Source: an uncultured delta proteobacterium (lineage in GTDB: Bacteria; Myxococcota_A; Polyangia; Polyangiales; Polyangiaceae). From it: a DNA stretch of 64,000 nt. Shown piece by piece: positions 1 through 64,000 of the stretch. The position numbers and the translations under genes were made by a program. The stretch is taken from NCBI GenBank assembly GCA_963841435.1, contig CAWJCS010000003.1, positions 1,248,001-1,312,000 of the forward strand, in the 5' to 3' direction. Every line of letters starts with the position of its first letter. The stretch's first letter is position 1. The notes beneath the pieces are model-generated. The model was not told the DNA's origin and searched no databases. It worked only from the letters and a program-made list of their open reading frames with translations.

Positions 1-2396
1 CCCTGCTTGCGCAGGTGATCGGTCAACCGGGTCACCTCGTCCTCGCTCACGAAGGGGCACTGCGCGCGCCGAGTGTCGTTCGCGCCGTTGAGCTTCACGA
101 GCATGTCGCCGCGGCCGAGCAGGAGCTCGGCGCCCTGCTCGTCGAGGATGGTCTTGCTGTCGACGCGCTGCGCCACGCGAAACGCGATGCGCGAGGGGAA
201 GTTCGCTTTGATGGTTCCCGTGATGACGTCGACGCTCGGACGCTGCGTCGCGAGCACGACGTGCATGCCCGCCGCGCGCGCCTTCTGAGCGAGTCGCGCG
301 ACGGCGGCCTCGACGTCTTTGCCCTGTTGCATCATCAAATCGGCGAACTCGTCGACGACGATCACGATGTACGGCAGCTTGCCGGGCATCGGTCGCCCGT
401 CGGAGCCCTGCTTCGCAGCAGGCACGGTGACGAGCGCGCCGTCGGCCGAGAGCGCCTCGACCTCCGCGGGCAGGGGCGCCGGCAGCTCGCCGTCCTGCAC
501 GCGCTTCACCCACCCGTTGTACGTCGTGATGTTCTTCGTGCCGGCGTTGGCGAAGAGCTGATAGCGCCGCTCCATCTCCTCGACGGCCCAGCGCAGCGCT
601 GTCGCCGCCTGCTTCATGTCGGTGACGACCGGCAAAAGCATGTGGGGAATGCCGTCGAACGGCGCGAGCTCCACGACCTTCGGATCGATCATGAGGAGCC
701 GGAGCTCGTCGGGCGTTCGCCGGGAAAGAAGGCTCGAAAGCATGACGTTCAAGCCGACGCTCTTGCCCGCACCCGTGGCACCGGCCACGATCACGTGGGG
801 CATCGACGCGAGGTCGGCGTAGAAGGGCGCACCGACGATGTCGCGCCCGAGCACGACGGGCAAGGGCGCCCGCTCGGCGAGCTTTTCGAAGCGCTGGTCC
901 TCGAGCAGCTCGCGCAGAACCACGGGCTGGCGCTCGTCGTTCGGCAGCTCGAAGCCGATCAAGCTCTTGCCGGGAATCGGCGCGATGATGCGCACCTTGC
1001 GCGAGAGACCGAGCGCGAGATCGTCGGCCAGGCTCGCAACCTTGCTGACGCGCGTGCCGGCCTCGCAGGCGACCTCGTACATCGTCACGGTGGGACCCGG
1101 CCGAACCTCCTCCACCTTGCCCGTGACGCCGTAGTCGGCGAGGGTCTTCTCGAGCCGCCGCGCGTGCCCGAAGATCGCCTCACGATCGACCTCGACGGTG
1201 CCGCTCGGCGCCGGCTCGAACAGATCGCTCGGGGGCAGCTGGAACTGTCCGCGCTTCGGCCTCGGAAGAGGAGCCGCGGGCAGAACGCGCTCCACCTCGC
1301 GCTGCGGGAGCGTATCGATGATGCGAAGCTCGGCCCCCGTGCCATCGGTGCTTGCCTTGGCGCGCGGCGCCCGCTCCGATTCGACCGGGGGCGGAGCGCT
1401 CGACGCGCCGACCTCGGTGCCCGGTGTCGGCTCGATGTTGGGCGCCGGCTCCACGGCCGTCGCCGACTTCGCCGTCTTCTGACGAGGCTCCGGGCCCCGA
1501 GTCTTGATGCGCCCGCTCCGTGCCGCGGGGGCCGCGGGCGACCCTTCGACGCGGGGCGCCGACGGCGTCTCGCCGAGCAAGGCGAGCGCCGCGGTTGGGC
1601 GGCCGTCGCGCAGAGCTTGCGACAAGGCGAGGGGCGGCGCGCCGGTGCGGTCGATGGGGATCCAGTCGGCGTCGTCTTCGGTGAGATGAAGGAGCACGGC
1701 CTCGTCGGGCTCGCTGAGGTCGATGTGAGGCTGTTGCTGCTTTCTGGCGTGGTCCCGTTCGGAACGCCGCACCGCGAGCGCCTCGCGCCAGGCCGCAGCG
1801 ATACGCGCCGACAGCGACGCGCCCCGTGCCGACAGAGCCCGCGCAAACGCGAGGAGCCTGTGGCACGCGCTGATGAACGAGAACGAGCTTCGCCCGATGA
1901 GGATCAGCCCGACGACGGTCGGCCCAATGAGAAAGGACCCCGCCGTGGAGAAGAGCTCGCGCATGAGCTCGCCGAAAAGAAGCCCGACGTTGCCAGCGGC
2001 CGGGGCATGCCCGAAGGCCTGCGCACCGGGGGCAGCGACCTGGACGAGCGCCGAGAGCACGACCAGGAGCACGAGATCGGTGGCGAGCCGAAGCCCCAGG
2101 TCGCCGGGGGACCGGCGCTGGAACAGGGGCACGGCGAGCAGGCAGAACTCGACGGGGACCAGCCAGGCGACCACGCCGAAGGCCTGCGCGAGCACGCGGC
2201 CGAGCAATGCGCCCGACGGGCCGACCCAGCTCGTCTGCCCGAAGAACGGGTCGAGCGGGTCGAAACGACAACTAGCAAGCGCGAGTACGAGGAAAGCCGC
2301 CCCGGCAGCGAGCAAGAGCGCAGCAGCTTCTCCGAGGCGGCTCGGGGGCCGATGCGTCTGGCCGGCTGGGGGGGCGGTGGCCGCACCGCGGGGCAT
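1..2396 (-). CDS. ftsK: FtsK/SpoIIIE DNA translocase (runs off the window start; alternative in-frame ATG at 2414)
   Basis: Not in the ORF track because it has no stop in the window. Manual minus-strand translation gives N-terminal TM segments, MPHVIVAGATGAGKSVGLNVML (Walker A), LLMIDPKVVELAPFDGIPHMLLPVVTDMKQAATALRWAVEEMERRY and IVIVVDEFADLM. Confidence 0.93.
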   Translation of the reverse strand, partial: MPRGAATAPPAGQTHRPPSRLGEAAALLLAAGAAFLVLALASCRFDPLDPFFGQTSWVGPSGALLGRVLAQAFGVVAWLVPVEFCLLAVPLFQRRSPGDLGLRLATDLVLLVVLSALVQVAAPGAQAFGHAPAAGNVGLLFGELMRELFSTAGSFLIGPTVVGLILIGRSSFSFISACHRLLAFARALSARGASLSARIAAAWREALAVRRSERDHARKQQQPHIDLSEPDEAVLLHLTEDDADWIPIDRTGAPPLALSQALRDGRPTAALALLGETPSAPRVEGSPAAPAARSGRIKTRGPEPRQKTAKSATAVEPAPNIEPTPGTEVGASSAPPPVESERAPRAKASTDGTGAELRIIDTLPQREVERVLPAAPLPRPKRGQFQLPPSDLFEPAPSGTVEVDREAIFGHARRLEKTLADYGVTGKVEEVRPGPTVTMYEVACEAGTRVSKVASLADDLALGLSRKVRIIAPIPGKSLIGFELPNDERQPVVLRELLEDQRFEKLAERAPLPVVLGRDIVGAPFYADLASMPHVIVAGATGAGKSVGLNVMLSSLLSRRTPDELRLLMIDPKVVELAPFDGIPHMLLPVVTDMKQAATALRWAVEEMERRYQLFANAGTKNITTYNGWVKRVQDGELPAPLPAEVEALSADGALVTVPAAKQGSDGRPMPGKLPYIVIVVDEFADLMMQQGKDVEAAVARLAQKARAAGMHVVLATQRPSVDVITGTIKANFPSRIAFRVAQRVDSKTILDEQGAELLLGRGDMLVKLNGANDTRRAQCPFVSEDEVTRLTDHLRKQ

Positions 2397-2488
2397 GAAC
2401 AGCCGTGCACCCATTTGACTACCTATAACTACATTTACCTACCCAGTGGGCCAAGTTCGCGGACCCTGCATTCGCGCTTGGGCAAAGC

Positions 2489-2518
2489 TTGAGTCGATGG
2501 CGAACGGGCATGTAGACT
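2489..2518 (+). promoter_or_regulatory. Candidate sigma70-type promoter for the 2559 operon
   Basis: TTGAGT-N18-TAGACT about 40 nt upstream of the start. Confidence 0.4.
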
Positions 2519-2558
2519 GCTCCCTCGGCTCGGGTTCGAGGCTGAAAATGAGGGCCAA

Positions 2559-4184
2559 GTGACCGACATGACGGGGCAAACCACGAAAAATGCAAGTTGG
2601 TTGGGTGGGGTGCGCCGCGGGCCCTTCGCCCTCGCTGCTGCCGCGCTCGTGTCGCTCGCAGTCACGACGGCGGGCTGCCGCACGGATAAAGACAACGTCG
2701 AGCGCTGGGCCTCCACGGTGCAGGGCCCCAAAAAGCTCGTCGCCGTCCTAACGCACGACAAGTACCCGATCGACCTCAGGGTCGAGGCCGCACTCGCGCT
2801 CGTGCGCATGAAGCCGCGGAACGGACGCCGCGTCGGCATCGACGGCTCCGACGACGTCCCGGGGTTGATTGCCTCCCTCGCGCAGCTGCCGCCCGCGTCG
2901 AGAAACGCGATCGTTGCTCGGCTCGTGCCAGCGCTCGAAGCCGAAACGCTCCGCAAGCCGCCCGTCGTGCAGGGCGGCCAGGCGCCCCCCGATCCTTCGG
3001 TCCCGTACAAGGACGCGGCCTTTGCGCTGCTCACCAACGAGCGCGGGCGGCTCGTGAGCGATCCGGCGCTGCGTCAGCGGCTGCGGGCGGCACTCTCGCA
3101 ATGGATTTCCAACGGTTTCGCCCAACGATACGACGATTCTTCGCAGACCTACTCGATCAAGCAGATGGTGGCCGAGCTCCGCTCGGAAGCGGTCAAGTCC
3201 CTGCCCGCGCTGATCGTGCCGGGCGCCGGGAAGATCGACGCGCTGGCCGAGCTCATCGCCGACTTCGGCGATGCGTCCACCAAGCTCGCTGCGAGCGAGC
3301 GCCTCGTGACGGTGGCCAGCGAGGTCGCGTCGGAGAACTGGATCAAGCAGAAGAGCCCGGGCGTGGAGGCGGCCAACAAGGCGTCGAAGCTCAATCCGAC
3401 GCCCGAGCAGTTCCGCGCCCAGATGGAACAGTACCAGGAGGAGGAGCTGCTCCGCGTGTTCGCTTCGATGAAGCGCATCGGCGGACCGCCCGCGATCGAC
3501 TTCCTGCTCAAGTTCTCGCAAGACGCCAACCAGAGCGCGAAGCGGCGTTCCGGAGCGCTGGCAGCGCTCCAGGGCAACCTCGATCGCAGCAGCGTCGCAC
3601 ACGCCGAGGCTGTGCTCTCGGTCGCGGCTGCCGCAGAGACCCCCGATCAGGTGCGTGACGTGGCGCTGCAGCGCGTCGGTGAATTCCCGCGCCAAGTCGT
3701 GATTGAGCGGCTCTACACGCTATTTGCGAACCCGAACTGGAAGGTTCGCTGGGTGGCGGCGGAGCTCGTGCTGAAGATGAGCGACACGAGTCAGCTCGGA
3801 GAATTCTTCGATCGCATCGGGCGTATCGAGGGCATGGCCATCACCGAGCCGCTCCGCTACGGTGCGTTGGTCGCCGAGATGAAAGGGCCGAAGAAGCCGG
3901 AAGAGGTCGCGTCGAGCTACCTCACGCCGAGCCACCCCGCTCCGGCACGCCTGACGGCGCTCGGCTACTACTACAACCGAGGCACGAAAGCGGACCTCGA
4001 GCGCCTTTCGAACCTCGCTCAAGATCGCCAGCGGACGCCGACGTGCGCCAAGGACGCCAAGGACTGCGAGTGGAAGTGCGAGGTCGCCGCGGACGGGAAG
4101 CGCGAGACCAAAGACATCGACACCGTGGGGGATTTTTTCGAGTTCTGCGTGAAGCCGGCGGTGGAGAAGCGCGGCACCCCATGA
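2559..4184 (+). CDS. Putative lipoprotein with helical HEAT/ARM-like repeats and a Cys-containing C-terminus
   Basis: Lipobox-like LAVTTAG-C after a hydrophobic stretch; HEAT-like motifs (VRDVALQRVGE, WKVRWVAAELVL); ATGA overlap with the next gene. Confidence 0.65.
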   Translation: MTDMTGQTTKNASWLGGVRRGPFALAAAALVSLAVTTAGCRTDKDNVERWASTVQGPKKLVAVLTHDKYPIDLRVEAALALVRMKPRNGRRVGIDGSDDVPGLIASLAQLPPASRNAIVARLVPALEAETLRKPPVVQGGQAPPDPSVPYKDAAFALLTNERGRLVSDPALRQRLRAALSQWISNGFAQRYDDSSQTYSIKQMVAELRSEAVKSLPALIVPGAGKIDALAELIADFGDASTKLAASERLVTVASEVASENWIKQKSPGVEAANKASKLNPTPEQFRAQMEQYQEEELLRVFASMKRIGGPPAIDFLLKFSQDANQSAKRRSGALAALQGNLDRSSVAHAEAVLSVAAAAETPDQVRDVALQRVGEFPRQVVIERLYTLFANPNWKVRWVAAELVLKMSDTSQLGEFFDRIGRIEGMAITEPLRYGALVAEMKGPKKPEEVASSYLTPSHPAPARLTALGYYYNRGTKADLERLSNLAQDRQRTPTCAKDAKDCEWKCEVAADGKRETKDIDTVGDFFEFCVKPAVEKRGTP

Positions 4185-4864
4185 GCCAGGATCAGAACAA
4201 GAAGGTCACCAAGAGCTTCCAGGTACGCGACGCTCTCTGGTCGAAGTTCGAGCAGATGTCCAAGGAGCTCGAGTGCTCGGTGGACTACCTGATCAACGAC
4301 GCCATGAAGCAGTACGCGCGCCAGCGTGGCTACGGCGCGGCGCCGGTCGGGGCCAATCCCTCGCTGCCCCCGGCGCCAGCAGCGCCGCAGCCCCTCCCAC
4401 CGCCACCGCCCGTGGCCTCGGCTGGACGGATGCCGGGCGTTGCCCCGCCGCCGCCTATCCCGCCGCCCAAGCGCGGCGGTGCACCGCCGCCCCCACCGCC
4501 CACGGGCTCACGCAAGGCTCCGCCGCCGCTCGCGCCCTCGCGCAGCATGCCGCCGGCCCGAGGCGGGAGCGTTCATCCCGCGGGGATGAACCTCACTATC
4601 CACTATCAGGGCGAAACGTTCCCCGTCACGAAGGATCGCTTCATCATCGGCCGCGGCAAACAGACGAGTGATCTTACGATCAAGGATCCGAACGTTTCGC
4701 GCCAGCACGCGATGATCGAGTTCTCCGGCGGCCAGTACTACATCGTCAACATGGGCTCGACGAACGGCGTCGAGTACAATGGCCAACGCGTGCAGCGCAA
4801 AGTGATCAACGAGGGTGACACCTTCCGAGTCTGCGATCACGAGCTCAACTTCACGTACGACTGA
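4181..4864 (+). CDS. Ribbon-helix-helix + Pro-rich linker + FHA domain protein
   Basis: ATG at 4181 overlaps the upstream stop; N-terminal KSFQVRDALWSKFEQMSKELECSVDYLINDAMKQY (RHH-like); FHA motifs IGRG, VSRQHA, GSTNG. Confidence 0.82.
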   Translation: MSQDQNKKVTKSFQVRDALWSKFEQMSKELECSVDYLINDAMKQYARQRGYGAAPVGANPSLPPAPAAPQPLPPPPPVASAGRMPGVAPPPPIPPPKRGGAPPPPPPTGSRKAPPPLAPSRSMPPARGGSVHPAGMNLTIHYQGETFPVTKDRFIIGRGKQTSDLTIKDPNVSRQHAMIEFSGGQYYIVNMGSTNGVEYNGQRVQRKVINEGDTFRVCDHELNFTYD

Positions 4865-4886
4865 GCTCCCGTGCGCCCCCCCCGGC

Positions 4887-6137
4887 GTGGTCGTCTCGTC
4901 CGCGCGGTCGCCCGGCGCGAAAGCGCGCCGTCTCGCCGGCGCGGCGTGCTTTCTCACGGCGGCGGCGCTCGTGCTCACGCCAGCGACGGCTCACGCAACG
5001 CCGTCGCCGCACAGCCTGGAGGTCGTGCGCCCCGATGAGCCCATCCGCATGCGACCGGACGCCTCCGCGCCGCGCCGCGGCGCGGCCCTGCGCGGCGCCC
5101 GGTTGCCGGAGCTCGGCAGGGCGTCGGGGCCGGGATGTGCGGGCGACTGGTACGCCGTCGGGCCCATCGCGTGGATCTGCGCCGAGGGCGTCGAGCCCTC
5201 CCGCCTGCCGCCAGGGACCGAGCTTCGGCCCACGCCGGGACCCGGCCTCCCGTTTGCCTACTATTTCGTAAAGAAGGACGGCTCGTTCGGCTACCGCAAC
5301 CTCGCGACGGCCGAGGACGGCGTCCCCGACGCTCAGTTCCTTCCGGGCTTCGGCGTCGCGCTCCGACGGATCGAGAACAAGCCGGGCGGCGATCCGTTCG
5401 GTCTCACCACTCACTCTCTTTGGGTTCCGCTGCGCGATCTCGGAGGCCCCGTGCGCGCGCCGGAACCGCTCGCCGTCGAGCTCGGCGGCGAGCCCGTCGC
5501 ATGGGTGAACGTCACGCGCGCCGCCGTCCGGCGCAAGCCCGGCGGCCAGCGGGTAGCGTGGCTCGACGCCATGACGCGCGTCGTCCCGCTCGAGACGCGC
5601 GAGATCGGCGAAAGCACGTGGCTACGCGTGGGAAACGACGCGTGGGTCGCCGCGCGCGACACCACGAGCCCGCGACCCGCCGCGCCGCCCGCGGAAACGC
5701 TGCCCGGTGAGCGCTGGATCGACGTCAACCTCGAGCGCCAGGTGCTAACGGCTTACGCTGGAGAGCTAGGCCTGTTCGCCATGCCGGTCTCCACGGGGCG
5801 CGGCCCGGCCGGCAGCGAGCTCGCAACACCCACCGGCGCGCACCGGCTCTGGGTCAAGCTCGCCTCGAGCGACATGGACAACCTCGAGAACCTCGAGGCC
5901 GAGGAGAACTACGCCATTCAGGCGGTGCCCTGGGTGATGTACTTCGACCGCGGCGTGGGCCTGCACGGTACGTTCTGGCACCACGCCTTCGGGCGCGTTC
6001 AGAGCCACGGCTGTGTCAACCTGACGCCCGGCGACGCGGCTCGCCTGTTCGCGTGGACCAGCCCTCGTCTGCCGAGCGGCTGGTCCGCCGTCCTGCCCAC
6101 CGACTACGAGCGCGGCACGCTCGTGCGCGTGCGTTGA
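4887..6137 (+). CDS. L,D-transpeptidase (YkuD family), secreted
   Basis: Signal-like N-terminus; catalytic motif GLHGTFWHHAFGRVQSHGCVNL; start chosen at in-frame GTG 4887 after the upstream stop. Confidence 0.85.
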   Translation: MVVSSARSPGAKARRLAGAACFLTAAALVLTPATAHATPSPHSLEVVRPDEPIRMRPDASAPRRGAALRGARLPELGRASGPGCAGDWYAVGPIAWICAEGVEPSRLPPGTELRPTPGPGLPFAYYFVKKDGSFGYRNLATAEDGVPDAQFLPGFGVALRRIENKPGGDPFGLTTHSLWVPLRDLGGPVRAPEPLAVELGGEPVAWVNVTRAAVRRKPGGQRVAWLDAMTRVVPLETREIGESTWLRVGNDAWVAARDTTSPRPAAPPAETLPGERWIDVNLERQVLTAYAGELGLFAMPVSTGRGPAGSELATPTGAHRLWVKLASSDMDNLENLEAEENYAIQAVPWVMYFDRGVGLHGTFWHHAFGRVQSHGCVNLTPGDAARLFAWTSPRLPSGWSAVLPTDYERGTLVRVR

Positions 6138-6188
6138 AGAACGAGGCGCGCTGCGGCCCGAGCGAGCCGCGGCGGCCGGCGCCGTGCG

Positions 6189-6515
6189 CTAGACCTTTTG
6201 CTGAAGCAAGTAGGCGATGAACACCGCGAACAGCACCAGCGACTCGATGAGCGCGAGACCCAGAATCATCGGCGTCTGAATGCGCGGGGCGGCGCCGGGG
6301 TTGCGGCTGATACCTTCGAGCGCTGCCGCAGCGGCACGGCCCTGACCGAGTCCACCGCCGAGCACGGCGAGGCCGACGGCGAGGCCGGCACCGAGGGCTG
6401 CCATGGCCTGTCCGCTCCCGCTCGTCGCCGCAGAATCGGCTTGCTGCGCGAAGGCGTTCGACGTCATCAGCGTCGTCAGCGCCAGGGTGGTAAGCGGCAG
6501 GTACTTCTTCGACAT
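6189..6515 (-). CDS. atpE: ATP synthase Fo subunit c
   Basis: [15 protein letters not shown] loop, LALIESL with the carboxylate Glu; N-terminal signal-like extension. Confidence 0.95.
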
Positions 6516-6631
6516 CGTCAGGATCTCCTTGTCTCTGCTTTTCCGAAGGGAAGGCTCGAGGCCAGCGCGGCCGGCGACGGCTTTAGTGTGGTTTTGACGA
6601 GATCGCCAGTCTTTCCGTCATCCGCCGAGGA

Positions 6632-7408
6632 TCAGTGGGCGCCTTCTGTTTCGTGCTCGGTCGCGAGCGCGATGTAGACGCAGGCCAGCAAGGTGAAAAC
6701 CAGGGTCTGAACGAGGACCACCAGGATCCCGAGCAGCATCAGTGGAATCGGCACCAGAATCGCAACCAGCCCCGTGAACAGCCCGAGGATCAGGTGATCC
6801 ACGGCCATGTTGATCATGAGCCTCACCCCCAGGGTGACGGGGCGGACGCAGAGCGAGATCACCTCGATGGGAAATACGAGGGGCGCGAGCCACCACTTGG
6901 GGCCCGCGAGATGATGGATGTACGACTTCCCGTTCGTCAGCAGGCCATAGGCGTTGAAGAGCAGAAACACGATGATGCCGCTGCCGAACGTGATGTTCAG
7001 ATTGCTCGTCGCGATCGGCATGCCGGGAACGAGCGCCATCACGTTCGCGCAGAATACGAACACGGCCGAGGTGCCGATCAGCGGAAAGTAGCGCTTGGCC
7101 CGTTCCGCATCCATGACGCTCTTCGCGAGATCGTAGAAGTAGCCGAGAAAAACCTCGGCAAAGGTGCGCAGGGTCAGCCGATCCTCGGGAATGACGGCGC
7201 GTTCGCTGTCGCCGAGTCGCGAACGGACGAGCAGCGACACGACGATCACGATGACGAACACCAAAAGCGACGCCGCAAGAGGCTCGAACCGATCCCAGGT
7301 CGGGGGCACTTTGCCGAGCAGGCTCTCGCCGACGACGTTCGCGTTGTGCTCGAGGGTATCCTTGAAGTGGGCGAGGATGAGCGTGAGAAAGCTGGCGTGC
7401 TCGGGCAT
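6632..7408 (-). CDS. atpB: ATP synthase Fo subunit a
   Basis: IEVISLCVRPVTLGVRLMINM (essential Arg) and VQTLVFTLLACVY. Confidence 0.95.
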   Translation of the reverse strand: MPEHASFLTLILAHFKDTLEHNANVVGESLLGKVPPTWDRFEPLAASLLVFVIVIVVSLLVRSRLGDSERAVIPEDRLTLRTFAEVFLGYFYDLAKSVMDAERAKRYFPLIGTSAVFVFCANVMALVPGMPIATSNLNITFGSGIIVFLLFNAYGLLTNGKSYIHHLAGPKWWLAPLVFPIEVISLCVRPVTLGVRLMINMAVDHLILGLFTGLVAILVPIPLMLLGILVVLVQTLVFTLLACVYIALATEHETEGAH

Positions 7409-7411
7409 CGT

Positions 7412-7789
7412 TCAGCCCTCCCGCCCGGCAGGTGCGCCCTTCGTCACCTGACCGAACACGATGCCGAGCGGCAGCGCTGCGTAGCCGAGCGCCAGCGGCA
7501 GAGCGTCCGCCCAGTGGTTCTTCAGGACGACGGCGACGACGCCGATCAGCACGGCGAATTTCGCGGCGGCGAGCGCGCCCCAGGAAAGCCCCTGGCCGCG
7601 CAAGAATCCACGAATGACGACGGCGATCGCCCACAGATTACCGACCCCCATCGCGGCCCCGATGGCGACGCCAATCGCGCCACGCGGCGCGCCGACCACG
7701 AAGGGCGACAGCGCGGTGAGAAGCACACCTGCGATGGCGACGGGCCCGAGCAGACCCCCGATGCCTTGCTCCCTAGTCGTGCCGTTCAT
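7412..7789 (-). CDS. ATP synthase protein I-like membrane protein
   Basis: Four hydrophobic segments, directly upstream of atpB; start placed at ATG 7789. Confidence 0.7.
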   Translation of the reverse strand: MNGTTREQGIGGLLGPVAIAGVLLTALSPFVVGAPRGAIGVAIGAAMGVGNLWAIAVVIRGFLRGQGLSWGALAAAKFAVLIGVVAVVLKNHWADALPLALGYAALPLGIVFGQVTKGAPAGREG

Positions 7790-8042
7790 CTCGATATTTC
7801 TTTCGCTCCTCGCGCTCGCGCCGGTCGAGCTCTTCGGCCTCACGTGTGGCCTCTTGCGCCGCTCTGTAGAGCGCTCGCACGCCGGCCGCAACGCCATATG
7901 CCAGACCGAGCAGGGTGAGCCACCCGCCGGTGCCCAGGCGCTGGTCCAAGTAATGGCCAGCCACGAGCCCGAGCACGATGCTGAGCGCGAGCTCGAGCCC
8001 GACCGTGCCGTACCGCCCGACGCCTTTCCAGTCTTGCTTCAC
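7773..8042 (-). CDS. AtpZ/AtpI family protein
   Basis: GLELALSIVLGLVAGHYLDQRLGT motif, first gene of the atp Fo cluster. Confidence 0.82.
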   Translation of the reverse strand: MKQDWKGVGRYGTVGLELALSIVLGLVAGHYLDQRLGTGGWLTLLGLAYGVAAGVRALYRAAQEATREAEELDRREREERKKYRDERHD

Positions 8043-8102
8043 AGCGTCCCAAACTAGGGCGGCGACCTAGCACGACTCCGGCACCAGCACTAATGTTGCT
8101 GG

Positions 8103-9104
8103 ATGAACGGCGCCCTGACGCCTGCGGCGCTCGCCGTGTGTTTCCTCACGATTCCGGCCCGGGCCCAGGCCGCACCACCAGCCGCTTCCGCAGCGCCGAC
8201 GCCACCACCCTCACCGCCCGCCGCGACCGCGCCCTCCCCGGCCCCGGCGGCACCGCCTTCGGCGCGGCCCACGGAGTTACCACCGGGCTACTACGTCGAG
8301 GGACAAGAGGCGGCCGGCGGCCAGCCTCCCGCGGTGGACGCCCCTGCTCCCCTCGAGCCACCTGCTCCGGCCGAGTCGCCCGAAGCGGCTCCGCCGCGGA
8401 ACGTGATCATCGAGCCGCCGCCGCCGGGGCTCGGGCCTATCGTCGAGCCGCCGCCACCGCCAATCGCGCGTCACGTCGCGCCTCGCACAGCGATCTGGGC
8501 GGGCCTGCGCGCGGGCTGGTTCGTGCCGTTCGGCAACCTCTACGCTCGTGCGAGCCCGCCGGATCGCTACGGCGTCGTCGTCCTCGATCCGGTCCGCTGG
8601 AGCTCCTACGCAAGCACGGGGCTCGCGCTGGAACTCGACGTCGGGGCGCGAGTGGCCAGAAACTACAACGTTTTCGCGTTGTGGGAGCGTGCGCAGCTCG
8701 GCGGGGGTGACGCCGAATCCGACGTCCATCGCCAGACCAGCGCCGACAGCGACTTCTGGGCCATCGCCGTGCGCGCGAGCTCGAGCCCCGACGATCTCGG
8801 GCTCATCACCGAGATCGCTCTCGGCTACCGGCAGGCGCGCACCCACTTCGACGACGGGGGGGCGCTCGAGCTCACCGATGGCTTGTTCGAAGGGCGGCTC
8901 GGCGTCGGCGCGGACATCCGCGTCAACCCCTGGCTGTCGGTGTCACCCATGGCGACGCTCGGTGTCGGCTCCTTCGGTAGTGTCCACCGCGTGCTCGGAA
9001 CCGGCGTCGGGTACGACGACACCGGGCAGTACGACAGCGCCGACAGCCACGCCTGGTTCACCCTGACCGTCGGCGGGCACGTCGATCTCTTCCCCTCCGA
9101 CTGA
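8103..9104 (+). CDS. Putative outer-membrane beta-barrel protein with Pro-rich N-terminal region
   Basis: Signal peptide, Pro/Ala-rich linker, alternating beta-strands, C-terminal strand WFTLTVGGHVDLF. Confidence 0.6.
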   Translation: MNGALTPAALAVCFLTIPARAQAAPPAASAAPTPPPSPPAATAPSPAPAAPPSARPTELPPGYYVEGQEAAGGQPPAVDAPAPLEPPAPAESPEAAPPRNVIIEPPPPGLGPIVEPPPPPIARHVAPRTAIWAGLRAGWFVPFGNLYARASPPDRYGVVVLDPVRWSSYASTGLALELDVGARVARNYNVFALWERAQLGGGDAESDVHRQTSADSDFWAIAVRASSSPDDLGLITEIALGYRQARTHFDDGGALELTDGLFEGRLGVGADIRVNPWLSVSPMATLGVGSFGSVHRVLGTGVGYDDTGQYDSADSHAWFTLTVGGHVDLFPSD

Positions 9105-9168
9105 GCCCGCAAGCTAGGGGTATCCCGCCCAGGGGTCGGCGCGCGCACGCGTGGCGCGCACCCGCCGC

Positions 9169-9810
9169 TCAGGGCTCGCACTCGCGGAGACGCTTCGCGA
9201 GCGCACGCACGAGCAAATCGCGCATCGCACGGGCGGCGCGAGCGCGGTGGCTCACCCGATTCTTCTCGGTCTCGTCGAGCTCGGCCATCGCGCGCCCGCC
9301 GAGCTCCGGCAAAATAAAGAGCGGATCATAGCCGAACCCACCACTGCCGCGTGGCGCCCGCGCGATGTACCCCTCGACGGTTCCCTCGACGGTCTCCACG
9401 CGCTCGGGCTCCCAGGGGCTCGCGAGCGCGAGCACGCAACGGAAGCGCGCCGCGCGGTCCGCGTCCGCCACCTCGTCGAGCTCGCGCAAGAGGGCGGCGT
9501 TGTTTTCGGCATCGGTGGCGCGCTCGTGGGCGAAGCGCGCAGAGCGCACGCCCGGGCGCCCGTCGAGCGCCTTCACCTCGAGCCCGCTGTCGTCGGCGAG
9601 CGCGTAGAGGCCCGTCGCTTCGCACGCAGCGCGCGCCTTGGTCACGGCGTTGGCCTCGAATGTGACACCATCCTCGGAGGGCGGCGCCCGATCCGGCAGC
9701 ACGCTCGCTACTGGCAGGAGCTGCACGGGCAGGTCGGCGAACAGCGCGCGGAGCTCGCCGAGCTTTCCCTCGTTGGAGGTAGCGAAAAGGAGCGTCAGGA
9801 CGTTGGCCAT
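9169..9810 (-). CDS. rdgB: Non-canonical purine NTP pyrophosphatase (RdgB/HAM1)
   Basis: ATSNEGKL, ADDSGLEV, PGVRSARF, GFGYDPLF, KNRVSHR motifs. Confidence 0.95.
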   Translation of the reverse strand: MANVLTLLFATSNEGKLGELRALFADLPVQLLPVASVLPDRAPPSEDGVTFEANAVTKARAACEATGLYALADDSGLEVKALDGRPGVRSARFAHERATDAENNAALLRELDEVADADRAARFRCVLALASPWEPERVETVEGTVEGYIARAPRGSGGFGYDPLFILPELGGRAMAELDETEKNRVSHRARAARAMRDLLVRALAKRLRECEP

Positions 9811-9823
9811 CGTGATCCCAACA

Positions 9824-11365
9824 CTATATCGCGCCTTTCTCGCGAGATCCCACGGGCAGACTCACGACGAAGCGCGCCCCCTTGCCGCCGGGGCCCGGCT
9901 CGCAGGCGATGCTGCCCCCGTGCGCCAGCACGATGTGCTGCGTGATCGCCAGACCGAGCCCCGTCCCGTGAGTCTTGGTCGTGAAGAAGGGCTCGAACAG
10001 CCGCGCTTGCACGTCGGGCTTCAGGCCGGGACCATCGTCGTCCACGGTGATGACGACGAAGCGCTCGCCGTCGGCGCGAAGACCGATGCGTACGCCGCCA
10101 CCCTGCGGCATCGCGTCTCGGGCATTTTGCACGAGATTGAGCAAAACCTGCTTGACCTGCGCCTCGTCGCACGCGACCGCCGGCAGCTCGCCTTCGACGC
10201 TCACCGCGACACGAATGCCGCGTTGCTCGAGCTCGGGGCGCACGAACTCGACGGCTTCCTGGACGAGCGCCGGGATGTCCTCCGGCTCGCGCGCCTGCAG
10301 CTTGCTGCGTGCCACGGCCAGATACTGGCGACTCAGGCCCGAGAGGCGCTCGACCTCCTTGCCGATGGCACGAAACAGCGTCCGCGCCTCGACGTCACCC
10401 TCGGGGAGCTGCTCTTCGAGGAGCTCGAGGTTGAGCGCGATCGACGAGAGCGGATTGCGGATCTCGTGCGTCACGTGCGCGGCCATCTTGCCGATGGTCG
10501 CGAAGCGTTCGGCGGCGACGAGCTGCTCGTTGGCGCGCGCGATCGCAGCGACCATCTGCTCGAAGGTGCCGGCCAGCTCGCCGATCTCGTCGTCCGAGGC
10601 AACGGCCGTGCGGGGCTCGAGGTCGCCGCGAGCGACGGCGCGAGCCCGTTCGGTCACGGCCCCGAGCGGCCGGAGCACGCGCCGTGCATAAAACGCCATC
10701 AGCACGCCGACGAGCACCGTGAGCACCGAGAGCGCCACCAAAAGTCGAATCGCGAGCAGCTCGCGGGCGCTCGCGCGGTCGAGCAAGAGGTTGACGTGCC
10801 GCCGCATGTCCTGCTCGAGCCCTGCGAGACGCGAGGAAGCCTGCGACCCGCGCGTCACGAGCTCGTCGCGCAGGTGCTCGGCCGCGCTCACCTCGCCGCG
10901 ATCGAGCGTGGAGAAGAGCCGGTCGAGAAGCTCCGTGTCCTCCCCCACGAAGCGCTCGATGGCAGTCACCTGCTGCAAGAGATCGTTGCCGACCTGGCGA
11001 GTGCGCGCGTCACCCTGCGCGAGGAAGGCGCGCGTGATGTCGAGCCGGACGGCGTCGAACGCCCTCGGGCGCCCGACGCGAAGCGATACGTCGAACCACA
11101 CGTGGATGTCGGCGGGGTTCTTCGCGGCCGTGATGTGATTGAGCTGCGTGTTCCAGGTATCTTGCTTGGCGACGAGGTCGCGGACGGCAAGCGCGAGCGG
11201 GAAGTAGCCCGCGCGGACGAGCTGGGTTTCGCGCGCGGAGGAGCGCTGAGCGGAGAAGCTCCACCCCGCGACGGCCGCGAACGCCAGTGTCACGAGCGCG
11301 TACGAAGCGAGCACGCGCGCGGCAACGCTACGACGGAACGTCGTGGGGGACCGGCTGTCACCCAC
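9824..11365 (-). CDS. Membrane sensor histidine kinase (2 TM, HAMP, HisKA, HATPase)
   Basis: DEIGELA HAMP, HEIRNPL H-box, NARDA, DDGPG, GTGLGL; start at GTG 11365 overlapping the upstream stop (the track's 801-aa version is over-extended). Confidence 0.9.
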   Translation of the reverse strand: MGDSRSPTTFRRSVAARVLASYALVTLAFAAVAGWSFSAQRSSARETQLVRAGYFPLALAVRDLVAKQDTWNTQLNHITAAKNPADIHVWFDVSLRVGRPRAFDAVRLDITRAFLAQGDARTRQVGNDLLQQVTAIERFVGEDTELLDRLFSTLDRGEVSAAEHLRDELVTRGSQASSRLAGLEQDMRRHVNLLLDRASARELLAIRLLVALSVLTVLVGVLMAFYARRVLRPLGAVTERARAVARGDLEPRTAVASDDEIGELAGTFEQMVAAIARANEQLVAAERFATIGKMAAHVTHEIRNPLSSIALNLELLEEQLPEGDVEARTLFRAIGKEVERLSGLSRQYLAVARSKLQAREPEDIPALVQEAVEFVRPELEQRGIRVAVSVEGELPAVACDEAQVKQVLLNLVQNARDAMPQGGGVRIGLRADGERFVVITVDDDGPGLKPDVQARLFEPFFTTKTHGTGLGLAITQHIVLAHGGSIACEPGPGGKGARFVVSLPVGSREKGAI

Positions 11366-12413
11366 TCGAGAGGCTCCGGGAAAGCACGCTCGCGATATCG
11401 ACAACGCGCGCCCCCTGGACTCTGAGCCAGCCGAGGCTCGACGCGCACCCGGTGACGATGGTGCCGCCACCGAGCCGGTCGTGCTCGGAAAGGCGGTCGG
11501 CCGCAATGGCGCGCGCGGTGCGCGGCATCGCGAAGGGCAAGAGCGCGCCCGAGCCGGCGCAAACGCTGCCGCCTTCACGCCGCTCGAACTCGGCCACGGG
11601 CGCACCGAGCGCACGCTCGAGCACGACGCGCGGCTCGCGCACCACGCCGAGCCCGCGCGCGAGACGGCACGGGTCGTGCCAGCGAAAGATCCCCTCGGCC
11701 GAGAGCGCCGGCCGCAACCGCTCGGGATGCTCCGCGGCCGCCTCCACGAGCGTGCGCGCGCCCAGGCTCCTGAGCTCGAGCGCGCACCCGGCGTCGGCGA
11801 TGAGCAACCGCCGCCCGTCGAGCTCCCGCTCGAGCGCGAGACGCTCGGCTCGTGCGCGCTCGGGGTCGCCCGCCTCTCGCGAGCCGAGCCCACAGCAGCC
11901 GCCGAGCACTTCGACGGGTCCGAGCAGCGCGCGCGCAACGTGGAGCGCGTCGCTTGCTTCGGGCCCGGGCCGCGCGAGGTAGCCACAACCGACCAGGAGC
12001 GCGCTACCCGCACCCCGATCCCCGAGTCGCCGCGCCGCCGCCGCCGCTCGCTCCCGCCCCGCACGAAGCACGGCGTCGAGCCGTCGCGTGCGCTCCGGCA
12101 AAAGGCCGCGCGCGCGATAGGCCGCCCGTGCGTCAGCGAGCGTCTCGGCCACGGGATTCTCGTGGGCGCAGCGATCCCGACAGGCGAGACAGCCCGTGCA
12201 TGCCCAGGGAAGGGCCGCAAAATCGGCATCGGGCTCCACGTCGCCGCGCGCGGCGTACCAGGTGAACGTCATCTTGCCCCACGGGATCAGCGCCTCGCTC
12301 GCCTCGGCTTCGGACACGGGACAGGCCGAGCGACAGAGCTTCGGACAATAGCCGCACGTCTCGAGCGCCGCGCGCCGGTCCTCGAGCATGGCGAGGCGTC
12401 GAGGGCCGCTCAT
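11358..12413 (-). CDS. (Fe-S)-binding protein with ferredoxin-like motifs and Cys-rich (CCG) domains, GlpC/HdrD-like
   Basis: CGYCPKLCRSACP, CTGCLACRDRC, GGCCG, HDPC, TGCAS. Confidence 0.8.
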   Translation of the reverse strand: MSGPRRLAMLEDRRAALETCGYCPKLCRSACPVSEAEASEALIPWGKMTFTWYAARGDVEPDADFAALPWACTGCLACRDRCAHENPVAETLADARAAYRARGLLPERTRRLDAVLRAGRERAAAAARRLGDRGAGSALLVGCGYLARPGPEASDALHVARALLGPVEVLGGCCGLGSREAGDPERARAERLALERELDGRRLLIADAGCALELRSLGARTLVEAAAEHPERLRPALSAEGIFRWHDPCRLARGLGVVREPRVVLERALGAPVAEFERREGGSVCAGSGALLPFAMPRTARAIAADRLSEHDRLGGGTIVTGCASSLGWLRVQGARVVDIASVLSRSLSSG

Positions 12414-14245
12414 GACGGACCACCCGCCGGCGCCGGCTCCTTGAAGGCCGGGCCGGTGTCGGGCGGTGCCTGGGGCAGATGAAGCTCGAACGTCGCGCCT
12501 GCCGCGCTCGACCGCACCTCGACGCGGCCGCCGTGCTCCTCGACGATTTTCTTGACGATCGCCAGGCCGAGTCCCGTTCCATCGCGCTTGCCGGACGTTA
12601 CGAAGGAATGAAAAATCCTATCTTCGATCTCTGCAGGAATGCCCGGGCCGGTGTCGCTCACCTTGATCAAGAGCTCGCCGGTGCCGAGCGTGGCTTGCAC
12701 GACGAGGGTCCCGCCCTTTTGTCCCATTGCCTCGATGGCGTTGCGCGCCAGGTTGTGAATGGCGCGAGCGATGCGCGCTTCGTCGAAACGCGCCACGACC
12801 TTCGGACCGACCGAGAACTCGACCTTGATCGGCAAACCTTCGATCTCGAGCGCGACTTGGCGCTCGAGCTCACCGAAGAACTTCTTCAGGTACACGCGCC
12901 GCACGAAAATAGAGCTTTTGCCCCGTGCAAATTCGAGCACTTCGCGCTGCATCGACGAGAGCACGTCGAACTGCTTCAGGATGAGCTCGCAGTACTCCTG
13001 ACGCGCTACGCGATCGTCCGAGTCGACCATGAGCTGGACGGAGCCGCTGATGACGGTCATCGGCGTCTTGAAGTCGTGAATCACCTGAGAGAGAAGCCGA
13101 CCGATCAACGTCAGCCGTTCGCCGAGCTCTCGGGCGCGGCTGGCGTTGAAGAGTCGGAGGGCCGTGGAGACGTTGGCTGCGACGAGGCGCACGAGCCCCA
13201 CGTCGGCTTCCCCCAGGCGGCGCTCGTCCGGGCTCGTAAACAGTGCGAGCGCGCCCACGGCCTCGCGCTCGCCCTCGAGCGGGATCGCGATCACGGAGGC
13301 CACGGGGAACGGGTAGGCGGCGTCGGCGCGCGCATCGCCCACGGCGTTCTCGACGAGCAGCGGCTCGCCCGACACCATGGCCGCCCCCAGGAAGCCCACG
13401 CCCGCTTTGGCCGCCCGGCGGCGCGGCGGGTCCGATTGCTCGCGATCGAACAGGCGCTCGACGAGGTCGCCCGTTTCCTCGTCGGCGATGAGCAGCCCGC
13501 CGCCGCGAGCGTCGCTCGCGCGTGTCACTTGTTCGAGCGTCGCGCGGGCGAGCTCGTCGATGCTACCGGCGCGAGCCGTCGCTCGCTCGAGCTCGAACAA
13601 TAGCGAAAGCTCGCGAAACTTTCGCTCGAGCTGCTCCTTGGTGTCGAGGAGCTGCTTGTTCTTCTGGATGAGCGAGAGCACGAGCCGGGAATTGTCGATC
13701 GCGACGGCCGCCTGCGTGCCGAGTGCGCCGAGGATCGATTCGTCGTCGTCGGTGAAACCTCGGCCGCCCCGCTTGTTCAGCACCTGGAGCACACCGATGA
13801 TCCGCCCCACGTGATTTTTCAGTGGCGCCGCCAGCATGCTCGTCGTCCGGTGCCCGGCGAGAAGGTCCCATTCCTTCTCGAAGCGCGGATCCTCGTAGGC
13901 GTCCTCGACCCGGAGTGGCTCCCCCGTCTGGGCCACGAGCCCGACGATGCCGTGCCCCACTTTCATGCGAATCGACCGGACCTCGCTGCCAGCGACGATC
14001 TTCGAAACCAGCTCGTCCCGGGCCTCGTCGAGCAAATACAGCGTGGCGCGATCCGCCTCGACGAGCTCGGTGAGCCTCGCCAGAATCAGCTCCAGAAGCT
14101 CGTCGAGGTCGATGGTCGTGCCGAGGGCGGTTCCAACGTCACGCAAAGCCCGCGATACACGTCGCTCGCGACGCAGAGCCTCCGCAAGGCGCGCCGCCGC
14201 ATCGTCGCCGAGCGACGCCTTTTCCGGCGGTGCCTCGCTGCTCAC
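12410..14245 (-). CDS. Cytoplasmic double-GAF histidine kinase
   Basis: Two GAF domains (VLQVLNKRGG..FTDDDE), HDFKTPM H-box, NAIEA, DTGPG, GTGLGL. Confidence 0.9.
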   Translation of the reverse strand: MSSEAPPEKASLGDDAAARLAEALRRERRVSRALRDVGTALGTTIDLDELLELILARLTELVEADRATLYLLDEARDELVSKIVAGSEVRSIRMKVGHGIVGLVAQTGEPLRVEDAYEDPRFEKEWDLLAGHRTTSMLAAPLKNHVGRIIGVLQVLNKRGGRGFTDDDESILGALGTQAAVAIDNSRLVLSLIQKNKQLLDTKEQLERKFRELSLLFELERATARAGSIDELARATLEQVTRASDARGGGLLIADEETGDLVERLFDREQSDPPRRRAAKAGVGFLGAAMVSGEPLLVENAVGDARADAAYPFPVASVIAIPLEGEREAVGALALFTSPDERRLGEADVGLVRLVAANVSTALRLFNASRARELGERLTLIGRLLSQVIHDFKTPMTVISGSVQLMVDSDDRVARQEYCELILKQFDVLSSMQREVLEFARGKSSIFVRRVYLKKFFGELERQVALEIEGLPIKVEFSVGPKVVARFDEARIARAIHNLARNAIEAMGQKGGTLVVQATLGTGELLIKVSDTGPGIPAEIEDRIFHSFVTSGKRDGTGLGLAIVKKIVEEHGGRVEVRSSAAGATFELHLPQAPPDTGPAFKEPAPAGGPS

Positions 14246-14359
14246 GGCCTGATCGAATCACGAACGCGGGCGCGAATCCAGGCTCCCCACCGTGCTCCGA
14301 GCGGAGCGAGCGCTCCGGTTGCACGCGCGCGACGCGTTCGGTACTGATCCTTCGAATCA

Positions 14360-14638
14360 ATGGCTTTGAAACAGCTTCAGCTCACGGTGCGGGGACGAGT
14401 GCAGGGCGTCTACTTTCGCGCGTCGGCCCAGCGCGAGGCGCGGCGCCTGGGGCTCACGGGGTGGGTGAAGAACCGCGCGGACGGGTCGGTCGACATTCTC
14501 GCCGAAGGCGAAGAGATCCCGATTCGCGAGCTCTACGGCTGGGCACAAAAGGGTCCGGGTGCGGCTCGCGTCGATCGTGTCGAGTCGCGCTGGCGCAGCT
14601 TCACGGGCGAGTTCCCGGATTTTCGAATCCTGGATTGA
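14360..14638 (+). CDS. acyP: Acylphosphatase
   Basis: VRGRVQGVYFR, GLTGWVKNRADGSV. Confidence 0.93.
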   Translation: MALKQLQLTVRGRVQGVYFRASAQREARRLGLTGWVKNRADGSVDILAEGEEIPIRELYGWAQKGPGAARVDRVESRWRSFTGEFPDFRILD

Positions 14639-16176
14639 TGACTGCGAACGCGCGCCGTCTGCCAGCCGTCGCCGCGCTGGCTCTGCTGCTCGGCGCCGCC
14701 GGCAGCGCGCGCGCCGAGCCGGCGTCCGCCGCATCCGCCGCGGCCGTGGCGGCGCCCGGACAGCACGAGCTTCCCGAGTTACCACGCGTCCCCTCGCGCG
14801 AACCCAAGGTGCCGTCGGAGACGGACGTCGCCGACGTGGACGACATCGTTTCACGCGTCACGGGTGACGACGCCGCCAAGCGCGAGGACGGGGTGCGCCG
14901 CATCGTCGAGCTCACGCCGCGCGTCGTGTGGGCCGTCCGGCGCCGGCTCGAAGGCATCGCGAGCAAGGCCGACAAGGAAGCGATGAAGCGCCTGCTCGGC
15001 GAGATCCGGAAGCGCGAAAAGAACGCGCACGACGACGAGGCGGACGATGCCGAGGCGCGCGATCGCGACATCGATTACCTGGATTTCGTGCTCAAACGCG
15101 CACGCCCGAACGACGAAACCTGGCGCAACCTCGCCGCGACGCTCGCGCTGCGCCGCATGCTCGAGACGCTCGCCACGACCCCGGCCGCGCGCGGCATCGT
15201 CGAGGTCTACGTGCGCTTCGGTGACTTCCTGCGCGTCGATACGCAGCGGGCGCTCGCTCGTCTCGGCGATCGTGCCGTACCGGCCTTGATCGAGGCGCGC
15301 CGCCACCCGGCCGAAAAGATCGCGCGCTGGGCCGCGCGGCAGCTCGACGCGCTCGGTCGCTCGACGCCCGGTCAGGCCGCGCAGATCGCGGATCCTCTGG
15401 TCCAGGCCGACGTGCTTCGAGCCTGGGGCTACACGCGCGACCTCGACGCCGCGAGCATCATCGTGAGCTTCGCGGGCAGCGAACGCGCGCAACTGCGCGA
15501 AGCCGCGCGGCAGGCCGTCGCGATGCTCGGCGAGGCCGGCCACTGGCAGCTCCGGGAAGCGTACGAGAACGTCGTCGGCAAGCGAGCGGCACGCGACTGG
15601 ACGTGGGAGCGCACGGCGCGCGAGCTGTTCGGTCAGCTCGACCGGCTGAGGCGCGTCGAGGTCGAGGAGCGCTTCGATAGCGGGCTCAAAGCCCAGGCGG
15701 CCGGCGATCTCGACGCGATGCGGGCCTCGTTCGACGACGTGCTGGCGCGCGCCCCGTTCTTCCAGCGTGCCGACGAAATGGTCGGCGGCTACTGGGAATA
15801 CGGCAAGCGCCACGCCGACGATCGGCCGGCGGACGCGCTCACGGCGCTCCGCCGCGCAGAGCGGCTCAGCCGCGGCGCGACCCACCACGATCGCATCGAG
15901 AGCCTGGCGCTCACGCTCGAGTGGGAGCGCCTCGCCGCCGCTGGCGTCGTCGATCGTCACCTGCTCGTGCGCGCGCTCGAGCTCGACCCGAAGAATGCGC
16001 GCGCGCGGGAGGCCGAAGCCGGCCTCACGAAGCCGATCGCCGAGCTCGACCGCAAGCGCCGCTACGGGATCGCCTTCGCGATCGTGCTCGCGGGCCTGCT
16101 CGGCGTGCTCGGCGTGCTCTTCGGACCGTGGGTCTTGCGGCGATTTCAGCGTCGCGTCGCGTCGGACGAGTCGTGA
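14638..16176 (+). CDS. Exported helical (HEAT/TPR-like) protein with C-terminal membrane anchor
   Basis: ATG overlapping the acyP stop; signal peptide; HEAT-like ALARLGDRAVPALIEA; C-terminal TM followed by a basic tail. Confidence 0.6.
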   Translation: MTANARRLPAVAALALLLGAAGSARAEPASAASAAAVAAPGQHELPELPRVPSREPKVPSETDVADVDDIVSRVTGDDAAKREDGVRRIVELTPRVVWAVRRRLEGIASKADKEAMKRLLGEIRKREKNAHDDEADDAEARDRDIDYLDFVLKRARPNDETWRNLAATLALRRMLETLATTPAARGIVEVYVRFGDFLRVDTQRALARLGDRAVPALIEARRHPAEKIARWAARQLDALGRSTPGQAAQIADPLVQADVLRAWGYTRDLDAASIIVSFAGSERAQLREAARQAVAMLGEAGHWQLREAYENVVGKRAARDWTWERTARELFGQLDRLRRVEVEERFDSGLKAQAAGDLDAMRASFDDVLARAPFFQRADEMVGGYWEYGKRHADDRPADALTALRRAERLSRGATHHDRIESLALTLEWERLAAAGVVDRHLLVRALELDPKNARAREAEAGLTKPIAELDRKRRYGIAFAIVLAGLLGVLGVLFGPWVLRRFQRRVASDES

Positions 16177-16203
16177 GCCTTCGGCCGTCGCGGCCGCGCC
16201 GAC

Positions 16204-16857
16204 TTACTCGTCCTTCGGCTTGGCCGTCTTCTTCGCGCGCTTGGCGGCGGGCTTCTCGCCCTCGTCGGCCTTCTTGTCGGTGGCTTGCGCCTTCTTCTCC
16301 GCGGCGGCCTCCGCCTTCTTGCCTTCGGTCTTCTTGCCGGGCTCGGCCTTGGCCTTCTTGCCGTCCTTTTTGGCCTCGCCCGCGGGTGCGGCACCCGACG
16401 CTTGAGCGCCGAGCTCCACGAACTCGATGAGCGACATCGGCGCGTTGTCGCCGCGACGACGACCGAGCTTCACGATGCGCGTGTACCCACCCGGCCGATC
16501 CCGGAAGCGCCGCGCCAGGTCGAGAAATACCTTCTCGATGAGATCGACGCGCCTGAGCTCACCGCCCGGGGCGCTGACGGTCGCGAAGCGCCTCAGGAAG
16601 CGACCGACGCGCTGTTGCGCGGCGAGGCGGCGCGCGCGATCCGCAACACCGAGGTCAGCCTGGGGCGTGTACGCCACGGGGCCCAGGCGAATGGCGCGCG
16701 TGATCAAGCGCTCCGCGACGCGCCGAAGCTCCTTCGCCTTGGCGTCCGTGGTCTCGATCCGCTCGTTGGCGACCAGGTTCGCCGTGAGCCCCCGGAACAT
16801 GGCGCGGCGATGGCTGGTGTTGCGGCTGAATTGCCGCCCGGATTTCTTGTGTCGCAT
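16204..16857 (-). CDS. rplQ: 50S ribosomal protein L17 with internal insertion and Lys/Ala/Glu-rich tail
   Basis: [12 protein letters not shown]...[12 protein letters not shown]...[19 protein letters not shown]. Confidence 0.95.
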
Positions 16858-16860
16858 CGG

Positions 16861-17890
<1,030 letters not shown>

Positions 17891-17995
17891 GCTGTGCTCT
17901 CCTTCTTTTTTCCGGGGTGATCGCGCGGCCGTCCCGGCCCGGTGAGGAACCCGCTCCTCGATCCGGTGCCCGCGGCCTGCCCGCAAGTGACTCTA

Positions 17996-18627
<632 letters not shown>

Positions 18628-18646
18628 GGCGTAAAGCTTCCTGACA

Positions 18647-19066
<420 letters not shown>

Positions 19067-19086
19067 GCTCTAGCTCCTCGTGCGGC

Positions 19087-19457
19087 TCAGCCCGCGCGGC
19101 GCGCGAGGTTCTTGCGCGGACCCTTGCGCGTGCGCGCGTTGGTGTGAGTGCGCTGCCCGCGCACGGGGAGACCCTTGCGGTGACGGAGCCCGCGGTAGCA
19201 GCCGAGGTCCATCAGGCGCTTGATGTTCTGCTGGACCTCGCGGCGCAGGTCGCCTTCGACCTTGAAGTTCGCGTCGATGGCATCGCGGATCGCCTTCACG
19301 TCGGCGTCGGTCAGCTCGTCCACCTTCTTGTGCTCGGGGATCTTCGCGAGCGTCGCAGAGCTCGCGAGCCGTCGCTGGACCGATCCCGTAGATGTACGGG
19401 AAGCGCGAAGGCGATGGCCTTGCGGCGGGGAAGATCGACACCGGCAATACGAGCCAT
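19087..19457 (-). CDS. rpsM: 30S ribosomal protein S13 (apparent frameshifts)
   Basis: [25 protein letters not shown]...[26 protein letters not shown] spread over frames. Confidence 0.94.
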
Positions 19458-19465
19458 GACTCTCC

Positions 19466-19579
19466 TCAGCCTTGGCGCTGCTTGTGGCGCGGGTTCGTGC
19501 AGATGATGCGCACGACGCCTTTGCGCCGCACGATCTTGCACTTGTCGCAGATCTTCTTGACGCTCGGTCGTACCTTCAT
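19466..19579 (-). CDS. rpmJ: 50S ribosomal protein L36 (Zn-binding form)
   Basis: Manual translation [37 protein letters not shown]; below the track length cutoff. Confidence 0.96.
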
Positions 19580-19818
19580 GGTCCGCTTCCTTCAGGGAGC
19601 TTCTCGACAATCTGGCCTCGGCTCGGGTCGCGGGACGCGATGTCCACCCTGACCTTGCTACCGGCGATGAGCCTCACGACCGCGTGCCGGAGGCGTGGGG
19701 CCATGCCGGCCAACACCTCGCGACCATCGCTCGAGTCGCACTCGAAAGAGCGCGCCTGGGAGCACTTCTTCCACCGTTCCGATTCCAGAGTCCTTCGTGC
19801 TTGCCTCCGTGCTCTCAT
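19576..19818 (-). CDS. infA: Divergent translation initiation factor IF-1-like protein (apparent frameshifts)
   Basis: Position between adk and rpmJ; joined frames give [57 protein letters not shown], matching the IF-1 layout. Confidence 0.7.
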
Positions 19819-20450
19819 GTCGAGAGCCCGAGCGCACCGAGCACGCGGGCCGTCACTCCTCGGGTTCTCCCACCCCGTCGACCCGGCTGAGGACGCCCAG
19901 CCGATCGTAGTAGGGCAGGAGCGCGGCCGTGATGCGCGTCGTACTGATCGAGACGCTTTTTGACCGTTTCCTCCCGGTCGTCGGCCCGATGTTCGAGATC
20001 GGCGTCCGGGGGCGGGGGACTGTACTTTAGGTGGTAGATTTGTCCAGTTCGTTTGTCCGTGCGCCGGAGGGTGGTCCGCTCGATCAAAAGGTCCCTGAGG
20101 AACGTCGATTTGCAGTACCCGGCCGAGCGGCCGATCCAGGCGCTCGAGCAGCGCGCCGAGGGCGTCCGCCTGGGCGACGGTGCGCGGGAAGCCGTCGAGA
20201 ATGAACCCGGCCTTCGCATCCGGCTCGGCCAGCCGTTCCTCGACCAAGCCGATCACCACGGAGTCCGGGACGAGCTTTCCAGCGTCCATGTAGCTCTTGG
20301 CCTCGAGGCCGAGCCGGTGCCCGCCGCGCGGTGGCCGCGCGCAGCATGTCGCCCGGTCGAGATCTGCGGGACTGTGAAGCTTGTCCGACGAGCACGGCTG
20401 CCTGCGTGCCCTTGCCGCTGCCGGGGGGCCCGAGCAGAACGATGTCTCAC
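19815..20450 (-). CDS. adk: Adenylate kinase (several apparent frameshifts)
   Basis: [56 protein letters not shown] across frames. Confidence 0.9.
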
Positions 20451-21782
20451 GCAGGCCCTCCGCCCGCTCAGCCGCGTCATGCGCGGACCGGTGAGCCCTT
20501 CGTAGCTGCGCGTGATGAGGTGCGCCTCGATCTGATTGACCGTCTCGAGCGCGACACCGACCACGATCATCAGGCTCGTGCCGCCGAACTGGAACGGGAA
20601 CGCGGAAGCTGAGTCGCGATGACCGTCGGGACGATGCAGATGGCGGCGATGTAGATCGAGCCGCCGACGGTGAGGCGCGTGAGCACGCGATCGATGTACT
20701 CGGCCGTCTGCTTGCCGGGTCGGATGCCCGGGATGTTCGCCTGCTGCTTCTTCAGGTTCTCGGCGACGTCGACCGGCTGGAACGTGACCGCCGTGTAGAA
20801 GAACGTGAAGAAGATGATGAGCACCGCGAAGAGGGTGTGGAACATCCAGTCGCCGCGGTTCAGGTGCGAGCTGAAGGTGGCCATGCCCGGGATGTTGAAG
20901 TTCGCGAGCGTCGCCGGGAACATCAGCAGGCTCGAAGCGAAGATGGGCGGGATCATGCTCGCCATGTTCACCTTGAGCGGCAGGTGAGCGCGCTGCCCGC
21001 CGTACACGTGGCGCCCCACCTGGCGACGCGAGTACTGGATCGGGATCCGGCGCTGGGCGCGCTCGAAGAACACGACGATGCCGATGCTGACGACGAGCAC
21101 GGCCGTGAGCAGCGCGACCGTCAGGGGCTGCATGTCGCCGGCGTGGCCCTGCCAGTAGTTCATCAGCCCCGCGGGGATGCCGCTCACGATGCCGGCGAAG
21201 ATGATCAGCGAGATGCCGTTGCCGATGCCGCGCTCGGTCGCCTGCTCGCCGAGCCACATCAAGAGGCCCGTGCCCGTCGTTAGCGTCACGATGGTCATCA
21301 GGCGGAAGCCCCAGCCCGGCTCGCCCACGACGTCGCCGAAGCGACCGCCACCCATGTCCGAGTTGTTCATGCCCTCGAGCATCATCGCCACGCCGAACGC
21401 CTGGAAGATGCTGAGGAGCGATCGTGCCGTAGCGCGTCCACTGATCGAGCTTGCGGCGGCCCGCTTCGCCCTCTTTCCGCAGCTCTTCGACCTGCTTGCT
21501 GACGAGGCCGAGGAGCTGGAAGATGATGCTGGCGGACACGTACGGCATGATGCCGAGCGCGAAGATCGACAGATTGCCGAGCGCGCCGCCCGAGAACAGG
21601 TTGAACAGGCCGAGCAAGCCGCCCTGCCCCTTCACGATGTTCTGCATCACGCTGCGATCGACACCCGGCGTCGTGATGAAGATCCCGACGCGGTAGATCG
21701 CGATCATGGCGAGGGTGAAACCGATGCGGCGCCGGAGCTCCGGCACCTTGCCGATGTTCGTGAACCCTTCGAGTGCGGCCAT
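20447..21782 (-). CDS. secY: Preprotein translocase SecY (apparent frameshifts near 21420 and 20610)
   Basis: [58 protein letters not shown]. Confidence 0.95.
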
Positions 21783-21796
21783 GGCAGCTGCCCGGC

Positions 21797-22279
21797 CTAG
21801 TGTTCTGAGTCCGCGGCCTGCCCAGGCGCGGGGAGGACGACCACGCTGCCGCCCGCCTTCTCGATCTTCTGTTTGGCGCTCTCCGAGAAGCCGTGTGCGG
21901 ACACCGTCAGCTTCTTCGTGAGGTCGCCCTCGCCGAGGATCTTCACGCGCACGCCACGGCCCTGCACGAGCCGCGCGGCGCGGAGGGCCGCCTCGTCGAC
22001 GGTGGCGCCCGAGTCGAAACGCTCGAGCTCGCTGACGTTGACCGCCGCGGTGTGCACCGGGAAGGGCACGCGGAAGCCGCGCTTGGGCAAGCGGCGCTGG
22101 ATGGGCGTCTGCCCGCCCTGGAAGTGCAGCTTGCCGATGTTGCCGCCGCTGCGGGCCTTCTGGCCCTTCGTGCCGCGACCGCAGGTCTTGCCGAGGCCGC
22201 TGCCGATGCCGCGCCCGACTCGCTTCTCGTTGTGGCGTGCGCCCTCGGGCGGCGTCAGCCGTGAAAGCACGTTGCTCAC
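21797..22279 (-). CDS. rplO: 50S ribosomal protein L15
   Basis: [25 protein letters not shown]...[15 protein letters not shown]; start at GTG 22279. Confidence 0.95.
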
Positions 22280-22473
22280 GATTCGACCTCCTCGACGCTC
22301 ACGAGGTGCAAAACTTTCTTGATCATGCCGCGGAAAGACGGCGTGTTGTCGACGACCACCGTCGAGCCGGGCCCGCGCAGGCCGAGGCCCTTGATGACGC
22401 GGTGCTGCGGGTGCGGGCGGCCGATCGTGCTGACCCGCTGGCGCACCTGGAGCCGGACCTTTTCGGCCATCAC
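22276..22473 (-). CDS. rpmD: 50S ribosomal protein L30
   Basis: STIGR...GLGLR...[17 protein letters not shown]. Confidence 0.93.
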
Positions 22474-23048
22474 TCGTTACCTCCGACGTGCGTTCCGGCG
22501 ACGATCGAGGCCGCCGTGTTCGCGCGCGACGAGGCCACGGCGACCGGATAGTCGCCCGCGACGTCTTCCACGCTACGGCCGCGCGACGCAGCCACGAGCT
22601 CGGGCGAGCGCAGACGGCGAAGCGCGTCCACCGTCGCGTGCACGGCGTTGTACTTGTTGGACGAGCCGAGACACTTGCTGAGCACGTCGTGGATGCCCGC
22701 CGACTCGACGACGGCGCGCACGGCGCCGCCGGCGATGACGCCCGTACCGGGTGCGGCGGGCCGCAGCAGCACACGGCCGGAGCCGAAGTGGCCCGTCACG
22801 TCGTGCGGCACGGTGGAGCCGATCATGGGCACGCGGAACAGGTTCTTGCGCGCCTGGTCGTTGCCCTTGCGGATGGCCTCCGGCACCTCGTTCGCCTTGC
22901 CCAGTCCGACGCCGACGTGGCCGGACTCGTCGCCCACGACGACGAGCGCCGAAAAGCTGAAGCGGCGCCCGCCCTTGACGACCTTCGCCACGCGATTGAT
23001 GTGAATCACGCGTTCCTTGAGCTTTTCCTCGTCGATATTGTGGTCCAT
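22470..23048 (-). CDS. rpsE: 30S ribosomal protein S5
   Basis: [36 protein letters not shown]. Confidence 0.97.
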
Positions 23049-23116
23049 TTAAATCGAAGCCTTGATGGTGGGCGGGGAGGACGTGGCGCGGGAAGAGTGT
23101 GATGACTCGTGTACGT

Positions 23117-23476
23117 CTAGAACTTGAGACCGGCTTCACGGGCCGCGTCGGCGAGGGCCTTGATTCGACCGTGATAGAGGTAGCCGTTGCGGTCGAAGAC
23201 CACCTTGTCGATCTTGCGCTCGAGGCAAATCTTGGCAATGAGGGCGCCCACTTTCTTGGCGGCGTCCGTCTTTTTGTCCTCACCGAGCGTCCCCTTGAGG
23301 TCGCGCGAGAGGGTGGAGGCGGCCGCCAGGGTGCGTCCGTCCGAGTCGTTGACGACCTGGGCGTAGACATGGCGCCCGCTGCGAAAGACGCTGAGGCGCG
23401 GGCGCAGGTCGCTGCCCGATATCTTGGTGCGGATGCGAAGCTTGCGCCGCGTGCGGCCGGTGAGTTCGGATGCCAT
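23117..23476 (-). CDS. rplR: 50S ribosomal protein L18
   Basis: [37 protein letters not shown]. Confidence 0.97.
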
Positions 23477-23485
23477 CGGGTGCCT

Positions 23486-24076
23486 CTACTTTGACTTGGC
23501 CTTGGCGGCCTTGCCCGCCTTGCGACGAATCGCCTCGCCGCGGTAGCGAATGCCTTTGCCCCCGTAGGGCTCCGGCGGGCGCAGGGCGCGAATGGTCGCC
23601 GCCGTCTGGCCGAGCACCGACTTGTCGGGGGAGCTCATGACGAGCTGCGTGCCCTTGGAGTCCGGCGGCACGACGGCCGAGACCGCCGCGGGTAGCTCGA
23701 CGATGGCAGGGTGGGAAAAGCCGAGCTGCATGGTGAGGGTCCGACCCTTCACCTCGCAGCGATAGCCCGTGCCAACGAGCTCGAGTGTGACCTCGAAGCC
23801 CACGCTCGCGCCCCTCAACATGCTCGCAACGAGCGCGCGGCCGAGACCCTGCAGGCGGGCGCCGTCGCGGCCTTCTGCCGAGCTCTCGATGCGCACGGCC
23901 TCGCCTTCCTTCAGCGCGGCCACGTCAGGCGGCAGCTCGAGCGAGAGCTTGCCCTTCGGACCCTGCACCGAAATCTGGCGTCCCGCGATGGTGAGCGTCA
24001 CGCCCTTGGGAACGGCCACGGGGCGCTTGCCCACGCGTGAGACGCGCTTCGCGCTCTCGGCGACCGCGGGCTCCAT
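23486..24076 (-). CDS. rplF: 50S ribosomal protein L6
   Basis: SRVGKRPV, GPKG, LGFSHP, RPPEPYGGKGIRY. Confidence 0.95.
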   Translation of the reverse strand: MEPAVAESAKRVSRVGKRPVAVPKGVTLTIAGRQISVQGPKGKLSLELPPDVAALKEGEAVRIESSAEGRDGARLQGLGRALVASMLRGASVGFEVTLELVGTGYRCEVKGRTLTMQLGFSHPAIVELPAAVSAVVPPDSKGTQLVMSSPDKSVLGQTAATIRALRPPEPYGGKGIRYRGEAIRRKAGKAAKAKSK

Positions 24077-24480
24077 CACCACACCTCGCAAAGGAGCTCG
24101 CCGCCGACGCGGCGTCGGCGGGCTTCTTTGTCCGTCATCACGCCCTGCGACGTGCTCAGGATCGAGACCCCGAGACCGCTCAAGACGCGCGGGATCGAAT
24201 CGTGCCGTACGTAGACGCGGCGACCGGGACGCGACACGCGCCGGATGCCGTGGAACGCGCAATCGCCGCGATCGTTGCCGTACTTGAGCACGATCGTCAG
24301 TGTGCTGTGCTTCTTCGGGCCCCATTCCTCGACGCGAACGTCGGAAACGTAGCCTTCGACCTTGAGCAGCTCGGCAATGGCCTTGTTCACACCGCTTGCG
24401 GGAAGCCGTGTGAGCTCGTGGCGCGCCATTGCCGCATTGCGAATGCGGGCCAGCATGTCGGAGATGGGATCACTCGTCAT
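24076..24480 (-). CDS. rpsH: 30S ribosomal protein S8
   Basis: DPISDMLARIRN, VSRPGRRVY, GLGVSILSTSQG, GGELLCEVW. Confidence 0.97.
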   Translation of the reverse strand: MTSDPISDMLARIRNAAMARHELTRLPASGVNKAIAELLKVEGYVSDVRVEEWGPKKHSTLTIVLKYGNDRGDCAFHGIRRVSRPGRRVYVRHDSIPRVLSGLGVSILSTSQGVMTDKEARRRRVGGELLCEVW

Positions 24481-24496
24481 CAGTTGGCTCCGGGGC

Positions 24497-24682
24497 TTAC
24501 CAGCTGGCCTTGGTCACGCCCGGCAGCTCGCCGCGCAGGGCAAGCAGGCGCAGACAGATCCGGCAAAGACCGAAATCACGGTAGAAGGCCCGCGGACGAC
24601 CGCAGACCTTGCAGCGGTTCATGGTCCGCGTCGAGAACTTCGGCGGACGGTTCAACTTGGCCCATTGACTCGCGCGTGCCAT
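24497..24682 (-). CDS. rpsN: 30S ribosomal protein S14, 61-aa Zn-binding type Z
   Basis: [10 protein letters not shown]...[19 protein letters not shown]. Confidence 0.97.
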
Positions 24683-24685
24683 GGC

Positions 24686-25246
24686 TCAGCTCCTGAAGGG
24701 CATCCCGAGCTGGGCGAGAAGCTCCTTGGCTTCCTCGTCCGTCGGGGCGGTGGTGACGAAGGTGACGTTCATGCCCTTGACCTTCTCGACTCGATCGAAG
24801 TCGATCTCGGGGAACACGATCTGCTCGCGCAGGCCGAGCGTGTAGTTGCCGGCGCCGTCGAACGCCTTGGCGCTCGTACCGCGAAAGTCGCGAACACGAG
24901 GCAGCGCCAGCGTGACGAGCCGGTCCAAGAACTCCCACATGCGCTCGCGGCGCAGCGTGACCATGGCGCCGATGGGCATGCCCTGGCGCAACTTGAAGGT
25001 GGCGATCGCCTTCTTGGCGCGCGTGATCACGGGCTTCTGGCCCACGATCGCGGTGAGCTCCAAGACTGCGGCATCGGCGAGCTTGGGGTTCGAAACCGCC
25101 TCACCGAGACCCATGTTCACGACGATCTTGCTCAGGCGCGGCACCTGCATCGGGTTCTTGTACCCGAAGCGCTTCATGAGCGCGGGCACGATGTCGCTCT
25201 TGTATTTGGCGCGCAGGCGCGGCTGGTACTCGGCAGGTTCGCTCAT
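24686..25246 (-). CDS. rplE: 50S ribosomal protein L5
   Basis: [38 protein letters not shown]. Confidence 0.97.
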
Positions 25247-25560
25247 CGGCGCTGCTCCGGAATCTCGGCGCCGCCCTTGGCGACGCGCACCTTGCCCTCG
25301 CCCTTCGTCTTGTAACCGACGCGGGTGGGCTTGCCCGTGGTCGGATCCACCGGCATGACCTTGCTGAGCGCGATGGGCGCCTCGATCTCGAGGATGCCGC
25401 CGCCGCGCTGGGGCGTGGGCTTCACGTGACGCTTCACGCGGCGGACGCCCTCGACGATCACGGCGCCGCGCTCCTTGAGCAACCGCGTGACCTTGCCGCG
25501 CTTGCCCTTGTCGTTGCCGCTGATGACGACCACCTCGTCACCGACCGAGATACGCTGCAT
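25243..25560 (-). CDS. rplX: 50S ribosomal protein L24
   Basis: [31 protein letters not shown] at 25560. Confidence 0.95.
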
Positions 25561-25929
25561 CACAGCACCTCCGGAGCGAGCGAGATGATCTTCATGAAGC
25601 GCTTGGCGCGCAGCTCGCGCGCGACCGGGCCAAAGATGCGGGTTCCGACCGGCTCGAGCTGCGGGTTGATGAGAACGGCGCTGTTGTCGTCGAACTTGAT
25701 GTAGCTGCCGTCGCTGCGGCGGCACTCGCGCTTGGTGCGAACGACGACGGCCTTGGCCGTATCGCCCTTCTTCACCTTGCTGCCCGGGAGCGCCTCCTTG
25801 ATGCTGACGACGATCACGTCGCCGAGGCTCGGCGTACCGCCGTCGCGAGCCGCCCAGCACCTTGATGCACTGGACGAGCTTGGCGCCCGAGTTGTCCGCC
25901 ACGACGAGGAAGGTCTGCATCTGGATCAT
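25560..25929 (-). CDS. rplN: 50S ribosomal protein L14 (apparent +1 frameshift near 25830)
   Basis: [14 protein letters not shown] in one frame; FDDNSAVL...[13 protein letters not shown]...IISLAPEVL in another. Confidence 0.95.
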
Positions 25930-25937
25930 GGCAGCAC

Positions 25938-26228
25938 CTAGGAAAGCTCCTGAGCCGGGCGATCGATCAACCGCACGACCTCCCAGCTCTTCTCGCGCGA
26001 GAACGGCGAGCGCTCCTCGATCTCGACGCGATCGCCGACCTTGTATTCGTTCTTCTCGTCGTGCGCCTTGTAGCGCTTCCGCACGCGAACGTACTTCTTG
26101 TAGACGGCTTCGCGCTTGAACCGCACGACCTCCACCACGACGGTCTTCTGCATCTTGTCGCTCGCGACGCGCCCGATCAGGCGGCGGCGGCGGACCGTTT
26201 TATCGGTCGTTTCTTCGGCTTGGCTCAC
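25938..26228 (-). CDS. rpsQ: 30S ribosomal protein S17
   Basis: [29 protein letters not shown]. Confidence 0.96.
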
Positions 26229-26434
26229 GGCGTGCCTCCAGCGGCGGCGCGCGCTCGCTCACCCAGGATGAGCTGGATGCGTGCGAGGTCGCGCCGCGTC
26301 TTCATCAGCAGGCTCGTGTCCTCGAGCTGCCCGGTGTGGTTCTTCATCCGGAAAGAAAACAGATCCTTCTCGAGCTGAGCACGAAGCTCGCCGAGATCGT
26401 CCGTCGTTCGCTCACGCAAGTCCTTGGCCTTCAT
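26225..26434 (-). CDS. rpmC: 50S ribosomal protein L29
   Basis: MKAKDLR...LFSFRM..TGQL...RRDLARI. Confidence 0.95.
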
Positions 26435-26443
26435 CGCGTACCT

Positions 26444-26863
26444 TCAGTCGCGCAACCGCGCGAGGAACCGGGTTTCGACCGGCAGCTTGGCCGCCGCGAG
26501 CCGGAAAGCGTCTCGTGCGTCCTTCTCGGCGACACCGGCGATCTCGAACAGCACGCGGCCTGGCTTGATCACCGCAACCCAGCCCTCGACGGCGCCCTTG
26601 CCAGAGCCCATGCGCACTTCGAGCGGCTTCTTGGTGACGGGCTTGTCGGGGAAGATACGGATCCAGAGCTTGCCGGCACGCTTGACGTGACGCTGGATCG
26701 CCATGCGGCCTGCCTCGATCTGGCGTGCGGTGAGATGCGACGCGCCGATCGCCTGCAGGCCGAAGTCGCCGAACGACACGTCGGAGCCGCGCCAGGCGAG
26801 CCCGCGGTTCTTGCCCTTCTGTTGCTTGCGGAACTTCGTCCGCTTGGGAGACATCTGCGACAT
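26444..26863 (-). CDS. rplP: 50S ribosomal protein L16
   Basis: [36 protein letters not shown]. Confidence 0.97.
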
Positions 26864-26866
26864 GGG

Positions 26867-27559
26867 CTACTCCAGGATGCGACGCGCCTTGCGCTGCAAA
26901 ACCTCACCCTTGAAGATCCAGACTTTCACGCCGATGACGCCGTAGGTGGTGCGGGCCTCGGCCTGGCCGTAGTCGACGTCGGCGCGCAGCGTGTGCAGCG
27001 GCACGCGACCCTCGCGGTAACCGTCGACGCGGCCCATCTCCGAGCCGCCGAGACGCCCGGCGCAGCGCACGCGAATGCCCTTGGCGCCGAACTTCATGGC
27101 CGTCGTCAGGGCCTTCTTCATGGCGCGGCGAAACGCGATGCGGCGCTCGAGCTGCGTCGCGATGTTCTCGGCGACGAGCTGCGCATTGGTCTCGGCCTTC
27201 CGGACCTCCTGCACGTCGATGAAGACCTCGTTTTGCGTGAGCGACTGCACGCCCGGGAACTTCGTCTCGCCCTTCGCGGCGGTTTCGAGATTGCCCGTCT
27301 TCAGGATCTCGATGCCCTTGCCGCCCTTGCCGATGACCATGCCGGGGCGCGCGGTGTAGACGATGACCTTCGCCTTGTTGGCGGCGCGCTCGACTTCGAC
27401 ACCGGCGACGTTGGCGTTGTAGAGGTACTCTTTCACCGCACGCTTGATGCGGATGTCCTCGTGCAGCCACTGAACGTAGCGCTTGTCCTCGTACCACTTG
27501 CTCGTCCACGTCTTGATGACGCCGAGCCGGAAGCCATAGGGGTGTGTTTTTTGTCCCAT
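26867..27559 (-). CDS. rpsC: 30S ribosomal protein S3
   Basis: [37 protein letters not shown]. Confidence 0.97.
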
Positions 27560-27666
27560 GTTGCCTTAGACCAGCGCCGAAGCCCGCTGCGCACGAACCT
27601 CGAAGCGCGAACCGGTCGAGGCCCAGCCTCGACCCGAAACGACCTTGGAGCCTTGAACGAACCTCA

Positions 27667-28008
27667 TCACCGCTCGTCCAATTCAATCGAAATATGGCTG
27701 ATGCCCTTTTGAACCTGCGTGGCGCGCCCCTGCGCGCGCGGGCGCCAGCGGCGCATGTGGGAGTTCGGGCCCTTGTCGACGGCGCAGCGGCTCACGAAGA
27801 GCGTGTCGACGTCGATGTCGGGGCGCTTGCGCTTGGCGTTGGCAACGGCGCTCGCGAGCAGCTTCTTCACGAAGGGCGCGCCCGCCTTGGGCGTGAACTC
27901 GAGGAGCTGCAGCGCTTCCGCGGCATCACGACCACGGATGAGGTTGATGACCATCCGGGCCTTGCGCGGGCTGATACGCTGGAATCTGGCTGTAGCGCTG
28001 CTGATCAT
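27667..28008 (-). CDS. rplV: 50S ribosomal protein L22
   Basis: RISPRKARMV, SAVANA, RWRPRAQGRA, SHISI; ATG at 28008. Confidence 0.96.
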   Translation of the reverse strand: MISSATARFQRISPRKARMVINLIRGRDAAEALQLLEFTPKAGAPFVKKLLASAVANAKRKRPDIDVDTLFVSRCAVDKGPNSHMRRWRPRAQGRATQVQKGISHISIELDER

Positions 28009-28193
28009 GTCGAGGGTTTCCCTGGCCGAGACCCGTCGGCCCCTGGAGCGCGCGCCCGAGTGCGCGCGGTCCGCAGTCGCTCCGTCGAACCCGCGGCGTA
28101 CCAAAGGCGACTCGAGAGCCGCACCGCGAGCCGCTAGGGGGCGGCTGGCGAGCCCCGCCGGGCCGAAGCCCGTGGACCCGCAAAGGGGTGCGC

Positions 28194-28222
28194 TACCTAG
28201 CAGGGGTTTTTGGCGTGCGCAA
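28194..28222 (-). promoter_or_regulatory. Candidate promoter driving the detached rplV-spc-alpha segment
   Basis: Minus strand TTGCGC-N17-TAGGTA with an extended -10 TG; the same TGCTAGGT octamer lies upstream of the atp cluster (8066-8073). Confidence 0.45.
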
Positions 28223-28323
28223 GGGAAGCGGCACGCCGCGGACGATCCCTTAGCTTACCCCTGTTCCGATGAGCAGTGCCAAGGTCTTTGCTCCCGGCCC
28301 CCCGCGCCGGTAGGGGACCTTCG

Positions 28324-28815
28324 GTGGCGATTGAAATCCGAGCGGCGCGGCGCGGCGACGAGGGCACCCTGTTCGAGCTCGTGCTCGAGCTCGCTCGATT
28401 CGAGCACCTCGAGGGGGCCGTGACGGGGAGCTCCGAAGCGCTCGCCGGTGCCCTTTTCGGCGACCGACCGGCCGCCGAGGCGTTCCTCGCGCACGATTCG
28501 CGCGATGCGCGCGTGCTCGGCTACGCGCTCTTTTTCACGACCTATTCGACGTTTCTCACGCGGCGGGGCCTTTACCTCGAGGACCTCTTCGTCCGGGAAG
28601 CGGAGCGCGGGCGCGGCGTAGGGCGAGCGCTCCTCGGTCGGGTGGCGGCGATCGCGCATGAGCGCGATGCGGGCCGCGTGGAGTGGGCCGTGCTCGACTG
28701 GAACGTGAGGGCCATCGGGTTCTACGAGCGGGTCGGCGCGAGCGTGCTCCCCGACTGGCGCCTCTGCAGGATAGCCCCGGCAGGCCTCGCGCGCGGGACG
28801 AGCGACCGCGCCTGA
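28324..28815 (+). CDS. GNAT N-acetyltransferase (diamine acetyltransferase-like)
   Basis: YALFFTTYSTF, GLYLEDLFV...RGRGVGRALL, EWAVLDWN..AIGFY. Confidence 0.88.
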   Translation: MAIEIRAARRGDEGTLFELVLELARFEHLEGAVTGSSEALAGALFGDRPAAEAFLAHDSRDARVLGYALFFTTYSTFLTRRGLYLEDLFVREAERGRGVGRALLGRVAAIAHERDAGRVEWAVLDWNVRAIGFYERVGASVLPDWRLCRIAPAGLARGTSDRA

Positions 28816-28831
28816 GCGGGCGCTGGTGATC

Positions 28832-28852
28832 GATCCCGCTCCGGGCGGGATC
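28832..28852. terminator. Hairpin between the convergent GNAT and DUF481 genes
   Basis: GATCCCGC-N5-GCGGGATC inverted repeat; no U-tract. Confidence 0.4.
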
Positions 28853-28948
28853 CAGGCGCGTGCGCGAGTCGGCGCCGACGGCACGATGTGCGCCGTGGGC
28901 GACTTTTGCAACTGACGGGCGTTCCGGCCTCCGCGCGCGTGAGTCGCC

Positions 28949-29771
28949 TCAGAAATCGAGCTCGAGCGAGCTCTTCGATCTCCACGTCGAGTGGATCGAC
29001 GCCGGGGGGCACGACGGCCTCGCGGCGCACCTCGAGGTCGAAGCGGGACGCGAGCGTCTTGTTCACCGAGAGCTTCACGCCGAGCACACTGAGGAGCCAG
29101 TAGTCGCTGAAGTCGTCGAAGCGCGGCTGCACGTAGAGCGTCTCGCTCACCGAGACATTCTCTTCCTGGTGGAACTCCAGGCGCAGGTAGTTGTTCCAGC
29201 GCAGGGCGTTGACCTGGCGACGCCCCGGTACCTCGTCACCACGCCGCGTGACCTCGAGCATGGCGGAGGTGCCGTAATAGGCGTCGGTGAGCCTGCTCGA
29301 AAGGATCCGGAAACGAGGACCCGATCCCAGAAGCTCCCGCGATTTCAAGCTCCGAAAGCGATCCGTCTCGACCTGGGCGAACAGCTCGCCCCAAACACCT
29401 TGCGTGAACCGGTAGTTGTAGCGCGAGTGGGCGAAGGTATTCGCCACGTCGAGGGTGCCCTCCTGGCGCGAATAGTCTCCGGAGAGCGTGAGGTAGATGA
29501 GGTGCGGGCCCTCGGAGAGGCCGCCGAGCAGCGAGCCGCCGATCTCGAAGCCCTGCGAGTTTCCGGCACGGCCCGTGAGCGCGAAGCGCGCGTTCAGCGT
29601 GTGCCCCTGCGCGGCAAGGCGGGCCCGCATCGGCTCGACGTTGACCTGCGCCTGCACGACGCCGCCCCCGCACGCGAGCGAGGCGACGACACCTGCCATG
29701 GGCAGCGGCCTCACGCCGTCGCGTCTAGCAGCCTCCGCCGCCTTCGGCGAGCCCCGAGGGTTCCGCGTCAC
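28949..29771 (-). CDS. DUF481-like outer-membrane beta-barrel (start uncertain; +1 frameshift near 28977)
   Basis: QVNVE N-terminus, GNS, HSRYNY, ELFAQVETDRF, GSGPRF, YVQPRFDDFSDY; corrected C-terminus KSSLELDF*. Confidence 0.7.
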
Positions 29772-31116
29772 CGACCGGGCGGGCGTTCGGTGCCTGCCGC
29801 TCGGCGAGCGTCACCCCCACCGGACATGGCAAAAGCGTGAGCCCGCTCGCGGGGTACCCCGGCGCGTCCTCGGTGAGCGAGGGCTCGAAACGACCCGCAA
29901 GCCCTGCGACGAGCAGCGCATCCTCGATCTGAGCAACCTGTTGGCCCGGGCAGGTGTGGAGCCCTCCGCCGAACGGGAAGTACGCGTAGCGTGGCAGGCG
30001 CGCCCGGTCCGAAAGCCAACGCTCGGGTCGGAACGCCTTCGGCTCGTCGTACCAGCGCGACGAGCGGTGCACGGCCCATTGCGGGATTTGGAGCTCCGAG
30101 CCCTTGGGCAGGCGTACCCCGCCGAGCTCGACGGCGGCGTTCGTCGTGCGCCCGATGCGATGCGTCGGCGGGTAGAGGCGATAGGTCTCCTTGAGCACGG
30201 CGTTCAGGTAAGAAAGCCGCGGAAGCTCGTCGAGCGCGGGGAGCCGTCCGGCCACGTGCTCATCGAGCTCGGCGCGCAGACGCGAGAGCGCGGCGGGGTG
30301 CTTTGCGAGCAGATAGAGCGCCCAGCTCACCGCCGCGGCGGCCGTTTCGTGGCCGGCGAGCGCAATGGTCACGGCCTCGTCGCGCACCGCCGAAGGGCGC
30401 ATCGGGCACCCGTCGTGATCCTCGCCGCGGACGAGGCGGTCGAAGAACGTCGGCGGGCCGTCGGGCTCGGCGGCGCGGCGGCGGCGCAGCGCTTCGAGCG
30501 CTGCGTCGAGCCCGCGGATACGCTTCGCGTGGCGGCGGCGGTGAACGCCGGGCAAGAGGAACGTCCACGGCGCACGACGCGAGTCCTGCTCCACCTCGTG
30601 ACACATGAGCGCGACATCGCGGATGGTGGCCGAGAGCCCAGGCGACTCGACGCCGTAAAAAAAGCCGGTGAGCTGCGTCAGGCACACGTCGACCACCAGC
30701 TGGTAAACGTCATGCGTCCCGGGCGCGAGGTCGCTCAGCATGCGAGCGACACGTTGCGCGAGCATCTCCGTGTACGCCGCGTGGTGCGCGGGATGAAACG
30801 CCGGCTGAACGATGCGACGCCGGTGCTGGTAGCGAGCCCCGTCGGCGACGAGCAACCCCTCGCCGAAGATCCAGCGGCTGCCCTTCAGGAACATTGGCTT
30901 GTCGAACTTGGGCGCCTGGTGCACGAGCACCTGCTCGATGAGATCCGGCCCAGTGACGACGTAGAGCGGCCGGTGGTAAAGCCGGATGCGGACGAGCGGT
31001 CCGAGCTTTTCGCAGCGCTCGTACAGCCCGAACAGATCTCGATCGAAGTCTTTGGCGTGCCCCGAGATCGCGGAGGTCGCCGGAAGCGAAGGAAGCAAGG
31101 CGGGCGCGAGTAGCAC
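29725..31116 (-). CDS. Cytochrome P450
   Basis: AGHETAA I-helix, ETYR (ExxR), FRPERW, YFPFGGGLHTCPG heme motif; start placed at GTG 31116. Confidence 0.92.
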   Translation of the reverse strand: MLLAPALLPSLPATSAISGHAKDFDRDLFGLYERCEKLGPLVRIRLYHRPLYVVTGPDLIEQVLVHQAPKFDKPMFLKGSRWIFGEGLLVADGARYQHRRRIVQPAFHPAHHAAYTEMLAQRVARMLSDLAPGTHDVYQLVVDVCLTQLTGFFYGVESPGLSATIRDVALMCHEVEQDSRRAPWTFLLPGVHRRRHAKRIRGLDAALEALRRRRAAEPDGPPTFFDRLVRGEDHDGCPMRPSAVRDEAVTIALAGHETAAAAVSWALYLLAKHPAALSRLRAELDEHVAGRLPALDELPRLSYLNAVLKETYRLYPPTHRIGRTTNAAVELGGVRLPKGSELQIPQWAVHRSSRWYDEPKAFRPERWLSDRARLPRYAYFPFGGGLHTCPGQQVAQIEDALLVAGLAGRFEPSLTEDAPGYPASGLTLLPCPVGVTLAERQAPNARPVGDAEPSGLAEGGGGC

Positions 31117-31176
31117 GAAACCTGAGCCGGCGAATAGTGTCGCGGCGCCCGCTAGCGCGTCACTAGAGTGGCTCGC

Positions 31177-32163
31177 GTGAGCGAGCCCCGGACCAGCAGC
31201 AAGGCGGCAGCAGCGGACCACGAGCTGGAGGACCAGCTCGAGCACCGCTTCGTCGAGGTACCCGCGAGGGTGAAGAATGCTTCGACCAAGCTACGTCTTC
31301 ACTACGTGAGGACGCGCCCGTTTCCCGAGTGTTTCGCCGGGACGGACCCTCGAGCCGCACCGCTCACCGTCCTTTTGCACGGCTTTCCGGACTTCTGGTA
31401 CTCGTGGCGTCATCAGCTCGCCTTCCTCGCGGCGCGGGGCCTGCCCGCCGTCGCGCTCGACGTGAGGGGCTACGCTCGTTCCGATAAACCCCTGGGGGTG
31501 GAGCACTACGCCCCCGACGTGCTCGCCGAGGACGTGCGGCGCGTCATCGAGGCAAACGGCGCAGATCGCGCCATCATCGTCGGGCACGATCTCGGCGGGA
31601 TGCTCGCCTACGTGTTCGCGATGGAGCATCCGAGCATGGTGGAGGCGCTGATGGTGCTCAACTGTCCCCATCCGGGTCACCTGCTCCGGATGCTCGCCTC
31701 GCCGAGACAGTTGGCGAGGAGCTGGTACGTCTTCTTCTTCCAGCTGCCGGGGCTACCGCGCTGGTACCTCGGGGCGGGCAGGCTCTGGGCATTGCGCGAG
31801 ACGTATCGGCGATACCTCGCGACCCCGATGAACGAGACCGAGATTCAACGCTACGTGGACGCGCTGGGGGGCGCGTCCACGCAGGCGTGCCTCGACCACT
31901 ATCGGGCGTTGCTCAGGTGGTGGGTGAGCTTTGCCCAGAGGCCCCCGGCGCCGAGCCCGATCGTCACGCAGGTGCTCTGGGGAAAGAACGACCCCTTCCT
32001 CGGCGCGGAGTTCGCGCTGCCGCCTGCAGCGTGGCTCCCGTCGGCGCGCGTCACGCTCGTGGACGCGGGGCACTGGCCGCACCTCGATCGGCCCGACTTC
32101 GTGAACGCGGAGCTCGAGCGCCTGGTTCGGAGCGTGAGAGACGGTTTGCAGAGCGGGCCCTGA
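31177..32163 (+). CDS. Alpha/beta hydrolase, epoxide hydrolase-like
   Basis: LLHGFPDFWYSWRHQ, GHDLGG nucleophile, SWYVFFFQ, AGHWPH. Confidence 0.85.
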   Translation: MSEPRTSSKAAAADHELEDQLEHRFVEVPARVKNASTKLRLHYVRTRPFPECFAGTDPRAAPLTVLLHGFPDFWYSWRHQLAFLAARGLPAVALDVRGYARSDKPLGVEHYAPDVLAEDVRRVIEANGADRAIIVGHDLGGMLAYVFAMEHPSMVEALMVLNCPHPGHLLRMLASPRQLARSWYVFFFQLPGLPRWYLGAGRLWALRETYRRYLATPMNETEIQRYVDALGGASTQACLDHYRALLRWWVSFAQRPPAPSPIVTQVLWGKNDPFLGAEFALPPAAWLPSARVTLVDAGHWPHLDRPDFVNAELERLVRSVRDGLQSGP

Positions 32164-32175
32164 CGCCCGCCACGC

Positions 32176-33038
32176 TCAGGCGCCACGCGCCCAGGTGACG
32201 AGCCGCTGCGCGAGCTCCGGGCCGGCATCCTCCTGAACGAAGTGGCCGCCACGAATGCGAGCGTGAGGCTGCCCGGCCGCGCCCGGCACGTGCTCGATCA
32301 GCGGGCGATCGGCGCGCCCGAGGATCGGGTCGTCCCGACCGAACACGCAGAGGAATGGCTTGTCGAACCGACCGAGCGCATCCCAGGCGCGCTGGTTCGC
32401 GGCTGCGGCTGGGTCATCCTCGCTCGTCGGCACGAGCCTCGGGAACGCGCGCGCTCCCGCCTCGTAGGCCGCGCCGGGAAACGGCGCGTCGTACGCGCTC
32501 AGCTCCGCCGCACCGAGCGAGCGAAGGGTGGCGGCGCGAACGATGCGAGCGATGGGAAACCACGGCGAGTAGCGGGCGAAGGCGCGCCACACGAGAAAAC
32601 TCGGCGGCATGCGCCCCCGCCCCGTCGGCAAGAACCCATTCGACACCATGATGCGCGCGAACCGCTCGGGTTCTTCGCCCGCGAGGCGCAGCGCGAGCAA
32701 CGCGCCCCAGTCCTGGCAGAAGACCGTAACGTTCGTCAGACTCACGGCATCGAGGAACGTGCGCAGCCAAGCGAGGTGCGAGGCATAGCTGTAGTCCGAA
32801 ATGCTCGCCGGCTTGTCCGAGCGACCAAAACCGATGAAGTCGGGCGCGACGACGCGAAACCCGGCGGCCGCGAGCGGGCCTATCATCTTGCGATAGAGTA
32901 GCTCCAGGTGGGCTCGCCGTGGAGCAGCAGCACCGGACTTTCATGCCCAGATCTCCCGCTTCCGTCGCCCGGGCGGGCGCCTGCGTGCGCGGTCCTGGAC
33001 CACGCCTGGCCGCCGGCCCAAGATCGACGGCGGCCCAT
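32176..33038 (-). CDS. Haloalkane dehalogenase-like hydrolase; N-terminus atypical or truncated, frameshift near 32898
   Basis: [12 protein letters not shown] / [40 protein letters not shown]. Confidence 0.75.
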
Positions 33039-33039
33039 C

Positions 33040-34293
33040 GTGCTCCCTTTGTTGCTCGCCTACATCACGGTTTGTGTCGCCTCGCTCGGACTCAAGTGGC
33101 TCAATCTGCGCTACGCCGAGCGCAAGGGCGACCGGGTACCACCCGAGCTCGCCTTCGTGGTGGACGCCGAGCGCCTGCGCCACATCGGAGCCTACACGCG
33201 CGATCGCGCCCGCTTCGGCATCGTCGGCGCGCTGCTGCGTGACGCGGCCATCGGCGTGTTCCTCTTCGGCGGTCCGCTCGGCACCTACGACCGCCTGACC
33301 TCCGGCCTGACGACCTCACCCGTGTCCGCGGGCGTGCTCTTTTTCGTCGGGCTATCGGCAGCGAGCGCCGTGCTCGGCATCCCCTTCGCTGCCTACTCGA
33401 GCTTCGTCATCGAGGCGCGCCATGGCTTCAACCGCACGTCCGCAGGCCTTTTCCTGGCGGACTGGCTCAAAAGCACGTTGCTCTCGCTCGTGTTCGTCGC
33501 GGGAATGTCGGCCGCGGCGCTTGGGCTCGTGATGCGCGCCCCCGAGCTCTGGTGGCTCTGGGCGTGGGCCGTCTTCGTTCTCGTGAGCGTGGTCCTCACG
33601 TACCTTTCGCCCTACCTGATCGAGCCGCTGTTCTTCAAAATGCGGCCGCTAGCGGTGGCGGGGCTCGAAACCGAGGTGCGCTCGCTCGCCGAAAAAGCGG
33701 GCGTGCACGTGAGTCGCGTGCTCGAGGTCGACGCCTCGCGACGCAGCTCGCACAGCAACGCGTACTTCACGGGCATTGGCCACGTGAAGCGTGTCGTGTT
33801 GTTCGACACGTTGCTCGGCCAGATGAACCACGCCGAGATCCTCGCCGTGCTCGCGCACGAGCTCGGCCATTGGAAGAAGAAGCACGTGCTGAGCCGCACG
33901 TTGCTGTCGTACGGCGTCGCGCTCGTCGCCTTCTACCTCGCGGCGCGGTTCGCGCCGGCGAGCTTCGTGCCCGAGCTGGTCGGGCTCGACGCTGCCTCGC
34001 TGCCGGCGCGCTGGCTCGTGCTCGCAACGCTCGGGTCGATCGTCACCTTTCCGCTCACTCCGCTCGCCTCGTACTGGTCGCGCCGTCACGAGTGGCAGGC
34101 CGACGAGTTCGCCACCGAGCTCCAGGGCCAGCCCGCCGCTCTCGCCAGCGCCCTCGCGAAGCTCGCCAGCGAGAACCTCTCGAACCTGCACCCCCACCCG
34201 CTCTACGCCGCCTACTACTACTCGCACCCGCCCATGGCGGAGAGGATCAAAAGGCTCGTGGGCGGCGCCACCGAGGGCCAAACGCCCGCGTAA
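33040..34293 (+). CDS. M48 family (Ste24-like) membrane zinc metalloprotease
   Basis: DASRRSSHSNAYFTG, VLFDTLL, VLAHELGH, SRRHEWQAD, YSHPP..ERI. Confidence 0.92.
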   Translation: MLPLLLAYITVCVASLGLKWLNLRYAERKGDRVPPELAFVVDAERLRHIGAYTRDRARFGIVGALLRDAAIGVFLFGGPLGTYDRLTSGLTTSPVSAGVLFFVGLSAASAVLGIPFAAYSSFVIEARHGFNRTSAGLFLADWLKSTLLSLVFVAGMSAAALGLVMRAPELWWLWAWAVFVLVSVVLTYLSPYLIEPLFFKMRPLAVAGLETEVRSLAEKAGVHVSRVLEVDASRRSSHSNAYFTGIGHVKRVVLFDTLLGQMNHAEILAVLAHELGHWKKKHVLSRTLLSYGVALVAFYLAARFAPASFVPELVGLDAASLPARWLVLATLGSIVTFPLTPLASYWSRRHEWQADEFATELQGQPAALASALAKLASENLSNLHPHPLYAAYYYSHPPMAERIKRLVGGATEGQTPA

Positions 34294-34388
34294 CGGGCAC
34301 CGCGTGCGGGGCGCGTGCGGGGGAGAAAAACCGCGGGGCTGCGCGGCACGACGGGCGTATGATGTTCGCTTCCTCGAAGGGTGGCCTC

Positions 34389-35363
34389 ATGCGCGTGGTC
34401 GGGCTCTCTGCTTTGATGGCGGTCCTCCTGACGCTGGCGAGCCCGTGCTGGGCGGCCGATCCCCTGGAGCTCGTCTACGTTCGAGGGCCCGGCGCCGAGG
34501 CCTGCCCGGGCGAGATGTCGCTGAGGCTCGCGGTGACGCACCGCCTCGGCTACGACCCGTTCCAGTCCGGGCCACGGCGCCGCGCGGTCGTGTTGTTGGA
34601 GGTCGACGGCGAGCGCCTGCTCGCGCGCTTCGACATGGTCGACGAGCTCGGTGTCTCGAGCGGCGCCAGAAGTCTCACCGGGACGACCGAGCTCTGCGCC
34701 GAGCTCGTCCGCGCGCTGGCCCTCTCGATCAGTATCGCGATCGACGCCGACCGGAACGAGGCCGTCAGCGACGAGCCACCGAGTGCCTGGCGCTTCGCGC
34801 GCTCCGACACGGCCGCCGAGCACGATGCGGGCTCTTCTGCCGGTGGGCTTGCCCTCGATCGAGACGCGATGCCGCGCTTTTCGTTCCGCTTGGGTCTCGG
34901 GGGCCAAGCGGCGGTCGGGGTCGCGCCAGGAGTGGCGTGGGGCGCGCTGGTCTCGGGGTCGGTGCGCCACACCTGGTATTCCGTGGGCGTAGAGCTTCGG
35001 GCGGACGCGCCGACTTCCGAGGCGATCACCGGGGGCGGGGAATTTTCGTCGCGCCTGCTCGCCGGTACGGTGGCACCCTGCCTGCACCTCAACGTCGCGA
35101 TGGCGTGCGCCCTCGGATCGGTCGGGGCCGTACGAGCCGCGTCGCATGGGATTGCCCAACCACGGAGCGACAGCGGGCTCTACGCCGCCCTGGGCCTCCG
35201 TGCCGGCGCCGAGTGGCAGCTAGGAGCGGTGGCCCTGCAGGCCAACATCGACGCGCGGAAACCGCTCAAGGTGCTCCACATCGCCGTCGACGACCATTCC
35301 GTCTGGACCTCCCCACCACTGTCGTTCGCAGGCGGCGGCAGCGTCCTCTGGCAGTTCCTGTGA
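34389..35363 (+). CDS. Exported protein with probable C-terminal beta-barrel, associated with an ECF module
   Basis: Signal peptide; YVRGPGAEACP...RLGYDPF N-domain; alternating beta-strand C-terminus; stop abuts the sigma gene. Confidence 0.6.
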   Translation: MRVVGLSALMAVLLTLASPCWAADPLELVYVRGPGAEACPGEMSLRLAVTHRLGYDPFQSGPRRRAVVLLEVDGERLLARFDMVDELGVSSGARSLTGTTELCAELVRALALSISIAIDADRNEAVSDEPPSAWRFARSDTAAEHDAGSSAGGLALDRDAMPRFSFRLGLGGQAAVGVAPGVAWGALVSGSVRHTWYSVGVELRADAPTSEAITGGGEFSSRLLAGTVAPCLHLNVAMACALGSVGAVRAASHGIAQPRSDSGLYAALGLRAGAEWQLGAVALQANIDARKPLKVLHIAVDDHSVWTSPPLSFAGGGSVLWQFL

Positions 35364-35390
35364 TGGAAGCCCCGCCCGTCAACCAAGTCT
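35360..35390 (+). promoter_or_regulatory. Candidate ECF promoter, copy 1 (before the sigma gene)
   Basis: GTGATGGAAGC-N13-CAAGTCT; near-identical motif at 36772. Confidence 0.5.
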
Positions 35391-35395
35391 TTGTC

Positions 35396-35990
35396 GTGCA
35401 GCCGGCGGAGACCATCGAGGGTGTCATGGGGGCGGCCCCCGAGGCACCGACTGCGAACGAGGTCGTCCCGCGCGTGCCTGCGCCGGGCGAGTTTCGCGCG
35501 CTGTTCGAGCTCTACTTCCGGTACGTGTGGCACACCCTCGCGCGGCTCGGGGTGCCCGCGCGCGACCTCGAGGACGTGACGCACGACGTATTCCTCGAAA
35601 TCCACCGCCACCTGTCCGAGTTCGACCCTACTCGTAGCTTGCGCCCGTGGATTTTCGCGTTCGCCTTCCGGGTGGGGTCGCACTACCGGCGACGAGCGCG
35701 GCATCGGTACGAAACGCTCGGGGACGCCGAGGCTTTCGACGGCGCTCCGTCTGCGCTCGAGCGCGTGCTGACATCGGAGACGCTCGAAGTTGCCCATGCG
35801 GCGCTCGGCGCCATCGAGGTGGAGCGGCGCGCCGTGCTTCTCCTGCACGACGTTCAACGGGTGCTCGATGCCGGAGGTGGCAGAGGCCCTCGGCGTACCA
35901 CTCAACACCGCGTACTCGCGCCTGCGGCTCGCCCGGAAGGAATTTCGGGAACGCGTGGCCCGGCTGCGGCTCCGCCGGGGGGATCCGTGA
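35396..35990 (+). CDS. ECF RNA polymerase sigma factor (start 35363, 35396 or 35426; +1 frameshift near 35855)
   Basis: YVWHTLARLGV..DLEDVTHDVFL..FDP.RSLRPWIF (region 2); MPEVAEALGVPLNTAYSRLRLAR (region 4) in the next frame. Confidence 0.88.
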
Positions 35991-36775
35991 CGCCCGAGGT
36001 CGAAGGCTTGCCCGAGCTCGGCGCGCTACGCGACGAGTGCGCCCGATCGCCGGACGGTGCCACGGCGGATCGCGTGTTCGCTCGGCTCCGCACACACCTC
36101 GTCGCAGCCGCTGTTGCTCCGGAGCCCCGCCCGCAGACGCTCACCGACCAGCGACCGGCAAACACTCCCGAGGTGCTCCGTCCGACGAGTGGCCTCGCGG
36201 GGATCCTCCTCAGAGGCCCGACGCTGGCACTTTCCGCAGCGTTCTTGCTGGGGGGTGCAACTGGGGTCGCTTTGCACGCCGCGCTCGCACGAAGCTCTGC
36301 TCCGCGCGTCGTCTACGCCGACCGGCCGTCGCCCGGCTCCAGGATGCGATCCGAGCCCATGCTCGAAAACCAACCATCGCCCCGCCCTCCCGGCCTCCGT
36401 GGCGCGTTGCCGACCCCGATCCCGTCGGTAGAGGCAACCCCGCCGCCGGCGCGTGCACGCCGTCCACGGCCGGCCGTGGCGGCAGCTCGGAAAGTTGCGG
36501 GGTCGTCGCTTGCCGAAGAGCAGGTCGTGCTCGATCGAGCGCGGGCGGCGCTCGGCAGCGAAGACTTCGGCTCCGCGCTGCAGCTGACCCGTGTGCACGC
36601 CGCACAATTCGGCGCGAGCGTCCTCGAGGAGGAACGCGAGGCGATCGCCATCAAAGCGCTCGCCGGGGCACACCAGGACGCTGTCGCTCGAGCCCGGCTC
36701 GAGCAGTTCGAGCAGCGCTTTCCGCGCAGCCCGTCCCTGGCGTCGCTTCGACGCGCGGTCACGAAGATCCCGTGA
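35987..36775 (+). CDS. Putative anti-sigma factor (single TM, Pro-rich linker, C-terminal TPR-like helices)
   Basis: GTGA overlap with the sigma stop; TM ALSAAFLLGGATGVAL; SLAEEQVVLDRARAAL...EEREAIAIKAL...FEQRFPRS. Confidence 0.7.
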   Translation: MTPEVEGLPELGALRDECARSPDGATADRVFARLRTHLVAAAVAPEPRPQTLTDQRPANTPEVLRPTSGLAGILLRGPTLALSAAFLLGGATGVALHAALARSSAPRVVYADRPSPGSRMRSEPMLENQPSPRPPGLRGALPTPIPSVEATPPPARARRPRPAVAAARKVAGSSLAEEQVVLDRARAALGSEDFGSALQLTRVHAAQFGASVLEEEREAIAIKALAGAHQDAVARARLEQFEQRFPRSPSLASLRRAVTKIP

Positions 36776-36801
36776 CGGAAGCGGGCCGCGCCCGGCAATC
36801 T
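36772..36801 (+). promoter_or_regulatory. Candidate ECF promoter, copy 2 (before the lipoprotein gene)
   Basis: GTGACGGAAGC-N13-CAATCT, 6 nt before GTG 36808. Confidence 0.5.
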
Positions 36802-36807
36802 CAAGGT

Positions 36808-37611
36808 GTGACCAACACGGGCGTAACACGAGGTAGACCGATTTTCGGCGCGGGGCTCGCGGCAGCCGCGCTGCTCTTCACCGGCTGTGGCGACGACACC
36901 CTGGATGCCGGTTCGACGCGCGATGCGGGCGCTCAGGCCGAGCCGCCGAGCGGCGCCGCCCTTCCCGAATGGCCCGATGCCGCCGCCTGTGCGGCTTCGT
37001 CCGATTCGGACCTGGTAGGCCTGTGGGAGGGAGCGGTCCAGTCGGCCACGTTCGAGCGCCTCGCTAGGCTACGCGTCGAGGTTCTCGGCGCGAGCGAAAC
37101 CGGAGGTGTGTGCGGCACCGTGCACTTCGGCGAGGACGCCCCGCCGCTACCCGCGGCGACGGATCCGAACGAGCACTTTCCCGAAAGCTACCCGCCTGGC
37201 TGGGAAGGGTTCTACGACGGGGTCGCCTACACGATCCTCGAAGGCGCGATGCAGCGTGATCGCATCCACTTCGTCGTGTCGCGAGCCGAGCTCTTCAAGG
37301 GGTGGTGCGAGCTCCACGAGAGCTACTACGTCGGCCATTCGGAATGGTTCTGCATCCCCACGCGTAGTTACATGGCGGTCAGCGAAACGGTGTGTCGCTA
37401 CGTCGATCTTCGCAACGGGAGCACGCACAACGTCGACTTCGAACAGTGCAACGCCTGCATGGGGGGCACGTGCGCCTGCAACGACGAGGGCTGCACGGCC
37501 ACGGGCGACCCCAACGAGCGCCTCACCTTCGACCTGCAGCGTGAAGGCGACGAGATCCTCGGCAACCTCGACCCGCGGGACGACACGGTGCTCCTCGACC
37601 GGCAAAAGTAG
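36808..37611 (+). CDS. Cys-rich hypothetical lipoprotein
   Basis: Lipobox LLFTG-C; CNACMGGTCACNDEGC cluster. Confidence 0.6.
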   Translation: MTNTGVTRGRPIFGAGLAAAALLFTGCGDDTLDAGSTRDAGAQAEPPSGAALPEWPDAAACAASSDSDLVGLWEGAVQSATFERLARLRVEVLGASETGGVCGTVHFGEDAPPLPAATDPNEHFPESYPPGWEGFYDGVAYTILEGAMQRDRIHFVVSRAELFKGWCELHESYYVGHSEWFCIPTRSYMAVSETVCRYVDLRNGSTHNVDFEQCNACMGGTCACNDEGCTATGDPNERLTFDLQREGDEILGNLDPRDDTVLLDRQK

Positions 37612-37723
37612 CCACTCGGGCGCACACGCCCTCGGCGGACGCCGCTCGGGCGGACTGGGTTGACGGGCCGTGGCGTGAGGCGGCCGACGGCCCCGCCGAG
37701 CGCGCTTCACGGCCGCCGAAGGG

Positions 37724-38047
37724 CTACTTCTTGCCCGGCGGCTTCTTGCCGCCTGGGGGGCCGCTCGGCGTGCCGCCGCCCTTCTTGTCGCCGGCATGGC
37801 CGTGGAAGGTGCGCGTCGGCGCGAACTCGCCGAGCTTGTGGCCGACCATGTTCTCGCTGACGAACACCGGCACGAACTTGCGACCGTTGTGGACGGCGAA
37901 AGTAAGGCCGACGGCCTCCGGGAAGATGGTCGAACGGCGTGACCAGGTTTTGATCACCTTCTTGGCGGCGCCCTGGCTATGCGCCTCTTCGATCTTCTTC
38001 AACAGATGCCCGTCGATGAACGGACCCTTTTTGATACTGCGTGCCAT
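37724..38047 (-). CDS. rpsS: 30S ribosomal protein S19 with Gly/Pro/Lys tail
   Basis: [36 protein letters not shown]. Confidence 0.97.
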
Positions 38048-38075
38048 CGAAAATCCTTCGAGCGCGAGCTGACGC

Positions 38076-38906
38076 TCAGCCCTTCGCCTTGCGGTGCTTG
38101 ATGATCATGCCGTCGGTCCGCTTGTTGTTACGGGTCTTGAGACCCTTGGAGAGTACGCCCCAGGGAGAGCAAGGATGGCGTCCGCCGCTCGTGCGGCCTT
38201 CACCACCGCCCATCGGGTGGTCCACCGGGTTCATCGTGACGCCGCGGTTGTGCGGACGGCGACCCAGCCAGCGGCTGCGACCCGCCTTGCCGAGACTGAT
38301 GTTCTGGTGCTCGAGGTTCGAGACCTGGCCCACCGTCGCCCGGCAGAGAATGTGCACCTTTCGCACCTCACCGCTCGGGAGCTTCACCTGGGCGTAGTCA
38401 CCGTCCTTCGCCATGAGCTGGGCGGCGCCGCCCGCGGAGCGCACGAGTTGTCCGCCGCGCCCACGCTTCATCTCGATGTTGTGGATCATCGTGCCGGCCG
38501 GGATCTCCCCGACGGGCATGCAATTGCCCGGCTGGATGTCAGCGTGCTTGCTCGACACGACGCTGTCGCCCTGCTTGAGACCGTCGGGCGCCAGGATGTA
38601 GCGCTTGTCGCCGTCCGCATAGAAGAGCAGCGCGATACGCGCCGTTCGGTTCGGATCGTACTCGATCTGCGCCACCTTGGCGGGCACGCCGACTTTGTCG
38701 CGACGAAAGTCGATCACGCGGTAGCGGCGCTTGTGCCCGCCGCCGCGGAAACGCGACGTGATGCGGCCGTAGTGGTTGCGGCCGCCGGTCGAAGGCTTCG
38801 CCTCGCAGAGCTTTCTGTGCGGCACGTCGGTCGTGATGCCGGCAAAATCGGACACTTCGTAGAAGCGACGGCCGGGGGAGGTCGGTTTGGAAGCTCGGAT
38901 GCCCAT
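38076..38906 (-). CDS. rplB: 50S ribosomal protein L2
   Basis: [30 protein letters not shown]. Confidence 0.98.
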
Positions 38907-38908
38907 GG

Positions 38909-39202
38909 TTACTCCTTCGACTCGTCGAAGAACTGGATGTCACTTCCCTCGGCCAGCGTCACCACCGCCTTCTTCCAGTTCGGGCGCTTGCCAGCCAGGC
39001 GCCCCAGGCGGCGCGGCTTGCCGCGCTGCACGAGGGTATTCACGTTTTGAACCTTGACGGCGAAGAGCGACTCGACGGCGCTCTTGATCTGGATCTTGTT
39101 CGCGTCCATCGCGACTTCGAACACGACCTGATTGCCTTCCTTGAGTCGCGCCGCCTTCTCGGTGAGCGCAATGGGGCGCTTGATGACTTCGGCGTTCTTC
39201 AT
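38909..39202 (-). CDS. rplW: 50S ribosomal protein L23
   Basis: [28 protein letters not shown]. Confidence 0.96.
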
Positions 39203-39834
39203 GACTTCTGCTCCAGACAGCGCGCCTCGAGCGCCTTGGCGGCGTTCTTGGAAACGACGAGGTGGTCGTGCCGCAAGAGGTCGTAGACGTTGACGCCTTC
39301 GGGCGGCAAAAACCGGCTGTGCTCGAGGTTGCGCATCGAGAGCCGGAGGTTCTCGTTCGACTTGTCGTCGACGAGGAGCGCCCCGGTCGGCGTCTTCAGC
39401 GTGTTCAGCACGCCGACGAGCTTCTTGGTCTTGATCTCGCCGAGATCGATGTTCTCGACGACGAGCACGCGCCCTTCCTTGAGCAGCAGGCTGAGCGCAC
39501 TCTTGAGCGCGCCCACACGCACCCGCCGCGGGGGGCGATACGAGAAATCCTGCGGCTTGGGGGGGTGAGCACGACCTCCACCCACGAAGATCGGCGCGCG
39601 AACCGAGCCGTGCCGCGCGCGGCCCGTGCCCTTCTGCTTGAAGATCTTCTTGCTGGAGCCCGACACCGCGGAGCGTTCCTTGGCGGCCTTCGTTCCAGCG
39701 CGGTGGGAAGCGAGCTGCGCGACGACGACCTCGTGGAGCAGGTGCTCCTTGACCTCGGCACCGAATACCTCGTCGGAGAGATCGACCTCACCGACCTTTT
39801 GGCGCTTCAAGTTGTAAACGTTGACTTTGGCCAT
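39199..39834 (-). CDS. rplD: 50S ribosomal protein L4
   Basis: [22 protein letters not shown] 39834 with GAGG SD. Confidence 0.96.
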
Positions 39835-39841
39835 GGTGTCC

Positions 39842-40153
39842 TCAGCTCTTGATTTCGACGTCGACACCCGCTGAAAGGTCGAGCTTCATGAGCGCGTCCA
39901 GGGTCTGCGGCGTGGGCTCGAGAATGTCGATCAGGCGCTTGTGCGTGCGCACTTCGAACTGCTCTCGTGATTTCTTGTCAACGTGCGGGCCACGCAGCAC
40001 CGTGTAGCGGCGAATGGCCGTGGGTAGCGGCACGGGCCCCGCGACGCGCGCGCCCGTGCGTCGCGCCGTCTCGACGATGTCCGTGGTGGACTTGTCGAGC
40101 AGCTGGTGATCGAAAGCCTTGAGTCGAATTCTGATTTTCGTTGCGTCAGCCAT
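39842..40153 (-). CDS. rpsJ: 30S ribosomal protein S10
   Basis: [29 protein letters not shown]. Confidence 0.98.
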
Positions 40154-40334
40154 TAGTAGGCTCTCCGGATGGAAACGAGCGGGGTTGAGGCCCCGCGAGG
40201 GGCGTCGGGGCGGAGCCCCGACCGAAAGCTACTGGCGAGGCCTGCGCACCCTGCCTTCGACGAGCGAAGGTCGCGGGGCGCGCCCGGTCGATCCGAGAAA
40301 GTAAGGGAATGCATCGGCCTCTTCGGTCCTGGGA

Positions 40335-41525
<1,191 letters not shown>

Positions 41526-41596
41526 GGTCTTGATTCCCTCGTTCTACTGGGTGGTTCTGCGAGCTACTGGGGGGATCCCAGTCGCAAAATGGCGCA

Positions 41597-43720
<2,124 letters not shown>

Positions 43721-44013
43721 GGCGCGGCTCCCCAAAGAGGTGACCGCAGGCGCCGCTGAACGCAGCCGATCGCTCCGGGGGAAAGCCCGGGCTCGTTGCG
43801 GCTAGCGGTCGGTCACGGAACGTCATCTCTTTTTCCAGACTCTTCACGTACGAAACCCCCTCCGGACCCTGGCTCCCACCATCGGGGAGCGCTTTCGTTT
43901 CCGGAAGGGGCGTCGGGGTGCGGTGGCCGCCTGGTGAGGCGGGGCGCCCTTGCGAGGGCACCTTCACGCAACCCGTCCCTATGTCGTCTTCGTCATACGG
44001 TCGCTCGGATCTC

Positions 44014-44484
44014 CTACCAGCGGTAATGGGCGAAGGCCTTGTTGGCCTCGGCCATCTTGTGCGTATCGTCCTTCTTTTTCACGGCGTTGCCGCGCAGCTG
44101 CGAGGCGTCGACCAGCTCGGCGGCGAGGCGCTCACGCATGGTCTTTTCACCGCGATCGCGCGAATAGGCGACGAGCCAGCGCATGCCGAGGGCGACGCGG
44201 CGCTCGGGTCGGACCTCGACGGGGACCTGGTAGGTCGCGCCGCCGACGCGTCGGCTCTTGACCTCGAGCTTCGGCTTCACGTTGTCGAGCGCCTTGCGGA
44301 AGATCTCGAGCGGGTCCTCCTTGTGGCGGGCCTGGATGACATCGAACGCACCGTAGAGGATGCCTTCGGCGACCGACTTCTTGCCGCCGAGCATGAGGCA
44401 GTTCGTGAACTTCGTGACGAGCTTGTCCTTGAACTTCGGGTCCGGAATGATTTTGCGCTTGGGTACGTCTCGACGGCGGGGCAT
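44014..44484 (-). CDS. rpsG: 30S ribosomal protein S7
   Basis: [27 protein letters not shown]. Confidence 0.98.
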
Positions 44485-44496
44485 CGGCTTCTCCGT

Positions 44497-44895
44497 TTAT
44501 TGCTTGGGCCGCTTGACGCCGTACTTCGACCGGCTGCGATTGCGGTTGGCCTTGTTCGTGCTGCTCGGACCGATGGCACCGGACGCGTCGAGCGTGCCGC
44601 GAACCACGTGGTAGCGAACTCCCGGCAGATCCTTCACACGACCCCCACGGATGAGCACCACGCTGTGCTCCTGCAGGTTGTGCCCTTCACCTGGGATGTA
44701 GGTGATGACTTCCATGCTGTTGGTGAGCCGCACGCGGCACACCTTGCGCAGAGCCGAGTTCGGCTTCTTCGGAGTCACCGTGTAAACGCGAAGGCAGACG
44801 CCGCGCTTCTGCGGGCAATCGCGCAGCGCGGGTGACGCGGTGCGGGTCCCGATGGCGTGGCGACCGCGACGGATGAGCTGCTGGATCGTGGGCAT
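44497..44895 (-). CDS. rpsL: 30S ribosomal protein S12
   Basis: [33 protein letters not shown]. Confidence 0.98.
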
Positions 44896-44926
44896 GAATT
44901 GGGGTGCCGGCTTTTGAGGGACCGGG

Positions 44927-44954
44927 AGGGTAGCCGGGGAGGGTTTCCTGTCAA
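44927..44954 (-). promoter_or_regulatory. sigma70 promoter of the rpsL (str) operon
   Basis: Minus strand TTGACA-N16-TACCCT, 31 nt before the rpsL ATG. Confidence 0.72.
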
Positions 44955-45044
44955 GCTCGCCGGAGGACCCCCCTCGTTGAGCGTGGGAAGGCGGCGGGCC
45001 GGCCCTGGGGTCCGGTCGCCGGGCGGGGTAGGGTCGAAGGGACA

Positions 45045-46370
45045 GTGCCCCATCGCGAGCTCAATTTCGACGGTCTCGTCGGGCCGAGCCACCACCATGC
45101 GGGCTTGAGCCCAGGCAATCTCGCTAGCGAGCAGCACCGCGGGGAAGTCGGGAACCCGCGGGCCGCTGCCCTGCAGGGGCTCCAGAAGATGCGCCTGCTC
45201 GCGGACCTCGGCGTCGGCCAGGCGGTGCTCCCTCCTCAACCACGGCCCGACCTCGGGTTCCTGCGACGCTTGGGGTTCGGCGGGGACGAGGGCGCGGCCC
45301 TCGGGCGGGCGCGGCGGGAGGCGCCCGAGCTGCTGTCGGCGGCTTGGAGCGCCAGCGCGATGTGGGCGGCAAACGCCGCCACCGTCGCCCCCTCGTGCGA
45401 CGCGCTCGACGGGCGCGTCCACCTCGTCCCCGCGAACCTCTGCGCCATGCTCCACCGTGGCATCGAGCCCGTCTACACGCGGCGCGCGCTCCTTGGGATC
45501 TTCCCCGATCCCGAGCGCTTCGTCGTGCACGAACCGCTGCCCGCGAGCGACGTGCTCGGCGACGAGGGCGCCGCGAACCACCTGGCGCTCCGAACGAAGG
45601 ACGCCACCGTGCACCTTTTCGGCTGGGGTCGCGCGCACGACGCTGACGAGCGGCCGCGGCGCTATCCCGCGCGCCAGACGCGCGAAGCGAGCGAGGCCGT
45701 GGCGCGACTGCTCGCGCTCGAGCCGCAGACGGCGCTCTTCTGGCAGCAGTCGCCGGAGGGCATCGACGCCGGCGCATTTCACAGCGACGTGCTCGCCGTC
45801 GGAAACCAGTCGTTTCTGATGCTGCACGAAGCGGCATTCCTCGAGAGCGAGCGCCTGCTCGAAACGCTGGAGCAGCGCCTCGGCCCGGGGTTTTCGTACT
45901 GCCTGGCGAGCGCGAGCGAGCTTCCTCTTCGTGACGCGATCGCTGCGTACCCGTACAACTCCCAGGTCGTGACGCTGCCGACGGGGTCGATGGCGATCGT
46001 GGCACCGCGCGAGGCCGAACGCTCGGCGACGGCGCGGCGCTTTCTCGAGCGCGTGGTCGCGGGCGACAACCCCGTGACGGCGCTCCACTACGTTGACGTG
46101 AACGATTCGATGCTAAACGGCGGCGGGCCGGCATGCCTCAGGGTGCGTGTCGCGCTCGAAAGCGCCGAGCAAGCGGCGCTCGGCGGCCGGGTGCTCTTCG
46201 ACGACGAGCTCGAGGCGAAGCTCAGAGCGTGCATCGAATCGCGCTATCGAGACCGGGTGACGCTCGACGACCTTGCGGACCCGAGCTTCGTCGAGGAGTG
46301 CCGCGCCGCGCTCGACGACGTGACGCAACTCCTCGAGCTCGGCTCGCTCTACGACTTTCAGCGAGCCTGA
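45045..46370 (+). CDS. astB: N-succinylarginine dihydrolase
   Basis: [61 protein letters not shown]. Confidence 0.93.
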
Positions 46371-49111
46371 ACGCCGGCTCGCGCCCCGGCCCAACGCGAC
46401 TTACGACGCCGGAGCCCCACGAGGCCGAGTAGGGCCGACAGCAGCGCGAGCGGGACGTCGTTGGTCGAGCCACCGGGCACGGCGCAGCCGCAGCCGCCGC
46501 TCTTCTTGCTGACCGAGGTCCTGCCAACCCCTGGCGCTTCGCCGGCTTGGCCCGCTTCGGGGCTCTCGCCGCCGACCGACGCGCCGCCCGTGCCGCTCCG
46601 ACCACCGCCTGGGGCAGCGCCACTGCCACCCGTCCCACCGCCCGTCGTCTCGTTGCCTGCCTCGCCGCCGGCGCCCGCCTCAACCGCGCCGGCCTCGCCG
46701 CCGCTCGCCGTGGTGCCACCCGTCCCACCCGTCTGCGTCGCCGAACCGCCGCGACCGCCCGACGTGCTGCCCGTGCCACCCGTCCCACCCGTCCCGCCCG
46801 TTCCACCCGTCCCGCCGCCGCCCGTGGCGGCACCGGCTCCACCCGTCCCGCCACCGCCGCTGCCGCTGCCGGCGCTGCCCGCCGTGCCGCCCGTGCCGCC
46901 CGTGCTGGGCTCGCACACCCCCGCGGAGCAGAGCCCACCCGTGCACGGGGTGTCGTCGGCGGCGCTCGGGTTCGAACAGGTGCCGCTCGCAGGATTGCAG
47001 GTTCCGGCGACGTGGCAGGCGTCACTCGCGGAGCACACGACGGGCGCGCCGGCGCAGACGCCGCCGCCGCAGGTGTCGCTCGCCGTGCAGGCGTCGCCGT
47101 CGTCGCAGGCGACGTTGTTGTTCGCGTGCACGCAGCCCGTCACCGTGTCGCACGAGTCCGTGGTGCAGGGGTTGGTATCGTCGCAGCTTAACGCCGAGCC
47201 CGGCTGGCAGCTCCCGCCGCTGCACTGGTCGCTCACCGTGCAGGCGTTACCGTCGTCGCAGGGCGTGGCGTTCGCGGCGCCGGCGCAGGTCGCCGTCGCG
47301 CGGTCGGCCATCACGATGCCGTATCCCGAGTCGCGGTCGACACCCGAGGCCGCGATGTCGAGCGACGTCGTCTGGAGCACGGTGCGCATCTGTGTGGGCG
47401 TGAGTGCCGGCTTCGACTGGAGCAGCAGCGCGGCGATGGCAGCGGCGTGAGGCGCGGCCGCCGACGTGCCCGTGAAGGTGGCGAACCCGGGCGTCGCCGT
47501 TGCCACGCGATCCGCGGCAACGAGGTCGGGCTTCTGGCGCACGATGCCGCCCGTCGCCGAGTAGTTGCCCGGCGTGAGAGGCGTGCCGTCCGCGGCGAAG
47601 AACATGCGGCGCGGGCCGTCCGCGCTGAACGTTTCGACGGAGTTCGTCGAGCCCCCGACGAACGCGCCACCACCCGCACCGAGGACGCTCGTCGCGCCGA
47701 CCGCGTAGGCGCTCGCAGCCGCGGCGTGGCCCCAGATTTGCCCCGGCGTGGCCGTGGAAAGCCCCCCGCCGGTGGCGATGACGCGCAGGAATCGATTCGC
47801 GCCCGAGTAGAGACCCACGACGAGGCGGCGCCCGGCGTCGTTCGTGCTCGAGCTGTCGAGGAACTCGAAACCGTCCTCCGTGCCCGCCTGAAGGTTGATG
47901 CTCGCATCGATCACCGTGGAGAGCGACCCGTCGAGCAAGAACAGGTCGTAGTCGTTGGCGGACGCCAGCATCGCGTCCGCCCATTGCAGCGTGATCCACG
48001 AGGTGGGATCGACGCTGATCAGGTCCGACACCTGGCCGCCGCCGAAGTCATGCAGTGCCGTGACCTGCATCTCCTGGGCATTGACGGGCGCGAGCGTGCT
48101 CGAGGCCAACGCAAAGTCGCCCTCCCAGACGCTCGCCGTGCCGGCGTCGAAGTTGCCGCCGTTGCCCGCCGAGGAAAAGTAGAGCACGCCCGTCGCCGTC
48201 ACGTTCTCGACCGCCTGAGCAACGAGGTCGTCCTGGAGAGCCGCTTCGTTGACGTAGACGACGTCGTCGACGATCACATCGGCGCCCCGCGACGCGAGCT
48301 CGGTGATGTTCTGTGCGAACTGGGCCATTCCGCCGCCGGCGGTCGCGAACAAGAGCTGTGCTCCCGGCGCGAGATCGTAGAGAACCTCGAGCATCGCCGT
48401 GCCCTCGTCGCCGCTTCCCGCCTGACCCGGCACGACCGTCACCGCGGGCAGATCGCCGGTGGCCTGCCGCGCGGCGAGCGAGTTGACACCGTTCGAGAGC
48501 AGGCCGATTTTGATGCCGGTTCCGTCGATGGAGTGGCTCGAACGCGCCACAGCGGCGCGGTGCGCGACGTCACCCTGCGAGGTGTTGGTCTTCTGCACCA
48601 ACGCGGGTGCGGCGCGCCGGATTGTGCGTACCCCAGGCTCGGCCGCCAGGCTCTCGAGACCAGAAAGCGGCATGGTCGCACGAAGCGCGCCGAAGCGCGG
48701 AACCCAGCTCTTGACCACGCCGCCGAGCGCGCGCAGGCGCTCGAGCACGCGCTCGCCATCGGTGACGCGGATATCGACGAGCACCGCGCCGTCATGGAGC
48801 TCGACGGTGGAGCGCAGATCCGGAAGCGCGCGAAACAGCTCGTCGCCACGCTGCCGCCGGACCTCGAGGAGGAGCGACGAATCGATCTTGCGTTGCGTGG
48901 CGGTGAAGGCGCGCTTTTCGGCCCCCAAGCGCCGCATTTGCTCGAGCGCGCTCGTCTGGATGCGCGAGCGGTCGGGCGGCGCGACGGGAGCTCTCGCCGT
49001 GTCATCGCCGAGCGGGCGCTCTTCGGACGGCGCGAGCTTGCCGCAGCCGAGAGCAAGCGCTCCGAGCGCGGCAAGGCTCAGGGCTCGCAACAGCTGCTTT
49101 TCAACAATCAT
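46358..49111 (-). CDS. S8/S53-like serine protease lipoprotein with Cys-rich repeats, Gly-rich linker and MYXO-CTERM
   Basis: Lipobox LALG-C; DEGTAMLE, SSAGN, KPD, FTGTSAAAPH; CDDGNACT repeats; GGCGC-hydrophobic-RRRK tail. Confidence 0.88.
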   Translation of the reverse strand: MIVEKQLLRALSLAALGALALGCGKLAPSEERPLGDDTARAPVAPPDRSRIQTSALEQMRRLGAEKRAFTATQRKIDSSLLLEVRRQRGDELFRALPDLRSTVELHDGAVLVDIRVTDGERVLERLRALGGVVKSWVPRFGALRATMPLSGLESLAAEPGVRTIRRAAPALVQKTNTSQGDVAHRAAVARSSHSIDGTGIKIGLLSNGVNSLAARQATGDLPAVTVVPGQAGSGDEGTAMLEVLYDLAPGAQLLFATAGGGMAQFAQNITELASRGADVIVDDVVYVNEAALQDDLVAQAVENVTATGVLYFSSAGNGGNFDAGTASVWEGDFALASSTLAPVNAQEMQVTALHDFGGGQVSDLISVDPTSWITLQWADAMLASANDYDLFLLDGSLSTVIDASINLQAGTEDGFEFLDSSSTNDAGRRLVVGLYSGANRFLRVIATGGGLSTATPGQIWGHAAAASAYAVGATSVLGAGGGAFVGGSTNSVETFSADGPRRMFFAADGTPLTPGNYSATGGIVRQKPDLVAADRVATATPGFATFTGTSAAAPHAAAIAALLLQSKPALTPTQMRTVLQTTSLDIAASGVDRDSGYGIVMADRATATCAGAANATPCDDGNACTVSDQCSGGSCQPGSALSCDDTNPCTTDSCDTVTGCVHANNNVACDDGDACTASDTCGGGVCAGAPVVCSASDACHVAGTCNPASGTCSNPSAADDTPCTGGLCSAGVCEPSTGGTGGTAGSAGSGSGGGGTGGAGAATGGGGTGGTGGTGGTGGTGSTSGGRGGSATQTGGTGGTTASGGEAGAVEAGAGGEAGNETTGGGTGGSGAAPGGGRSGTGGASVGGESPEAGQAGEAPGVGRTSVSKKSGGCGCAVPGGSTNDVPLALLSALLGLVGLRRRKSRWAGARAGVQAR
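46600..46905 (-). repeat. Low-complexity Gly-Gly-Thr coding repeat (linker)
   Basis: Tandem 9-nt units such as CCACCCGTC/CCGCCCGTG on the plus strand encoding GGT on the minus strand. Confidence 0.7.
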
Positions 49112-49257
49112 CGATTCCCCGACCGCACCTCATTTATATCCAGGTATCGGTGCCTCGTCTAGCGCTCTTTCACCCCGCCACTCGCCCCACCACTTCCGCC
49201 GCGACGGCGGCGCTCGGTCAGGCGCGCCCGGCCTCGAGCCATCGCCCGACTGTCGGC

Positions 49258-51043
49258 TCAGCGCTCGCCCTCGAGGTCCACGGTGCTGGCGAACTCGCGG
49301 TAAAGGGCCGCGTAGTGGCCACCCTTCGCCAAGAGCTCGTGATGGTCACCCCGCTCGACGATACGACCCTGATCGAGCACCAGGACCTGGTCGGCGTGGC
49401 GCACCGTGCTCAGCCGGTGGGCGACGACGAAGCTCGTGCGACCCGCGAGCAGTCGAACGAGAGCCGCCTGCACCCGTGCCTCCGTCACGGTGTCGACCGA
49501 GCTCGTCGCTTCGTCGAGCAAGAGGATGCGAGGATTGGCGAGCATGGCGCGCGCGAAGCAGACGATCTGGCGCTGCCCCAGCGAAAGGCCGCTCCCTCGC
49601 TCGCCGACCTGGGTTTCGAGACCGTCCGGCAAGCCCTCGAGCAGGTCGAGCACGTCGAGCGAGCGCGCCGCCTCACGGACCTCGGAAAGCGATGCTCCCG
49701 GCCTTCCGAGTCGGATGTTGTCCGCGACGCTGCCGGTGAACACGAAGTTTGCCTGCGTTACGCTCGCGATCTGGCGGCGTAGTGACCGGCTCGTCACGCC
49801 GGCGATGTCCCGCCCGTCGACCAGAATCGTGCCGCTCGTCGGTAGATAGAGCTTGGCGACGAGGCTCATGAGCGTGCTCTTGCCGCCGCCCGTCGGGCCG
49901 ACGAGTGCCAGCGTCTGACCGGGCCCTGCCGCGAGCGACACGTGGTCGAGCACGCGCCGACCGGGTTCGTACTCGAACACGACATCGCGAAGCTCGACGC
50001 GCCCCTCGACGGGCGGCAGCTCGGCGGCGCCCGGGGCGTCGCGGAAGTCGGGTGGCTGGTCGAGCAGGGCGAAGACCCGCTCGGCGCCGGCCATGGCCGC
50101 GAGCGCCTGGTTGTACTGGTTGCCGAGCATGGGAATCGCGCCGAAGAAGGCGTTCGACAGGAAGAGGAAGGCGATGAGCGCGTCGAGCGGCACGTGGCCG
50201 GCGAGCGCCTGGTAGCCGCCGACCACGAGCAAGATGGCCAAAAACAGTTGCCCATTGAGCTCGAGCAGCGGCTGGAACACGGCAGCCTGCTTGGCGGCGC
50301 CGAAGTTGTAGCGAGAATGGTCGAAAATGAGCTGGGCGAACAATTCGCCGTTGAGCCCCTGCCGCACGAAGCTCTGGATCTCGCGGATGCCGGTGACGCT
50401 CTCGGCGAGCCGCGCCGTCACACGGCTGAAGCTCTCCTGCTGCGCTCGGTAGGCGCGGCTGAGACCGAGCCGGAAGTAGCGCACGAGCCCCCAAAGGATG
50501 GGCGCCATCGCGAGCACCACCAGAAAGAGCTGCCAGTCGTAGTAAAGCATCATGGCCGCCGAGATCAGCAGATTGCCCAGCTGAACGGTGCTGACGAACG
50601 CCACGTCTTGCACGCCGACGCGCACAACGTCGACGTCAGAGGTGATGCGGCCGAGCAGGCGACCGATCGGCGTGCGCCGAAAGAACGCCATCTGCATCGT
50701 CAGCAGGTGCGCGTAGATCTCGTTTCTCAAGTCGTGGACGACGGCTTCTCCGAGCTCGAGCGCCAGTCGCGAGCGATACACGAAGCAGATCTCCGTCACG
50801 ACGACGAGGGCAAGGAGCCCCGTGACACCACGCACGATGCCGGGTGCGTCCTGGTGCGCGATGGGTCCGCTGATGACGCGGGCGGTCGCCCAGGTGACGA
50901 ACGGCAGCTGGATGGAGCGCACGACGACCAGAAAAAATAGCCAGTTTCGCAGCCGCCGGTGCGGGCGCGTGTAGCCGAGCAAGCGCCGGATGATGGCCGC
51001 TTCGAGCGGACGCTGGTTGAACGCTCCGGGGCGGGCGTTTCAC
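49258..51043 (-). CDS. ABC exporter half-transporter (TMD+NBD), second subunit; +1 frameshift just after the start
   Basis: GPTGGGKST, LSLGQRQ, LLLDEAT, VAHRLST; GTGA overlap with the upstream ABC gene. Confidence 0.9.
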
Positions 51044-52900
51044 GCGCGCACCCCCCGGCCCTCGAGCAGGCTCTGGCTCTCGGGGTCCGCAATCTGTAGG
51101 GCGGCGTTTTCGAAGTACAGCCCTCGCCGTCGCATGAGCTGTTCGTGCGTGCCGTCCTCGACGAGCCGCCCCCGGTCGAGCACGACGATGCGCTCGGCGC
51201 GCCGGAGCGTCGACAGACGGTTGGCGACGAGGAGCGTCGTGCGACCGCGCCGCGCGCCGTCGATGGCATCGAGGATCTCCGTCTCGGTCCTCGCGTCCAC
51301 GGCCGTCGTGGGGTCGTCGAGCAGCAGGATGGGCGGATCGGCGAGCACGGCGCGCGCGATGGCGAGGCGCTGTCGTTGTCCCCCGGAAAGATTGCCCGCG
51401 CCCTCCTCGAGGAGCGTGTCGTAACCTTCGGGAAGGCGCGCCACGAATTCGTGAGCCCCGGCGAGCCGCGCTGCCGCCTCGATGCGCTCCCGGCTCGCGC
51501 CCGGCAGGCCGAACGCGACGTTTTCCGCCACCGTGGCGCGGAAAAGCAGGCTCTCTTGGAAGACCAGGCCCACCTGCCGCCGCAGGCAGTCGAGGTCGAG
51601 CGACCTCACGTCGAAGCCCCCGACTTTCACGCTGCCGGCGGTGGCGTCGAAGAAGCGCGGTACGAGCCCGAGCAGCGTGCTCTTGCCGGCGCCCGTCGCG
51701 CCGAGGATCGCGACGCAGGTCCCGGGCTCGATCCGAAGATCGATGTCGGAAAGCACGTCGCCTGAGCCATAGCGGAACGACACGTGCAATAGCTCGATGC
51801 TGCCCTCTAGGCGCTCACGCACGACCGGCGACGGCGGGCTCTTCACGTCGAGCGGCGCGTCGAGCACCTCGAACACGCGCTCTGCGCCACTCAGGCTCTG
51901 TTGCAGCGTATTGACGATGCCGGCCGCGCTCGCCACCTGCGCCGAGAACTGCTGCAGGAGCCCCGCGAACACGATGAGCTCACCCAGTGAGAGCACGCCG
52001 CGCACGACGAGCGTACCGCCGTACGAAAGCAGCACGGCAACGTTCAGCTGAGAAATGAAGCCGATCGTGGGACTGAAGCGCGAAACGCGCACGAACAGCG
52101 AGTGCTGCGCCGTGCGCACCTCGCGGTTGCGCTCGCGAAAGCGCGCCATCTCCTCCGGCTCGCGCCCGAACACCTTCACGACGAGCATGCCGCGGATGCC
52201 CTCGGCCATCGCCAGAAGCAGGCGGTCGGCGAGCTCGCGCACGTGGAGGTAGCCCGGGCGCACGAGCCGCGAGAAGCGCACCGTCACGAACCACAAGAGC
52301 GGGGTGAGCGCGAGGCACACGAACGTCAAAGCGACGTGCGTGCGCAGCATGTAGACGAGGTAGAGGCCCAGCGAGAGCACCATGATCAGCCCTTGCAGGA
52401 GCACCCCGTCGACGAACGAGCGCACGGACTGCACGTCGCCCGTGACGCGATTGATGATCGAGCCGCTCGCGTTGTCGTCGAAGAAGCGGAAGCTGAGACG
52501 CTGGAGCTTGTCGAACACCCGCGTGCGGAGCTCGGGCACGAGACGGAGGTGCACGAGCTTACCGACCGTGCTGGAATACGCGTACGAAAGCAGCGTACGC
52601 ACGAGCGCCATCCCCAGCACGGCCGCGCCGAGGGCGAGGAGCGTCCGCTCGACACCGAAGCTCTCGGGCGGCGCGACACCGAGCGGCCAGCGCGGAGCCG
52701 GAGAGCCGGGCCTGAGCGCTTTGCGGACGATGTCAACGGCGACGCCGCTCAGACCGAGACCCGTCACGCCGAGCGCGAGCAACGCGACCTGGGTCGCGAA
52801 AATCGTGATGCACTCGCGGGGATAGTCGAAAGCTCAGGGCGAGGAGGCGCCTCACGAGCCCGGCGCTTTCGCTTTCGCGGGGGGCTCCGGGGTCTGACAT
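51040..52900 (-). CDS. ABC exporter half-transporter (TMD+NBD), first subunit; +1 frameshift near 52830
   Basis: GATGAGKST, LSGGQRQ, LLLDDPT, VANRLST; ATG 52900 joins after removing one T. Confidence 0.9.
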
Positions 52901-52960
52901 CGCGGGCGCTTCTTAGCACCGCTCTTCGGGTTCCCGCGCACCGGCTGAACCCGAAGGCAC

Positions 52961-52989
52961 TTGCCGAAGGTCGGGCGCTGGATTATTCT
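52961..52989 (+). promoter_or_regulatory. sigma70 promoter of the leader peptide/DAHP synthase transcript
   Basis: TTGCCG-N17-TATTCT; GTG begins 8 nt after the -10 box. Confidence 0.75.
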
Positions 52990-52996
52990 GAAGTTC

Positions 52997-53074
52997 GTGA
53001 GTTCGGTGCATCGTTTCTATTGGTTCGGCTATTGGCCCGCGGACACGCGGTGCCCAGGGTCGAGCCCCGGCTAG
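52997..53074 (+). CDS. Aromatic-amino-acid-rich attenuator leader peptide MSSVHRFYWFGYWPADTRCPGSSPG
   Basis: GTG AGT TCG GTG CAT CGT TTC TAT TGG TTC GGC TAT TGG ... TAG; 6 of 7 consecutive codons are Phe/Tyr/Trp, directly upstream of DAHP synthase. Confidence 0.85.
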   Translation: MSSVHRFYWFGYWPADTRCPGSSPG

Positions 53075-53096
53075 AACACGAAGCTGCCGAAAGTCG

Positions 53097-53136
53097 AAAC
53101 CCCTGGTCGCCGCAAGCGCCCGGGGGTTTTTCGTTT
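53097..53136 (+). terminator. Attenuator (intrinsic terminator) upstream of DAHP synthase
   Basis: AAACCCCTGG(T)CGC-CGCAA-GCG(C)CCGGGGGTTT followed by TTCGTTT. Confidence 0.85.
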
Positions 53137-53150
53137 AGGGACCCCTTTTC

Positions 53151-54222
53151 ATGCACGAAACCAAGAACCTTCGCATCGTCGATACCACCTTGCTTCAGAG
53201 CCCGGAGACCATCACGACCGAGATCCCCCTCACCCCGAGGGCGGCCGACGTCGTGGTGCGCGCGCGGCGCGAGGTCGAGGCGACAATCCTGGGCAAGAGC
53301 CCCAAGCCCATCGTGATCGTCGGGCCTTGCTCGATTCACGACCCCGAGGCCGCCATCGACTACGCCACGCGCCTGGTTCGACTGCGCGAGCGCGTTTCCG
53401 ACGCGCTCACCGTGATCATGCGCGTCTACTTCGAGAAGCCGCGCACCACGGTCGGCTGGAAGGGGCTCATCAACGATCCGCACCTGAACGGCACGTTCGA
53501 CATCCCGACGGGCATTCGGCGCGCCCGCTCGTTGCTACGCGATCTCGCCGAGCTCGGGATGCCCGCCGCCACGGAGCTGCTCGACCCAATCATCCCGCAG
53601 TACATCGCGGATCTCGGTTTCCTGGGCCGCCATCGGCGCGCGAACCACGGAGAGCCAGACCCACCGCGAGATGGCGAGCGGCCTCTCGATGCCGGTCGGC
53701 TTCAAGAATGGCACGGACGGCTCCTTCGGCGTCGCCATCAACGCCATGCTCGCGGCCGCGCAAGCCCACAGTTTTCTGGGCATCGACGCGCTCGGCCGCG
53801 TGAGCGTCGTACGAACGGCGGGCAACCCTCACACGCACCTCGTGCTGCGCGGCGGCGCGAGCGGACCGAACTACGACGCGGCAGCCGTGGCCCGGGCCGT
53901 GGAAGCGCTCGGCCGCGCGCACGTGACACCGCGCGTGCTCGTCGATGCGAGCCACGACAACAGCCAGAAAAATCACGAGCGCCAGACGGAGGTGTTGGCC
54001 GAGGTGGGTCGGCAGTGGCGCGCGCCGTCGCCCCACGTGATGGGCGTCATGATCGAGAGCAACCTCGTGGCCGGCCGTCAGGATCTCAGGCACGGCGAGC
54101 GGCTCGCCTACGGACAGAGCATCACGGATGCGTGCGTCAACTTTGCGACGACCGAGCAGGCGCTGCTCACCCTCGCCGAAGACGCGGCTCGGCGCAATCT
54201 TCCCGTGGCAGCGGCCGGCTGA
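53151..54222 (+). CDS. DAHP synthase, class I-alpha (AroF/G/H type); +1 frameshift near 53618
   Basis: IVGPCSIHD, MRVYFEKPRTTVGWKGLINDP, AIGARTTESQTHREMASGLSMPVGFKNGTDG, DASHDNS, GVMIESNL, YGQSITDAC. Confidence 0.94.
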
Positions 54223-54268
54223 GCGGTTCCTGCTCGACTGGCGCGCCGTTTCGGGCCAAAAACCGGAG

Positions 54269-55795
54269 ATGCGCTGGAGCGCCCGGGCACGCCTCGTACC
54301 GCTTTGGCTTTGCGGCGCCCTCGCTGCGTGCGCCAACGACGCGAGCGAATCACCGGGCGGCTCGGGCGGCACGCCGAGCGGCGGAGCGGCGGGCACCGCG
54401 GCGGCGGGTACGGCGGGCGCGCCCGGTGGCGGCGCCGGAACCGCGAGCGGTGGCGGCGCGGGAGTAGGCGCCGCGGGCTCGAGCAGCGGCGGCAGCGCGG
54501 CGACGGGCGGCGCGGGTGCAGGCGGGGCAGGCGCGAGCGGCGGGGCGGGCGCAGGCGCCGCGGGCAGCGCGGGTCTCGGCGGCAACGCGGGCGGCGCGGG
54601 CACGGCGGGCGCGGGAGCTGGAACTGGTGGCGGCGCGGGAGACGCCGGAGCGGCCGGCATGCCGGGCATCGCGATCCCGCGGGCCGGGCGCTGTGCGGCG
54701 CCGAGCGGTGCGCTCGTGAGTGACGCACGCGCTGCGTACGACAAGTGGAAGGCCGATCTCGTGTGGTCGGACGGCGCGAACGGCGCGCTACGCGTGCGTC
54801 GCCCGGATTCGAACGGGGCCGAGGTCAATTCGACGGTCTCCGAAGGCATCGCGTACGGCATGCTCGCCGCGGTCACGATGGACGACCAGACGACCTTCGA
54901 CCAATTCTGGCGCTATTCCCAGCAGTGGCTCGACGGGAACGGTCTGATGAACTGGTACATCAACGCCGCCGGCACCCAGGCGCTCGGCACGGGTGCGGCG
55001 AGCGACGCCGACGAGGACATCGCGTTCGCACTGCTGCTCGCCGACGCGCGCTGGGGCGGCAGCGGCAGCCTTTCCGACAGCTATGCCACGCTCGCGGCAA
55101 AGCAGATCGACGCGATCTGGCAGCACGAGGTCGACCACGGCAGAAACGACGTGCTCACGCCCGGGGACCAGTTCGCCGACGGCTCGGTTATCAACATTTC
55201 CTACTTTGCCCCGGCGTTCTATCGGGCGTTCGGACGCGCGACGAACCAAGAGGCCAACTGGACGGGGGTCGTCAACGCGAGCTACGACGCCATCGAGGCG
55301 GCGCTCAACGCCACCAACGGGAATCAAGACAACGGGCTGGTCCCAGCCTGGTCCACGCCGGCCGGCGTCCCCCAGACTCCCCCGAACACGAGCCACCCGA
55401 TCCACCACCAGCTCGACTCCTGTCGGACGCCCTACCGTCTCGCGCAGGATTACTGCTGGAACGGCGAGCCACGCGCGCTTGCCTACCTCGAGAAGATTGG
55501 CTCGTTTTACGCCACGGTGGGCGCCATGAACATCGTGGACGGCTACGACCTCGACGGGACGCCGCACCCGCAGTTCGCGTCCGTCGGCAATCAGTCCGCC
55601 GCCTTCGTGGGCACGGCGGCAGTGGGCGCCATGGCGACGCCGGCGTTCGCCCAGCTGCGCGACGAAGCGTACGCCGAGGTGGCGACACTCACGCTCTTCG
55701 CGGGCAGCACGTACTACAACGAGTCGTGGACGGTGCTCTCGCTCGTCATGCTAACGGGCATGATGGACGACTTGACGCTCGGGCCCGAGCCCTGA
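54269..55795 (+). CDS. Glycoside hydrolase family 8 lipoprotein with Gly/Ala-rich linker
   Basis: Lipobox ALAA-C; TVSEGIAYGML, ASDADEDIAFALLLA, NISYFAPAFYR, YYNESW. Confidence 0.88.
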   Translation: MRWSARARLVPLWLCGALAACANDASESPGGSGGTPSGGAAGTAAAGTAGAPGGGAGTASGGGAGVGAAGSSSGGSAATGGAGAGGAGASGGAGAGAAGSAGLGGNAGGAGTAGAGAGTGGGAGDAGAAGMPGIAIPRAGRCAAPSGALVSDARAAYDKWKADLVWSDGANGALRVRRPDSNGAEVNSTVSEGIAYGMLAAVTMDDQTTFDQFWRYSQQWLDGNGLMNWYINAAGTQALGTGAASDADEDIAFALLLADARWGGSGSLSDSYATLAAKQIDAIWQHEVDHGRNDVLTPGDQFADGSVINISYFAPAFYRAFGRATNQEANWTGVVNASYDAIEAALNATNGNQDNGLVPAWSTPAGVPQTPPNTSHPIHHQLDSCRTPYRLAQDYCWNGEPRALAYLEKIGSFYATVGAMNIVDGYDLDGTPHPQFASVGNQSAAFVGTAAVGAMATPAFAQLRDEAYAEVATLTLFAGSTYYNESWTVLSLVMLTGMMDDLTLGPEP

Positions 55796-55854
55796 GCGGA
55801 CGGCGAGCCGGGGCACTCGCGCCGCCGAACGTCGCTCCGGGCGGCCGCGGCGCG

Positions 55855-57723
55855 TCACGCTCCGTCGAGCGCGGTCCGCACGGCACGCGCGAGGTCGTCG
55901 GGCAGGTAGGGTTTCGACAGGAAATTCACGCCGGCGTCGACGATACCGTGGTGCACGATGGTGTTCTCCGCGTAGCCCGACGTATAGAGCACCCGGAGCC
56001 CGGGGCGTACCTTGAGTAGGCGATCGGCGAGCTCCTTGCCGGTCATCCTCGGCATCACGAGGTCCGTGACGAGAAGCGCTACCTCGTTCTTCTCGAACAG
56101 GGAGAGCGCTTCGTGGGGGTCGCCCGTGTCGAGGACGCGATACCCGTGCGCAGCCAGGATTCGACCCGCAACCCGTCGCACCATCGCGTCGTCCTCGACC
56201 ATCAGGACGGTCTCTTGCCCGCCTGGCGAGGGCGCTTTCAGCTGAGCGGGTCGCGGCGCTTCGACCTTGATCACGCGCGGCAGGTACACCTTGAAACAAC
56301 TGCCCCTTCCGACCTCGCTGTACACGGAGATGGTGCCGCCACCTTGCTTCACGATGCCGTAGCAAGTGGCCAGTCCGAGACCGGTACCCTTGCCGGGCGC
56401 CTTCGTCGTGAAGAACGGCTCGAAGATGTGCTGCAGCGTCGCGGCGTCGATGCCGAGACCCGTGTCGCTGACACTCAGCATGACGTAGTCACCCGGCGCG
56501 ACCTCGGGATGCAACCCAACGTAGCTCTCGTCGAGCGTCACGTTGCGCGTCTCGAGCGTGAGCACGCCTCCACGTTCCATGGCGTCGCGCGCGTTCACGA
56601 TCAGGTTCACGACCACTTGCTCGATGCGACCGGGGTCGGCGCTCACGATGCCGAGGCCGGCGCCACACTCGGTGACGAGCTGGATGTGCTCGCCGATCAG
56701 GCGCCGCAACATCCGGTCGAGATTTTTGACGAGCTCGTTGAGGTCGAGGGGCCGGGGCTCCACGATCTGGCGTCGCGCAAACGCGAGGAGCTGTTGCGTG
56801 AGCTCGGAGGCCCGCTCGGCCGCCGAGCGGATTTGTCCGAGATCGTCACGTAGCTGGGCACTGGCGGCCGACAAACCCAGGAGATCGACCACGGACAAGA
56901 TCACGGTCAAGAGGTTGTTGAAGTCGTGCGCGACACCTCCCGCGAGCCGCCCGACGCTTTCCATGCGCTGTGCCTGCCGGAGCTGCTCTTCGAGGCTACG
57001 CCGAGCCGAAATGTCCCGGAGCGCCGTCACGCGCAGGCGGCGCTCACCGAGAAGGAGCGTCTTTCCCTGTGCCTCGACCGGGAACGTCGTGCCGTCGGCG
57101 CGGCGCGCCATGTGCTCGTACAAGCCCTCCGCTCCCGAGCGAATGTGCGCTTCCACCTTGCTTCGGCTTTCGGGTGCGACAAATTCCATCACCGGCTTGC
57201 CAATGAGATCCTCGCGCGACACGCCGAGGAGGCTGGCGAGCTGCTGGTTCACCTCGACGACGAGGCCCTGCTCGGTGATTCCGATCCCCTCGAATGCCGC
57301 TTCCGAGAGCTTGCGAAAACGCTCCTCGCTCTCCCTCAGCGACTGCTCGGCCGCCTGGCGCTCGCCGATGTCCCGCGCCACGACGCAGAGTAGCGTCCTT
57401 CCGTCAACCACTGTGCGCCCGATCCGCACGTCGACGCTGATGAGCGAGCCGTCGTGGCGCCGCAGCGGACGCGTTCCCAGTGCGATTTCACCCGTGCGCA
57501 GAACCTCGTCGGCGCGCGCCCGCATGACGTCGCTCGACAACGTCACGACCTGCTCGAGCGGAAGGTCGGCGACCTCCGCGGGCGAATACCCGAGCTGCTG
57601 GCAAAACGCCTGGTTCGCCGTGATGACGCTGAGCGTCGTGGGATCGACGAGGACCACGACATCGGTCTCCAGCGACATCACCGCCGCCCCCAGAAAGCGA
57701 AGATAGTCGTCCGCGCCGCTCAC
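55855..57723 (-). CDS. Hybrid histidine kinase (2 PAS, HisKA, HATPase, receiver)
   Basis: GRLAGGVAHDFNNLL, NARDAM, FEPFFTTK..GKGTGLGL, VTDLVMP, FLSKP. Confidence 0.93.
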   Translation of the reverse strand: MSGADDYLRFLGAAVMSLETDVVVLVDPTTLSVITANQAFCQQLGYSPAEVADLPLEQVVTLSSDVMRARADEVLRTGEIALGTRPLRRHDGSLISVDVRIGRTVVDGRTLLCVVARDIGERQAAEQSLRESEERFRKLSEAAFEGIGITEQGLVVEVNQQLASLLGVSREDLIGKPVMEFVAPESRSKVEAHIRSGAEGLYEHMARRADGTTFPVEAQGKTLLLGERRLRVTALRDISARRSLEEQLRQAQRMESVGRLAGGVAHDFNNLLTVILSVVDLLGLSAASAQLRDDLGQIRSAAERASELTQQLLAFARRQIVEPRPLDLNELVKNLDRMLRRLIGEHIQLVTECGAGLGIVSADPGRIEQVVVNLIVNARDAMERGGVLTLETRNVTLDESYVGLHPEVAPGDYVMLSVSDTGLGIDAATLQHIFEPFFTTKAPGKGTGLGLATCYGIVKQGGGTISVYSEVGRGSCFKVYLPRVIKVEAPRPAQLKAPSPGGQETVLMVEDDAMVRRVAGRILAAHGYRVLDTGDPHEALSLFEKNEVALLVTDLVMPRMTGKELADRLLKVRPGLRVLYTSGYAENTIVHHGIVDAGVNFLSKPYLPDDLARAVRTALDGA

Positions 57724-57777
57724 CGGGGCAGTGTCTTCTGCAGGTCCTCGGCGTCAAGCACGTGCCCCTCCTGTCGC

Positions 57778-60700
57778 TCAGTTCAGTCGGATCTCCGATC
57801 CCACCTCGGCACGCTGACGCCGCGCCCTGCTCACGGTTGCGGCGTGGATCGGATCGGCCCCGATCGTGCCCTCGAGCGCCGTCAGGTACTCCTCGGCGCT
57901 CACGCGCTCGAGCTCTCGCTCGGCGAAGACCAGGCGCTCCTCGATGCCGAGCCGCAGCGCTTCTTCGCGATGGCCTGGGCGCGTCAAGAACTCGCGCAGC
58001 GCGTGCACGTGGCGTGTCCAGAGCTCGAACGTCCCTCTCTTGCTTCACGAGTAACCGTTCAGCGTACCAGTCGCTGCCGAGCAATGCCTCGCGCATGAAC
58101 ATCGCGCGCACGTCCGGATGCCGCGCGTCTTTGCCCTCGAAATGGCCGTGAAGCATGATGTGGAGCAGCGCGCGTACCGGCGGACAAGCATCTTCGACAC
58201 TGCCGTCCTTGAAGTAGGCGGCGGCGACGCGGCGCTGAGCGTCGACGATGTTGTCGACGCCGTCGGCGAACACATCGAGGTCCTGCTGCTCCGGGCGCAG
58301 AATCTCTTCGCTGAAAACGCTGCCCGGGTTGTCGAACACTCGTCCGAAGAAGGTGTGCACGAACTTGTCGGTGATGCGATAGCCGAGCCGACTCGCGAGC
58401 ACGCGCCGTCCGCCATGGTCGAAATCCTCGACTCGCTCGAGATGCCCTTCGGCGATGAGCCGCTCGGGGTCGCGTTCGCGCGGGAACAGCCGGCACCAGA
58501 GCTCGGGCACGAGCAGGCTGATGTCGTGATCGAAACGATAGTGCGGGCCGATCCAGCCTGCCGCCGAGCTGAAGCCCGCGTAGTCGCACAGGATCATCGA
58601 AACGAGCGCGTTGTTGAGGTCGGCCGTCGCGCAGAGCGCGTTGAAGGGTCCCTTCGTGAGCGCGCCTTCCGTCCCCGCGCCGGTCGTGCTCGGGGACTTG
58701 CCCGTCACGGAACAGATGTAGTCCATGAAGAGCTCTGGCAGCTCCTGATAGTGAATCGGCCCGTACACGCAGAGCGGCTTGATGGCGCCGTCGGGCGGAT
58801 TGTTGCGCCGCCCCGAGAGCACGCTGATCACGGGGAACACCACGGGCTCCTCGATGGGGATCTTGCGGCTCAGGCGCGCGCCCATGTCCGCCACGTAGCG
58901 ATCGATCGGTCGCGACGCGTCCGGGCGCGTCTGCAGGTAGCGCGGGTTCTTGCTGGGCTTGCCGCCGACCAGGCGCGGCCGCGCGGAGCAGATCGAGTAG
59001 CCGGGACCGCGCGCACCGTTGTACCCGAGGTGCTTGCGCATCGGCTCCGTGAACGCGTCGAACAGGGCCACCTCCTCGACGATGTTCAGGACGTCAGCCT
59101 GCCCGAGCGGCTGGAAGTTCGAACAGAAGAGACCCGGCGAAGCCATGTCCGACTCCGTCTGCTTGTCGAAGCCCGGGTGAATGGCCTCGTCGGGGCGCTG
59201 GAACAGCCGCCACTCGCAATTTTCGGCAATTTTCAAGCTGGGATGGCCGTCGTACTCCTTGGGCAGCCCCAAGAGAGCCGTCGCGGGAACCACGGTCGAG
59301 GCACTGATGTCGTCCTCCATCTGCACCTTGTCGGCCGCGACGAAATCCTGGCGCAGCTTGTACGTGCGCCACGCACCGTTCTCCTCCAGACCGATCCGGA
59401 GGTAGCTGCCAACGAGCTTGCGCTTGTCGTACTTGAGCTCGTGGCCGGGAGCCCCGTTGATGATGTCGACGCTGAAGTGCCGCTGCCAGTCGTCGCCCCA
59501 ATCGGCGCGATAGAAGCGCTTGATCACGAACACGAGCGCGCGGATGTGCTGCGGCAGGCTCTCGACCCAAGCGTTGTGCTCTGCCGCGTAGTCCGAGCTC
59601 GGCGTGAGTAGCTTGATCACCGAGCCGAGCGAGCGCTCCTGCGAAAGAATCGGCCGACTGCTGCGCGAGTCCTCGTGCCCATCGGGGTAAAATTCCCGCT
59701 TCAAGATCGAGTTGACGAGCTCGAGATCAGCCTTCAAATTCTGTACGAGGATGGGTCCATAGAGCACGGCATCGCTCAGGCTCTTGCTGATCTCGGACTT
59801 TCCTCCACCCGACACCGTGCACGGCTTGTGACAGAACGTCCCCTCGGGCACGGTGCCCACGAGGCGGTAGCTCGGCGCCGCCGGGTGCTTCTCCAGGCGG
59901 ATTTTGTAGCCGTTCGGCAGGATGTACACGTGCCCCGGCAGGAGCTTCAGCCGCGCCTCGTCGTCGCCGCGCGCCCACTTCACCACCTGCTTCTTGACGT
60001 CGAAATCGGAGTCCTCGGGCACGTAGTGGATCTGGGGGTAGAGCCGGTCGGTGGCGTAGCCCGACGCGTGAAGATCCACCCGATCTCCGAGAAGCTCGAG
60101 CGCGTCGGTGAAACGGTGCTCGGCGGCGATGTGACGGCCGTCCGGCGCGTAGCCGTCGCCGTGGCTCACGGTCGAGAACGCGAGGGCCCCACCGGCGTGC
60201 TCCTCCTCGGCGAGACCGTAGAGGTTCGCGCTGTAGCTGATCTGCGTCTTTACCTCTTTCTTGCAGTAGCCGAAGTAGTTGTCAGCGAGGATCGTCACCA
60301 TCACGCCGCGCTCGCTACGCGCCGTGATCTTGAAGGGGCTGCCGCCGTTGTACGGCTCGCTCTCGTCCGACCAGCACATGCCGTTCGCGCGCTGCTCTTC
60401 GGTTGCCTCGCTCGCGTGAGGCAGGCCGAGATCCTTCTTCTTGAGGCGCGTGAGATGCGGCGCGAGGATCACGCAGCCGGTGTGTCCGGTCCACCTCTCG
60501 ACGTCGAGGCCCGCATCGTTCTCGGGTAGGTACGGATCGCCCCAATTGCCGAAGATGCTCTCGACGAAATCGAGATTCGACACGAGGCCGCCCGGCGCAA
60601 AAAAGCGCACTTCGAGCCGTTTCTCGCTCGAGAGCCGCGGCACGGCGGGGCAGACGAGCGGGCGCAAGAGCAGCGAAACCATGGTCTCCACGGGCTCGTC

Positions 60701-61279
60701 CCAGCCGGAGCTGAACGGCAGGCGCAAAAGATGCGCCGGCGGCCTGAACGCCTCCCGCAGCATGCGCGCGTACGCCACGAGCGGCACGGCCACCTTGTCC
60801 CCCGGTACCGGCAGGCCCACCTGTGCGACGTGGAAGACACCCTGCGTCGTGCGTCTGTCGTTGAGCGGATTGTGGAGCACGCCGTTGTCGAGGCGGTAGC
60901 TCGTGACGACCTCGTTGTGCCAGTGGTCCGCGTCGATCGGCAGCGAGAGCTCGCGCGCGAGCCCGTAGCGATCGAGAATGAAGGTCCCGGAAGGAATGCG
61001 GAGCTCGGGCTCGTCCGGAAGCTCTCTAAACAGGTCGTCGAGAAAATCTTTGACGCGGCGATCGGTGGGGCAGAGGTGATCGCTGAGCAAGCGGCTCTGC
61101 TCGCGAAAACGCGCGAACAGATCGCGCCCCAGATCGAGCACCTCGGTATCGCCGACGTGCCTCGGCACGCGAAATCCCATCGCCGCGAGCTTGAGCACGA
61201 TGGAGCGGATGACCACGCGGCGGTCGGGGACCGCCATTTGCCCGTCCCCCCTGAGACCAACCTGTCGCTCGAGATCCAT
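57778..61279 (-). CDS. Probable PPi-dependent PEP carboxykinase (PEP carboxytransphosphorylase); frameshift near 58027
   Basis: About 1170 aa after correction; LHNP..DRRTTQGVFH, NYFGYCKKEVK, CHKPCTVSGGGKSEISKS, TGKSPSTTGAGTEGALTKGPFNA; C-terminal L.GTIGADP in the next frame. Confidence 0.82.
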
Positions 61280-61412
61280 GGGGCCTCCTTCGCCGGACTT
61301 TTGCCGGAGCGGGACGATATCAAGAACGGGAACCCGGGACCACCGGGCGGGCGCCGATCCCCCCGTTTTCCCGGGGACGGTGCGGCCCGCGTGACGCGGC
61401 TATGATCGGGTC

Positions 61413-61934
61413 GTGCCGGATCTCGTCGCCCCCGCCCCGAGCGCTCGTGCCAAATGCCGCGGTTGCGGCAAGCCGATCGAGAAGGGCTCGCTACGTTTCG
61501 GCGAAGCGGATCAGAATCCGTTCGGCGAGGGCGAGACGCATCGCTGGTTCCACCTCTTGTGTGCGGCCCTGCGGCGCCCGGAGCGCTTCGAGGCCCTGCT
61601 CGAAACGGGCGTCGAGGTCCCCGATGCCGAGCATCTACTCACGCTCGCCGCAGAGGGCATCGAGCACCACCGCTTGCCGCGCATCGCCGGCGCCGCGCGC
61701 GCCACATCGGGACGCGCTCATTGCCGTCATTGCCGCGAGCTCATCGACAAGGGCAGCCTACGCATCGTGCTCGAGATCTGGGAGGAGGGTCGCTTCTCGC
61801 CGATGGGCTTCATCCACACACGCTGCGCGCGCGACTACTTCGGTGCTACCGGCACCTTCGAACGCGTCGAGCTCATCGGTACCTCGCTCGCGCCCGACGA
61901 GCTCGCCGCGCTCGCGCAAGAGCTCGGCGGCTAG
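61413..61934 (+). CDS. Stand-alone protein with two PARP-type zinc fingers
   Basis: SARAKCRGC..IEKGSLR...WFHLLC and SGRAHCRHC..IDKGSLR...FIHTRC. Confidence 0.82.
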   Translation: MPDLVAPAPSARAKCRGCGKPIEKGSLRFGEADQNPFGEGETHRWFHLLCAALRRPERFEALLETGVEVPDAEHLLTLAAEGIEHHRLPRIAGAARATSGRAHCRHCRELIDKGSLRIVLEIWEEGRFSPMGFIHTRCARDYFGATGTFERVELIGTSLAPDELAALAQELGG

Positions 61935-61980
61935 ACTCGGATCCCGGCCCTGGGCCCAAGCGCCGACGCCGGTGGCGTAC

Positions 61981-62020
61981 AAAAAGGCGACGGCGGCGCT
62001 CGTGGAACGCCGCCGTCACC
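61981..62020 (-). terminator. Intrinsic terminator after rpoC
   Basis: Minus strand GGTGACGGCGGCG-N9-CGCCGCCGTCGCC-TTTTT. Confidence 0.8.
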
Positions 62021-62042
62021 GGGCCGAAGGAAGCCTTCGCGC

Positions 62043-64000
<1,958 letters not shown>

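Follow-up and report, generated by a model that had tools for sequence, protein, structure and literature searches.

The leaders of the Escherichia coli trp and phe operons, trpL and pheL, are preceded by Shine-Dalgarno (SD) sequences, and those of the thr and ilvGMEDA operons read several amino acids. In the latter two, as in the leader described here, a single RNA carries codons that specify more than one end product of a branched pathway, and an OR-like logic of this type is known. Both thr and ilvGMEDA are listed among the attenuated operons (PMC1183508). At trpL and pheL the control codons are followed by region II, the pairings II:III and III:IV exclude each other, and the outcome depends on a race between ribosome and polymerase (PMC1183508, PMC11802643); the leader analyzed in this work is laid out in the same way. 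A close likeness is the aroR-aroF system of Corynebacterium glutamicum, in which a short leader ORF with aromatic codons also precedes a DAHP synthase gene and ribosome stalling raises transcription (PMC11802643, PMC4046766); aroR is described as answering Phe limitation and not Tyr availability (PMC11802643). A predicted upstream ORF followed by an intrinsic terminator, uORFC-13-1, similarly stands before aroF in Acholeplasma (PMC8632094), and a possible Tyr attenuator has been proposed at aroF of Shewanella (PMC2659441).

The window, i.e., the whole stretch of 64,000 nucleotides analyzed here, contains a class I-alpha DAHP synthase gene of the aroFGH family (53151..54222, plus strand, ATG at 53151) that belongs to an AroF-like clade and scores over the TIGR00034 cut-off in both of its halves. 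Upstream of this gene on the same strand is an unannotated ORF of 25 codons (52997..53074) with a GTG start, no SD sequence, and a TAG stop at 53072-53074. Its codons 7-13 (53015..53035), referred to below as segment 1, read F-Y-W-F-G-Y-W, so that two Phe, two Tyr, and two Trp codons (six aromatic codons within seven) are present exactly as the initial annotation had described. A predicted sigma-70-type promoter (52961..52989, plus strand) comprises the -35 box TTGCCG at 52961-52966, a 17-nt spacer, and the -10 box TATTCT at 52984-52989, which is separated by 7 nt from the GTG at 52997; a second in-frame start, TTG 52961, sits within the -35 box itself. The promoter has 7 of the 12 sigma-70 consensus bases and the stem of the terminator described below contains a mismatch; a simple consensus scan of the window for promoters and terminators picked up neither the leader promoter nor the terminator. 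Two ABC exporter genes arranged in tandem on the minus strand (49258-52900) diverge from the leader promoter.

The RNA between the control codons and the DAHP synthase gene is predicted to form two helices that share one strand. Segment 2 (53047..53063), the 5' arm of the antiterminator, was delimited from folds, consensus structure, and pair counts; it lies inside the ORF and begins 11 nt past the last Trp codon. Segment 3 (53094..53113) is the shared switch strand, which would serve as the 3' arm of the antiterminator or as the 5' arm and loop of an intrinsic-type terminator (3:4, 53096..53136) with a G+C core pairing 53100-53110 with 53116-53126 and a U5-CG-U3 tail at 53127-53136. The antiterminator, in which 53047-53052 pair with 53108-53113, 53054-53059 with 53101-53106, and 53060-53063 with 53094-53097, is the minimum-energy fold of 53040-53116 (-34.0 kcal/mol, z -3.2, 1 of 200 shuffles equally good). 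The GC-rich terminator that had been proposed for this site is borne out by a stem of 53096-53110 with 53116-53130 (-22.7 kcal/mol, z -2.5, 3 of 200 shuffles equally good) and a U-tract extending to 53136. The SD-like sequence AGGGA of the DAHP synthase gene, assigned from the sequence (53137..53141, plus strand), is outside the terminator stem. The fold of the entire leader beats 200 of 200 shuffles (z -3.65) and takes the shape of a 1:2 hairpin plus the terminator. The 1:2 hairpin (53022..53066), a putative protector and possible pause site in which 53022-53030 pair with 53058-53066 and 53034-53041 with 53046-53054, comes from the centroid fold of 52997-53080 with a z of only -1.6 and 19 of 200 shuffles equally good. 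The antiterminator had initially been drawn as a pairing of 53054-53063 with 53094-53106; these pairs are indeed part of the minimum-energy fold, but the helix that is conserved among relatives is 53047-53059 with 53101-53113, longer by six pairs (53047-53052 with 53108-53113), and the TCGA extension included in the original drawing appears in this genome only. We have accordingly dropped the TCGA extension as a conserved element of the switch.

The probability that this arrangement arose by chance in its own genome is low. When all 35,130 of its small ORFs were scanned, at least five aromatic codons in eight were present in 21, and a terminator-like hairpin lies behind two of these 21; only the window leader has six such codons and stands directly before an aromatic-pathway gene. 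No further copy of the attenuator was detected in the genome by the covariance model described below, the next best match elsewhere being partial, with an E-value of 0.008. The same genome contains, on the minus strand of contig G000:C6 at about 29615, a Leu/Val/Ile-rich small ORF with a terminator ahead of an acetolactate synthase-like gene (N-terminus), which is likely a branched-chain attenuator.

To judge conservation we collected 36 genomes of the same genus, 34 of which encode a close ortholog of the window DAHP synthase; the remaining two (67% and 83% complete) have a paralog only. In the enzyme tree, named records labelled Polyangiaceae, Myxococcota group within the clade formed by these orthologs. 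The complete leader precedes 33 of the 34 orthologs; the remaining leader is truncated where its contig stops but retains segment 2 and the terminator. For other genera of the family, 40 loci (the 31 best and 9 lower-ranked) were fetched from about 200 matches in a 300-genome search; the aromatic leader with the same terminator is present in 27 of these 40 loci and missing from 13. In the FastTree tree of the enzymes, where the window is represented by a row of only 155 aa, two of the 13 loci without the attenuator (L143 and L160) fall inside the clade of attenuated enzymes and the rest fall outside. The attenuator was also identified at two loci of another family (L042 and L053); at 10 further loci of the order (L043-L052), the best-matching DAHP synthase gene has no such leader. 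A covariance model was then built from 63 aligned leaders, one row of which (L022) derives from an unpublished genome (G033) and carries no claim on its own. The model matches 29 of 150 genomes sampled from the order at E <= 0.001, including, besides the window and three training loci, 10 new full-length matches at E <= 1.3e-6. All 10 of these strong matches precede a DAHP synthase gene and encode an aromatic leader; five weaker matches that were checked neither encode an aromatic leader nor stand before DAHP synthase. In a 150-genome sample of the phylum there was no strong full-length match except the window, the best others being partial terminator matches with E-values of at least 5e-7. 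Among the genomes searched, members of the putative RNA family were thus confined to the order. Conservation of the aromatic upstream ORF, put forward at the outset as a check of the attenuator, is evident from the 33 of 34 same-genus loci, the 27 of 40 loci from other genera, and the 10 of 10 new strong matches, with the qualification that the genomes are related and these counts are not independent.

The leader ORFs of the 63 aligned loci are 18-27 codons long. The peptide varies in length and shows no conservation beyond the aromatic run; within the genus its core is similar. Within the best nine-codon stretch, Phe is present in 63 of 63 leaders, Tyr in 63 of 63, and Trp in 61 of 63; each leader has 5-8 aromatic codons, and two Trp codons are found in 43 of the 63. 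Trp is also encoded in 9 of the 10 new strong model matches. The claim of an attenuator preceding DAHP synthase is upheld by this conservation of all three types of aromatic codon, together with the TIGR00034 assignment. The order of the codons differs by genus (FWFGYW, YFYWY, RWFFY, WWFTY, FTW), and because of this variation the leaders point to selection on amino-acid identity and not on one RNA sequence. Codon choice within the leaders differs from that of the genes they precede: the TTT:TTC ratio is 115:49 in the leaders vs. 60:273 in the DAHP synthase genes, and the TAT:TAC ratio is 55:49 vs. 76:292 in the downstream genes. Biased control codons are described as a trait of known attenuators (PMC1183508).

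Both helices are kept among the aligned leaders well above the level of slid controls. Antiterminator pairs hold in 82.7% of cells over 63 rows (slid controls, 41.6-64.6%), and terminator pairs, which show 11 two-sided cells, hold in 89.1% (slid controls, 35.9-55.2%); every one of the 63 rows has a G+C stem with U-rich sequence behind it. RNAalifold, applied to structure-blind alignments, picks the antiterminator as the consensus structure, with two-sided change in 0 of 8 pairs in 36 rows. Covariation in the antiterminator amounts to only four two-sided cells in the 63 rows, and its score of 0.079 is below those of two slid controls (0.100 and 0.094). Of the covarying helices that had been anticipated, the maintenance of pairing is seen, but the covariation is thin. 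The best single sign of the antiterminator is a G:C to C:G swap, in which the distal hexamers GCGGCG:CGCCGC (30 of 63 rows) are replaced by GCCGCG:CGCGGY in nine rows of one genus; this represents one event in one genus, picked out by a counting search that favours pairing. The swapped base lies in the terminator loop, therefore it is compensated only in the antiterminator, and the loop bases are conserved as antiterminator partners. The mutual exclusion of the two helices that had been postulated for the window agrees with both the predicted folds and the pair counts, within the limits of this thin covariation.

A -35 box located 36 nt ahead of the start places the +1 position on the start codon itself. 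At 28 of 30 loci, a TTG-N16-18-TA pattern stands ahead of the start codon of the leader. Of 29 leaders from outside the genus, 12 resemble the window in having the -35 box at 35-37 nt ahead of the start, eight have it at 38-44 nt, and nine are without a box found. In 32 of the 33 other same-genus leaders the box lies 38-43 nt upstream, which implies an untranslated leader of 2-7 nt, and the distance from the -10 box to the start is 9-13 nt in 27 of 28 same-genus leaders. SD-like motifs occur ahead of the leader start in only 5 of 63 leaders. The initial annotation placed the +1 on the G of the GTG; this is compatible with the spacing in the window and in the 12 leaders outside the genus but not in the 32 other leaders of the same genus, which speak against strict leaderlessness as a trait of the family. 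We propose that the family is leaderless or very short-leadered and SD-less, its start sites being predicted. In C. glutamicum, aroR is said to have been found leaderless by Neshat et al. in 2014.

The switch was modeled by folding 36 leaders that were cut just after segment 3, with the RNA masked up to 12 nt beyond the ribosomal A site. With the ribosome stalled at every aromatic codon in turn, the antiterminator forms in 35 of 36 leaders; with a ribosome that has reached the stop codon, it forms in 2 of 36. For stalls no further than offset +4, counted from the first Trp codon, the mean pairing of segment 3 is 0.84; beyond this it declines to 0.69, 0.43 (at +6), 0.28, and 0.13 (at +8). In most leaders the offset of +4 corresponds to the last aromatic codon, so that the run of control codons extends just to the point beyond which a stall is no longer effective. 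In 44 of 63 leaders, 10-14 nt separate the last aromatic codon from segment 2. When the complete terminator is present, equilibrium folding prefers it despite a stalled ribosome in 18 of the 21 leaders listed, and therefore the switch must be kinetic and co-transcriptional. The proposal that stalling frees the antiterminator and that a ribosome at the TAG occludes it holds in the truncated-transcript models but not in most of the equilibrium folds with the full terminator. In the absence of a ribosome, 20 of 36 leaders form the 2:3 helix (the window value is 0.04), hence a 1:2 protector is not general.

Taken together, we consider it highly probable that the locus encodes a ribosome-mediated transcription attenuator that reads charged tRNA-Phe, tRNA-Tyr, and tRNA-Trp and controls an AroF-like DAHP synthase. 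The ORF, the content and conservation of its codons, the two exclusive helices, the spacing, and the linkage to DAHP synthase are observed; the start site, translation, termination, and the response to each amino acid are predicted as follows. Transcription would start at the leader start codon or a few bases ahead of it, and a ribosome would load on the leader without an SD sequence. When the aromatic tRNAs are charged, the ribosome would cover segment 2 (53047-53063) and reach the stop codon at 53072-53074, so that segment 3 would pair with segment 4 and transcription would end near 53131-53136. A ribosome slowed within codons 7-13 would instead hold segment 1 and leave segment 2 free to pair with segment 3 ahead of the synthesis of segment 4, and the polymerase would enter the DAHP synthase gene. 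Since each amino acid is represented by roughly two codons, delays that add up are a likelier response than a sharp OR-gate.

The same attenuator could effectively respond to one or two of the three amino acids (Phe, or Phe and Tyr), with the Trp codons serving RNA pairing or adding a minor delay and no three-way gate being formed. This reading recalls the response of C. glutamicum aroR to Phe and not to Tyr (PMC11802643), and modeling has associated mixed control regions with a lower sensitivity to any one amino acid (PMC1183508); moreover, both TGG codons of the window touch the 1:2 hairpin, a distal TGG belongs to segment 2 in one genus, and Trp is dispensed with in 2 of the 63 aligned leaders and 1 of the 10 new ones. 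Yet 61 of 63 leaders retain Trp, at positions that vary and even where the 1:2 helix is not conserved, 43 leaders have two Trp codons, and the independent-looking leaders of rhizobia, Dyella, and Micrococcales likewise combine F, Y, and W; we therefore regard a sensor of one or two amino acids as an unlikely reading, albeit one to be taken seriously.

Two further explanations dispense with attenuation as the main event, and we find the one improbable and the other more so. If control were exerted mainly through translation, mRNA stability, or Rho, the hairpin with its broken U-tract would be a weak pause; the interruption of the tract (U5-CG-U3 in the window, weaker in one genus), the failure of the consensus scan to return a terminator, and the SD-like sequence directly behind the U-tract are in line with this. 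The position of that SD-like sequence outside the 3:4 stem speaks against sequestration, as does the wide variation in the distance from terminator to start codon (75-134 nt from stop to ATG), unlike that of an SD-sequestering hairpin, and the presence of a G+C stem with U-rich sequence in all 63 rows argues for termination. More generally, U-tracts are interrupted across the leaders, strongly so in one genus. The ORF might otherwise encode a small hydrophobic peptide with a function of its own, or the transcript might be an independent sRNA that the terminator simply ends, as is hinted at by the similarity of the peptide core within the genus and by the S. meliloti trpL case, in which the attenuator RNA and the leader peptide, once released, are described as acting in trans. 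We give this very little weight: the peptide is not conserved outside the aromatic run, all strong model matches precede DAHP synthase genes, the stretch from terminator to gene (14 nt in the window) shows no sign of a second promoter, and a role in trans could supplement attenuation while leaving segment 2 unexplained.

A +1 frameshift near 53616-53619 interrupts the DAHP synthase gene of the window, as seen from alignment with relatives, all 13 of 13 same-genus genomes having uninterrupted matches of 343-348 aa. Compared with the copy in a relative, the neighboring ABC transporter shifts frame in its N-terminal part at about 52830, and a large gene at 57488-61279 (minus strand) shifts near 58400 compared with relatives. 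Of 16 other loci of the genome that relatives' proteins match, 2 likewise contain frame changes, and indel errors in the assembly are likely. One 151-nt record is identical to the window over 53064-53214, and none of the identical records listed extends across the frameshift; a single letter at 53617 is missing from two contigs of relatives, a weak pointer. The frameshift is probably a sequencing or assembly error rather than a sign of a true pseudogene in the strain. No downstream gene is conserved among 27 loci, therefore no operon is claimed; the gene at 57488-61279, which matches no NCBIfam family, adjoins DAHP synthase in some relatives.

The genome encodes three class I-alpha DAHP synthases, of which only that of the window has an attenuator, and no class II enzyme was found in it. 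The paralog L032 (G000:C5:549548) belongs to the same clade as the window enzyme and has a different upstream region without a leader, and the paralog L031, likewise without a leader, belongs to a separate, AroG-leaning clade. The suggestion that one RNA takes the place of three isoenzymes is therefore contradicted by the two unattenuated genes. The attenuated enzymes begin with T-K-[N/D]-L-R-I (53151-53180 in the window), and the paralog L031 retains the T-D-D of the best solved matches, a motif we take to be part of the DAHP synthase feedback site. Attenuated and unattenuated paralogs may differ in feedback.

We also scanned and inspected 77 loci from other lineages (L060-L136) for leaders before DAHP synthase. 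F/Y/W leaders were identified at five loci of Bradyrhizobium (L087:1322-1454, L089, L106, L111, and L131), two of Mesorhizobium (L117 and L133), one of an uncultured alphaproteobacterium and one of Dyella (L104 and L123:1317-1458, respectively), two of Arthrobacter (L076:1279-1338 and L121), and two of Microbacterium (L118:1321-1377 and L125). The Bradyrhizobium and Mesorhizobium leaders, L104, and the Dyella leader have an antiterminator/terminator pair and no counterpart in Rfam, and upon folding four rhizobial-type leaders and that of Dyella form the antiterminator or the terminator according to the position of the ribosome. The four Micrococcales leaders have 18-19 codons with W-Y-A-Y-F and are apparently leaderless; in folding they switch between other long alternative helices with no clear U-tract, which suggests a different switch design. 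Promoter spacing is compatible with a leaderless start in several of the non-myxobacterial leaders. Two loci, L085 (Paenalcaligenes) and L122, have leaders with Phe and Tyr only and a terminator before DAHP synthase. The Polyangiales covariance model scores the rhizobial leaders weakly (13.8-23 bits) and their enzymes belong to another clade; we treat the leaders outside Polyangiales as presumed analogues. We tentatively propose, as a generalization that we think slightly less apt to hold than to fail, that a leaderless or nearly leaderless F/Y/W leader of DAHP synthase that truly answers each of the three amino acids is a widespread, undescribed form of control over entry into the shikimate pathway in bacteria without TrpR or TyrR, shared by Polyangiales, rhizobia, Dyella, and Micrococcales. 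Because the enzyme clades are separate and the hairpin designs different, such leaders would have arisen or been captured several times, and in Polyangiales the leader would mark one paralog as a starvation-induced isoenzyme beside unattenuated ones.

No TrpR- or TyrR-type HTH domain was found in the genome (95% complete) and no Trp leader was seen at trpE, a regulatory blank that the device could fill by sensing all three aromatic amino acids at the step that opens their common pathway. A leader ORF of this kind would escape annotation. Versions of the leader in culturable, tractable Bradyrhizobium, Mesorhizobium, and Arthrobacter make the integration of three signals by a mixed-codon leader testable, aroR, the one DAHP synthase leader put to the test, having answered to a single amino acid. 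The element also lends itself readily to engineering that deregulates aromatic flux, and it is a candidate for a pan-aromatic biosensor.

A search of Rfam with positions 52500-53400 of the window returned no family at its gathering score (best 17.6 bits vs. a gathering score of 70), and 16 related loci yielded only two tRNAs and no leader family; the family is absent from Rfam. The literature search retrieved no F/Y/W leader on DAHP synthase and none in myxobacteria: the portions available of PMC1262725, PMC2965389, and PMC4833913 mention no such leader, and the supplements of the screens PMC2965389 and PMC5314783 may list such sites. Among the described systems, the Acholeplasma element uORFC-13-1 differs from the window leader in having an RBS, at least one Phe codon that derives from a U run, and, in the text available, no described cluster of Tyr and Trp codons, and it is recorded from Acholeplasma and environmental sequences only (PMC8632094). 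The thr and ilvGMEDA leaders serve the threonine and branched-chain pathways, whereas the Polyangiales leader is aromatic. The window leader has every feature of the trpL/pheL type that was examined (leader ORF, target gene, exclusive helices, and codon placement), save a general 1:2 hairpin; however, trpL and pheL each answer one amino acid and control terminal-branch operons, whereas the Polyangiales leader would answer three at the common first step. C. glutamicum aroR, compared here by description, reads Phe-Tyr-Phe without Trp, whereas the leaders of Polyangiales, a group from a different phylum, contain F, Y, and W. What is new is the addition of Trp, the occurrence in a new order, and an RNA with no Rfam family; the mechanism itself is textbook attenuation, for which aroR is the direct precedent.
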